Of a DNA stretch of 64,000 bases, positions 1-64,000 are shown piece after piece. Positions within the stretch are counted from its first letter, which is position 1. Each line of letters begins with the position of its first letter. Location: assembly GCA_000934665.2 (NCBI GenBank), contig JYFJ02001851.1, positions 1 to 64,000 of the forward strand. The letters run 5' to 3'. The notes under the pieces were generated by a model. That model had not been told where the DNA came from and searched no databases. It saw nothing but the letters and a program-made list of their open reading frames with translations. Both the position numbers and the translations under genes were made by a program. The stretch is from Catajapyx aquilonaris (taxonomy: Eukaryota).

Positions 1-1069
1 CAGGCAAGAGTAAGGTGAGGTAAGCAAGCAAGGTTAAGGTTATCCTGGCCAGACTGTAACCCGCACGGCGGGACAATTCTTTATTCACTGATGATACATG
101 ATTTTTCAAAGTTTTTCAGGGCAAACATATGGAACGAGGTGGGGGTGTGAGGTGGGATTGGGGGTGAAGGGGTCAGATATTCTGAAGGAAAAACACATGG
201 CTGTGCAGTCTTTTCCTGGGCCAACTCTGTCCGCATTCCTATTTTTACACATCCAATCAGCATATCTGTGTCGACTATACGCTTTAAGAGAAGCAGGTAA
301 TTTATCACAGATAGTGACAAACTTTGGCTTATTGTTACTTATAAGGCCTATTTAAAGACATATCGAGGAACGAAATATTACAAACAAACAAATTTTCTAA
401 TATATATATACCCCTACCTTTAACAGCACCCCAACATACCCGGGTAACGCCTGGTAACCTTCTATTAGAACATAATTATAGCCTAAATGAAAACGGATCG
501 AAGTTAAGTCATCGAATACTACAGCTATTAAATATATTGCGGAAATCAAGTTCTTCTCGAGCTAAAGCGCTGTGATTTACCACCTGCTCTAATATTGACT
601 TTTAAGGATGGGATGTTATTCAGGCGTGTGAGATGGAATTTCGAGTCATGAATGGTCTTGGAACATTGCGTTATTCGTGCACTATACTGTATAGATTATA
701 TTTATGCGTGGAATCCCATTTACATGCTGCTCACATGGGAGCCAATGTTGTGAGTGGATATGAGCATGTCTGTGGTGAATAAGATCAATCATGAATGGGT
801 GAATGCATTTCAAGTGCCACTTTTGCCGTTTTATTATTCACCTACACTCCGCAGTAAAAAGAACTTTCATAACTCGCGTGGACAGAGGAAAGTAAACACG
901 GATATAATTAATTTACCCCGTGTAGGTTAATCGGTATCTGTACATGTGGCCTACTCTCGACCCTTCGCTTCGGCTGGGAAATGAGACAATTTTCTGTACT
1001 CGCCAACATGAACTTGGACTTAGGGAGACTGAAAATGCATTGATATCCCATCGTAAGGCCCTGCCAGCA

Positions 1070-1220
1070 CTTCGAGTTATGGAGAACTTCGAGTTATAGA
1101 AATTCGAGTTAGGGAAGTTTATTTCCTATTATTTTACATTGTGACCAACCAAGCTCATCATTTTCTTCGACTTATGGAGAAGTTCGACTTAGGGAAGTTC
1201 GACTTATAGATGTTTCACTG
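1070..1220 (-). mobile_element. One terminus of a pogo/Tc1-mariner-like MITE
   Basis: Six short repeats TTCGA(G/C)TTA ending in ...GATGTTTCACTG; the reverse complement CAGTGAAACATCTATAAGTCGAAC resembles pogo/Tigger-type termini. No partner end found. Confidence 0.55.
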
Positions 1221-1399
1221 TTTTTGAATACACGCCAGTACGTAATTATTGCCTGACATGCCTTAAATTATTTACGAATAAATATAAATTCGTGTTTGGA
1301 AAATAATATATATTATAAATAATCAGCCCAAAAGCTTTGGAATATGCCCTTCTACTGGTAAATAAAGGCTACCTGTACGTAAACAACATATGGAGAAAT

Positions 1400-1725
1400 T
1401 GCTTCAAGTTGGTGTCCCTTGTTCCGGTTCTGAGTTTATGAATTGTGCAGAGCACTGAAAGAGAATAAATTTACTCAGGGGCTTGTTGACGAAGCAGTTT
1501 GGTCTAATCCAGTACAAAGAACCTTCTTTTGGCAGGAAGTTGAATTCTAGGAAGCATTGGGGCTGCACGAAGGAAATGTTCCTCATCTTTTGGATGCTGA
1601 TGGAAAGGCCTCCCGAGGATTCATTCTGGTTGATCTCTTTCAACAGACCAGGCCGAAGGAGACACTTGGGAGCTAAGGAAGGAAGGCCATCCAATTATAT
1701 GCAAACTACTTCAAAATATCCTGCC
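1400..1725 (-). pseudogene. Possible degraded C-terminal fragment of a CR1/L2-type LINE ORF2
   Basis: Manual minus-strand translation through stops gives ...PAKRRFFVLD*TKLLRQQAPE*IYSL...HKLRTGTR, resembling the RR..L..KL...AP.YL...H...TR pattern of L2/CR1 C-termini. Weak, by eye only. Confidence 0.3.
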
Positions 1726-1750
1726 CCTCAGAATTAGTATACTCATTTTG

Positions 1751-1801
1751 AGAGGGAGGGGGAAGGAGAGAGGGAGAGGGAGGGAGAGAGAGAGAGAGAG
1801 A
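1751..1801. repeat. Polypurine (GA)n/GGA tract
   Basis: agagggagggggaaggagagagggagagggagggagagagagagagagaga seen directly. Confidence 0.9.
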
Positions 1802-3662
1802 AACCGCGAGGGACTCATGGGATGACAGTTGTACTGACAGCGGGACAAAACATCCTTCTTCCACTATCTTCCGCATGGCTCTTAGTCGGAATTCTAATAT
1901 CACTGTCAAAAATGGCGGAGCAGTATGCTGTATAACTATCTTGAGAATGAAGATCCCGGAAGTTTGAGGAAGTACTCGAGATGTTAGCAACTACTGTAAG
2001 TCTCCTGAGCACTATTTGGAGTTATTCTCGCTGAGAGAGCCGACAGAAGGGTCCCATATATTACGTTATTGATCAAAATACGTAGTACCATCTCCACTAT
2101 AGTGTGTTATTTCATCTGCTGAAACCGATTATTCGGTGTATGCTCTGGAGTGTACGTTGAGGGCTAGAGAGATACACTGGCATCACTTCTCTGTCGACGT
2201 AACTATATCACACAGGCGTTCTCCTGTCACATGCATGACAATCAAATCCTCTTTGAGATGAGTTTTTTCAGTGAAGCACATGCCCGCTTTGAATTTCGTA
2301 CAACAACCCCCGAACAAAACGTTGAAGTAGATGATAGTTACTGATCAGTAGCAACTGAAATACATTAGGCTACGACGACCGACAAACTCCATTATGCAGA
2401 AGTGAGTCAGATTTTTCCCTACCAGGTTTCTCAATTGTGATTCCCGTTTGGAATATGTATTAGAGATTTGACTACAGTTTTCCAGTCTAGTAGTGCCACA
2501 GAAATATCACAATTGCTAATAAAGTATTAATATGTTTAATTTCTTTACTGAGATGACATTCTCTGCAGTTGAAATTGACGGCTTTCACTTATGCTAAACT
2601 TCAGTGAAATATTCTATGTTGGTTGCGTGCACTAAGGATAGAATGCGACCGACTTTCTTATTTCTTCCAAATCATATTTTTTCATTCAGTAACCAATTAA
2701 AAGCAAGCACGCGCTTGAATTGTAAGTGCAAGCATGCCACCCAAGAAAAGAACCACATGGAAGAAATATTCAGGAACGATTAGAGTCTACGATTGCCCGC
2801 AAATATTTGCCAAATTCCAATCGGCAAGGGTATATTCTAAGTATGAAACAGTTTAGAAAAAAAATCATAATTATTCACTTTTGCATAACAGCTTAGTAGC
2901 AACAACCCCCACTGAAAATATATTATTATTCTAGTTGACATTATTTTCTTGGACAAAACGCTGCTTTAAATCAAAATTATCTTGCACTAACTATGTAAGC
3001 TTGATGAGGCAGAAAATGCGCATACCACACTTACTTAACCTGAAGCATATTTCATAATCATTAGGCTTTGTGGAGTCATTCATCTTGGTGGAAAATAGAT
3101 TAATACCTGCATTTTAAATGACATTGCCATTACAAGTTTACTATGTGATGCATTATTAAAACTCTACTTACAACGCAGGTAAATAGGTAATGACTCCAAC
3201 GGAATAGTCTTATTCTTATTTATTGCAATTCACTGCAGTTACTGCACTGCAACACAACGGTATGCTGTTCTCGTAGATGATCTTTCTGTAATCATGAAGT
3301 ATCTGGAATGTTTTAGATATTCTCTCTTTGTTGGCCAGAAAAAATGTTCAAAATACCTGTGGATAAAAATACTGTAGAGCATAATATAGCCAGTTGACCA
3401 AGGCTGGTCTAAAGACCAGCTTCTTGTCCCATTATTAGCCCTGCTATTAGTAGGCTTCTCCCACAAACTTGTCCACCAACAGCACATTAATAATGGGAAA
3501 GGAAACGGGCCTTGTATGTGTTTGAAATGAAACACCTCAATTTCCTAGAGCCTTTGGCTATACATAATTATACCGTACACGTACAGTACTGTATATGCCT
3601 GTGCTGGTGATGGAATGCCAGATATGTTAGTTTTGAGAATTATGTTTATATTTTAATGTATA

Positions 3663-3923
3663 AATTGAAGCATCCAGAAGCAAAAGTGATTAAGTCATTT
3701 TGACAAACTTTTCACGACAGGCCTTAAGTAGTACTTAGCAACTTCTGCTTCGGAAGTTTGACTATGTCATGGATGATATGATGTGGAGAACACTTACATC
3801 GTTCCTTTGCCGCGCGAAATCTTTTTCCGTAAAATAGTACCATACAATAGGACCACAAAAAAGCCAGAAACGCAATTTGGAGAAAAACTGGCTTAATCAC
3901 TTTTGCTTCTGGGTGCTTCAATT
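3663..3923. mobile_element. Short TIR element (MITE-like)
   Basis: 32-bp inverted repeat AATTGAAGCATCCAGAAGCAAAAGTGATTAAG (3663-3694) vs 3892-3923, one mismatch, ~200-bp spacer. Confidence 0.6.
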
Positions 3924-4478
3924 ACACTAGGCAACAAGAAAAAATGTAATGAAAACTGTAATGAAAATAGCAAATCTTGACTAATTTCGAGGTGGTGAAT
4001 ACGAAAATGACAATAAAATTTGTCGATTGGCTCTAGTTTATGAGATACAGAGGTGGTCATATATGGCCATGTATATACTGTATACGACATACAAGGGAAC
4101 ATCGCGAATTTCTATGTGAAGTTCAAGTTCAAAATGTGTTTTTCTGTTTTTTATACGCTAGAAAGAAGGCACCTGTCCAGAAAAACCCTGGTTCTCATCA
4201 AGAATTCATGAGATACGGTGGTCAAAAGGTCAAAAATTGACCCATTTTGCAAGGTTCTGAGGAAGTTGTATTTTATAAGTGATATCGGCGAGGTTTTTGG
4301 TGATAAAGGTTTTTTTGCATGGGGGAAACAATGGTAAAGCTGGCAATTATGAATTATGAAATATAAGTGCACTTTTCATGGAAGAGGAAGGGGGGGGGGG
4401 CGTCAAAAATGAGTAAAAACCACTATCTTATAGTGCGCATGAGTGTAAAACTAGTTTTGAGACATTGACCTAGACACC

Positions 4479-5080
4479 CAATGTGGTGAATTTTATTATT
4501 TATTATTAGCGGAACCTTCAAACCATTAAATGACTACTTTAGTCGGCAATATCGGCAGTAGAAGCGGACCTTTACAGCTGGTATACTCGCTATATGTAGC
4601 CTATATTACGTATTACTCTATTATGTAAGAAACTATTGCGGATTTCTCAGAAATCGTCGTCAATTTTGGAATTTAATTGTCATATTCGTGATCAGCACCT
4701 TTAAATCATTACTAAATGACTACTTTAGTTGGCAATGTCGGCAGTATAAGTGGACCTTTACTGGTACAAGTCATATGTACGTATTACTAGAAACTATTGC
4801 GGATTTCTCAGGAATCGTAGCCAATGTTGGGTTTTCATTGTCATATTCGGGATCAGCACCTTCAAATAATTAAGAAATGACTACTTTAGTCGGAAACGTC
4901 GGCAGTAGAAGATGACCTTTACTGTGGTAACGCTATATGTATACTACAGTACGTATAGGCCTATTGCTCTATTATGTAAAAAAAACTATTGCGAACTTCT
5001 CATGATTCGTAGCCAATTTTGGACTTTTATTGTCATATTCGTGATCAGCACATTGAAAATTATTAATAAATGTCTACTTA
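4479..5080. repeat. Diverged tandem repeat, ~160-190-bp unit, ~3.3 copies
   Basis: Anchor AAATGACTACTTTAGT at 4528, 4714 and 4875, degenerate at 5068. Blocks AAACTATTGCG and ATTGTCATATTCG(T/G)GATCAGCAC recur in each unit. Confidence 0.9.
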
Positions 5081-7181
5081 AATATCAGAAGTTTGACTTT
5101 TGTCAAAATTTGTTGCCCAGTATACGTGTCATAACTTATAATTATGCTACCATGCTTAGGCTATGCAGTGATATTCCTTCCACAGATTTTGAGGCATAGC
5201 ATGTTGGAGTGTTATATGCGGCAGAGTTTACAAACTTTACTGCAAACTGACTGGCAAGTCACATACAATAGTTACAAGCGATGGGTTACAAAGTTTTGTT
5301 CCAAGGACATGTGTCCAAATAATGCAGCAGTTGCACTGCATCATAGCTGAGAATTTGGCACGAGAAGAACTGGAATTACTGCACTAAAGTTAGAAAAAAT
5401 ACTGGGGGAGGGGGGGGGGGTCCTTTCAAAATAGGAACATTTGTCTTTTTTGTTGCATGGCTGGCAGCAGGATGGCGCCACATGAGACGATTTATTCCTA
5501 TCTCCCTTGCCAGCAAGGCCTCTTTTTTCCAACCCTCTCTTCTTCCGCTTTTTATGTATTAAAACCAGGCCCGGAAATTACAATAAAGTTTCCCCACGAC
5601 GCAGATTCAAAGTCCCGATTCTGGACACAATGGGAAAAGTTTTGAAGGTTGTAGCCAGCTTTGCTTTTGTCTGTGCTGGTGCACTTTTTTTCTTGCTACA
5701 GCGTATCGCCATTGACGCAATTTTCCAGTTGCAGTGTACCAATAATTTATTTACAGAAAAGGGGTCTCTTCTGCGATGTATGAATAATGACGGAATGCTA
5801 TTGTAGCGCTAGCCCAATGCGTAAGAAAAAGCAAAGTCCAGTCCTGGGTATGACCTTATTTCAAATCCGGCAGGAAATCGATTCTCCGGACCGTAATAAA
5901 CAGTGTCATTTGCCAGTAGACTACGCGGAGTCACACAGGCTATATCGTAGCGTATCACAGTTTCTCAGCCTTTTACTATCAGTTATCGACGTTCCGGATT
6001 TTGTCCCGGGTTCCGAAGAGAAATATGGCGTTTACTCTTGGTTTTATACCAGTCTAACGCTTAGCCACAAAAGTACAGGATGTTCCATAATAATTCAGAC
6101 AAACCTCTATATAGGGTGAAGTTCTGGATACCAGAAAATAAAGATGTCCCTTTTTACTTTTTACTCCATATACTTTTGGTTGTTTTGCCCCCTGTAGTGT
6201 GATTACTCGATACAAACAAAAAATAGTGTAATCTACGTAGTTTTAAAACTATAGGAAACATCTTTACGGCGATAACATTAGCTTGGCAATCACCTGTCGG
6301 TTAGGCGACTTCCATGGGCTATTACTTACCTGGTAATGTCACCAAAAACTATTGCAGCTGCACGCCTTCCGAGCACTTTTGGAGAACCCTTATACCTTCA
6401 CCCTATCCTATATACGTGCTCGTTCTTGGGATCAAGTGAGATTAGTGCGGTAATTGCAGTGTTTTCAGTTTCGGTTCCTGACATGAGCAGAAGCTGCAAA
6501 AAGTACAAAAATGATAATTGTAGACTGGAGAAAGCCGGAAGCACGAAATAATTTATAAGTGCCTACACGTACTTTCATCGATGGCGTAGATGCGAGTCTG
6601 AGGTAAACAGGTAATAACCACATCTTCATTTCATGAGAGCTCTGCGCTTATAGCCCTACTTGCTATAGGGCAAAATAATGCTAACAGTTCAGAGGCATTC
6701 ATCATAGAGTTTATTCTAAGGAAGTGCACAAAAGGCATGTCCAACTTGTCGTAATAGGGGTATAATGAGAAGAGCGGCAAGGAAATTTTTCGTGTCCAAG
6801 GTCACACAAGTTTAGGCGAACGTAACTGACTGCTATTATTATTATCATCGATAATTAATTTTTCGGGTCACCTGTACTACTTACCACAGACTATTATTTA
6901 CCTGTTGGGAGGGCCCGTCGCGTCGCGGAGGGCCCCTTTTGAGCGCGTGACATCTAAAAAAAATTACGAACTTCGATTGTTAAGAAATTGATGCGTGTTT
7001 TCGATATTTATTACCAATTACCTAAAGAAACTATAAATTTATGACTGCTAAAGTAGTTCGGGGACCCCATGCGTTCGATAATTGTAAAAGGAGCAGTGCC
7101 CCCCCCCCCTACCGCCCCCCGTTGCGTTGGAGGGGTACAGCGACCCATACACGCCGTCTCTGTGTGTCGATGTATAATTAT

Positions 7182-7342
7182 GTTAGGCTCAAACCCCGAA
7201 AACGGCCATTGGGCGAAAAAAAAACGTCCATACTGCTCTATGCCAAACCATCCATTCCGCAGAATGGATGGTTTGGCATAGAGCATTCTGCAGTATGGAC
7301 GTTTTTTTCGCCCAATGGCCGTTTTCGGGGTTTGAGCCTAAC
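7182..7342. mobile_element. Near-perfect fold-back (palindromic) MITE with 8-bp flanking duplication
   Basis: GTTAGGCTCAAACCCCGAAAACGGCCATTGGGCG...CGCCCAATGGCCGTTTTCGGGGTTTGAGCCTAAC; arms pair almost to the centre (~7259); ATAATTAT on both sides. Confidence 0.8.
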
Positions 7343-7359
7343 ATAATTATGTACAGTAT

Positions 7360-7436
7360 ACCCTGCGGGACCCCTAAATTTCGTTGGGCCCTAAGCACGT
7401 GCCCCGGTAGGCCCCTTCGGTAATTGTACGGCACTA
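7360..7436 (-). mobile_element. hAT-like MITE end (probable host of the 7182-7342 palindrome)
   Basis: Reverse complement TAGTGCCGTACAATTACCGAAGGGGCCTACCGGGGCACGTGCTTAGGGCCC; GGGCCC subterminal motifs also occur at ~6910-6935. Confidence 0.35.
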
Positions 7437-7800
7437 GCACAGTACACATAATAAATGTTTTTGCAATAAAATCTGCTATGGTCCAGCCACCACATCACAT
7501 GCAAAATTGACATGAAATCACCCATCTACGTTTGAATTCATCCAACGCCTTCAAAATGATATTCCCTGCCAAATTGGGACAAAACCGAAATAATTTTACA
7601 GCAATGTGGCATACTTTCTTCATTCATATCCTTATTAAAAGGTTAGACGTAGACTTTTTTAAAACAGAAATACTCATATTAGGGCAAAGGCCACTAGACC
7701 GACCCCAAGACAAAACAACATGATTAGACTCTTTGTCCATTGTATTATGTTACAATATATTGTTCGATTTTTCTGATGCTTCACAGCAGTGTCTTGTATA

Positions 7801-8181
7801 CAGGGTGTTCGTATGACAAAAAGATATGGGTGGTAGGGGGTGCGTATGGAAGAAGCATGGTATGGGGCCGAAAGGTCGGCGACGATGACTATCCTGACAA
7901 GTGTGGATACCTCCGTACACGCCTGCAGCGCTGGTTGCTGAGGCCAGGGGCTGGAACTCACAGACAGTTGCTCAACCGCCTGGCTCCGGAAACCAGCAAT
8001 GCAGGCATGTACGGGGGTATCAATACTCTTGTAAGGACAGTAGGATACACATCGTCGATGGTTGACAACTTGACATCTCCTAGAAGTAGCGTCGGCGGAC
8101 TTTCGGGTCCATACCATCCCTTTACCATACGCACCCCCTACCACCCACATCATCTTGGCAGACGAATTCGGGGACACTCTG
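7801..8181. mobile_element. Tc1/mariner-type MITE with long imperfect inverted arms
   Basis: TA|CAGGGTGT ... ACACTCTG|TA. Internal arms GGGTGGTAGGGGGTGCGTATGG / CCATACGCACCCCCTACCACCC plus a second inner inverted pair. Confidence 0.85.
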
Positions 8182-8953
8182 TATACCGTTCATACGTCAT
8201 AAATTAAAGTTATGAAGCACAATATCGTGTGTTAGAGTCACTACAAAAAATGCTCTGCGGGTAATATAGGCTACAGTATTCATGATTTCCCACGCAGACG
8301 CGGGCGGTTATATTCGATTGAAATAGAATTCGACCGAATTTAGTCTGTAACATACGCTATAACTCTTTATTACGTACAGACTTTCATCAAAATTTCAGGA
8401 GTTAGGGTCAAAACATATCTTTTATGGTTCACCTTACGTGACTTCACCATATAAAGTAATATTGTAACCGGCCTGGAATTTACAAAATACAGCAGAAGTC
8501 CATGGAGATCAGATCCTCCAGATTGTGGCTCAAAGGAAAGCGTGTACTGTACAGTAGCCTACGTGTCCGTGGATGTAAAACAATAAATTCTGAAATCTAT
8601 ATCAGGGTTTGCTTTCAGATAGGCCTACAGACTTCTATCGTCATGTACTTGTAATCCGTCAGTGTCCGGAAAAGTTACAAATAATAAATAATGGCAATGA
8701 TAAATGATACTAAAATTACATCTTTCATATCTTCCGCTGTAAGTTACAGTTCCATAGACAGCTGGGACATGAAAATAGCACAGCAAGAATTGAAGCTTAT
8801 GTCCACTGCCTACTGAAATACAGGGTCATCGAAAAAGAATGTCCCAATTTTAAAACCCTACTAGGTAACCAGTTGCCAAAATTTGGCAAAAGTGGTTAGT
8901 GTGGTAAAGTGCGAAAGTGGCAAAGGCACACAAAAAATCACTGTTGCATTGCA

Positions 8954-9775
8954 CTCCCCTTCAGCCTCCAGCGAAAGTAATTCCCATTGTGTCTTGCCTT
9001 TGCCATGACCATCAACAACTCCTTCATGCAGGGCGACCTAGGGTTTAGTGCACCCCTGGCAAGTCTCGACTTTATTTCGCTGCTGTGGATGGAGCACAGG
9101 ATCAGGCAGCTGTGCACAGACGATCATGTCGATTTGATCAGCGTCGTTGATGGTGTCGTCCGCTGACAGATGAACCAAAATGTGTGCATGAGGAAGTCCT
9201 AGCTCGCTTTTGGAACTCAATTGTGTAGATGAGCGCGGTGGGCCTGCCGAAAATCTGAAGAGCTCCTCGACTCCTCCCAGGGTGCATACTGACTACAATC
9301 ACCAAAATGTGCTCATGCAGATCGTTACTGACCGTGGCCAGGACCAGCGACGATACAGCGACGCTACCGCTAACGACGTTGCGGCCGTATTTCGCGGGGT
9401 AGAAGGAGCCCCCCCTCCCCTCCCGGATTGCAGCATCATCGTTTATCCACCCTCTGGCATAATTATCCTCTTCTGTTTCCATACGGTGATCTCGGATGGG
9501 TGGTGAGACGCGGTAAGGAGGGAGGGACACTTTACCTTTGTGGCAGCAGTCACCAAACCTGGCACCACGTCCATGAGCTTCTGCCGAAAAGTGCAGTGCA
9601 CACACTGAGGGTCCAAGTGACCTAAGGTGATAATGTTGCACAACGGAGAGTCGCATAGGGCTGCTGTGAATGTTCTGACCACATTTTGGAGTGAGATTAT
9701 TCTGGAATGCACGTTTCTAGTATTTTCCTCTCTACCACGTCTTCCAGTAAGGTTCTTTTGTCGAACAGTAGGCAT
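8954..9775. pseudogene. Fragmented Helitron RepHel (Rep/Pif1 helicase) relic
   Basis: Minus 9775-9505: MPTVRQKNL...LGHLDPQCVHC/ALHFSAE...DCCHKGKVSLPP (Helitron N-terminal Zn-finger-like). Plus ~9290-9503: DQRRYSDATANDVAAVF...GAPP, YPLLFPYGDLGW. Minus ~9285-9055: IYTIEFQKR/GLPHAHIL...IDMIVCAQLPDP (HUH Rep motif). Plus 8954-9022: LPFSLQRK*FPLCLAFAMTINNS (Pif1 helicase C-terminal motif). Frameshifts and stops are present. Confidence 0.88.
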
Positions 9776-9907
9776 AACTTTGTGGATTAACACGGTCCTG
9801 CAGGTGCGGGCAACATACAGGCAACCTGATGATGAACACAGTCCTGAACACCGGCGCAAGATGTCTGCCAGGCAGCATAGAGCCGGAGGGACGGTGTACG
9901 GGATATA

Positions 9908-10208
9908 ATAATAATATCATAATATCATAATATCATACCCCGTTATCAGCCGGCGGCTCTTTAGGGGGGAGTTTTTGTTTTGACTGGAACTCTTTCTTTG
10001 CATTTTTACTTCGCTTTTGGGGATAGGATAGGGACGGAAGGAAGCGGCTGTGGCCTTTTATTTTAGGAAACAACCCTGGCATTTACGTGGAGGGACCGTG
10101 GGAAACCACAGAAAACCACGGTTAGGGTTGCCGGCCCCGGGGATCGAACCCAGGACATCCCGATTAGCAGTCGGATACCATATCCCCTCCGCCACCACTG
10201 CTTCGGTC
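9908..10208 (-). mobile_element. tRNA-derived SINE, family A, copy 1
   Basis: Minus strand: A-box-like TGGCGGAGGGG, B-box GGTTCGATCCCC, core GTGGTTTTCTGTGGTTTCCC...GGCCACAGCCGCTTCCTTCC, (TGATATTA)n tail. Flanking duplication CGGTGTACG(G/A)GATATA. Homologous to the copies at 39.4, 47.0 and 60.1 kb. Confidence 0.92.
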
Positions 10209-10235
10209 GGTGTACGAGATATATATATATATACA

Positions 10236-10776
10236 CAGGGTGATCCAACTCTATGGCACCAGTAGTTATTGAAAAAATCGCGCAAGCTGCTTGTTTATAA
10301 GCAAGTCGTTGCTAAGAGATGCTTTCTGGCTCTTTCTGGAGAATCGGGAATAGCACCTGCTGATATTAGGTCCAATGGCCATATAACAATAATATTTTAT
10401 TTGCTGGTAACTAAACAACGCTGCCTGTTGACCTGCCTCAGTTTTGCCAACAGCGGCCAACAATGAACAGACCAGAAGGCCTATTTATTGACACACCCGG
10501 GTCTGTCCAGTTCCGACGGATTAGACCTTTGGTTTGGCAGCTAGTGACCTCATGTGAAACCCTCCAGCGAACACCAGAACAGGCCTGTTTCCCACGGATG
10601 ATCCTTTTTTCCCTCATTAATATTGTCACATGGGCATTGGACCTAATATCAGCAGGTGCTATTCCCGATTCTCCAGAAAGTAACTCTTATTGATCTCTTA
10701 GCAACGACCTGCTTATAAACAAGCAGCTTGTTGATTTTTCCAATAACTGTTGGTGCCACTGAGTTGGATCACCCTG
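10236..10776. mobile_element. Tc1/mariner-type MITE, ~85-bp TIRs
   Basis: CAGGGTGATCCAACTC...CAAGCTGCTTGTTTATAAGCAAGTCGTTGCTAAGAGAT mirrored by ATCTCTTAGCAACGACCTGCTTATAAACAAGCAGCTTG...GAGTTGGATCACCCTG|TA. Confidence 0.88.
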
Positions 10777-12512
10777 TATATACACAGGATGGACGGAAAG
10801 TTTCGGACCCCCCCCCCCCATATTTTCCACCGAGGGGCTAAGAAATTGTCTGTTATAGCCGAGATGAGGTGAAATTCGAGTCTGTTATAAGCGAATGTCT
10901 GTTACACCCGCGGCTGTTACATTCGGATTGAACTGTAGTTGATTTCGGCGATTTCAGCTTCACTATGGAGGCAATAGTATAGCTAGAGGGCTCATCCTGA
11001 GCGCCAGGCGACCCGTGTAGTACAGCTGTTAAACGGGTCGACTGGAGCACAGGATGAACCCTCTTACCACCATCATTTTTAGCCAGCCCCCCGCAACTAG
11101 CTCTCTTTTCCCGTGCGCGTAGCTGGTCCGCTAACCCTGGATGAAGAGTCCGAATATCCGGATGTAGAGCCCTGTATCAAAACGCATTCGGGGGACGTCT
11201 CTGAACCTTTATGAACCTACCTATATCGTCAACTCCCATTCAGCCCCTGTTTGCAGAGCCACCGCACCAGCCACCCGAATGCAGCTAGGTATATAGGTGT
11301 TTTGTTATCGGTTATTATGTATATGTTACGGTCAATATGTTTAACCCGGGCGTTTTGTAAAATGACCGGGGCACTGTGTAGAATGGTCAATTTTTTGGGT
11401 GTGTATAATGGGAAGGCATTTAACAAATGGGCCGGACATTTTAGATGTAATGCCCACGGTTCGTTGGGCAGTGTGTTGCTTCTTTATCGTCATCTGTTAT
11501 CTCTTGTACTCTGTCTGTCGCTCCTACACATTCTTCTATTCAGATAGACGTATCTGTCAGTCGTGTTTTATTTCACTTAGGTATTTCCCCCGTATTCGAA
11601 TTTGAAGTTGTGGTATATTTCTTTTGTGTTTCATCGCCATGGACCATCTTACAAACTGACTTGTGACTTCTCTGAGGGAGGCGGCATCTTTCAACAGCGT
11701 GTCAGGGTCACAGGAGGGGTGTAAGAAATGCAACTGAAAAACCAAATGTGTTTCAAAAAAGTGTGCGTGCAGAGCTACCGGTCAGCTTTGTAATTCCAAG
11801 TGCCACAGTTCTATTCCAATTCTTAGCCAATAAATGATCTTTAATGATTAACTCTGATTATAATGCCTGTATGTTGATTTTGACTAAGGGATTTATTGTT
11901 GCAATAAAAAACACATTTTTGAAAGTTCCTTGTCAGAGCGATTCAAGACTACTATAGAATACAAGGGACACTTGAACCTGACTCAAAATTTGGCCAGGAC
12001 ACCACCACGAAGCTGGTAGACCGGGAGAAAGCCGCATTCTCGCCAAGTTACAACATTGTTGTACTCACAACTAATGCCAGCTCAGTGGTGTGAGACTGAC
12101 TGATGGGGGAAGGGAGAGAGTAGAGGGACTTTGGGGGAGAGGGTGGGAACGCCGGATTCTTGGGGAGCAAAAACATCTGAGGATGGGAAGCTCGGCTCGG
12201 AAATGCTATAAACACCAAGCCCTGCCTTTTTGGCCTGATGTGCGACGGTAGTTCTCTTGTCTGGCGAAGGCGCATGGGTTGAATCCCATGGAAAAGAAAA
12301 TATCGATAGCAAATTGCCACTTTCCACTGGCTGAGTATGAGCTGGGTAATAAAAGGAAAGCCCATGCCCGGCACTTTTATAGTCTGACTCACTGATAGAC
12401 GTGGGAAAAAAGTACCAGGAAATTTTACGGGTCACTCGCCCTGTGCGTCACTCTGATGTGACAGGGCTGCCTGTGAGGATCGGGCTTGAACGACACACGT
12501 AGATACAAATAA

Positions 12513-13260
12513 TATAAAAGCGGCAAAAGTAAATAAATAGTAAATGGCGAGCGACGTCCAGGACATCCAAATCGATTTCCTTTTACGCTCCAGTCCAGCC
12601 AGTGCAAATCCCAACTTGATCCTTACTGAAATATTGTGGGATAGAAAGACAATGCGCAGAAAGTCAAACAATAGTGCGAAAACGGCTGTCAGCCGCAGCT
12701 GAAAAAGGTTTCTATGATCAATGCGAATATTCAAATGTGCAGGGCTAGCCCATCCCAGCCCTGTGCCCCCAGGCTTGACCCAACCGGTGACGTAGCCGTC
12801 CTTCAGACTGCCCCTAGTCACCGGACGTCCTTGATCATTCCTGGTCCCGATCACGGGCAAATATGCAGCATTTGAATGATTCCATCCAGCCAACGCTTCC
12901 TTCCTTCCTTCCTGGGGCCAAATGCAGGGGAGTAGGGGCCAAACATGATGATCGATTGAGGCGCACTGAGACAGAGCGCATGGTGGACCTGGCTGGGAGG
13001 CTACCCGCCATGATGCCTCTGTGTGCTCTGCTCTCCTGCCGGTAGAGGCGCTGGGAACAACCGAGGGTTGGGGGCAGGTGGAGGCACGGGTGGAGGGTAG
13101 CTGCGTAGGATAGGGGCGACGAGGGAAGCCAGCGAGCGATAGCGGAATCTACCCCCCAAACCCCCCAGTCTTTCCAACCCCACCCCCTACCCACCCGCCT
13201 GGCCTGGTCGGGAGTCTCACTCACTCACTCACTCACTCACAGGCAGCAAGCCAGCAGAAC
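12513..13260 (+). promoter_or_regulatory. Candidate core promoter and GC-rich 5' leader of the + strand gene
   Basis: TATAAAAG at 12513-12520 with AAATGGCG (YY1-like) ~30 nt downstream. GC-rich stretch with no recognisable TE leading to the ATG at 13261; (CTCA)n at 13216-13240. TSS position is inferred. Confidence 0.35.
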
Positions 13261-13413
13261 ATGGCGGCGGCAATGGCTGTATCAGTTAACGGTGCGGGTG
13301 TGGAACAAGGCAGCCAGACTATCAAGACAGAATTGGTGGCAGCCATTAAAGCGGAGGATATGATGGTCAACGGATCGCAGACGGACCTGACTTCAGGGAG
13401 CATTGCACATTCG
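13261..13413 (+). CDS. Probable first coding exon (51 aa, phase-0 donor) of an unidentified long-intron gene, possibly a nuclear regulator
   Basis: Good Kozak context AAC ATG G; MAAAMAVSVNGAGVEQGSQTIKTELVAAIKAEDMMVNGSQTDLTSGSIAHS; consensus donor TCG|GTAAGT at 13414-13419; GC-rich context; (GCAG)n just inside the intron. Confidence 0.72.
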
Positions 13414-13463
13414 GTAAGTTTTTGTATTGTTGCGCTTTGTGCAGGTTGGCAACCGTGACCCTG

Positions 13464-13491
13464 AGGCAGGCAGGCAGGCAGGCAGGCAGGC
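13464..13491. repeat. (GGCA)n microsatellite
   Basis: aggcaggcaggcaggcaggcaggcaggc seen directly. Confidence 0.9.
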
Positions 13492-14697
13492 TGACGGGTG
13501 ACTAGCCCGGGAGGGTTAAAGGTTAGACTATGGGCAGCAGATCTGACCAAGCATGGTCATGCGTTCATTATTGCTGCGAGTACAGCTGTGCGCCACATGT
13601 GACTGTCATTATGCATAGGTGTCGCCAAAATACCAGACAAAAGACTTAGTATGAAAAATATATCCTCGAAAATATGCTAGTTTTTATAATGGATATAATT
13701 AGGGTTGCATAAATCAGAATTCATTTGCGATGTACATGAGCTTGGTAGACAAAAGAGCAAAATGCGAGGTTGTCACGTGGTAGGGCGCTTCACAATTTTC
13801 ACATGCATGGCTGCCTTTCTTTTGAGCTCTTTTCACCCATTTGGCTAGTCGCGGCCATAATTTTTTGGAGAATAACAACCCCCGCCGTTGTTAGTATAGA
13901 GCGATGCCGCTTTTTGCGAAATAATGCACTCACGCTGGAGAATAAAGAGCCACATGTTTTTAACACTTTATACGTGGATGTAATAGGTACCTTTGATGAT
14001 ATTATAAGCAGACACTTGGTACGAACATTTACAGTAATGTAAATATAGCAGCTAATTATGCATTGTTTATAAATATAAGGCATTCCCACGCTGAAAATAT
14101 TCGACGAATACTGTAATTTATCATAATTATGCATGTTCGTGAGAATTTTTCATTAAAGGAAAAGGATGAAATCTCAGTACACCGAAATACCCGTGGTTTG
14201 TCATGCCGATACGGCCGATTCACTCTGAATCATTTCTAAATTTCCTCTATTTAATCCACGCACGCATTATCCAAGAGCAACAACAAAATTACACTAAAAT
14301 TATTTAGTGTTTTTTAACAAATGTGTTCGGAAAATCACGCAGCCTATATTTGACTGTGGAATTTGCACAATTGAAATCATGCTGAATCATTCAGTGTCCT
14401 GAGTAAGTCATGTATTTGCTTCACGTATTCTGAGTTAAAATACTACCATATTATTTTTAAAAAATATTTTGAAAAGGCCCCAATCACGTTTTGCTTCTGG
14501 TATGTGGTATACACATTATTCTGCAGGTATATTACCTGCCGATAATGGATGATACACATGCGGATGCTGTACAGATATTTCTACGTGTAATATAGTGTGC
14601 GTGGAGATTGTGACCGCGGAAACTTTCGGTCGCTGTAGTCGTCGGCATGGTCCTTTCAAAAAATGACACTTCGGACGGATCTAATGCTAACGTTATA

Positions 14698-15069
14698 GGT
14701 GCGTTTACACTATGGGGCTCGTCTCGAAAGCGATTCAGATGCGTGTCTTTGGAGACGACCTTTTAGGTGCAGTCCCAGGCACGCCCGTTTACGCTTTGTT
14801 TATGCCGTGTCAGTGGTGCCAACCTGGTCGGCGCCTAGGTAAATTGCCAGTGTGAAGTACTCACATTTGAAGCATTGATAAAAGATCCGATGAGTGCGAG
14901 TCTGCCTGTAAAATTCCCGGTCGCATCATGACAGGGGTGCCAATTATGTCGAGGAGAACGCGTTTGTGTCTTCGAGGCGGCGATTTGAGACGCGTCTGGG
15001 ATAGCTCGTCTAAAGAGCGCGCCGAGCGTAAACTTCATCTCAACTGCGTCCCACTAGTATAAACGCACC
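14698..15069. mobile_element. PIF/Harbinger-like MITE
   Basis: TIR GGTGCGTTTACACTA ... TAGTATAAACGCACC, AT-rich flanks (TATA|...|TATT), internal GAGACG/CGTCT repeats. Confidence 0.7.
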
Positions 15070-15306
15070 TATTATGAACATCATAACAATCCCACGAAGT
15101 CAACAATGATGTATGTTTTGGTATTTAAATAGGACAAGGGGGCGTCATACCTGAAGCCAGTGCGTGAGTTTCTGATCACCCTGTACATTACTATGAATTT
15201 TTTTCCATATTATACCAGTAGTAGCCTTATAGTTACTTATTACAATATTACTGCGTAGTAGTAGGCATACTAATGGCGTACTCATATTATGAAGGCTACT
15301 ATAGAT

Positions 15307-15840
15307 AGGCCTACTCCTCGTTTTACGCCGTTTCATATTGACGCCGATTACAAAGTTACATTCTTTTCAAAATAACAAAACAATATTTACATAAGCACAT
15401 CACTGCAGCACTTCCGAGTCCAAACACACTACAGTATAGGCACTTGTTTTATTTTTCGTTATATATGCATCGTGGCAGGGTTTATACTGTAGCTATATAC
15501 AGTACTGTATTATTGGTATCTGCCCTCCCCGAAGTACTGTATCCGTTGTTACAATGCACTATGTGTACTGTAGTTCTTGCCAAATAATGGAAATGAACCC
15601 TCAGAATCTGAAGACCATCAACCTGGAACCTCATATTAAACATGTGTATGAAATGTTTAAAATACAGGTACTGACAGTGAGCATTAAAAATGCAATATTA
15701 GTGTTGTCTCAGGGATTTCTTTTTGAAATTTTGGAACCCATCTCATTCACATACGTAATAATTTTGTTTCGTTTCACGCCTTTTCACTTTACGCCGCATG
15801 TTGCTAGAACCAATCCCCGGCGCAAAACGAGGAGTACCTG
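15307..15840. mobile_element. pogo/Tigger-like MITE
   Basis: TACTCCTCGTTTTACGCC (15312) inverted to GGCGCAAAACGAGGAGTACCTG|TA (ends 15840); subterminal ACGCC repeats at both ends. Confidence 0.65.
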
Positions 15841-15921
15841 TATTGCATTTGTAGAGTGAACAAAATCCTGTAAGTAAAATCAACTCGAATATTACTTTCT
15901 GGTCGTCCATATACTGTAGAG

Positions 15922-16026
15922 TACGTAACGCGGGTAGGGGGAGTTGAGGTCAACGTGACGCAGAAGGACATGGTGTAGGGGAGTCAAAAATGCAGAAGGT
16001 CTGTGACGCACTTAATGGACGGCCCC
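15922..16026. mobile_element. Harbinger-like short MITE remnant
   Basis: Ends GTGACGCACTTAATGGACGGCCCC|TTTA with internal GGGGAGTCAAAAAT, a pattern typical of short GGGGCCGTCCAT-terminated MITEs. Left end is unclear. Confidence 0.45.
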
Positions 16027-17333
16027 TTTATTAACTTCAGCTAATTAGATAAAATAACGAGCCGTGTAGTGTAATGGGAATATACCGGTATAATACATCC
16101 TATTATTCGTAATTTTTTTGTTAGTTTTAATTTTTTAAAGCCCTGAATACCAGTCTGTAGTCAGATGAGTCGAGGTATTTTCTCAGATCAGTATCAACGT
16201 GGCTTAGGACATTCTGGGCTAACTTGTAAGCTTACCATCAGGTTTTCTAACTTGCCGAGTATTCTGGTGGGCAGCTTTCTTAAAATAGGCGTGGGATAAG
16301 TATAATCAGATGCCTTGGAAGGACGTGAGTAAAGTTGGAAATATGGGTGGGGGGGGGGAGTACAAAAGTATTAGGAATACTATCAAACTTCCCAAGAGTT
16401 GCGATGTGAAAAGGCTCTGTGGTTTCCATGTTATTACAATCGATAATATAGGCTGGCAAGTGAGGAATTTTCGATACGGCTTAAATCTGATGGTAACCAC
16501 CAGCAGTTTGAGTATCGATTAGCGACTAATTGTAGTCGATGGGTACAGGGTGGCGAATTTTTGGGCAATTGGGAAGGCCACTGGAAGTTTCCCGCCAGCC
16601 TTTGTTCTTTGTTCGTGCTGGTCCCGCGCTTTTTGTATGCTTCACCTGGCATCTTGTAGTCCAAGTCACTCCTTCTCCCATGCTTTTCCTAACGGACCCT
16701 ACCCGGTTCTACAACCCATCTTCACAAAGGAAGGAGGGGAGAAGGGGGCATGAAAGGACCTTGAGCTTGCCCAGGAATATTACAATTCCAACAACGCGGT
16801 AAAGTGGCCGTCGATGTGCATTGTTGCCAGATCTGGGGTGTGTGTGCGTGATTGGAGCTAGATCGTCCCATGGAGCGATATCTCCTGAGGCTATTAAGAT
16901 AAACAAAAGTTGCGTGCGGATAACTGTCAAGCGTGGCCCCTCGCTTAAATTGGACATTCAAATACCTGCGTGCACTTGAGTGAACATTCAAAAATCCGGG
17001 AAGTGGATGTGTTGAAGGGGGGTGGTCGAGAATTTGCGACACTTGGGTGTGAGATAAGTGCCAAGTTTCAAATCTGGCCTATGAACGAGTTCTTCAGATT
17101 TACGAGTTTCTTTTCGAAAAACACACGCAACAAAACCCGTTTGTAACCTTGATTTGCCTGCCTGCGCTTTAATTTAGAAATATATTACCTTCGACCGCAT
17201 TGTATTTGAGCACCTTGTTATTACCCACGAGGATGTACAGTTTTCTATGGGAATAGTTTTCCAGGAAGTTGATGGCCGCGTTTAATACACGAATGGTTCG
17301 ATGAAAATGAATATTATTGAAAACTTACATTTA

Positions 17334-17440
17334 TGGCCGGTTTCACCAAGTTCGGTTTTCATAAAAACCCTGCAAATAGAATAGGGATTTTCCGAAAGAA
17401 CCGGGGTTTTTATGAAAACCGGGCTTGGTGAAACCGGCCA
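17334..17440. mobile_element. Harbinger-like mini-MITE, family B copy 1, TTA TSD
   Basis: TTA|TGGCCGGTTTCACCAAGTTCGGTTTTCATAAAAACCC...GGGTTTTTATGAAAACCGGGCTTGGTGAAACCGGCCA|TTA. Confidence 0.88.
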
Positions 17441-20400
17441 TTAGTTTTTATTTTATTTGCAGACCACAACCATGGCCTAAACATTGTACCGGAATTATTG
17501 TCTCAAATCCTGTTATTCTTTCATGCGTATACATAACGGGTGAACAATGTGAAGGCACTGTACCAGTTACTGAACCTTTGTGTTGCGCATTTCTTCTATG
17601 AAAAAACGCACATATTTTTCTGCAGCGCAGGGAGTAATACCTTCTTTCATTGCTCCCTGAGGGATACTTGTTAACCTTGGAAGAGCATCATACCATTCGT
17701 GGGTCACGTGTATCTTTACCTGCTTATACTATACTCTATAGAATATATTCTATTCGGTATGTGGCCTATTCTTGTACTCGGGACATTTCCAATAACGAGC
17801 CTACTGTATTTTTGACCAGAAAAAGAACGCGAAAAGGTCCATGAGGATTTTGCATGGGGCACACCTATACTTTTATGCGTGTGTAAAAAAGTAACGAATG
17901 CCTGTGTTTTTACCAAGTAACAGTGATTATTATCACTACATGCGGATAAATCTGAATAACTTCCGCATACGTTTGCGACTAGTAATTTTGAACGAAGATG
18001 AAAACTTTTTATTGCTGTTAGGTTTTTACCTGCAACAAAAACTGGGGGAACCCCTACCTGCAAATGACTAAGCAATAATGAATAAGAGGCTCCTGTAATA
18101 TATTTTATAGCACGCTGGGAATGACGTGTTTGATTTTGTGGGAAGTGGAGCAGTGCATAGGAAAGTGTCTTCGGAGATACAATAATTCAGGGTGCCATCT
18201 TACCCCAGTAATCAGCACTCACGAGCTTGCAGAAATGCAGTGATGGAGGTGTCTTGTCAAAGCTTCCTTCATATCCTGGCTGCGTGATTATTAAAAAGTC
18301 GTAAAATATAGGTAGCATGTAGAGGTCCAGGAATTTCCCCCGGGGAAAAAAATGACAATGGCGATGTTTATCCACTTTGCAAAATGATAGTGTTACGTGT
18401 CGCGACGCATGTTGATGAATGACAATTAAGCCGTGCAAAAAAGTTCGGCAGAAGTTGCGTAGGGTCGTTGAGAACCACTCTGTTGATATTACAATATTAC
18501 CGGGAATTATTAAAGAATGGTACACCAAAATATTGACATGGTTGTTATGCGTAGGAGGTGGTATAATGTAGGGGAAACCCAACCAGGCTGGGGGGTTTCG
18601 CCCTTGCTCATTGCCTGGTGAACACAAAGCTGAAAGTGGCCTGACAGCCGGCGCGGCGCGGTGCATGTGTGCGTGTGTATGTGGATATGGGGGGGAGGGG
18701 TACCATATTTTCAGTCTATTTTCCGGAAAGGGTAACTGAGTCGAATCAAAACAATTTTGAGCGTGTGTTGCCGCTGCACGTGTTGCCATTATGAATGGGC
18801 CTTTGCTAATAATGGGTAGGATGTACCTATTTAAAAAAATAATAATTTCGAAGTTGTATTTAGTGCCTACACATGCTGGGCCACGATCGACTGTTGGCTG
18901 GAGTTGGTTGTTTTTGCCATCATCTCCCCTTTTTTTAAACTCAGAGAGAGGCATAATTTTTGCACATCATATTTTAATATGCGACCGAGTATCCCGGAGT
19001 ATTTCGTGGAAATAGGCGGTGGTTCCCATAAACTTAACGCAGGCCCTCTTGAGTAACGGTTATTTCCAAATCCTAGCTACGCGAATTGTGGCTCAAAGTC
19101 TCGTGACGCCACAGCATCCCACAATTTAGTGCTTCCATTCTGGAACGGTCTGGAAGTGTGCAGCCAGCTTATTATTCGCGGGGTTTGGCCATGGGAATTA
19201 CGTAGACCTGTATACGCTACCGTTTTAGAAGGGATCAATCCGATTACATATATCGGAGAAAATATTTAGACGATTTTGAATCCAAATTAAAATACCTCTA
19301 GCCTAAATCATGTTGTCTCGATAAATATAGTAATTGCAGGAACGTGTCCGGTAGAGGTTTATTTAATTCGTTTAAATTCGCAGGGCTGCCTTTTCACTTT
19401 TTTTGGTACTTTGCATTCTACAAATAAAATGGTTGCGGGGTAGTGCTTTGTAAAAATTATGCGCCGTGACACTTTGGACCCTCTCGACATCAAAAATGCG
19501 TTTTGAACACTAGTACGCCTACTGGCCATATACGGTAATTCGATCAAGAATGTGGCACTTAAAAATAGATGTACCCGATTTGATCAGCAATCACATTTAG
19601 CCAAGAAATAACGGAAAACAAGGAAGGAATCCACAAAGGAGACTAGGAGAAAATGGTGTAAGCAATCCCGAGGATCAGCCCACAGCTGCACAAATGAAAC
19701 AATTGGCCACTCATTAACGAGATAAGCCAGGAACGTAGTAACATTGAATAAAAAAACTGTTTTCACCTTGATAAAAGCTGTAGTTGGCGAGTAAGGTCGT
19801 GCTGGCCCTGGCTGGCGTAGGTGAACTGGCCATATAGGAGATTTGGAATGGAGGCAGATGTTGTGGAAGCCTCCGAAAGAAGTATGCATGGCGGGGTGTG
19901 GTGCAGGGTCCCACTGACCGAATTACCATGTGGGAAGGACGCAAAGCGAGGAAGCCCACGGGACATTTTTTTGCTTGTTACTGCGTGCCGGGGTCACGGA
20001 GAACGGGTTAGGGTGTCCAACATTGCAAGTGGGCCTTTTTTCAAATGTGCACCGAGTGTTGACAAATGGTCGTGGGTGTCACGTGGACAGTGACACTTGC
20101 GGCTGGGTATACAGTATAGGAAGGGGTCCTGAAACCAAAGACTGACCAAAGTGTCACATGGAGCGAACAGTTAATGCCGTGTTTTTTTCTTACTGTTGCA
20201 GTTTCGGTTGTTTGGTATCGGGTGGTCCACTTGTTGTCAGCCTTTTTTGCATTATTAGGGAAGATGGTAGTCAACGTTATGTGGTTTAATGCCATACCAA
20301 TCGGGCGCCATGTCGTACTTGAAAGCAGCTGATAACAGACTACAACATAACGTCAAAGCTATCGTCGGAATATTTCATTTTTAAGCGCAATGTGTCAGGT

Positions 20401-20678
20401 GCACTTTAGTCCGTCGCTTAATAATAATTCCGGAAGTAAGGAGGATAGATAACTGCCATTTTGTTTACCTGCTTTCCAGCAGGACGTCTTATTAAAAAAC
20501 TTCAAACATTTCGAAAGTAACGTATCTGATAAATGGAATTGTGGCTCCTGTTGTGCTTGTAGAATCTTTTGTCGTGTCCTGTACTCGTGGTGGTAGCAGA
20601 GGAACAGCCATGATGCTGAATGGGTACTCGCTGCGTATCTCTTGTTATATTTACTGCACCATGCTCACATTTAAAATA

Positions 20679-20832
20679 TAGCGAAACCTCGTCCTATCAT
20701 TTCTCAGGTTCCAATTTTCAATTCCTATTATCCCGAAACAAATCCAATATAATATACGCTCCCTCATTTATCGTTTCCCTATTTATCGTGTATTATGGGT
20801 CCCGACAAAAACGATGAATCGAGATTTCACTG
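20679..20832. mobile_element. Degenerate pogo/Tc1-like mini-MITE
   Basis: TAGCGAAACCTCG ... CGAGATTTCACTG|TA with internal TTTATCGT repeats. Confidence 0.5.
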
Positions 20833-23800
20833 TACAGCGTCCTTATTGGAACTTGTAGAATGAAGATTAGTTTAGGCGAGAATATGGTAGTTTTCTTGTA
20901 ACATGGCTATAGGTTGGATTTTTTTTGCTTGAAAAAGTATCCCCGTGGTAAATGCAGGGCTTTCATCAGAGCAGTAAGTTCAGCGGAGATGATAACTCAT
21001 TGGTGGTAGCGGATATTTTGTCACAGTAAATTACTACCGTAATAGCTAGTTTATCTGGATTAATTATCCTACGGAAATAGCTCATTTCGCATCTCTTTTT
21101 CTTCCTTAGGTATAGTTTTTAGCTAAGAATTTCCTAACCCTTGACGTGAGAAAAGTTATACTCGATTCGTGCTCTTTGTACGTTTGTACCTTTTTGCGGA
21201 GCACAATCAATCTCTATGAATGGATGTTGTATTCAGCTGATAACAGAAGCGAAGTGGTTAGATAGTGCACAAGCCCCTCCTTGATGTTTCAAGTGCCTCA
21301 TATCCCTCGGAATAAAGGAACTACTGTACTGTCATAGCCCCAGAGGTTGTGCTTGTAAGGCGGAAGTACATTATAAAGAATTTGATGACTCCGGAGAAGG
21401 GACTGATACCTTTCAGCTCTGTTCACTGTGAGCTGTGGGCGTATTTTACTAATTGGTATAATTAGGAATTCTCAGTTCCTGCAAAAAGGTAGTAAAAGAT
21501 ACCATGGAACTTGTTGTAAGTCCAGTAGGATTTAACTGGTGGTCAGTGATTGGCAAAGCATGGGCCTACCCTATTTTATATTTAAAATAACGGGAAGTGT
21601 GCCTCACACAATGTTACATATGTTATTTTACAAAGCATACGATTGTGTGTTTCGTAATTCACGCTGTTTTACAACAACCCAAAGTACGGGTTGATAAATT
21701 TCTGTAATTGGCGACCAACTAAACTCTGTCATAAATTACCGTAGTGGAAGTACCGTTCCGCAGTGTCAGAAAAATGACCACAAACAAGTCGCAGTCAATT
21801 TTAGAACCAACGAGTAAGCTCTTCTGTTGACCGTGACTGATAATAATGTGTAGCCTACATGGCTGAGTTGGGAGCAAGGAAAGCTAAAGAATAGCATCGG
21901 AAAAAGAGCATTTGGGCTACCATTATTAGTCTTCAAAGTGATATTGAAGGATGGTGTTGAAGGAAGATCAGTGTTAAATGGATTACTTCCTGCTTCAGTA
22001 CCTGGGAGCTGGGTCTATTATGTTAGTAACCGCCGATCAAGAATGAATGGGAGCAGTTGCATATAGCAACTCGAGAAAATAGGATTGGGACGAACAATTT
22101 TTGAAGTCGAGGTTACAACTGAGTTAGCAAGAGCGGAAAATTGACTCCCTCGGGGAGGCTGGAGATTAAGAGAGAGAGAAAAGACCGTGATTGGTATATG
22201 CAGATTCAGAGGTCGACGAATCTTCAATGATGTACTGTAATATCTTGCTTTCATCTTATAGAACCTGATTTTTGAGCCAAACAGACCTCGAATATTCTAA
22301 GCTTTAAAAGGTAGATGAGATGAGATTTTGTCTCCTACATTCGCAATATTGCCGCCTTTTGCTCGAACAATCAAAGGACTGCAGGAGGACAAAGCCCTGT
22401 GTGACGTCAACAGAAGGAACCTCCCGTACAGTTATGCCCACATTAGCGTCATTACCGTATATTAGGATCATTGTGGTTGTGACCTGCACACCTTTGGAAG
22501 ATTGGTGTGGGTTGGCATCTGGGTGACCTGCGTCAGTATTTGTTCAGAAAGGTCATGTCCTGATGTCCTGCGGAGGTTGATTAAATCGCGTAACGAATGG
22601 CAAAATCGCATAGTGGGTGAGGGACCAATTGAACATGCTGTGAACCAGTTCATAACTTCCGTCGCTTTTGAATGTTATAATTCCAGAATATAAGCTGTGG
22701 CAAAGCAGATTGTTCCCTGCCGACTGGCGTGTTTCAGATGATACTGAAATCATTTGCATACTCGCAACATTTGGTGTTATAAATCCGATCCATTGATGCT
22801 ATTATCCTGGACCATTCCGATTTATGAATTGGATTTGGGCTCTCAGATGGAATAAGCGTGTTGAAGGTGCAATGCATGAGTAGGTGTGGCTTGCGTAGCT
22901 AACACTGTTTTTGATGCAGTGGGCGGGGGTGACTGGAATATTAATATCGATTAGTGCTACTGGACTTCAAAATCGTTTGTAATTCTCAGTCACCATTAAT
23001 TTAGACCTTCAGGGGGGGGGGAGGGAGAGTTGCATTTTTTCATTACTGCTCGCATTATTATCCGACCTGGTCGGATAATGAATCGCACAAAGCCGAATGA
23101 GAGTGTAAAAAATGCAATTAATTGTAATACTCCAGGATTCGTCTGAGAGGAGCTGTTGTGAGCAGCTTTGCTTTGTGTTTCAAGTGTAAAGTTTGGTAAT
23201 GACGAAGGTTCTTTTGATTGCTTACGGGTTATTTAACTCGGGCATGCTTTCCACTCATTCCACCTAAGAAAGCGCTTGTTATTTAATGAAATCAAAGCTG
23301 CTATACAGAGAGCTCGACGAGATCCTGCGACTTTAGCTATAGGCAGTTTTACAGCTCAGATTAATGGTACTGCCTGTCGCAACTTACAGTATTGAGCACA
23401 CAAAAAATACCCGCGTTTTCTCTGAAGGAAGCTGGGGAAAATGAGTAGAAATTGCGTCGTTCGCATATCGCATGTGAGCAACGCAATTTCGAGGAGGGCG
23501 TATATATCGTGAGGCCCTTTTCTCTTTAGAAAATGCTCTTGTAGAATATTAGGGAAAGTGTTCAATTTGAAGGTGGACATGTGGAAAAATTTGCATTCTT
23601 TGATCTAGCCGAAAAGTAATGGATTTCTAACCATAAGCAGCAATCGTGATCATAAATGTGCCGTAACAGAATCAACCAAGGGAACTAGTTGAAAGCAGAA
23701 AATGGTGGTTAATTATGGATGGCACTTGAAGCATCGCATGTTGGCTTGTCGCCTTCTTTCTTCTCGTTATGGGAGGACGGAAGCTGTCGCATTGGTTGCA

Positions 23801-24732
23801 AACAAGTCTGTCGCAATTGAACAGAATAGCAATTTGGGTAGTCTGAATCGGGGTGCGCTTCTGAGAGCAAGCAAACACAGACATGCGGCTGTGGGCACAT
23901 TTCCACAGCAAAGGAACCGCAGCGGCCCTCAATTGAACCAGGGACTGCGCCATATTAGCCGAGTTGCAATGAAAATGACGCTGACAGGAGGGCGGGAGTC
24001 GGGGAAATGATCTTAGCCAAGGAATTGAACGGGGTGCGTGTGGCAGAAGCCCCGTATATTAGGATGGGGTTCTCCAACAGCGGTTCGCCACTTTCAGGCT
24101 CATCAGGCCTCTGGAATATTTTACCACAACCTACAAGTACGTGAAATCAATGTCAAATAATATCCTAATTGTTTTCCGGATTTATTAACAATTGGGAATA
24201 GTTCTCTACAATCTCTATACGACGCACCATGTTGTGTATAGTGTAAATACTCGTAGCTGCAATATCGCGGGCTGTGTGGAGATCGCCTTTCCTCCCACCC
24301 CGCCTTCCTCATTATCGCAGGTAATCTGGACCACTTGGTTCCAACGTGAACAAATTATTGCCCGTTTGACAGCGCCGGCGAAAGTTTTCGGAATTTCACG
24401 TGTATATGACTATATATGATTGCGTAGATGCTGAGAAGCACACGGTGGCAACACAGGGGTCCGACTCGTAGTAAGCTCTCACACTGCATTCATTCGATGC
24501 AAACGTGACACTGGGGCCCCTGAAGACCGGTGACGAGTCACGAAGCTGCATGCATTTTTTTAAAAAGAAACCAAAAAAAATCTTGCCCAGTTTCTCCCTT
24601 CGGTTTCGTAAGCCGACCCATATAATAATACGCCTATACCTTTCTCTCAAAACGTACTGATAAAGACATGGAATGAAGGACAATTTTATTCAGTTGTAGG
24701 AAAAGCAGCAAACATTTGCGCAACATCTGTAC

Positions 24733-24734
<2 letters not shown>

Positions 24735-24778
<44 letters not shown>

Positions 24779-24825
24779 GGCCCCACTGTGATGTGGTTAA
24801 GCCACAGGCCTTTCACGGGTTAACC

Positions 24826-24885
<60 letters not shown>
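24735..24885. repeat. (TTA)n - 47-bp spacer - (TAA)n inverted microsatellite pair
   Basis: ~44 bp of (TTA)n at 24735-24778 and ~58 bp of (TAA)n at 24828-24885. Confidence 0.92.
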
Positions 24886-24886
<1 letters not shown>

Positions 24887-27800
24887 GCATATTTGATTTG
24901 TTACCAGAAGCTGTTAGGTTAGAACTAGCAAGCCGAAAGATTGTAAAAAAACATCTAGACACGCCACTTTCACTTCGTGCTTCTAAGCAGGGGGAAAATA
25001 GCAAAAAAATATAGGGGCACGTTTGCACGCCAAACATTGCGTCACACATGACAACAAGGTATGCCGTGTTGGGGGACGTACACAACATTCCTACCTTAAC
25101 CTTTTTGGCGACATTCGAAAGAAGGAGGGAGTGGGTCAACGAAACGGGCAGCGAGTTTCACTAGGTAGATTCAGGGAGTGGATATGCAAGAGGGTAGGGA
25201 CAAATGGAACGAGGGGGTGTTTTTATTGGAATATTGTCGTGTGATCGGAATACTCAAGTGCGGTTCGGGAATGAGAGTCAGCGCGAATAGAATAAGCAAT
25301 GAGTTTTTTTTGAGCGGTCGGTCAGGAGAAATATACGAACCGTTAAAATTTTGAGGTTGGGCTACTTCAAACCGCCAAGATATCTTCACTACATTGGTTA
25401 CGCTGCATGTTGTGGATCGCTCTTGTCTGGTACGAAGTTGTAAAACGTACTGGTCCATTGAATGTTGCACTGGACCGTGTTATAAATTAAGCACAAGGCG
25501 AGAAGATATTCTTGAAAACCCAAAGACAACTTGAAAATGTGGTGATGCGAAATGGCGAAGCAGCCACCATTAACTAGCTAGACTCGGGCCTTAATGACAC
25601 AGTAGCAGACTGACCGAGTCGATGGCGAAGGGTGTAATGGCACAAAACAAGACGAGTAGGTAGGTAGACTCTAAAACGCTGCACAAGAGAAGGGTAGCGT
25701 CGTACATGCAGAATAATGACAGGGAGCAAGTAAGGGCCATTACAGCATTTGCCTTCATTTGACAAGCTCTGTCGCCGTATACGGTGGTTACAGTGGATTG
25801 TGGGACATTTTCCGCCTCTGTCTTGTCGTGTTGTGTGTCTACCATACCTGCAGATGTGCTGCTTTTTGCCTGCCATGCGCGTGTCTACGTGTCAGCTGAC
25901 AGTACATCGTGATCGATGTACGGGGCGTCACTTTGCACCGCAACATTTCCAAGCAATTGTGTGTGCGGCCGAGATTACTGTTGAGTTTGCTACACCCTGC
26001 TGTATGAGTTATACGCCAAACTAGATCAGTTTTTCCAAACGACATGGTCCATACTTTTAATTCATAGCCTGTAAATTTGCCCTTGTTATGCCATTTTTGA
26101 GGGGACCACTCTTAATAAGTCTTCATGAAGTCAATAACAGCCCTGGAATTTGCAAAGCAGTACTAGGGCAATAACGCCCGAAACTTGTTATTTTCAGCCA
26201 TATGTAACTGCAATAAAGTAACCCTCCCGCCAAATTGTGTTGGAGCTTACGATGCCACAATATGTCATATTCCCTACAATGCATATTAAGCCTACATATG
26301 TTGACTGGACATCGTTCCCCGTGCCATCCAGTCGTGGAACACAAAAAATGGTGCACTTGAACTAGAAATGTGTTCATTCATCTCGTATTACTTATCGAGA
26401 TTGAGTTACTCTGCAGCACCTGACTGAGCGGAGTAAACAAGTCTTTCAGATTGGATTACAACTCGAGCGCAGGTAATCATCGGTGAATTGGTAACATTTA
26501 TCGCGTTTTATTCCTGAAGTGACCTGAGGCATCAAATTACAAGCTCGAATACAGAAGGAGCCGGATTTGGGGAAAGAGGGGCCGAATAAATGCGATATTG
26601 GCAAATTGGTGGGGGTGGACCAGGTTAATGCGTTTGTTTACTGTGAGGAAGGTGGGTGGTTGAATTACTCCGCCTAACTTCATTGGAATAGAGCGTGAGT
26701 CATTATACCCTCGAGGACACTCCATCTTTCAGTAGAAACACGAGGATCAGACAGAGGTTTAGGGCATGGATGCAATCCCACCCCCTCACCCCCCTCTATT
26801 TTTTGAGGTAAATCCAGGTGTTATAGCACTTTTAGCCTGTTAGCGTTTTAAATCCCCATGGCTGTATTAATGAGATTGCCATTGTCAGGAGCCATGTATG
26901 ACTTGTTTGGGGTTTTGGCACACAAATAGCATTATTGTTACACACCGGTGGAGGCACACTAGAGCCTGCCCTGAAGGCGTAACGAGTTTTACGCCATAGG
27001 CTCAACGGGGCATGGAACACTACAGTGAAATAGGTCGCGCCAAAATTGCATTTTTGGTCTTTGCAGCAATAGACTGCACATTCGCCGGTTGGCTAGAAAC
27101 ACTGAGGTAGCGGTGCGCGATGATGGAATTATTACTTTTTAACACTGCGATTCCAACCAGGTGTTTTATTTAGTGAAAGACTCGTTCGCCAAGAATGGGA
27201 CCATAGTGACGGTGCTTTATTATGGTTCATGTCGGCGGATACTACTTGTAGTACAGAGTGAGAGATTGTGATGCCACAAGAGGAATGGGCATAGGCCGAA
27301 ATTGGGTGAGTTCTCGCCAATTTAATAATATTGTTGCGGCGACTAAACCATTCTCCTTCGTAGCTAAAAAGCGCAGATATATGCCATGGGCGCTGGCACA
27401 ATAATTTGCAATGAAACTAGCACATAGCGCATGTTCAGGAGGGTATAATCCCCTCCTCCCCTTGGCACTCCCTGGCTACACCTACGCCCAAATGTCAACA
27501 CTACAACAGTTGCGTGCAGCAACGTCTGAGCCTACGCAACGACTGCGTATTGGTGTATTCTAGTTGACCAAAATTTAATCAACCGGTTTTTATTTGAAAT
27601 TCAGTTGCGCTGTAATAGGATAAGTTAAATCTCTACGTCAGACAAAGGGCGCCGCCTGAAGCTGTAGTACAGGTCGGCGTGTACTGTATACCTGAACTGT
27701 GGTAGCCAAGAAACCTTTGTTTAGGAAACACATGATCTGTAGAGCGCCTGTAGGTGAGCAACTTGATTTGCAGACTGCTAACACTATTCCTCGTCCCCAG

Positions 27801-28271
27801 GAATATAGAAAATTCTCAGATTATGGCATTTAAGCGTATACGCCATTACCGTTTTCGCTCTCAGTCCGCGATGTAATCTATGCGGCTTTTGTCCGAACTT
27901 GGCATTTACCTCCAGTTAAGCACTTAATTGAACTGCATAACTAGCTCCACCAATAAGAACCTTGCATCGGTGGACAAGGCAAGCCCAAAATCTGGGAATA
28001 GTCATTTGAGACTATCCGTGTTTGTGGCGCCAGATACTATCTAATTTGATAAACATGGCGTCTTGGCGCTAGACGAGCAAAGAGATGCGTGGCCGACCCT
28101 TTGGTGGGTTGACACACTGGCGGGGATGTTGTATGGGAGAAATTATTCACAAAGCCTGCCCTGAAGGAGATGACGTTGAGTCGGCGTCGATATGTGTGCC
28201 TAGAGAGTATCCAAGTAGCCAAGGGCGCCCTGTTGCTCCGCAGTGATAATTCATTCCTGCCAGGCAGGCCT

Positions 28272-28367
28272 CTTCCTTTCTTCCTTTCTTCCTTCCTTCC
28301 TTCCTTCCTTCCTTCCTTCCTTCCTTCCTTCCTTCCTTCCTTCCTTCCACCTTCCTTCCTTCCTTCC
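28272..28367. repeat. (CTTC)n microsatellite
   Basis: Long TTCC tandem run seen directly. Confidence 0.95.
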
Positions 28368-30119
28368 TGTTGGAGTTTATTTGTATTTGCAATGGCTTCT
28401 ACCGAGGTTTGCAGCCATATGCAGGGGGCATATATGAAGGGCAGCCGAGTTGAGGATGAGCAACATGGCGCCTGGGTAGCAAATTGATATACTTCTCTCT
28501 GGGCCTAGCCAATTTGGAAAGCCGGACCGTAAATAATGCCTGCCTTGAAGTGCACTCCAGCAGACGTATCGAGCGGTTGCTACCCCAGAGCTCTGTCCCC
28601 TCTTCTCCCTGCCTACCCCTCCCTGTCTCCTTTTCGTCCGACCAAACAAGGAGGGTCATCTGGCAGTGGGATTGGTCCATTGCTTCAAAATTAGTACATA
28701 GCTGCGCCGGGCAGGAAACTCTATTTCCCAGGCAAGATGAGATGGGATGGTTGCCTGTAGTATCCATAGTTACTTCCCTACTTTTCAAAACAATAGCTGT
28801 AGGCAGAGATTTCACCGTCCTCGCCTGCATCCAGGACGGGGTAGGAATTAACATGCCTCTGCTGTTTGCTTTTTCCTCCATTGTAATTTATTAGGACAAT
28901 ACTTGCATAGTGAGTCATGATTGGAAGTATAGTTCAGTTCGGCTTAAAGGGCCACATCAGAATTGAACCGTTCAGGCTTAAATTACATTACGCAAACGGG
29001 TATCTTCAATGTATGGCACAATATAGAGTAATTATGTTGTCAACGATGGTATACGACCATTACTGACCTAGAGAAGGACACCCATTACTCTAAAATGTAT
29101 GTCATTGAACAATCTGAAAGTATGAGTGGGATTCGTGTTGATATTAAGCACAATTGAGCTGAGGTAAATAATGGGTTTGGACAGCTGTCAGTATATGCCT
29201 AATGAAAGAAGTAGGCGAAAGAGAGGACAAGTGAAGCTGGTATTTGCGAAGGCCAATATGATAAGAGCAGCCTTCAAATTGATGAACTCCGGACCGGTTT
29301 TGGTTCGGTCAGTTCCGCATTTTTATTCTCGCTTTGCATTGTAAATGACGGAGTTTCATACGCTATTGTTGTAGGGGGGGGGGGGAGGAGGCAGCGTCTG
29401 CCTTGAGGAACGAGATACATTTGGAAACTGGAGTCGGCGCCGAAAAAGACAATCTGTGGAACCGGAATAAAGCGTTATCAGGGCGGAGGAAAATGTGCAT
29501 GGAGTATACTGTACCGCTCTGCCGATTGAGACAAGTGCATTGTTGGGAATGAGAGCGAGGTATTGATTGTACGTGGCGGGACTTGGTGATGCAGGTTTGG
29601 AAGTGCCGAGAAAGAAAATTTCCAGGCAATATAGGAAATATTGCGTAACATCCAAATTCCACTTTTACGATTGTTGTAATTCATTGTAGCCACGCTGACA
29701 TTCCTCCACTTGGGATGGTTCTTCCAAACTAGGGCGTAGGATTTTATAGAGCTGCTTGCCAGCAGTAATGCAGGCAAGTTACTGTCGTCAATAGTTTGTT
29801 TCATGTCCCTGAAACATGGGAGTACTTACCATTATTGGAATTTTGGTGGCTCCGGCGGGCTTGGTGTAGAAACGCCTGAAAGTCGCCGAAAAAAAAACGC
29901 GTGTCCCTCCGGAGCCAGACGAGGTTTTGCGTAATGCGGACCATGGCTGCGTTCCAATACCGCGGCTCAACGTTGGCGCCGAAATTTTTTATGCTGGACT
30001 CAGAATTGATGCCTCCTACCTCCTTACTGCATTTTAGGCGGTGTTTGCGAACTACCACTGGCAGTAATGCCGCGATAAGGAGCCAAGTTTTTTTATTGAA
30101 ACCGGCTGGAATAATTATA

Positions 30120-30899
30120 CGTGGGTTGATTCATAAGTCATTGCGCGTATTTTTTAATTCAAAAACGGTAACACATACAGATATGACCTTTGCTGAGTTT
30201 TGAAGATCTGGCGAATAAAATTTGATCTGGCATATAGATGTCGCGAATATTGCGAGGGGGGTGGGGAAACAAAAGGATCATGACCCCCCACCGCACCATC
30301 GTCCTAAGACGGCTCCAGCCTGACGCGCTTGGAGCTGTTGGACGTTGTTGCATGCTGGACACTCGGAGATGGACAACACTGGAGCTTGCTTTCGAGTGTG
30401 GGACAAGTCAGAGCACTATGCTTAGGACTCTGAAAGACTAAAAGGTCTCAGGAAGTTGGCATCCTCACTGGTTCCTCTCCATCTCTTTGAGGTGCAAAAG
30501 TGCCACCATTTTGCCCTCGCTTGGAACTCGATCGCATTGAGGGCGATGGTTTTTTAAAAAACTGCCTGTGGCGATCGATGGATGACACATGGCCGGAAAT
30601 AGTTCTCTGACTTGTCCCACACTCGAAAGCTAGCTCCAATGTTGTCCATCTCCGAGTGTCCCGCATGCAGCGTCCCAACAGCTCCAAGCGCGTCAGGCTG
30701 GAGCCGTCTTAGGGGGATGGTGCGGTGAGGGGGTCACGATCGCCTTTTGTTTTCCGGCCACCTTGCGATATGGGAGACATCTATATGCCAGATAAAATTG
30801 TAATCGCCGGATCTTCAAAACTCAGCCAAGGTCATCTGTGTATGTGTTACCGTTTTTAAATAAAGAAAATACGCGCAATGACTTATGAATCAACCCACG
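30120..30899 (+). mobile_element. mariner-derived fold-back element, family C copy 1 (TA TSD, ~300-bp arms)
   Basis: TA|CGTGGGTTGATTCATAAGTCATTGCGCGTATT ... AATACGCGCAATGACTTATGAATCAACCCACG|TA; arms 30120-30419 and 30599-30899. Encodes degraded mariner transposase motifs DTRRWTTLELAFECGTSQSTMLRTLKD, GLRKLASSLVPLHL (WVPH-like) and EGDGFLK..VAID. Confidence 0.92.
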
Positions 30900-33800
30900 T
30901 ATTTCGTTGAATTATGCTGGCAAAAGAATTATGGATATTTGCTGAATGACTTGTCGTGCGAGTGTTCCACTTTTCCTGTTATTGAGACGAAAGTCTTGTG
31001 ATGGCCTGGATGTATGCCGACATGGGAGAACGGTTGGGAATAATCCAACTGAAATTGGCACTGTGGAACAACAAAGTCACAATAGGTTAAGATCTCTCCC
31101 GCTATATATTTTAATGCTTTATTTAGAAATGAAGAGTGTTTATAGAGCGCACACAATAATTGTGACCCTGAGGAGGGAGGGAAAGTGGGCAGGTTGGGTA
31201 ACTGAATAATGCTTTCCACGCCGTAATATAATGGGGTGACGGACAGGTTTTCTGGCTGTAAAAAAATTTATGAAATGGTGTAATGGAATTGCATTCTGGA
31301 CTCATTCTTGAAGTTGAACGCCGTCTATTAGTTGGCAGTGTCGCGTGAAATGCGGTCTTGTCTGCTTTGTCGTTTCATCTCACCTGTTGGGAGAATGGAA
31401 CGTGACTTGATTAGGGGTATCGTGCTTATTTTCTTTGACGAAAATCCGAATTGAGAAAGCAATCTTGGAACTCGTTGCGCCGTTGACAAGATTTTGTCGT
31501 TCAGGTTACCTCCGGAATGATTTGTCCCTTTTTCGAATCTGCAATCTGATGCTTAAATTTATACGCACAATACCACGATTTTCTACCAGCCAGGATTGAC
31601 AGGCATGTGATAATGAAGGTGGCATCAAAAGCCGCAGTGACATCGATCAGTTTTTAATATTTTAAAATAATTTACGAATAATATCGCAGTTATATAGTCA
31701 TCATGTGAACTGATAAGGTTAATATGTGGCTTTAAATCGAGAAACTTTGCATTGCAATTGTTTTATTAAACAGGACCGCCAGTGCCTGTTGTGTAAATTA
31801 TGTTTGGTTGATGACCTACAGTATTTAGACTAGTCTCTAGAGTCTCCGCACGCGCAGATAAATATGGTGTAATTTGTAGAGGGGAAGTTGACGTCACAAG
31901 CTAGTGTCAACATGACGAGACTGATCTTGTTGACGCGAATTGACCATGTTGAATTCGAGGGAAGATCGCCCTTCTTTGAGTTTGATTTTATTTTAGTACC
32001 TGGAATAAGTGGCACTTGGAGAACCAGAATGGTAGCCTTCCATCTGATGAGCTGTTTTTGAGTCGAGTATCTGACGTTTTGCCGGAAGGTGGTGTGGTAG
32101 AGGATGCGCCATGTCAGCTGGATTTGCATTAGGTGACTCAGCAGCTTCCGCCGTTTGCTCGCCCCCATGCGTAAGGTCATTCCATCACGGACTACCACAG
32201 TTTCACTAGAATTTTCAAGGTGGCTTTTGGATAAAACTATATGAGAGATTATACGCTCCCGAAATGTAATCGGTTCACGCAGAGAAATTAAGCTGTTTCC
32301 AACCTATACAATAAAATAACTACATGAGTAGGAGAGATTACGCAAGTAATTCAAAATGTTAGTGATTTTGAGGCCCCCATACATGGAATTGTTTTAAACT
32401 CCAAATTTCCGAAGTGAAAAATTAGGCGTATTGTTCCTTCGTGACGAAGTATCAAGTGGGATATATTAGAACTCAAGTTGATGAGAAAAATCTCTTGAAA
32501 TTGTCCACCTTCACATTGTAGTGCAGCTCGTAAATGACTCGAGTGATTGGTTTAAAATAAATTTTAAATTAAACGAGGTTTCATGCTAATTCTCGCCGTG
32601 GGTAATTTGAGCGAATACGTTTATGTAGATGATGGCGGCGGCTTTCGTTTTTCCAGCGCCCATCATTACATGGATGCTATACATTGTTTTTAATTCGGAC
32701 TAACTGTACAGTATTAGCGGCACACACCGAATGACACGAGTGAAATTCAAGGAAGTGATTCTTCATACGCGCTCTTCCAGCTAAAACCATCCCGTGCCTG
32801 TCAGAGAATAGAGGGAGATTTCCAAGAATCCCTCGCATTCCACATCGCCCAACTTGGCGAACCATGATAATTATTTACTCAACATAATCGTGTATCACCT
32901 GGTTAGACATAAAATCAGTGGGCATTGAAGAAATAAACTATTTAGTCACATTTACAGGAAACTTAAAGCACCGCGGAAAGGCATTGATGTCGTTATTTTG
33001 CTGACGGTATGATCTGTTGACAATATAGGTCAGAATATTGATTGCAGATCATCACGCTTATTGCCAGTTAAAAATAGATGGCGATAAATCTATTATATTT
33101 TTGTTCCTGGATGCGCGTTAAATTGGTCTTCGATTTGTTTGACTATTAACTTTTGACCTTGTCCAGAAACATTCGAAGAGGATCAGGTAAAACCTGGCTG
33201 CAAGACAGCATGTCGATTGTGGCTTTCTCGTTGAAGGATTGGAACAGGGAAACACTTTCAATGCGTACAGTACTGGTATATTGTTTACAGGCAGTGGGAG
33301 GAGAAATGGTTCAGCCTGGACGCTGCTGCCCACGAATAGAAAGAAAAGTTTGCTACGAACAACCCTCCCCTTCAATCGATTTCGAGAGTTTTTCCCAAAC
33401 TCGTTTGTCAGAAGCTTTGTAGTGTAAAATCGTTCCTGAAATCTGCATCTGCCAATATAACATGCTCAATACCTCAAATTGCCTCTAAGAAACCAATATA
33501 GGGAATGACGTTTGAAGAAATATTTTTAGTTATGCTCAACTTTGAATGCGGTGTATTTAACCACAACTCTATGCTTCTGGAAGAGAGTGGCCGTAATACT
33601 GCAATTCACCAATTTTGCACACTCACACACACACCCACACATTCAGATTGAGCAAAATAAAATAATTCACGAGCACTCTCAGCTGGTGAAGTGGCTTGAA
33701 ATGACACGTAAAAAATAATTGTTCCGGGACCACTTCTAACTTTAAATAGGAGAATGTACCTCTCTAAGTGTGTCGGTAACGTCGCTTCTTTTTAATAACC

Positions 33801-34049
33801 ACATGAAAGTAGCTGAGATTTGTGCTGTCAGGTCCAAGGATTAGGAACGAACATTGTTTCAGAGAAAATCGCTGAGCAGTTTCGTTTCTCAGTCGGATAT
33901 ATCTGTGTTGCTGAAGTCTCCCTGGGGATGCCTGCTTGGCTTTGAGAAACGACTCGGCCATCCTCAAGACCTCGTCGAAATTCTGGATGATTTTCTTCAT
34001 TTTTGCTACCGACGTGATCGAAGGCCAAGAGTGGATTGGAGCCTACAGG

Positions 34050-34460
34050 AAGGAGTCAAGTTTGCAGTATTAGTTGCAAAGAGGTCGATTATAACAGGCT
34101 CGAGGGCGAGATTCTGATTTTGCCTGCATCCTAGCCATAATCTAATTTTCATATCATCAACATTTATCGACTGTGTTGGGGGGTTATGGAAGATGGCCGC
34201 CAGCCAGATGAGGTTTAGTACAGGGAGTAGAGTCGAGATGAAGTATGGGCGTGATTCTTAGCAGCAAGAGGAATCTTCCAATACGAACTAGTATGGTCTG
34301 CCAACCTAAATAACGTTTACTCCAGGAGGTCTGTATGCGGAAGTATGATTTTTGCAAGTATCTATTTCGTTTTATCAAGACCACCCGTGAATACTATAAT
34401 GTGGGGATCCAGCTCTACTGAATCAACAAATCATGGATTGATGCAGAGTACTCAGTCTGC
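34050..34460 (-). pseudogene. Possible degraded APE endonuclease fragment of a CR1/L2-type LINE
   Basis: Minus strand with frameshifts: VLCIN...LDPHIIVFT(G/EW)LD ... FLL/LAAKN ... ACYNRP, in the order of the APE motifs (N, PDII.TETWL, GGGV, CYRPP). By eye only. Confidence 0.35.
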
Positions 34461-37400
34461 TGGAGAGAGCGAGGACGTTTCGTGTCTGGGGATTTACTCG
34501 ACGAAGTTAACTCAAACTTGCGATATAGCGTCGTTAGAGTTTGGGGGCATGATTTGATTTGATTTATTGATGTTTTGGGGGGTAGGGAAAATGTGGCCTT
34601 TGCGCGCTTCCTTATTACATGCTCCTCATTTCTCCTCTTCCTGAATTGTACTTGATTCGATTCCTGGGTTCAATGGCCAATTTTTAAGGATTCTTATGTA
34701 TTACTAAGTTTTGAACCTTTGTATATGACCAGGAGTCAAGGAAAATGACAGAAATATGGAATAACCCAAATCGCATTGGAGGCCTCTTGGTGGCATTTTT
34801 GGGGAAGGGGTGGGGGATAGTTAAGGCAAAACGAAAGTGATGGGAAATTTATGTGAATTTGTTTCTACCGCGTCGATATATCGACTTTTTTTCTCTGTTC
34901 TGGTAAAACGCGAAGTTGTCAACCTATGGAACAGGATGCGGGGGGATTTAAATAGAAAATGCAATGAAAGAGAGAAAACGGCGTATCGATCGTTACACTC
35001 CCTTGTGCTGCACAGGTCTCATTTAATAATCCGTACATACTTTTTTCCCCCTTCAAACTCCACGATAATTACGTAATGAAAATTTAGCACTGTTTATCTT
35101 CAGAGTTTATAGCAAACAATTTCTAAGTGTTACTTTGGAAACAGGAGACCGAATTATGCACCGTATACTGTACATAAGAATAGAAGTCCCTCCGTAGTTG
35201 GCAAACATCCCTTAGCGGAATGAATTTGATATTATTTTGTAATATTCGAGAAGAGCGCGCGCTTAGCAGCAACGTTGTCATTCAAGAGAATCCCTTCCCA
35301 ATACTAGTGTTTGGAGTAGGAAACTGGGTAGGCGAGACTGCCGATTACAGGCTATTCAAGATTGCTGTGCAAGAAATGCCTCCTTTAGCTGTAGGAGGCT
35401 ATTCCGACATAATAGAAAACGGAGGAATATGAGGTTTTCGGTGTTCAAGCTCCGGATGCTGAGCAAGAGCCTCTCGTAGTTGTCGCCATGTTTACCAGGA
35501 AATAGAGGAGCGGTGGCGCTTGAAATCTGGTCGGAAAAGCCGGGACATGATTGGTTCCATGCGAAATCAAGCGCTTTGTTTTGTTTATTCCTGGTAGAAA
35601 CTCGTGCAATCTGTTAGCAAAGGAAATGCAGGAGCATGATGCTTAGGTTGTTCTAAGAAGGCGGTTTTAAACACTCAGCAGGAACAAGTGACTCTGTAAA
35701 CATGCCAATGTACGTTAGGGGTGGGACCGACTAACTATTGAATCCCGAACCAATTAGAAGGTCGAAATATAGGCTGGGCAAGTGGGCATGCCCATAATAA
35801 GTGAGAATGTTGTCAAGGTAGAAAAATTGAAAGATTTCAATGCCGAGGTGGAATCGACAGTTTCCTACATTTTGACATCCAAACAGGTTATCTACTTAAC
35901 ACAATAAAAATTTAGGGCGAGGTCTTTAGTCATAATTTTTTAAGAAATGGTCGTAATAAGGGGAAAAATTATCGTAATAATGAGCCTCGATGTACCAAGC
36001 CCAAACCAAAGTAATAAGGCGTGACCAGTAAAAACGCAGTTTGCTTACTCCAAACATGTTTTAAAGCGAAAAATTGACTTAATGAAGCCAATAAATTCGT
36101 ATTGAACTGAACACTAGTGAAATATTTTACCCCGACGAGAAACTCATTTTTCGACCATGCTGACTTGATGTTCTCGCCGACTGTAGTACAACCCTGCCTA
36201 GGGCATGGAGGGCATTTATAATGAATCACACTGCGCCAGGACAACTCAAAAAATAGAAGGAATCTGTCGGAATCAAGTTGTCGAGTCGGGCTCGGTCCGA
36301 CCACTGGCGCGCCTTCCTGATGGAAAATCGTTAATAACCCGGGGCACACACAAAAAGTCCAACTCTAGGTTTTCAGCAAAACCTGTCTTGCACGTGGAAC
36401 CTCCTAGTAGCGGCCATAGTTGCTGAATTCAATGAATTTCCAGCAATCCTAATTTTCGTATAGGTTGACTCCTTGATAGGCATAGTAACGGTGGTTCTAG
36501 TTGGGCTTGGCCACTTGATTCTGAGATGCGCGTTGCTAGTAGGATGATGAACTCAGACATTGGCGTCTGGAGGGGCGGGGTTATGGAGGGCATGTGGACC
36601 TGCAGCCGTCGAGTGCGAATCCAGAATGCTAATTTCGTGCGCGGTAAATTCCTGGATGCGAAATTGCAGGAGCGGAGCTTGTGGAGCACTGGCATGGCGA
36701 CAATTTCTCCATTATGAGTATTTTTAAAATTCCGGACCAAATTCTCGTGTGGTGCAAAACAGAAAATGGAGTCAACTTTTTGAGTGCATATTGGGCTCGA
36801 ATGTGAAACAATTAATGGCAATATTGTGTGTACTGTAGGTGTGTGAATATGGTCCCGTCGAGAGAATTTTTCGAACGAACTGGTTTCAATTTAGGCTCTG
36901 TCCGTGGATACACAGCCTCGCTTTGGCCTTTGATGTTCCCTTCTGACAACAAACAAGAGCGCGTGTGTCAACTTCCTGTCACAACTTTATTCGAAACCTT
37001 TTGTTTAGCTTTGGCTGTCCGAATCTTCTCCCTCACACTATCCCTCTTATGGGGAAATCTGTAGGCTCTTCACGAAGCTTGCGGAAACAAAATCGTCCAA
37101 AAATGTGAAGAGTATGCGGTGCGTTACTTGGGGAGGGGGGGGGGGGGTTGACATACCACTATCAACTATCCTATTTTAAATGATTATAGGTCTATTATTA
37201 ACAAAGAAATTGCTTATCTCTGTATAGTGCAAGAAAAACGGGGTAGTGAAACAGGGTTTAAAGTCGTATAATACTGTAGTAACTCTCAGAAGCACTGTAG
37301 CTGTAGGTAACTTAAAAAATTATGAAACTTACGTGCACTGTACTTGATGTTTACGTAAATAATTGATGGGAATTAAGGAATGGAAGTGCTATTTTTATAC

Positions 37401-39332
37401 ACCTAGTTTTGCACGTAAGTATGCATGGAAAACTGCTGGTGTAATTTTGCTCTCAGCTCTTCAGGGAGAAAAGTCAGCATGCAGGACTTTTAACTGACGT
37501 AAAATAGCGCAGCAACTGACATGCATGTGCATGCTTTTTCGGGAGATATACCGGTAATGTATTAATAACGTGCATTGTGAAGGAACACTAACGGGTAGTG
37601 CCTGCGGATTACAGGAAGTACTAGCTTAGGAATGAAATTCTGCTCAAATGTGGCAGATCCGGAAATCTATAGTTGCTGTATCGGAGTCCAGATTTCCGGA
37701 TTAAGAACTAAGATGTGGTTTATGTCCAGCTTTGCAACGCATCGAGATATCTTTTCCATTCAGCCGGATATGATTGAAAACGAAAGCTATACAAGTGGTT
37801 CCCTTGAGAATGTGGGGCACATTCAGCGGTTCTTAATGAATGCTGAAGTCATTGGCCTTTTTTTTTTTCAACCAGAAGAACATTTAGGTTGCAATTTGGA
37901 GGGAGAAATGGGTAACAGCAGGAGTTACAAGGGTAACGTAAAATGGAACGGCAATTGACAAAGGGTGAGTAAAAAAACATCGAGTGCTGGAAACTCCGAA
38001 TCCTCCTTGTTAAGCCGTTAATAGGAAAAGTTTCCCCATCTTGGCAGGGCTCTCCCATTGGGGAAAAACGCGGGTTTTGGGCTTGTATGGGAAGGCGGGG
38101 AGGGGAATAAGCGGAAATGGTCCAGCTTCCAGGAAAGACAACGAATTTAGGAAGAAATTATACCCTGCCAGTTTTCTCAAGAGGAGAAAACAGGGACATG
38201 GAAGATTAAATTTATTCCCGGGCGATTGTTTCCGTGAGGTTTAAGGGACGGCTATAAACGTGCCCGGCCCAATCATTTTTTTAAATGTCGTGGTACTTGA
38301 AATTTTGCTATAGGAAGAGATTGGTGGCATGGAATAGTGAACCACATTTTGCTCCGATCGAATCCGGGCATCGAAGTGAGGACCTCTTTGGCCATGGTGC
38401 TGGTTCCCTGCAAATTGTGTGTGGCATGTGTGTATAGAAAATGTTGGTCAGTTGCATTGCTGACGGGTTACACGGACGATGTGGAAGGTTTTCAGTTATT
38501 TGATGAATGCTCCATGGAACATGACAGCGCATCAGGCTGCGTGTCAACAAGGCGATGCAAATGCAGATCCATTGCATGGTCTTACATTACTCGCGAAGCA
38601 TGATAGCGCTAAGGTGACTTCTATGGAGCAGTCTCTATTTGCCAGGCCAGTTTATAATAAAGCAAGTATAAATATGTGTCGAAGAGGTGCACATATTCCC
38701 CGGAAGTATCAGAAGGCTAAGAACATCAGCCTACAAATGTTTTGGTTCTAAGAATGACGGAGCAAAACATGGCTAGCTAGTTTTTCAAATTCTTGTTGAA
38801 TATTTTTCGTACACACCCCCATCAATTCGCACAAAAGAGCGATCCTCTGACAAGTACGGCATGATGCAACGATGACACTTTCGGGAAATGAAGGCTGCCA
38901 CTACCTGATTTGACGTTGTTGATGCTATTGTCATGGCACGACTCAAGACGAAGTAATTGTAATTCTATGAAAATGTTTGACGCCAATCTCTTTCTTAGTA
39001 GTTTTCTCGATATGCGTGTGTATATTTATATTTACTTTTTTATCTAATCTTCATGTTCATAGGCGCAAAACATTATTGTGATCTACCCACGTGCTATCTG
39101 CAGAATTGGTTACATAAGCACAAGGTGAACAAGCCGTAAAGTGTGGGGAGCAAGGCCGTCGCAGGCGCAATTGGGGCCCCGGTTTCAAGGGTTTGAGGGG
39201 TTCAAGGTCACACGAGCTTAGGTGAATGTGGGAGATTTGAATGGGCGTGTATTTGATGAAATTGGTAGCACTTTTTTCAAAAAGTCATGAATTAGTAATT
39301 TTTAATGCTATTTCAAACTGTCCTGTATATAG

Positions 39333-39381
39333 TCGCGGTCCGGACAAAATGGCGTCGCGGTCCGCCAGTTGAATAGCCCTG
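39333..39381 (-). mobile_element. hAT-like terminus remnant
   Basis: Reverse complement CAGGGCTATTCAACTGGCGGACCGCG with repeated GCGGTCCG motifs. Confidence 0.45.
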
Positions 39382-39404
39382 CTATATACTGTATATCCCG
39401 AATG

Positions 39405-39687
39405 GACCGAAGCAGTTTGGTGGAGTGGCTATAGGGTCCGACTGCTAATCGGGAGGTCCTGGGTTCGAGCCCCGGCAACTCTAACCGTGGTTTTCTGTGG
39501 TTTCCCAATGTCCCTCCAGGAGAATTCCGGAGTTGTTTCCTAAATTAATAGGCCACAGCCGCCTCCTTCCTTCCCTATCAGATCCCAAAAAGCAAAGTAA
39601 AAAATAATGTACGCAAGAGTTCCAGACAAAACAAAAATCCCCCCTAAAGAGCCGAAAAAGGCTGATACGGGGTAAGATATTATTATC
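39405..39687 (+). mobile_element. tRNA-derived SINE, family A, copy 2
   Basis: GACCGAAGCAG..TGGTGGAGTGG (A box)..GGTTCGAGCCCC (B box), same core and tail as copy 1; TSD ATAT(C/A)CCGAATG at 39393-39404 and 39688-39699. Confidence 0.92.
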
Positions 39688-40664
39688 ATATACCGAATGG
39701 TCAGTTCAGCTGCAAACTTTTCAGTTATGTACGTCTGGCCTGATGTTTTCCCACAACTCCCCCAGTATCGCCATGTAGTGGTTCCAGATAGGCACCCAAC
39801 TGTGTTTGGCGATGGGGGGAATAATCAGCTTAGAGTAATGCTATGGAGCTTATTCGAAGCAAATTATGAGCAGCACATAAAAGGGAGTTTTGGAAGTGGA
39901 GCTGGGATTTTTACGTGCAGAATTTCTTGTAATCCATTTTAAAAACCACGAATCGGTTGTGGTACTGTCCCGTACCACTTTGAGAGTATGGAATAATTTT
40001 TTCGAATGCATTTATTGAGCGTGGATCACCTCGGACACCTTCTTCACCAGCCTGTAACTTCAGTTTAGTAGTAATGTCCCACCTATTAAGTGCGGCATCA
40101 TGACCGACATGCTTCCTGCATTTTTATTATTTTATAGAGGTTTTGTGGTGTTTTCATGGTCGTATAGGCATGACATTGCTACTAAGAAAAACTGGCCAAA
40201 GAAAAAGTCACGACGTCGCCTTCGTTGTAGTGTGCAACGAAGGCGGGATTATGATACAGTAAATAAATGTATGGCAATTTATGCACGGCACGTTGATGTA
40301 GGCTAGTGGTTTGATCTGGTCTCCTTCTACTAAGTCTATTCTATCTCCGAGTCAGGTGATGGTCGAGTTCTCATAAGGACATGGTTTCTATGGACCTCAC
40401 CGTGCTGAGATACAGTATTTGCATCAGTAGACAAGAATTTCCTTCCACTAGCAAGATCCATCAACAATGAGGTGATTAATAAAGTAGGGAATTTAAAGGG
40501 CCCCCTTGACGAGGCCCCATGCCTGTCACGGGTATCCAAATATTAATAATATGGACATTGATATATAGACCTGTAGTAAGTGTTAAATTTTTGAGGCGAT
40601 GAGGAGATGGTACAGGCGCGAGAGGGCGTGGAAAGACGCAAGAGAGCGACTTGTTTGTCTTGGC

Positions 40665-41001
40665 CAACAAGATAGAATAGGGTAGAGGCCGTAAAGGTCG
40701 GACATCTTTGAAGCAAAATGGCGGCCATCGGGCGGCCATGCCACTTCACGGCAAGAACTTCGAAATTGTATTATCGCTAACCCTGTTCTCCTCTCCTGCC
40801 TCCTGGCGGGACTAGGAAGAAAAGCCTGTCTGGGGACGTTTTGATTTATTCCCAACCCCCGCCAGGAGGCAGGAGTGTAGACAGAGGAGAACAGGGTTAG
40901 AAATACGGCAATTTCAAATGAGCGCATGGTCTTGCCGTGAATTGGCATGGACGCCAAAGATCACGTGACCTTTACGGCCTCTACCCTATTCTATCTCGTT
41001 G
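40665..41001. mobile_element. P-superfamily-like MITE with 8-bp TSD
   Basis: GTCTTGGC|CAACAAGATAGAATAGGGTAGAGGCCGTAAAGGTC ... GACCTTTACGGCCTCTACCCTATTCTATCTCGTTG|GTCTTGGC, with further inner inverted blocks. 5'-CA termini and an 8-bp TSD fit P (hAT not excluded). Confidence 0.85.
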
Positions 41002-41026
41002 GTCTTGGCCAGCTCCCTCTTTTCGC

Positions 41027-41358
41027 GTGACGTTAGCTGATGTCCCCCACCGAGGGGGATTGGCCGCGGTCGGCGCTAGAGTCATGAACCGAGATGGCCA
41101 CCATCTCGGTTCATGACTCTAGCGCCGACCTTACAGTCCTAGCGGGGCAATTCTGAACCCTTTTGGTCGACTCCGATTGGCTGGTGTTTAAAAAGGCCAC
41201 CTGTACTCTTTTTAACCAATACACTACCTCCAGCCAATCGGAATCGACCAAAAGGGTTCAGAATTGCACCGCTAGGTAAGGCGCCACCTGTACTGGCACT
41301 TGACTTTAGCGCCGACCGTGGCCAAACCCCCTCGGTGGGGGAGATCAGGTAACGTCAC
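41027..41358. repeat. Nested triple inverted-repeat element (branched fold-back)
   Basis: Outer arms 41027-41084/41301-41358; perfect 30-bp hairpin 41068-41130; 47-bp stem 41138-41184/41230-41276 with 2 mismatches. Confidence 0.9.
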
Positions 41359-42379
41359 AGGGGTAGCAATGCACTTGTATAGGGAGTGACTGGGGGCTGG
41401 TCTTGGCCTTCAGACCCACCCCATGCCATTGATATCGTGGCGCAGCCAAAGTTGGTAACGCCAAATGAACCTAATCATTTGAGGGACAAATAAATTACGT
41501 GAGGCCAATAAACGTGTGCGTCGCTATGTTTGCGGATGTGAATAGCGAAATGAATAATTACTTTTTGAATTTTTCAACTTGACTAAGTACTTGTGTCTCA
41601 GTCCTTGCACTTGGCATTATGTAGCTGCCTATGGCATAAATCAACACGATAGTGACGCAAGAAAGAGGCCTGCGTCTCGCATCCTGCATGTTAAAGTACT
41701 TTTGCAGCTGCTCTGGCTTTTGAAGGGCCTAATTTCCCATCCTGAGTATATGCTGCTATAGCCCGCAGGTTTTACTTATTGAGACAGAGGAAGCGGATCC
41801 ATAGCCTTAGGTTTACAAGCGCATATTAAGTTCAAAATTACCTCTCTGGAATGATTATCATCGCCAGTGAGAAATATTCAAAGACCAGGGATACTTATAC
41901 ATTAGCCTAGACTTTAGCCTAGTTATTCTCTGTACTCGGCTCCATCGTTTTACTTTATTATCCGTATAAGCTGTCGTCAAACAGTAACGCTCTAAAATAG
42001 TACTTGGCCGAACAAGTGACTGCAATTAGGTTCACTCGAATATTCATAGCTTCAAATTAATACGCTTCGTTATATGCCATTGCGGATGAAGGTCCAATGC
42101 GACCTTTTATTTTACTGGATGAATTGGTTTGACACTCGGCGCCTAGTTGCACAGGCTCAGGTTATATCCGAAAAGTTGTATGCATATGGGAAACATTGTT
42201 CACTGGATTAGAAACTGGGGTGACTATTATGAGACGGGATCAGGGACACTTTCTGATTAATGGAACATAACTAGAGTGAGTAAACCTGCGGAGAATGTCA
42301 AACCTCGTAGTGTTACCAACTCATTGTGCCGAGCTTGCTCTGTTGGAATTGTTCCTTTTACACCTAAGTTCTATTAGTG

Positions 42380-42520
42380 TAACTCGTGGATGTAAGGTCC
42401 CAAGTTCGATCCCCGGGTCGTACAGAGTATACTTACATGTGGACAGAGTGTCTATGGCTTCTCTCCGTATTCGCGTGAGTTTTCTCGGGGCTGTCCCGTT
42501 TACTGTCACAATCAAAACCC
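42380..42520 (+). mobile_element. V-domain-like tRNA SINE remnant, family D
   Basis: B box AGTTCGATCCCC followed by ATGTGGA...TCTCCGTATTCGCGTGAGTTTTCTCGGGGCTGTCCCGTTT, resembling the V-SINE core; similar to 63361-63500. Confidence 0.55.
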
Positions 42521-44825
42521 ATGACAGCACAGGCAATGAATCAAGATGATCCCCTAAAAGGCCCAAGAGGACCTATCACGTGGTATCCATTCCTAGATTG
42601 TAATTCGTGGCTACAGTGCGCTTCTCTATTAGCGTCGCATGACATTCTCCAATTTGCTGAATCGTGTTGAATAAGGGCACTTATTTTATTAGGGCATTTC
42701 CAGATCAGAAGTGGAACGTGTGCCTAATATCCGAGGTTTACAAGAATCCGAATTGAAGAGGAACACCGTCCTCAGTATTCCACTCTTGTCGCACACATGA
42801 CGTCATCGACTCTGATGTACATGGAATTTAGCAGGCGAGGCTGGAGTTGGGGTCCATGGCGTCATCGGGGATGATTACTTGTATTTGCTATTCGACTGGG
42901 TCAATACAGCCTCGGATTTGGCAGGGCTGGTTTCGCTCCATGTTCAGAGATTTTAAAATTCACTGGGTGACCTGGTAAGACCACTTTGTGTGTGTAATCC
43001 CGCATAATGATTTGTTACAGAGTTTGAAACTAATACCAATTACAGTTGGATGAGACACGACCGTACGTATGTAATTTCCATGCCCAAGTTTACCGGGAAG
43101 TATATCTAGTCGCTCAAAGAGGTGGGAAGGTATGTAGTCTATAGTAGAAATTTTGGCACTGGGTGACAGAAGGAAATGAGCGTGTGTCCGGAGGCAGAAT
43201 AGAAAATTCCAACACGGAAAGACTGAATTTTTGTGGCGGGACCTGGGTTCCTTGGCCTGCCTGCAGGACTGTTTCGTGCCTGAGGGCCGTGGGAAATGCA
43301 CGCTTGCTTGGCTACCTCTTCGTCTGCTATGCTCTCGTGTTCGCTAATCGAATGTTTGCTATAGGGAAATCTGCTTCGACTTACTATTACCCAGCTGGAC
43401 AGGTGCGCTTGACCAGCCAGATTGTCAGGGAGTGTCCACATTAGAAATAGTCCCAACTGGTTCAGCCTATTATTTTGTGCCGTACAATCTGTTGTGTGCA
43501 ATGAAAAGAGCGTTGCAGACTTGCACACACCCCTCCCTCCAGTAATGACTGTGGTATCGTGCGTGTATGTGTGGAAGAGATATCCCACATTTTCCGGTTC
43601 CCATGAATTAGGCCTGCAGAGATTCATGACCCCGGGTGGGGCCACCAGGGAAAGACACGGGGCCGACCTTTTCGAATTTCTCTTCGATCACAGTGTATTG
43701 GGGAGACCCTTGGATTGCGATAATATAATAATAATATTGAGTAAAAATACGTCGCGATTAGATTGGCGAGGGAAGCACAGTTTCTGATGTTAGTTTGAAT
43801 AGAAGCATCGTTGTTGGCCCTTGACGAGGGCTGTTCGAGGAAAATCAGGATATGCGCCGTTGACCTCTAAAGATATTGGTTTTCTGCCATTCAAACCGGA
43901 AGAGTTTACGGCCAAATGATTTGAATACAAAATCTAATTTTTTCAATGGCTATGTTTAATCAGGTACCCTCTCCTCCTGCGATACCTCTCTCTGTGACGT
44001 AGGCCTATTAATAATGATTCCAGCATATTTTGTGGGTGTCTCGAGTGGGATTATTCAGCCACAGGCGTATTCTTTAGTAATGCGGGTAAATCAGGAAGAA
44101 TGGGTAACATTTTACAGGCGATAAAATCTTGGCAAGTAATTAGGCGGAGTTATGAAAGTAATACCCGGTGACAAGGGATCTCCAAATTTTCCGCTCTGGC
44201 TAAATATACTGCTCTATGCTGCTTATGGCGATGACTTTTTTTCTTAGTGGGACGCAAATGGTCGCCACACATTGTTTATTCCGGAAATCATTGTAAATCG
44301 CGACCTTTTAAAGTGCCATATTATTCTAATTTAGCCAGTTCAAAAGGGGAGCGGGAGGGAGGGGAGGAAGACAAGACTTGCTCACAAAAATTATGCACGA
44401 TGATGTCTTGATATTTAATGCCAAAGTTTTAACGGTCGTCGAACCCATACCGGTTACAGTACAGTGCATACCTTAAGTCAGTGTAGGATTGTCCGGAATG
44501 GGAGGCGAATTTGTTGCACGCTTGTGAGATTGTAGGACTCATTGTATATAGAGCTCATTGTAGTGTCAAGGCCAAGTCTGGAGTAGACCAGACGGAGTGT
44601 GGCTGGCACCGTTTTATCAAAGGGTCTCTGTTCAGTTTTAACAAAAAGTGACTGAGGTCAACACACGACCTTTTGCCTGCCAGTTGATGGTGACCAGAAT
44701 ATGGGAATTAGGCAATGGAGAAATGCCTCTATGACGGGGGCTTGACCGGAAGGGCTAGGTCTTCTACTTTTCCGGTTGAATTTAGGACACCTTTCAACTA
44801 TGCGTAGGATTACAGGCACCAGGTT

Positions 44826-44870
44826 TATAATAATTATAATAATAATCATAATAATCATAATCATAATAAT
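44826..44870. repeat. Imperfect (ATA/ATC)n microsatellite
   Basis: tataataattataataataatcataataatcataatcataataat seen directly. Confidence 0.85.
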
Positions 44871-46804
44871 GGAGAGGGGAAGGCGTGGCATTGCAGGAAT
44901 GTGCGCTGCTAGTCTATTGCTCGTGCAGACAGGTCATTATGCTGTTGACGTGTTGACCTGCTGGTAATATTACACAGAGTTGGACCTATAGTAAGTAGTC
45001 ATGTGCTGTGTTACATGAACTGCAATATAATCAGAGCACTCCTATAGCCACCCAATTTGTTGTTTGTTGATATACATTGTAAAATGATATGCTTTGTTAA
45101 ATACCGCGCGTCCATTAATTTATGCCGGGTAATTTGTCATGTAATGACACGAGACCATTTATTATAATTAATTTAGTTGTAGCGATGATTACATTGACAG
45201 CCTTTTTTTAAATGGTTACTTTCACATTTTAGTAGGCAGGATTTTAATTTTGAGTCGCGGCAATAATGATTTGACTGCTTTCTGGAAGGGTTTAAATACA
45301 TTTTGAGTGCATCATAAGCAGTGATGGCTGGGTCAGTGGAAGGTCCTTTAGTTCTAAAGAAGCAAGCTAGGAAAGCAGAAGCCAAGCAGAAGTGGAGCGA
45401 GTGCGCAGTTATGGTGGTTGTTATTTGTGCGTGCGACGGGGTCTGGTGAATTTGTCCCTCATTGATTATGACGTGAAGCGTACCGTAGGCCTGTGTAGGA
45501 TCTTGATGTGAAATGGTTTTGTTGTTGCTAAGCAAATAGGGGGGTTGTTGCCCTGGAAAGGTTTAGGAATGGACAGTACACAAAGGAATTTTGGCACATG
45601 TTAGGGATGGTTGGGGGAGGGTCGAACACGTAGCCTCCGACGTTTAAAGCCCTATTTTCATAGTCTTGGGAAGATAAAGACGGATCAATACGTATTTCGG
45701 TAGCTCGTGGCAAGCCGGCCAAAACTTGGTAATATGTACGTGAACAAGCTGTACTGTATATTCAACTCCGGGTAAACTTAGTGGTGGCGGCCCGCACATT
45801 CAACCATTGAGGTACCGATTTCGATCTCTCGACTGAACAAGGGGAGTTCTTGGTTTGCCATGTTGCTTTGTTGGTTGTTGTTGTATTTGGTTATGTGGGC
45901 GCTACAGCATGAAGACACACACACACCGAGTCCCCTGGCATAACTATGATAATTGATGAACATTACTGTAACCATAATGATTCCCAGAATTCCGAGTCGA
46001 TGGAGAATCACGAAATCAGTGCATAAATATCAGATAATTGTTCATAATATGACTGAGTCATTAGAGAATGACTAACGCACGTAGTGAGGCCGGTAGAGTT
46101 TTGTACGGGCTTTTCCCCATCTGTGGTTCAAGTTCGATCGAAGTAAGCCCGCCAAATGCGAGGCTCGAACTCGGGACGGCAAAGCGGGCGGTTAAAGTAT
46201 ACATGCCTGTCACCTTTCTGTTACGGTAGGAGAAATCCAGCTTTGATATTGGTCTATCAGGAATAACTGAAATATAATTTGTGCACTAATTCCTTGACAT
46301 TCTTATTATGTCGAGATCACCATGTAGCGCAAAAGTGCGTTGGTATATTGAGTCTTTGTGGGTGGTCAGGAGGGCCATGCCATGGCGCTTGTAGAGAAGT
46401 GTAATTGAAAGAGAGTAATTATTATCTGGCAGTAAACATAGTGAGAGGCTTTGATGCTCAGTGTGGGACAGTGGGGGAATTGTTTCGTATTCGGTTTCGT
46501 TACGAGCGCAGTGGCTGGTGCCTGTCGCATAGCGACACACAATGGAATCGTGACTTGCTTTGTTTTCGGAGGACACTAGTGCTAGAAACCAATATGCATC
46601 AGGCAGGCAGGGGCTTTGGTACGCCGTGGGAATGGTTGCAGTCGGATTCCAGTTGGGGAGGGAGAAGGGGATGGGGGAAACGAGGGTACAAACCACCCCT
46701 ACCCACTCGATGCTGCTGGAATATAGCCTACCCTGTATTCAGTATTCACCAACGTCATTTGCTGTGGGAGAGAGAACGGAGGAGCTGATGATAAGGGTAT
46801 CCAC

Positions 46805-46870
<66 letters not shown>
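46805..46870. repeat. (CTA)n microsatellite
   Basis: ~22 perfect units seen directly. Confidence 0.95.
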
Positions 46871-46874
46871 ATTA

Positions 46875-47177
46875 ATAATAATAATAACCCCATTGGGAGA
46901 ATCAGCGCTCCATTAGGGGGTGGGGGGGGGGGNGGGTGGAACACCACCATTTTACCATTCAAATTCTTTCTGAAACTTTCACACATGGATGGGGCCAAGG
47001 ATAGGGAAGGAAGGAAGCGGCTGTAGCCTATTATACGGAAGCGATCCCGGAATTATCCTGGGGGACCATGGGAAACCACAGAAAACCACGGTCAGGATCG
47101 TGGGCCCCGGGCATCGAACCCAAAACCTCCCGATTACCAGTCGGACTCCTTAACCACTACACCAACCTGCTTCGGTC
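46875..47177 (-). mobile_element. tRNA-derived SINE, family A head/core with a different 3' tail
   Basis: Head and core (~46999-47177) align with family A; 46888-46998 is unrelated to the family A tail; ends in (TTA)n on the minus strand. Confidence 0.8.
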
Positions 47178-47178
<1 letters not shown>

Positions 47179-47213
<35 letters not shown>

Positions 47214-47226
47214 CAACAACAACAAT
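47179..47226. repeat. Compound (AAT)n(AAC)n microsatellite
   Basis: Seen directly, next to the SINE head. Confidence 0.9.
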
Positions 47227-50200
47227 AAATAACTTAGCAGCAGCAGTTGGTTACCGTTGGCATAGGGACACTCTGTATACAGGATTGGGCATATTGATGA
47301 GAGTCGCATGCACTGTTGATGCCATTAGTTCATCTCATGTATAATTGGCAGTAATACATAATCAGGCAATGGCCTAATTTTGGCGAATAACATGATCTGA
47401 TCCAGCCAATGACATTATAGTGCCTGTGATGAAGGCCAAATCCAAAAAGAGTATGACCAGGTATTGATGCTAGCATCACTCTCCAAAGTAAAGAGAACAA
47501 TTTGAGTTGGATACAAATAATAATAGGCCTACTCGTATTGAGAATCTGAAATGCAAACGTGCCGTTTCATGATTAACAACGAGTTTATGACTAATATGAA
47601 CATCATCGGCTGGTGTGACCAGGAATGTTCCCCACGTTTGTGTGCCTACTGTGGCACATCAACTCGTTATCACCCTTTTACTGTTCCATCACCTCAATGC
47701 ACTCGGATGACGCTCTATGGAACACTTATGGCGGAGACTACCAGATATCCCGCCTCTGCAAAAGGAGGATAGTTGAGATGTTATCATTAGTACTTACACT
47801 CAAGCAAATGTAGGTGTTTGATTATGCAAGCCGAAAATCCCCGTCTTCCGACCATTATTTTTCGATCAAGAGATTTGGCGACGGTTTTTCCCTGGTGCGA
47901 TCAAGGGCCAGCAAATGAAGATTTCGCTCATTATTCCAAACACAATCACCTCTGCTCGCAGATGCCTTGTAATCGCAAGTAGTTGAATGGATCAAGTGCA
48001 AACCGTGGCATTGAGCCTGAAGTTATAGGCAGCCTGGTAACTAAGGAAGTTACTCGGGGATTATTTCCGGTAAATTGAGAGTTGCAGACAATGGGAATTA
48101 ATGGAATTGTTATCCCGCCTCCTAAGAGGTTATTCCGAGTTTTGACAATATATTGTTATAATTCATTGGCATTTTTTGACAATTTCGTCGAATATTTGGC
48201 TTTAACGTTTTAAATGTTATCCTAGTAATAGTATTATAACCTACGTAGGCTACTGTACAGTAGCCTATATACAGTAGATTATTATGGAGTGGCCCACGAT
48301 AAATACCTCTTGCAGTATGGTACAGTAATTTGAAATCCCAAAGTAAATGCAAATGACCCGTTGGCAACAAGTGGATTTGTAATGACATGAATCTAGATGA
48401 GCGTATAATGCATATAAATCAGGGCAGACGTACAAAACTGTATAATCCTTTAGCAGGTGCTTATAACTTATTATTTTGTTACAAATACGAAGACGCAGCA
48501 GTTAGTGACAACAGAGCATTGCATAGACACCATGTTCTGAATAACAAAAAAGTGCAAATTACGCATGCCAGAGGTCCCTTTCCTCCTCCAGCAACCCACG
48601 CACATATACACCAGGCGCATATCCAATGACCGGCCAGGTTCATGCCATTCATTCACCTTTTCTAAAGTTATTCCCATTCATTCGCGTTTATGTAACCGTG
48701 ATGGCCTAGTGCTGGGTTAGTTTCAAGGGCGAGACCACAAATCCACCCCCACAGATCTGAGCAACGGGTTCCTTCACCCACACCTTGGAAATGAGCGGGT
48801 CAGTTCGGCACCACCAGTTCTCAAGTCCTTGACTCCACACCACCTGTGCGTGGGAAAACTAGATAGGCTACATTCAGAAACGGTTGTAAGGCCCACTGCT
48901 GGTGCTAATCAGAGAAGATGACCCAATGTGATGCGGAAGGCCAGTCGAAATTCATATGTGCAAAGCCAGCTTATGCATGGTGTTCATATACAAACATACA
49001 CAAGTCAGTATGCTAGATGATCACCTGGGCACCATGGCATCCTTAGGAAATAAAATAATATGCCGTCTTTTGACACCACGTCGAGAAAATTGGAATCTGT
49101 ATCTCGGAGAACCCCCTGAAGTATAGGGAAAAAAGATGACCTGATATATAAATTGTTCAGTTTCTTCGGCTGCTGAGGTGGCGGGTTCCTTCCCACTGGA
49201 ACACACACAAAAAGACGGATGGGATTTTTCGGAAAGAACCTCGTGCCATGGTTCCTAAAGAAGCAGCCAGGCGAAGAGATTGACGACGCACTTCCTTTTT
49301 TTTCCTTCTGTAAGCTTCCTTTGTACCTGGAACACCTTTTCGAATGAATGTACCGATTGGGCGAACTTTGCGCAATTAGGATTCTGGGTTCAGGTGCCGC
49401 TCCAGTGAGTTAACAGTCCACAATATAAAAGGAAACGACGAGCATGAGATCAACTGAGCGTGCTAATGAGTGCAAGACTTCCCGAATTGTCATCAGATGG
49501 CAGTGTAACCTTTTTGGCCTGCGGGTTGGGTCGCAAAAATTTGACGTTCCAGTTAGTTTGTGAGATACGCTAATTGTGCCATGACTGCGTGGCCTTTGCT
49601 CGGAGTTGACCAGGGAGGTTGGTGTATAGTGGACGGTAGCCAAAAATAATAACTCGGAATTGGAAGACTGGAACACACAGAGTCGGTCTCTGACCGGAAG
49701 AATGGGGCTGGGACTTTGGAATTATAATCTCTGGAGAGTAGCATAAACTAGAGCTTTGCAAGAATAAAGCTATAAGCGAAAAGTCCATGTTTGGAGTCAA
49801 AGGACAAATGTAGGCCCACTTGTGCTATGTAGGCACAATAAACGTCCACATTTTGCTATTCTGTAATATTCAGAAATGGGCACGAGACGGTGTTGCCTAA
49901 AATTCTGGTCTTCAGTTTTATTACCGTGATAATAATATGTGCTCTAGCGGTCACTGTGTTCACAACAAAATCTGAGCCTCTGAAGGGTTCCAGAAAGAAT
50001 GTGCCGAGACAGTGAAGGGGGCACCAATTCGTACCGTCCGATCAAAGTGATGAATTGACATGTTTGTGCAGCCAAATAACAACATTAGAAAACATTAACC
50101 ACGCACCGTCGTCAGAAGAGTTTTTGTTATGTGTAACCCAACAAAACCATCAACACGAACGGATGATTCACTCACCTGATAATTATGACGACAGGAGATA

Positions 50201-51389
50201 GTAGGCCTACTTTAACATCACATTATTACACGTCTTTAGTATATTGTTCTGATATATGTGTCACGTCTTCATTTTGTGAACTGTAGTAGCCTATATTATT
50301 GTATGTGGAACTGAGAAGTAAAAGCAGCTAGATCCGATCCTGGAAAAATCAGTTTGATATTGCATTAGGTCCATGTAGCCTTCCATCCTGTTGCAGAGTA
50401 TGCTTTACAAGTACGAGAAAATAACATTTTGGCCAAAAATCCTTGGGAAAACAGGGTCTTTCAAGCGAAACCAGCTATGTGCTTTTTGCTGGCTTTTAAC
50501 ATGCATTGACGTTTTTAAACAAGGGGAAAATTAGGTTTCCGATAATTGAGTGGTTCCATATTGTTATTTGAGAGCAGAAACAGCCCGATATGACTTGGCG
50601 ACGAAATTTTCGATTTTCTTTTTGCGCTTACGTCGCATTAGAAACCCATATAGACCAATGACTTTTTTGCGGAGGTTTTTCAAGCGAAGTAATTAAAGAT
50701 TATGTAAAAGCAAAAGTCATATTTTTCTGTGACAAAACCAGCTAGATTCACTTTACCTTTCGAGCAAAAGTTACTGTAGTAGTTCCAAGCTAAAACTTTT
50801 CGGTGGTGTATACTGTGTGGGAACGAGTTTCAGAATTAGCATATTATGGTGCGGAAAAGAGCGAATTTCGAGTGTGGAGCAAGTTTAGTGAATCTTTATG
50901 GTTCCTACTAGAGGACACTGATTTTCCCCCGTAAAAAGTATTCTGGACTAAACTACTTTTGCTTTTCACCTCTACATGAAAGGTGCATTGGGAACTGTTC
51001 TTTGAAAACATGGACATGGCAGTCGGGTACAGGGACAAAAAAATATGACGTAGTGATTTTCATGGTGTAAATGTTAACCACGTTGAAGACATTTTAGAAG
51101 AAACATTCAATGGTACCAACTGTGTTGATCATTTTATCTGATATTTGTATTTTGGCGAAACATATGTGATCAATATGGTCAGGTTATAAGTAAAAACTGA
51201 TTGTGTTAAACCCAGTCATCACGTTGGTAAACCAGAGCATCAGTTCATGCACGGATTGAATTGAATCACGTCATTTGGTCTAGTCCGAAAATGAGGAAAC
51301 GTAGGTCAGTGGAAGAACGAAATTGAATGTGACTTGTCGGTCGCCAAAGGAAGCTAGAAGTGTAGCATAATTATGTTAGCATATTATGT

Positions 51390-52190
51390 TATGGGTTGTT
51401 TCATAAGTCATTGTGTGTATTTTTTAATTCAAAGACGGTAACACATACAGAGATTACCTTTGCGGAGTTTTGAAGCTCTGGCGATTACAATTTAATCTGG
51501 CATATAGATATCGCCCATATCGCAAGGGAGACAGGGAAACAAAAGGGAATCATGACCTCCCCACCGCACCATCGCCCTAAGACGGCTCCAGCCTGACGCG
51601 CCTGGAGCTGTTGGACGCTGCATGCGGGACACTCGGAGATGGACAACGCACTGGAGCTTGCTTTTGAGTGTGGGACAAGTCAGAGAACTATGGCCAGAGC
51701 CATGTGTCATCCATATCCACAATCTGTTTTTAAAAAACCATCGCCCTCAATGCGATCGAGTTCCAAGCGGAAGGCAAAATGATGGCACTGTTGTACCTCA
51801 AAGAGATGGTGAAGAACCAGTGAGGATGCCTAGCCAGCTTCATGAGACCTTTCAGTCTGTCAGAGGCCTAAGCATAGTGCTCTGACTTGTCTCACACTCG
51901 AAAGCAAGCTCCTGTGTTGTCCATCGCCGATTGTCCAGCATGTAGCGTCCAACAGCTCCAAGCCGTCTTGCAGTTAGGGCGATGCGATGGTGCGGTGGTG
52001 GTGGTTGGGGGGGGGGGGGGGNAGGGTCACGATCCCCTTTTGTTTCCCCGCCTCCCTCGCGATATAGGCGACATCTATATGCCAGATCAAATTGTAATCG
52101 CCGGAGCTTCAAAACTCAGCAAAGGTCACCTCTATATGTGTTACCGTTTTAGAATTTAAAAATACGCGCAATGACTTGTGAAACAACTGT
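51390..52190 (-). mobile_element. mariner-derived fold-back element, family C copy 2 (inverted relative to copy 1)
   Basis: Same arms (GGGTTGTTTCATAAGTCATTG...AATACGCGCAATGACTTGTGAAACAAC). The central spacer is the reverse complement of the copy 1 spacer; termini are more decayed. Confidence 0.9.
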
Positions 52191-52209
52191 ATGTCTGTAT
52201 GACTGTATC

Positions 52210-52597
52210 CTGCTGTTGCCACCGTGGAAGACAAGATAGGCCCCACCCCTATCACCAGTCATGGCCAGTACTGCTGCCAAATGTGGAAGGCGCGGGAACC
52301 GAATCCACGGGGTTTCCAACAACTATCATATATAGTTTATGACTTGATGGCAAGGGACTCCTTTATTTACCTCTTCTATCCCCAATAAACTCCCTTCCAC
52401 CGCTCCCGAGTCCCCACATACACCCCTCCCTTGCAACTCAGCAGGGGTGTGACAAGACGGGAAATACGGTTAAGCTCTACTCCAATGCTATTTCTTCATC
52501 AGCTTTCCCTAATACTACAAAAAATAGTCGAACATATTTCCAAGTGTGAATTTCCAGTGGGCGGGGCCTATCTGGTCTTCCACGGTGGCAACATCAG
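52210..52597. mobile_element. TIR MITE, ~39-bp inverted repeats
   Basis: CTGCTGTTGCCACCGTGGAAGACAAGATAGGCCCCACCC / GGCGGGGCCTATCTGGTCTTCCACGGTGGCAACATCAG; ATC on both flanks. Confidence 0.75.
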
Positions 52598-53122
52598 ATC
52601 ATGACTACTCTAGATTGAAGGGACTAAAATACAACACTGGCTGCTTCATTTCGAATCCAATCCAAGGCATAGAGGATAAAATGATTACACGGGCTTTCAG
52701 TTTCATTGACTTTATTGAAGGAAGCCATCGGGAGCCGTCTTACAAGTTAGTTGCAGAGGCTTCGGCCTATTCACATTCTCGGATGTTAAGAAGCAGTGAA
52801 TATATCAGTTATATGAAGATTGAACAAATTGTTTAACATCAGAGAAGACAAAATTGAACACTTTATTTGTACTGCACTTTAGCCTACCATTACTGTACAT
52901 GCTGATTGAAATACTCCTAGTAATTCAGTCTCAGTCATTTAAGCCTGCCTGTTTCATCGCGGTGAATATGGATGTAGTTCATGCCGTGCGGGCCGCCACG
53001 GGTAATCCCCCTCTACTCCCTCTGCATTGTTCAAGTACAGTACACCGCACCGCTTCGATTTGGTCATAATATGCTACAGTATATTAGTCAGTTGTCATAC
53101 TTGTACTGTAATAATATCGTGT

Positions 53123-53154
53123 CTAATCAGGTTTCTCTCTCTTTGCAGGTGAGT
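53123..53154 (+). promoter_or_regulatory. Candidate recursive splice site (ratchet point, AG|GT)
   Basis: Branch-like CTAAT (53123-53127), pyrimidine tract TTTCTCTCTCTTTG, CAG (53146-53148) directly abutting donor consensus GTGAGT (53149-53154); same strand as the 13261 exon. Confidence 0.68.
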
Positions 53155-53902
53155 TGAGCTGAATCAGACTACTGCAGGGGCATGTTGGGCCTGTGCGTGA
53201 AGCTGTCAGCAGCCTTGTAGGGGAAAGTATGCAACTGATTGGCCACTTTCATCTTGCGCGCTTAATTACAAGGCATGTTGCCACAGTTCGGTATATAGCT
53301 GCATTCTGCAGATTTGACTATTTGAATGCCACAATGCAATAAGGGCCCAACTGTCAATTTTTACGGAAATGCTTTTATTGCATATTGTACTTCCTGAGGT
53401 GGATGTCCATCCGTATAAAATGCAAGAAGAGGCGAAATGTCACTAGTAATGGCTGAAAAAGGCCTATAACCATCGACAGACCAAAACGCGATTGACGAAC
53501 GTGATTGTCACTTGAAAAGCGCGATTTTAATACACTACAAGTGACCCGCGATTTGAAAATAGCGGTGATTTTTAAGCGCGACGTGATTTTTGTCTCATCG
53601 CTATTTCTGAATAAGATGCGTTACTTTACCATTTAGAACGTTCCCCTCTGAGGAGCGTTGCTAAACATAGTGGAAAATAAAGTAGACTTGTCTGTCTATA
53701 TGTCACCAAAAAATCATTGACCTGCGTCCTCGGGAAGTGGTCAAATATGGCCGCTACTTTATAAGGTAGACCTAGGTGGCATGGGAGACCAAAAAAAACA
53801 TTAAATTTAATTAAATATAATATGTAATTACTCTGAAACGAATAATGTGTCTCATGTTATTCGTTCATTTTATCTTGAGACGGTTTATTTCTCCATATTT
53901 AA

Positions 53903-54865
53903 GGTGGATATGAAGCTAAGGTTCACATTTTGACATCGTTTTGAAATTCACAGGGTTTATAGAATAAGAAGCCCTCTTCCCAATGGTGGAAAAAAATCAC
54001 TCCTAACCGGGCAAATAAGCTCGCAAAATGGCTCAGAATGTGCCGACTGTCCATAAGCTCCAATGTTAAATTAAAACTTTATTTGAAAGCATCTTCACAT
54101 TTTGACAGTTTGAAATTAATATATGTGAAATGTGAAGAATAATATAGTAATTACAAAGAACGCAGAAAAAACATATCAAACCGAATGATTTAAATTGTTA
54201 TCGTCGAAAAAAGAAAAAGGGGGCGGGGCTAGCCTGAGGCACGGGAGGAAGTGGCAACATGGCAGTCTTCCTACGAAATGGCGCGCAGATTGTCCGAATT
54301 TGAAATATGTGGTCACAACCAGGGTTCTTAGATAAAACTATACTGTAATAAATAAGCGCACAAATACAGTATATTTCAACCTAGCCAGAAAATGTCGAGC
54401 ATCGTGCACTTGGAACGCGCCATCTTGGACAGGGGGAGGGGCGAAAGCCGCGTTGCCACCTCTATTTCCCAACAGGTCTACCAACTTACCGTAAATCAAA
54501 GCCTATACTTATCCCCTTTCCTTTCCGAAGATAATGTGTATTATATGTAATGGATGTAACACGACATTGTAGAGCCTCGTAACTGTCACCCACTACCGTC
54601 GCGTCGCCTTTGATCCTAAATATGCTGCCTATGGTAAACTAAAAATTCAGGTGTGTACATTCTAGTAGGTTGGCAATGTGTTGCAAGTGAATTAGGTTTT
54701 GCCCTGTAAGAAATCGAGTTTACGGTGGATTTTAAAATGGAATGCATATGATTCATCAGCATCCACTACTGCATTAGATGCATATGTTTCCCCGAATTTA
54801 ACTGCTCTAATTAGCGTTTTTGTTCTAGACACTGAATTGACTAGGGAAGTAGCTTCATATCCACC
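53903..54865. mobile_element. Non-autonomous Kolobok-like DNA transposon (TTAA TSD)
   Basis: TTAA|GGTGGATATGAAGCTA ... TAGCTTCATATCCACC|TTAA: perfect 16-bp TIR with purine-purine termini (not the CCC of piggyBac). Confidence 0.8.
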
Positions 54866-57800
54866 TTAAGCCAAAGGAACGATACAATGCAAGAAGGGCC
54901 CACTTGTGAGCATTAAAAGTATTTGAATAAAATATAATTTACATGGACATTTCAAGGAAAGTGCTGTCAGGTATTCATGTTGTACATATCTGTCATTAGA
55001 TTTAGAGCACAATTGCCTACCATGAACAGAAACAGAAATAAATATGTTTTTTTTCGCTTCCTGGACATTTTCAATTTTCACAATTGGACCCTTATTGAAT
55101 TGTGGTCTTCATTTATTAGGTCCACTTTTGACACCTGTGACGCAATACATAATGATGAGAAAGAATGAAATGTTCTTTATTTTCATCCAACGCTTCTGTG
55201 TTCACTGGTGAATTTCTTACCATTTGATAAGAAATTTATGCCCAACCAATTTATTTCCTCGATTTAAGACCCCTACTTGATTTTACGCATGAAACTCTTT
55301 TAGCCCCCCGTTTTAGCAAAAAAAATTGAAAGTTGTCTGTAACTCAGAGGTGGTCAATAAACTGTTCATGTAATTATGTTGCACCGTAATTACTGACTGG
55401 CACACCCATGTCAATCACTCTTTTGGTGCCATATTTTGCAATTTTGTTGGTTTTACCATCTTAATTACTCCTCATTCCTCCTTTAATGAGCTTGATTGAA
55501 TTGCCGCGCATGCGCCAATGACTGGGTGAGCCTGGCAAGAGACTGACTCTGTGGTACTGTAATCTATGATGTTTCTTAGTATCTGGCGGGTTCCCTGGAG
55601 TTATACCAATCATATGGAACATTTCTCATTAATGAAAACCGCCGTACACAGCTGGTGGTGGCGATTTCAGGGATTTTTAACGACTGAAAGAACATTATAA
55701 AAATTATGAAGTAGAGGCTTTCCAAAAGGCCTGGTTTTATAGCCTTGTAATTTGTCCCATAGTGAGTTTTTTTTCAGACTCGACCCAAACTGGTATAGTC
55801 ATCCAGAGGAGTCTGATACGTGGATATTCAATGCATTTTCGTTCCTTCAGAGCAAAAAAGCAGCCGCTGGAATACTTGTAATAGGCGTAGAAGTGAAGCC
55901 AGTAAAAGCCTGCTACTGTATATTGTGAGACACTCTGTTGGCTTCTCAAATCGACTCGTTTACCTTTCAGCCACCAAGAAAGTCAAGTATTTTTAATGGC
56001 TCTTAAATGGGTGGCCATTCACTGCACTTTATTGCTGATTTTTAACCATAATTTAACTACTGTTATTATATTAATCGTGCAATTAATAGTTCCGTACAAT
56101 TGCCCGCTAAATGGCCGCTTTTGTAGGAAATACATCTACTTAGGTGTGGCATGTAACATTTTAAAAATCATATGCAGAATTTTTTTTCTTTGTGGTTAAT
56201 AACTGTCTACCTTCTCCAGAGTAACTTACAGCTACACCAGTGATGACACGAATCTGTCGCAATAATGCGAGATACTCTGCATATTTATTGGCAGACATGG
56301 TGACAGCGGAGCAATGCAAAGAACTATGACTCCCACTTTGATACGGTATCCTGCCGTGTACGGTGTATTTTATCTGAGACGTGTATTGGAGCAAAGTGGC
56401 GTATACAGTAATCCCCCAGGGGCTCCTCTTGCCTCACCCCAGGCAGAACCACTTGCACCGACGTGTTTTTCGAGAAAGTGGTTGGGAGTAAAGCAGCAAT
56501 ATGCGTCAGTGGCAAGTTCGGTTACGTACATATTTCGGCTAGATTGCACATTAACTCTGGTAACCCGCCAGCCGACATTCGATGCTCTTGTTGCCTCTGA
56601 GGATACATGAGTAGCCAGGCATTCATTGCGAGAGCATGCACCGTGTCTGCTTTTTTATGACTGATTATTACCTGGAAGCAAGTTTGGATTCTGACTGGTT
56701 TAGGAGAAGGGCGCACCTTTATTAGAACACTTTTCGTGCAGGAAATTATTTCCGGCTGTTAGGCGTCAAATGATTGTTTCCGATTTGTGGACAAGAAGAA
56801 AGGGGACATAGCCATCGAATATTCCTCTCTGGCAGGCACATGCGCCAAATGGTTAATCACCTTCCTGCTCAGGTCATGCACTCACCATGGCATGGGGGCT
56901 GGGGAAGGGTGGGGAATACGACAATTGGAGCGGAGGACCTTCCCCCGTCGGGTCCCACATTCTCAGGGGAAATACCTAATCTCTTCGTTTTCATGTCTGA
57001 CGTGCTGAGATGGTGCGAAGACTAACCCGGGACATTTGAGAAGGAAATGTGCACGCAAGTGCAGAATAGACCTCAACAAATCATTGCCCGCCCCTACTTT
57101 CCAGCCCACCAGAGGCCTCTTTATGGACGCAATCGCACCATAAGCAGTCTAGTAAATGTATTGGGGTATGCTCATCTACTGAAGGTGAACGCACGTTTAC
57201 GTAATTTCCTTATAGTAGGAAAGTCGCCAAACGCGGACCCGGCGCTTAATGCGGACCACTGGCTTATTTTGTCAACTAGGTGATTCAGACTAAAAGCGAG
57301 ACGGCCAAAAGCTACTAGAAATAGAGTAGAAGTAACAATATATGTAGAAATATAACGGTTACTTAAATGCGCAACACTTTAAAAAGCCATGTTTTCAAAG
57401 CAATGCCCTTCCCCAATGTGTGTGGGCTTATCTTCGTTAATTTTAGGTAATCAATGATGGAAAACGATGGCAGCTAAGTGGAACCTGAAGCGATTAGATC
57501 GTCGACTAATTTTCGATTTACAATGTCAGACTTCGATGTTTTGCTAATTTTCTTTTAAATTGTTGTTATTTATGTTATTTATGTTCACCATTATATATTT
57601 TCCAATACCTCATTCCAATGCATAACTTAACTTTGTTTTCATTATCCCCAGACTACTTATTTGCATTTGGAGGTCCTAATTTGAAGGAAAAAGGGAGGGG
57701 GTCTGAATTTGGAACCCTTTTCCTGGAGCATCATTTTTGCAGACTTTTACTAAATTCAAAAATGCCATAATTTGGAATATTTACGTGGATTTTGTTATAG

Positions 57801-59083
57801 CCAGTTTTTAGGTAACTAATCAAAGAATCTTTTGACATTGAGCAATTAAGTGTAACTTTAACATTTAGGAAGTTATACGGGAAAGACGAATTGGGGGTCC
57901 GCGTTTGGCGACTTTCCCAATAGATTATTTTTTGGCTGGAAATGTTTTCACCATTTTTATGTCGTACGAATTTGTACCTGTTCGAACCGGACGCTCTCTA
58001 CCGATCTTACAGGAGTCAGATTGTCTCTTTTTGTCCTCCCACTCTCTTGCGGCCTCATTGGTCTCCAGAAGAGGTCTGGGTGGAATTGACGTCTGTAGTG
58101 CGACATCCATTTATTGCCCGGACCCATCCCTCGATGTGTTGCCCAGGAGAGGCCAACTTTTAGTCCCAGTCGCCAAATCATGGGGAATTTTGCTGTGGGG
58201 TCATGTATAAAGAACGTCGCTCTGGTGTTTTTTTTTTAAACAAACAAACTCCTGACAGCAGATTTTGCTACCTTGATATTTCACGCAGGGGAATTCAAAA
58301 GCCACGGAATATATTTCAAGAAGTAACATATCTTGGGCCTATTGTATATACACTGCCGGAGGGAGTTGAAAAGTTAGAGGATTCGCAGTTTCGGATTTTG
58401 TTCTGAAAAAAATAGTACAATACATAAGTATACGAAGTTGTATTAGCGGCAAGCGGCAATTGTGCTACTTTTTTGTACTTTCGGAAATGTTTTTGCTTTG
58501 TCCTGGCATTTTTGTAGCGGTTGGGACAAGCCTCAAGGGAGGAAACGGGGTCCTACCACATCAGAACAAAAAGTCACGGAGTCTGCCAATGCCACCCGAA
58601 TGCCGAAGGGCCGCTTAATTTTTTTAAAACTGTACAGCACAATGAAAAAGTAGTGACTCATCACAGGAGGTCTTATGCTGAACGAGTCTTAAACGGTTCA
58701 AAATGCACGTACTTTTTCAGAATTAGCATAAAATGGAGGTCATTAAAAAAAATCGATCTGAAAAGCAGGCACAGGCTGACGATATATTCTAGTGAATTGA
58801 GAAAAATGTCGCCCAGCACACGTTCTAGCTTTTACAAGACGACGCCCGCTTTTCTTCTGAACCTTTGAGAGTTCATCGGACGCCCCCAAATCCTTGGAAT
58901 ATTGCCCCACGCTTTCCGATGCAATTTGACAGCTGATTCTCGAATATCCCTATAGATATACTTGTACATATAGCCCGCCTTTATTCTTTACCGCTTTTGA
59001 GAACATCATGCTATAGGGGACTAAATATCGTCAGTTATTTCCATCACCAAGTAGAATTTTCTCTGCCTGGTGAAGCCCATTTA

Positions 59084-59209
59084 GGGCCAGTTTCACCGAG
59101 CTCTGTATATGATAAAACCAGGTTTCTTTAGAAAAATCCATACAAATATGTAGGGATTTTCCCAAAGAAACCTGGTTTTATCATATACCGAGCTCAGTGA
59201 AACCGGCTC
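59084..59209. mobile_element. Harbinger-like mini-MITE, family B copy 2
   Basis: GGGCCAGTTTCACCGAGCTC...GAGCTCAGTGAAACCGGCTC; shares the internal TAGGGATTTTCC.AAAGAA with 17334-17440. Confidence 0.8.
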
Positions 59210-60104
59210 TCCTAAAGATTCATAATAAGCCATCGAGCCAGGATTTTTTGCACTTGGCATTGGAGGGTGGTACAATAATCCATTTGCTGAGGGCGATATT
59301 TGACCTGATCTGTGTGAGCAAAACCTCCGGATTTGAAGAGCCAGGTAATTTAAGAGTGGTCGGCAGTATATTGGAGCACTAAAATGGATATGGAGCTTCC
59401 ATCTGCATGAAATCCCATTGCCGGAAATGAGGTGGAGGAAGCAAAATGAGCACCTAAGTTGGTTACCCCGCGAACGTTCCGGGGTTGGTTGGCACTCAAT
59501 CGCTTGTTTCCTCTGGAGGTGAGTTACGATGGCACATGGGTAGTATTTTGACCGGTACTTAACATGTTTGTGTTCGCCGACGCTAAGGGGAATTTTATGG
59601 CGCTTAAGGGTCCATAGAACGTGGCCTAGGTGATAAGCTGTGTGATTTTTAACTCCAGCTTACCGTCACAAGGAGGGTTAACTCTCAAAAATATGAGAAC
59701 GAATTTGCACTTCCTACGTACTTGTGCATTGGATGCCGCTAGTTTATAGGATATGGGACGTTGTTTTTACTATGATGACGCTGTTTCGGGATACCTTCAT
59801 GCTATGAACGGGGCAGCCGGATTTTTAGTGGCGCAAAACATGTGAAAACCTGAAATGCAGAACGATCAGGCAAAAAGTGAGTTAGGTATTGATTAATGTA
59901 CTTTCTAATGGTCGAGTCACATTTCTGATAAAGAAATTTGCGAGCAAACCAATTATCCCATAACCATAAGAGGTAATGCAAATTTCAAATTTCAAACCAT
60001 CATATTTCGAAATCAGTAAAATGTCACTCTGATCGTTCTGTTTGCCTTCAGATGGTAGAGCCTGTGTGCCGTTGAGTCGTTGACTAAATTCCACGTGAAT
60101 AATA

Positions 60105-60386
60105 ATATAATTCATACCCCGTTATCAGCCTATCGGCTCTTTAGGGGGGAAGTTTTTGTTTTGCCTGGAACTCTTTGCTCTCTTTTTACTGCGCTTTTTG
60201 GGATAGGATAGGGACGGAAGGAAGCGGCTGTGGCCTATTAATTACGGAAACAACTCCGGAATTTTCCTGGAAGGACCGTGGGAAACCACAGAAAACCACG
60301 GTCAGAGTTGCCGACCCCGGGATTCGAACCCAGGACCTCCCGATTAGCAGTTGGACGCCTTATCCACTATGCCAACCTGCTTCGGT
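60105..60386 (-). mobile_element. tRNA-derived SINE, family A, copy 3
   Basis: Full head/core/tail (A box TGGCATAGTGG, B box GGTTCGAATCCC); perfect 12-bp TSD ACGTGAATAATA at 60093-60104 and 60387-60398. Confidence 0.93.
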
Positions 60387-61441
60387 ACGTGAATAATATA
60401 TTCTGTAATATTGAAAAACAGGTTTAGGCTCTATGGGGATTGGGCAAGGAGGCGTGTAGCTGCGAATGGTATGTACGCGTGCTGTACACTAGGAGTGGTA
60501 TCCACAAGCATGCCAGGTATAAAAGCATGTTTTTCAAAATTTAGACTTGTGTCACCAATGTTGTCATTACTAAGCGAGCAACAACTGCAACCAAAGTGAC
60601 GCAAATGCAAACTGGAACAGATTGGAATATACACAGGTATTCCTGTATAGTGTATACAATCAGTAGGAGAATGAGTACCCCCTCGGGAATATTGCAACTG
60701 TATGAGCGAAAAATTAGTCTTAATTACATTAATACACTTCGGAAAATGACACGAGGTGTATCAGAAGCTTCAATTACTGTATATAAAATATTGAGCACTT
60801 TTTGGCTATAAGGCATATTTGAGGCTTTGGTATGGCGACATCGCGAAGGTGGCCGACGTTGATACATTGCCGGTGTTGGCTGGAGCTGTCATTTTCATGA
60901 TTGCAGCAACGTGCACGTTAGAAATGGCTATAATTTAATGACCCCAGCAACTAAGTGAAACAAGACGGGATTACAAGCGTCCCTTGGCATGATTGCTCAA
61001 CGCTTCGCCAATTAGCACAATACGGTAATTAGACCTCGAGTGGAAATTGCCAGCTCGAATTCACAGGGCGGGTTAAGGAGGGGGGAAAAAACACCACCTC
61101 ATCTGAAGGCAAGTACAGTTTGCCGTAAGAAAGGGCTATGAGGCTGTAAAACTCATTATGGCGTGAAGTCGAGGCACTTGAAAGTGAGGAGAGGTCAGCA
61201 AACACCGTTTGTTGTCGCGGCTTGTTTGCACCGCTTAGTGTCGCTGGATACTCAGAAGGGGACCATGTAACTTATATGTGCAAGTAAAGTTGTTTCGTGA
61301 AAGGGTATGAAACATGGAGTAAAATGTACTTTGTACCACATATTATACTGTCACGGACTCATTTCTTGAGAGTGTGTCGGCAACAATATCGTGCAGATAG
61401 TTACGGTAAGAAACTAATGGTGCGCTCAGGGTGCGCTTCTA

Positions 61442-62105
61442 ACAAGGAACATACCTCGGGTGACAATAAAGGATCTCGAGGAAACTGAATATGCTAATAA
61501 TGTTCATAAAGGACAATATATGATAACCAAAAATGAAGTCATTTCGGACTGAAGTTCATATTTGCAGAAGTTATGACGTGTTAAAGTGACAAAACTGGTA
61601 AGCTACATTTCCATACGCAATGGGATTACGTTATCGACCACATATAATAGCATTGAAGTGTGTAATCAGTTTTATTGTACCAAATACACCTGAAATGTAA
61701 AGAAGTAAGCCAAATCGATGAGGTTGACACTCGTGATATGTCATGAGATGAGCTTCTTTTGTTCGGCACATTTCAATACCGGTATTCGTTTCTGTATCAA
61801 CCGTTCATTGAAAAGTGAACTGCATACTATGCTTAAGTAAATTGTATGACAGTTAAATAATGTGTAATTGGTACGTACACTAAAACTGATTACATACTTC
61901 AATGCCATGTATGTGGTCGCTAACGCAATCCCATTGAGTATGAAAATGTACCATTTTTGTCGCTTTAACATGCCACGACTTTTGCAAATATGATTTCAAC
62001 CCGAAATGACTTTATTTTTGGTTATCATAATTATATTGTCCTTTATTAGCATATTCAGTTTCATCAAGATCCGTTACTATCACCCGAGATAATTATGTTC
62101 CTTGT
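61442..62105. mobile_element. Long fold-back MITE, ~250-bp diverged inverted arms
   Basis: ACAAGGAACATA..GAAACTGAATATGCTAATAA..TATGATAACCAAAAATGAAGTCATTTCGG..GTAATCAGTTTTA (61442-~61690) mirrored at ~61860-62105. Confidence 0.85.
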
Positions 62106-63360
62106 GAGTTATCTTATCAGTATTGGCTGTGATATTATACATGTAGTCAACTAGGGTCACAACCTGTCTCGTTAGTTAAAATATGTAGATAGTTTATACA
62201 GAGACCGATGTGGAGCGTGTATGGAAGTCCCCCGTGTATTTAATGATGGAAACGCTTGGCTTTCGCATTTCCATGTTACACAGCAGGAACTAATGACCCC
62301 AGCTGCCCATTGATTTTTACAAACATAAATCATGGGGAGATTATTTTTGCATAAGGATAATTTGAGACAATTTTTCATGAGGCATCTCCTCAGGTAATGG
62401 AACTCGCAAACTATATTACAAAACATGGAGTAAACTCAACATCAGGCGTATAATTTAGTATAGCTAACATCAGTTTATTTGGGGAAAGTGGTAACGTTGT
62501 GGATGTTAAATATTTGGACGATGCACATCTTGATTGATTAAATTCCTGATTCCATCGATTTTATTTAATGAATTTTGACAAGAAAAACTTTCGAACCCCA
62601 ACCGTTCTTATCTGTTTCTACTACGTACAATATATTGTCAAGTAGTGACTTGTGACGTTGTGACACCTGTTGTCAGGGAGCTGGCGTTTACCATTTGTCC
62701 CTGGAGGCTGTTGGGCTATAAGCGCGAAGACAGGAGACCCAAGTTTTAAATACCTACAGGTTTATACCACGACTATTTGGCAGGTGCTGTTTGACGATCT
62801 TGTTAAAGGTTTGGCACCTTCGACAAGGCTCTACCTGCTCCAGGCATTAAAGTGACGGACAAGGCAATACTCCCGTCTCCTCGGGCCATTTGTGCCCAGA
62901 TAGCCTTAATAGGCGTGGGTGCGAATCGGCCGTAAATGAGTTTAACTAGGGAACCGATTGAGACTGCTTTCACTTGGTCATTTCTCTTGAATGGGTTACG
63001 ACAATCGTGCCTACTGGAATTTATACGTATGAAATTTGAGGAGACATTCAGCCTTTGTGTGCAGTTTTTTCTCTGTAAATATTTGTATTCGGGCTCACAC
63101 CTGCTGGACTCATCATAATGTACCGACACGTCCTGACTCCTTAACAAAGAAGAGGTTATTGCGACCATGATCTGTGTGACGTCATGTTTTTAGATTCTTA
63201 TCTTTTCTCGGGGCTATTTTCGCTAGTTTAAATACTGACTATACTCTTTGCATATACAGTACGGCACAGGCACAGGCCATCGGTATATGATTGCCGTTAT
63301 TAGGGATTGGCCGTAGTGGTATGCAGGCATTTATGGGGAGAGGTGTATGTGAAAATATAT

Positions 63361-63500
63361 GGTCCGATGGAGTAATGGTTAAGGTCGCAGCCATACCAAC
63401 TCTGAGGTCCCGAGTGCGATGTCCGGATCGGAGAGGGGATTTTCTCATGTGGAAAAGTTTCGATTGGTATTTCCGTGTTTTCGCGTGGGTTTTCTCCCAC
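63361..63500 (+). mobile_element. V-domain-like tRNA SINE remnant, family D
   Basis: A box TGGAGTAATGG, degenerate B box, then ATGTGGA...TTCCGTGTTTTCGCGTGGGTTTTCTCCCAC. Confidence 0.55.
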
Positions 63501-64000
63501 TATCAAACTCCATCAGCAGCGCAGGAATAGAATACAGTCGGGAATATAAAAGAGAAGCCCTATGTTGCCCGTGGTAACATTATTATGCAATAGTAGATTT
63601 TTTCAGGCACGTGTCAGGAATATCCGAGTGGGTGGTAGTTATATTTGGACACTGCATGGGAGCGGATCGTCTTGTCCCCTCAACCGCTTTATTCTGCCTA
63701 ATAACTCGAATCACAGGACATTCTCCCCGGAGATTGTTGAATCGCTTAAGTGAATTGTACTTGCCTGTGCAATATGAAGTGACAGAAATTACTGCCAGTA
63801 GTCGGTAATGTGACAATGTGTCTAGACCACTTGGTCTGCTCGTCACGTCTTGTGATGCGGTAATTTGTCTCGCATATAAGGCCCGGTTTTATGAATGCAA
63901 AATAAGGAGAAAATATCCGATTATGTGTTGTGAAATACATTACCGTAGACTGTCTATAACTTGTGTTTATGTAATCAGCCATGAGATCAAAAGTGCTAGA

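Follow-up and report, generated by a model that had tools for sequence, protein, structure and literature searches.

The DNA analysed here, a stretch of 64,000 nucleotides (the 64-kb window), is continuous apart from single N bases at positions 46933 and 52022 and is almost wholly non-coding. No Pfam domain was detected in 208 of the 209 stop-to-stop open reading frames (ORFs) of at least 75 amino acids, a set that takes in all but the frame at 46702-47052 on the minus strand; the sole match listed, to Yae1_N, fell below threshold (16.8 versus 27.5 bits) and came from a low-complexity ORF. The best coding candidate of the window, predicted from codon periodicity and ORF length, is a putative first coding exon at 13261-13413 on the plus strand. 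This exon begins with an ATG in the context GAACATGG, comprises 153 nt or 51 codons, ends in phase 0, and carries G at codon positions 1, 2 and 3 in 24, 7 and 20 of its 51 codons, which is a coding periodicity. It is followed by the donor TCG/GTAAGT (GTAAGT at 13414-13419), with 7 of 9 consensus matches. Donor strength is given throughout as the number of matches to a nine-position donor consensus. Among the 27 GTRAGT sites of the plus strand, the donor at 13414 has the longest open frame upstream of it (300 nt). A passable acceptor, CACTCACTCACAG/GC at 13242/13243 with 15 pyrimidines in 20 positions, precedes the putative exon, and 13261-13413 may therefore be exon 2 behind a non-coding leader. 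The 51-amino-acid peptide gave no match with phmmer among 1.84 billion representative proteins, which for so short a query is weak evidence, and a word search limited to longer proteins yielded no homologue (16 candidates, none of which scored).

Far downstream on the same strand, the sequence GTCTAATCAGGTTTCTCTCTCTTTGCAG/GTGAGT places the last G of an acceptor at 53148 and the first G of a donor at 53149. A sequence-only reading of this DNA had reported a 3′ splice site fused to a consensus 5′ splice site at this boundary, and we confirmed that both halves of the motif are real and lie at these coordinates. The candidate branch point is CTAAT (53123-53127), a match to the YTNAY motif whose branch A at 53126 occupies position −23. 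The only AG ahead of the acceptor is at 53129; because it lies just 3 nt past the branch A, the acceptor is the next usable AG. Between the two runs an uninterrupted pyrimidine tract of 13 nt, TTTCTCTCTCTTT (53132-53144), whose T residues at 53143 and 53144 are positions −6 and −5 of the acceptor. The acceptor CAG (53146-53148) then abuts the candidate donor GTGAGT (53149-53154), which matches the consensus at 9 of 9 positions as it stands in the genome and at 7 of 9 once joined to the upstream exon, where it would read TCG/GTGAGT. The span from 53132 to 53154, TTTCTCTCTCTTTGCAG/GTGAGT, thus has the direct fusion of acceptor and donor that defines Drosophila ratchet points. We found no second copy of the region 52900-53400 within the 64-kb window, and neither a 26-mer nor a 32-mer that spans the fused motif had an exact match in the metagenome contigs scanned.

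Two further candidate donors stand a short distance behind the fused site, as the sequence-only reading had also noted. Use of the first, CCT/GTGCGT at 53193, would delimit a cryptic recursive-splicing exon (RS-exon) of 44 nt at 53149-53192 on the plus strand, and use of the second, AAA/GTATGC at 53227, one of 78 nt at 53149-53226. Both donors match the consensus at only 6 of 9 positions and are weaker than the fused donor, whether the latter is scored in the genome or after regeneration. Joined in phase 0 to the exon at 13261-13413, the cryptic exon reads GTG AGT TGA (V, S, stop), again in agreement with the earlier reading, and both other phases stop within 4 codons. Since all three frames close so soon, a coding exon cannot start at 53149. 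A premature stop on inclusion, the property of a poison exon coupled to nonsense-mediated decay (NMD), is therefore present in the sequence, and the donor strengths predict that the cryptic exon would be skipped. According to Joseph et al. (PMC8605326), ratchet points normally come with a stop-bearing cryptic exon, and so its presence here is not an additional feature.

From the end of the putative coding exon at 13413 to the acceptor at 53148 the distance is 39,735 nt, and the two donors at 13414 and 53149 share a strand, both as previously described; the segment removed, if the site is used, would be 13414-53148 on the plus strand. Likely, then, the candidate site is held in a giant first intron. 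We infer this intron, because a next exon was not found: a crude enumeration of splice sites and ORFs gave 15 candidates, none convincing. Assignment of the site to an intron, and of the gene to the plus strand, draws on base composition and one predicted exon. Within the window, G+C content is highest (53.5%) around the upstream exon. The CpG observed/expected ratio is ~0.8 in the window (about 0.7-1.1 throughout). Vertebrate genomes are CpG-poor, and the ratio argues against a vertebrate and agrees with an invertebrate origin. It did not help to locate promoters or gene bodies, being ~0.7-1.1 everywhere.

Strand asymmetry provides the other compositional evidence. The excess of G over C on the plus strand begins at the upstream exon: it is seen in 36 of the 39 bins of 1 kb that cover 13414-53148, with a mean skew of 0.094, compared with 8 of 12 bins before the exon at 13 kb (mean skew 0.025) and 9 of 10 past the candidate site. 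Mammalian genes and introns are reported to have an excess of this sign on their non-template strand (PMC10030826). Transferred from mammals to this DNA, the pattern fits a plus-strand transcription unit that would extend from near 13 kb to beyond the candidate site. The candidate site shares its strand with both the best coding-exon candidate and the G-over-C skew. The skew that sets in at ~14 kb is flat at 52001-56000 (−0.012 and 0.003 in two 2-kb bins) and recovers towards the end of the window; a symmetric foldback element close by may contribute to the flat part.

That element is ~750-800 nt long and is present in two copies, 82-95% alike, at 30122-30868 and 51392-52187, the second of which ends ~1 kb upstream of the candidate site. 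Each copy is made up of long inverted repeats, whose arms measure 124-176 nt, and looks foldback- or MITE-like. Another repeat, of ~130-190 nt, is present in four copies that are 61-90% alike (10003-10194, 39472-39603 in inverted orientation, 46973-47164 and 60183-60386). The copy at 60183-60386 overlaps tRNA-like sequence (Rfam tRNA, 30.5 bits; ARAGORN tRNA-Ser(GCT), 60309-60380, minus strand), and by appearance the four copies form a SINE family of tRNA origin. Three of them fall in the putative intron, two in antisense orientation relative to the gene. Beyond the tRNA-like element at 60309-60380, Rfam and ARAGORN searches of the window returned nothing. A perfect inverted repeat of 49 nt (7174-7222 and 7302-7350, 100% complementary, 79-nt spacer) and hairpin-type repeats at 10332-10680, 41027-41358 and 59083-59210 were also observed. 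A (CTCA)n tract lies directly before the putative start codon and a (GGCA)n tract ~50 nt into the intron. Microsatellite or tandem-repeat regions were recorded at 13218-13241, 13466-13490, 24735-24880, 28250-28375 and 4527-5058, together with long (TTA)n/(TAA)n blocks, (GGAA)n-type tracts and units that recur at a spacing of 161-192 nt.

To judge how unusual the fused motif is, we applied a composite test to every AGGT site, which called for at least 15 pyrimidines in 20 positions, followed by YAG and GTRAGT. It was passed by 1 of 222 sites on the plus strand and by 0 of 217 on the minus strand (439 in total in the 64-kb window). Markov simulation of 400 sequences of 64 kb at each of three orders gave mean numbers of composite sites per 64-kb strand of 0.010 (order 1), 0.0225 (order 3) and 0.0175 (order 5), and of 0.0025-0.0075 when a pyrimidine run of at least 10 was also demanded. 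An empirical estimate that assumes independence gave 0.006-0.07 chance sites per strand. Two routes were taken to this range: multiplication of 59 acceptor-like sites by 27 GTRAGT hexamers per 64,000 positions, and multiplication of 1-2 YAG/GTRAGT sites by the fraction of pyrimidine-rich 20-nt windows (3.5-4.9%). The motif is unusual inside the window, with p roughly 0.01-0.07, values that are optimistic because the thresholds were fixed after the site was seen. Three other plus-strand positions, 13444, 20912 and 43402, came through the loosest AG/GT test and were rejected as further ratchet points on account of their poor donors (GTTGGC, GTTGGA and GTGCGC).

Ratchet points are best characterized in Drosophila. 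Among the 197 fly examples of Duff et al. (10.1101/006163), the fused 3′ and 5′ motifs are accompanied by an especially strong pyrimidine tract, TT is found at −5/−6 in 196, and branch points lie mostly at −36 to −21; host introns measure 11-133 kb and the segments removed 2.6-63.6 kb. Joseph et al. (PMC8605326) show that ratchet points also need a cryptic exon of ~50 nt, with a donor of lower strength than the regenerated donor; the content of such exons is poorly conserved and either out of frame or stop-bearing. For kuz and Bx in flies, they show that a weakened ratchet donor shifts splicing towards inclusion of the cryptic exon. High-confidence recursive sites are reported for 63% of introns of >40 kb in fly S2 cells (PMC6110457). 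All of the sequence features of Drosophila ratchet points that we examined are present at 53148/53149, the branch point as a motif match, and the ratchet-point architecture claimed by the sequence-only reading is borne out in its details. As in the ‘zero-nucleotide exons’ of Ubx, kuz, osp, fz, luna and Bx, acceptor and donor are fused as AG/GT; the pyrimidine tract is prominent, with a 13-nt run and T at both −5 and −6; and the candidate branch A, identified by motif match, is at −23, within the 21-36 nt seen in flies. The site also lies tens of kb into what would be a very long intron (39.7 kb), with a short cryptic exon of 44 or 78 nt and a weaker donor behind it, as described for flies (PMC8605326). 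There are differences as well. The GTGAGT donor departs from GTAAGT, the fly consensus as quoted in PMC2773006, and there is one site here, behind a first segment that at 39.7 kb is long beside the fly mean of 18 kb. Conservation of ratchet sites is a Drosophila hallmark, whereas the present site is known from one sequence.

Base rates from other genomes indicate what such a motif may mean. For introns >50 kb, Shepard et al. (PMC2773006, Table 2) give the density of high-scoring ratchet motifs per 100 kb as 2.196 on the sense strand and 0.101 on the antisense strand in fly, 1.029 and 0 in mosquito, 0.807 and 0.101 in beetle, 0.540 and 0.066 in sea urchin, and 0.484 and 0.122 in bee. The excess of sense over antisense is therefore 4-22-fold in sea urchin, bee, beetle and fly, whereas sense/antisense ratios in eight vertebrates are 0.9-1.5 in the same source. 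By our own arithmetic on this table, 75-95% of the sense-strand motifs in long introns of the five invertebrates exceed the antisense background, and that background, ~0.07-0.12 per 100 kb, agrees with our chance estimate. If the lineage studied here resembles those invertebrates, and if the site lies in a sense-strand intron, the motif would more probably be real than not. We discounted this argument, since the gene model is putative, the lineage may differ in its use of ratchet points, and the motif was chosen for looking perfect.

On balance we favour, tentatively and at somewhat under an even chance, the interpretation that 53148/53149 is a used intronic ratchet point of the Drosophila type. 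The sequence anatomy, the scarcity of such motifs in the window and the match to published ratchet features are observed; we infer both that the site belongs to an intron of a plus-strand gene and that it is used at all. Under recursive splicing, the spliceosome would first define a short cryptic exon, from 53149 to 53192 or 53226, by means of the strong acceptor (branch A at 53126, pyrimidine tract and CAG) and one of the weak downstream donors. The exon that ends at 13413 would then be joined to 53149, the intervening 39.7 kb would leave as a first lariat, and a strong donor, TCG/GTGAGT, would be recreated at the junction. This regenerated donor would be expected to outcompete the weaker donors of the cryptic exon, which would consequently leave with the rest of the intron, with no trace in the mRNA. 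Occasional use of a weak donor would instead insert 44 or 78 nt, and the V-S-stop reading would yield a truncated and probably unstable message.

The main competitor is chance, by which a strong stretch resembling an acceptor happens to adjoin a consensus donor in non-coding DNA and the spliceosome ignores the pair or uses it at noise level. We consider this unlikely, though it is the alternative that carries most weight. The components are plentiful in the window, where acceptor-like stretches number 59 (plus strand) and 78 (minus strand) and GTRAGT hexamers 27 and 28, respectively, and a coincidence rate as low as that estimated above still implies hundreds of look-alikes in a large genome. 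The site was picked for its motif, which is a selection effect. Nor is there an excess on the sense strand: perfect MAG/GTRAGT donors occur once on the plus strand (53149) and twice on the minus strand (50175 and 6329), and weaker composite motifs number 1 versus 2 under criterion C and 4 versus 5 under criterion D (plus versus minus). In vertebrates, too, antisense strands are reported to carry such motifs about as often as sense strands (PMC2773006). A chance origin has to contend with the p-value within the window and with the high proportion of long-intron sense motifs that rise above background in the five invertebrates. It must also absorb the added details that fit, namely TT at −6/−5, the branch-point distance, the AG-free zone ahead of the acceptor and the weaker donors at 44 and 78 nt.

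Improbable, by comparison, is an ordinary unannotated exon boundary, at which one half of the motif functions and the other is coincidental. GTGAGT might be the donor of an exon that ends at 53148, either a frame-preserving cassette of 108 nt (53041-53148) behind a pyrimidine-rich acceptor (its ACAG ends at 53040) or an alternative first exon; otherwise the acceptor might open a non-coding or terminal exon. The open frame upstream of 53149, at 171 nt, is the third longest among the 27 plus-strand GTRAGT sites, and 53041-53148 is open in phase 0, with 13 of 20 pyrimidines before its AG and 16 of 20 before another AG at 53035. The 171-nt frame, however, lacks coding periodicity (G at positions 1, 2 and 3 in 8, 8 and 16 of 57 codons), and the ORF at 52824-53066 has no Pfam match. 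To find a 13-nt pyrimidine run and a branch motif within the last 26 nt of an exon would be a 3.5-5% coincidence, and a coding exon that opens at 53149 is precluded by the early stops in all three frames. A regulated poison RS-exon is a sub-case of the ratchet interpretation: the ratchet point would function, and certain tissues or conditions would retain the 44- or 78-nt exon in the mRNA as a deliberate means of lowering expression of the gene. The V-S-stop after the upstream exon would suit it, as would candidate donors at the distances described for RS-exons (PMC8605326). We regard it as very improbable, given that the two donors behind the site, at 6 of 9, are weak compared with a ratchet donor of 9 of 9 and that, according to the same source, stops in cryptic RS-exons are the rule and no sign of regulation. 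The probability left over by use as a ratchet point, chance and an exon boundary is spread over readings that we have not framed, such as an element repeated elsewhere in the genome.

The candidate may also be compared with recursive splicing outside Drosophila. In vertebrate RS-exons (Sibley et al., 2015, as cited in PMC8605326), the cryptic exon is defined first and a 5′ splice site is then regenerated; two donors compete, and inclusion brings premature stops, a scheme that the arrangement proposed here would share. In human, recursive splicing is reported to be commoner in first introns whose upstream donor lies in CG-rich sequence (10.64898/2026.04.13.717821), a likeness to the 53.5% G+C around the upstream exon here. 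In the data of Shepard et al. (PMC2773006), however, the long introns of vertebrates are not enriched for the motif on the sense strand, and CpG at ~0.8 in the window does not look vertebrate-like. With poison cassette exons coupled to NMD the candidate shares a stop, which on inclusion would fall three codons into the insert. Such exons, however, are included in a regulated fraction of mRNA and are usually conserved, whereas the donor strengths here predict skipping. Other parallels are the motif-level predictions in long introns of sea urchin, honey bee, flour beetle and mosquito (PMC2773006) and a site in locust NPF1 that was predicted with a matrix and is supported by a U2AF65 pull-down (PMC8892266). 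Those cases are genome-wide statistics or a partly tested site, whereas ours is one candidate instance.

The element belongs to a known kind, its host is probably new, and it is a well-formed candidate but not yet a discovery. Experimental proof of recursive splicing comes almost only from Drosophila and a few vertebrates. The sequence-only reading regarded the process as little documented in non-model invertebrates, which is true of experiments but not of motif enrichment, as ratchet sites in non-fly invertebrates have been indicated by motif statistics in print since 2009 (PMC2773006) and by the one partly tested locust case (PMC8892266). Among the listed publications on recursive splicing in invertebrates, titles and opening lines of abstracts mention no demonstration in a non-insect invertebrate. 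At present the motif marks where to look in RNA.

A verified ratchet point in another invertebrate would widen the known range of the mechanism, and a verified intron with a single such site would offer a clean test of whether subdivision of long introns improves splicing accuracy. The strongest form of the proposal, that a non-insect invertebrate uses this ratchet point constitutively and belongs to a lineage with a fly-like sense-strand excess of the motif, is a slim prospect, a shade less probable than the exon boundary discussed above. If it is true, the 44-nt stop-bearing exon would act as a conditional off-switch, and the site would count as direct evidence for Drosophila-style stepwise removal of giant introns, by way of short cryptic exons, as a widespread or ancestral trait of invertebrates and no speciality of dipterans or of insects.
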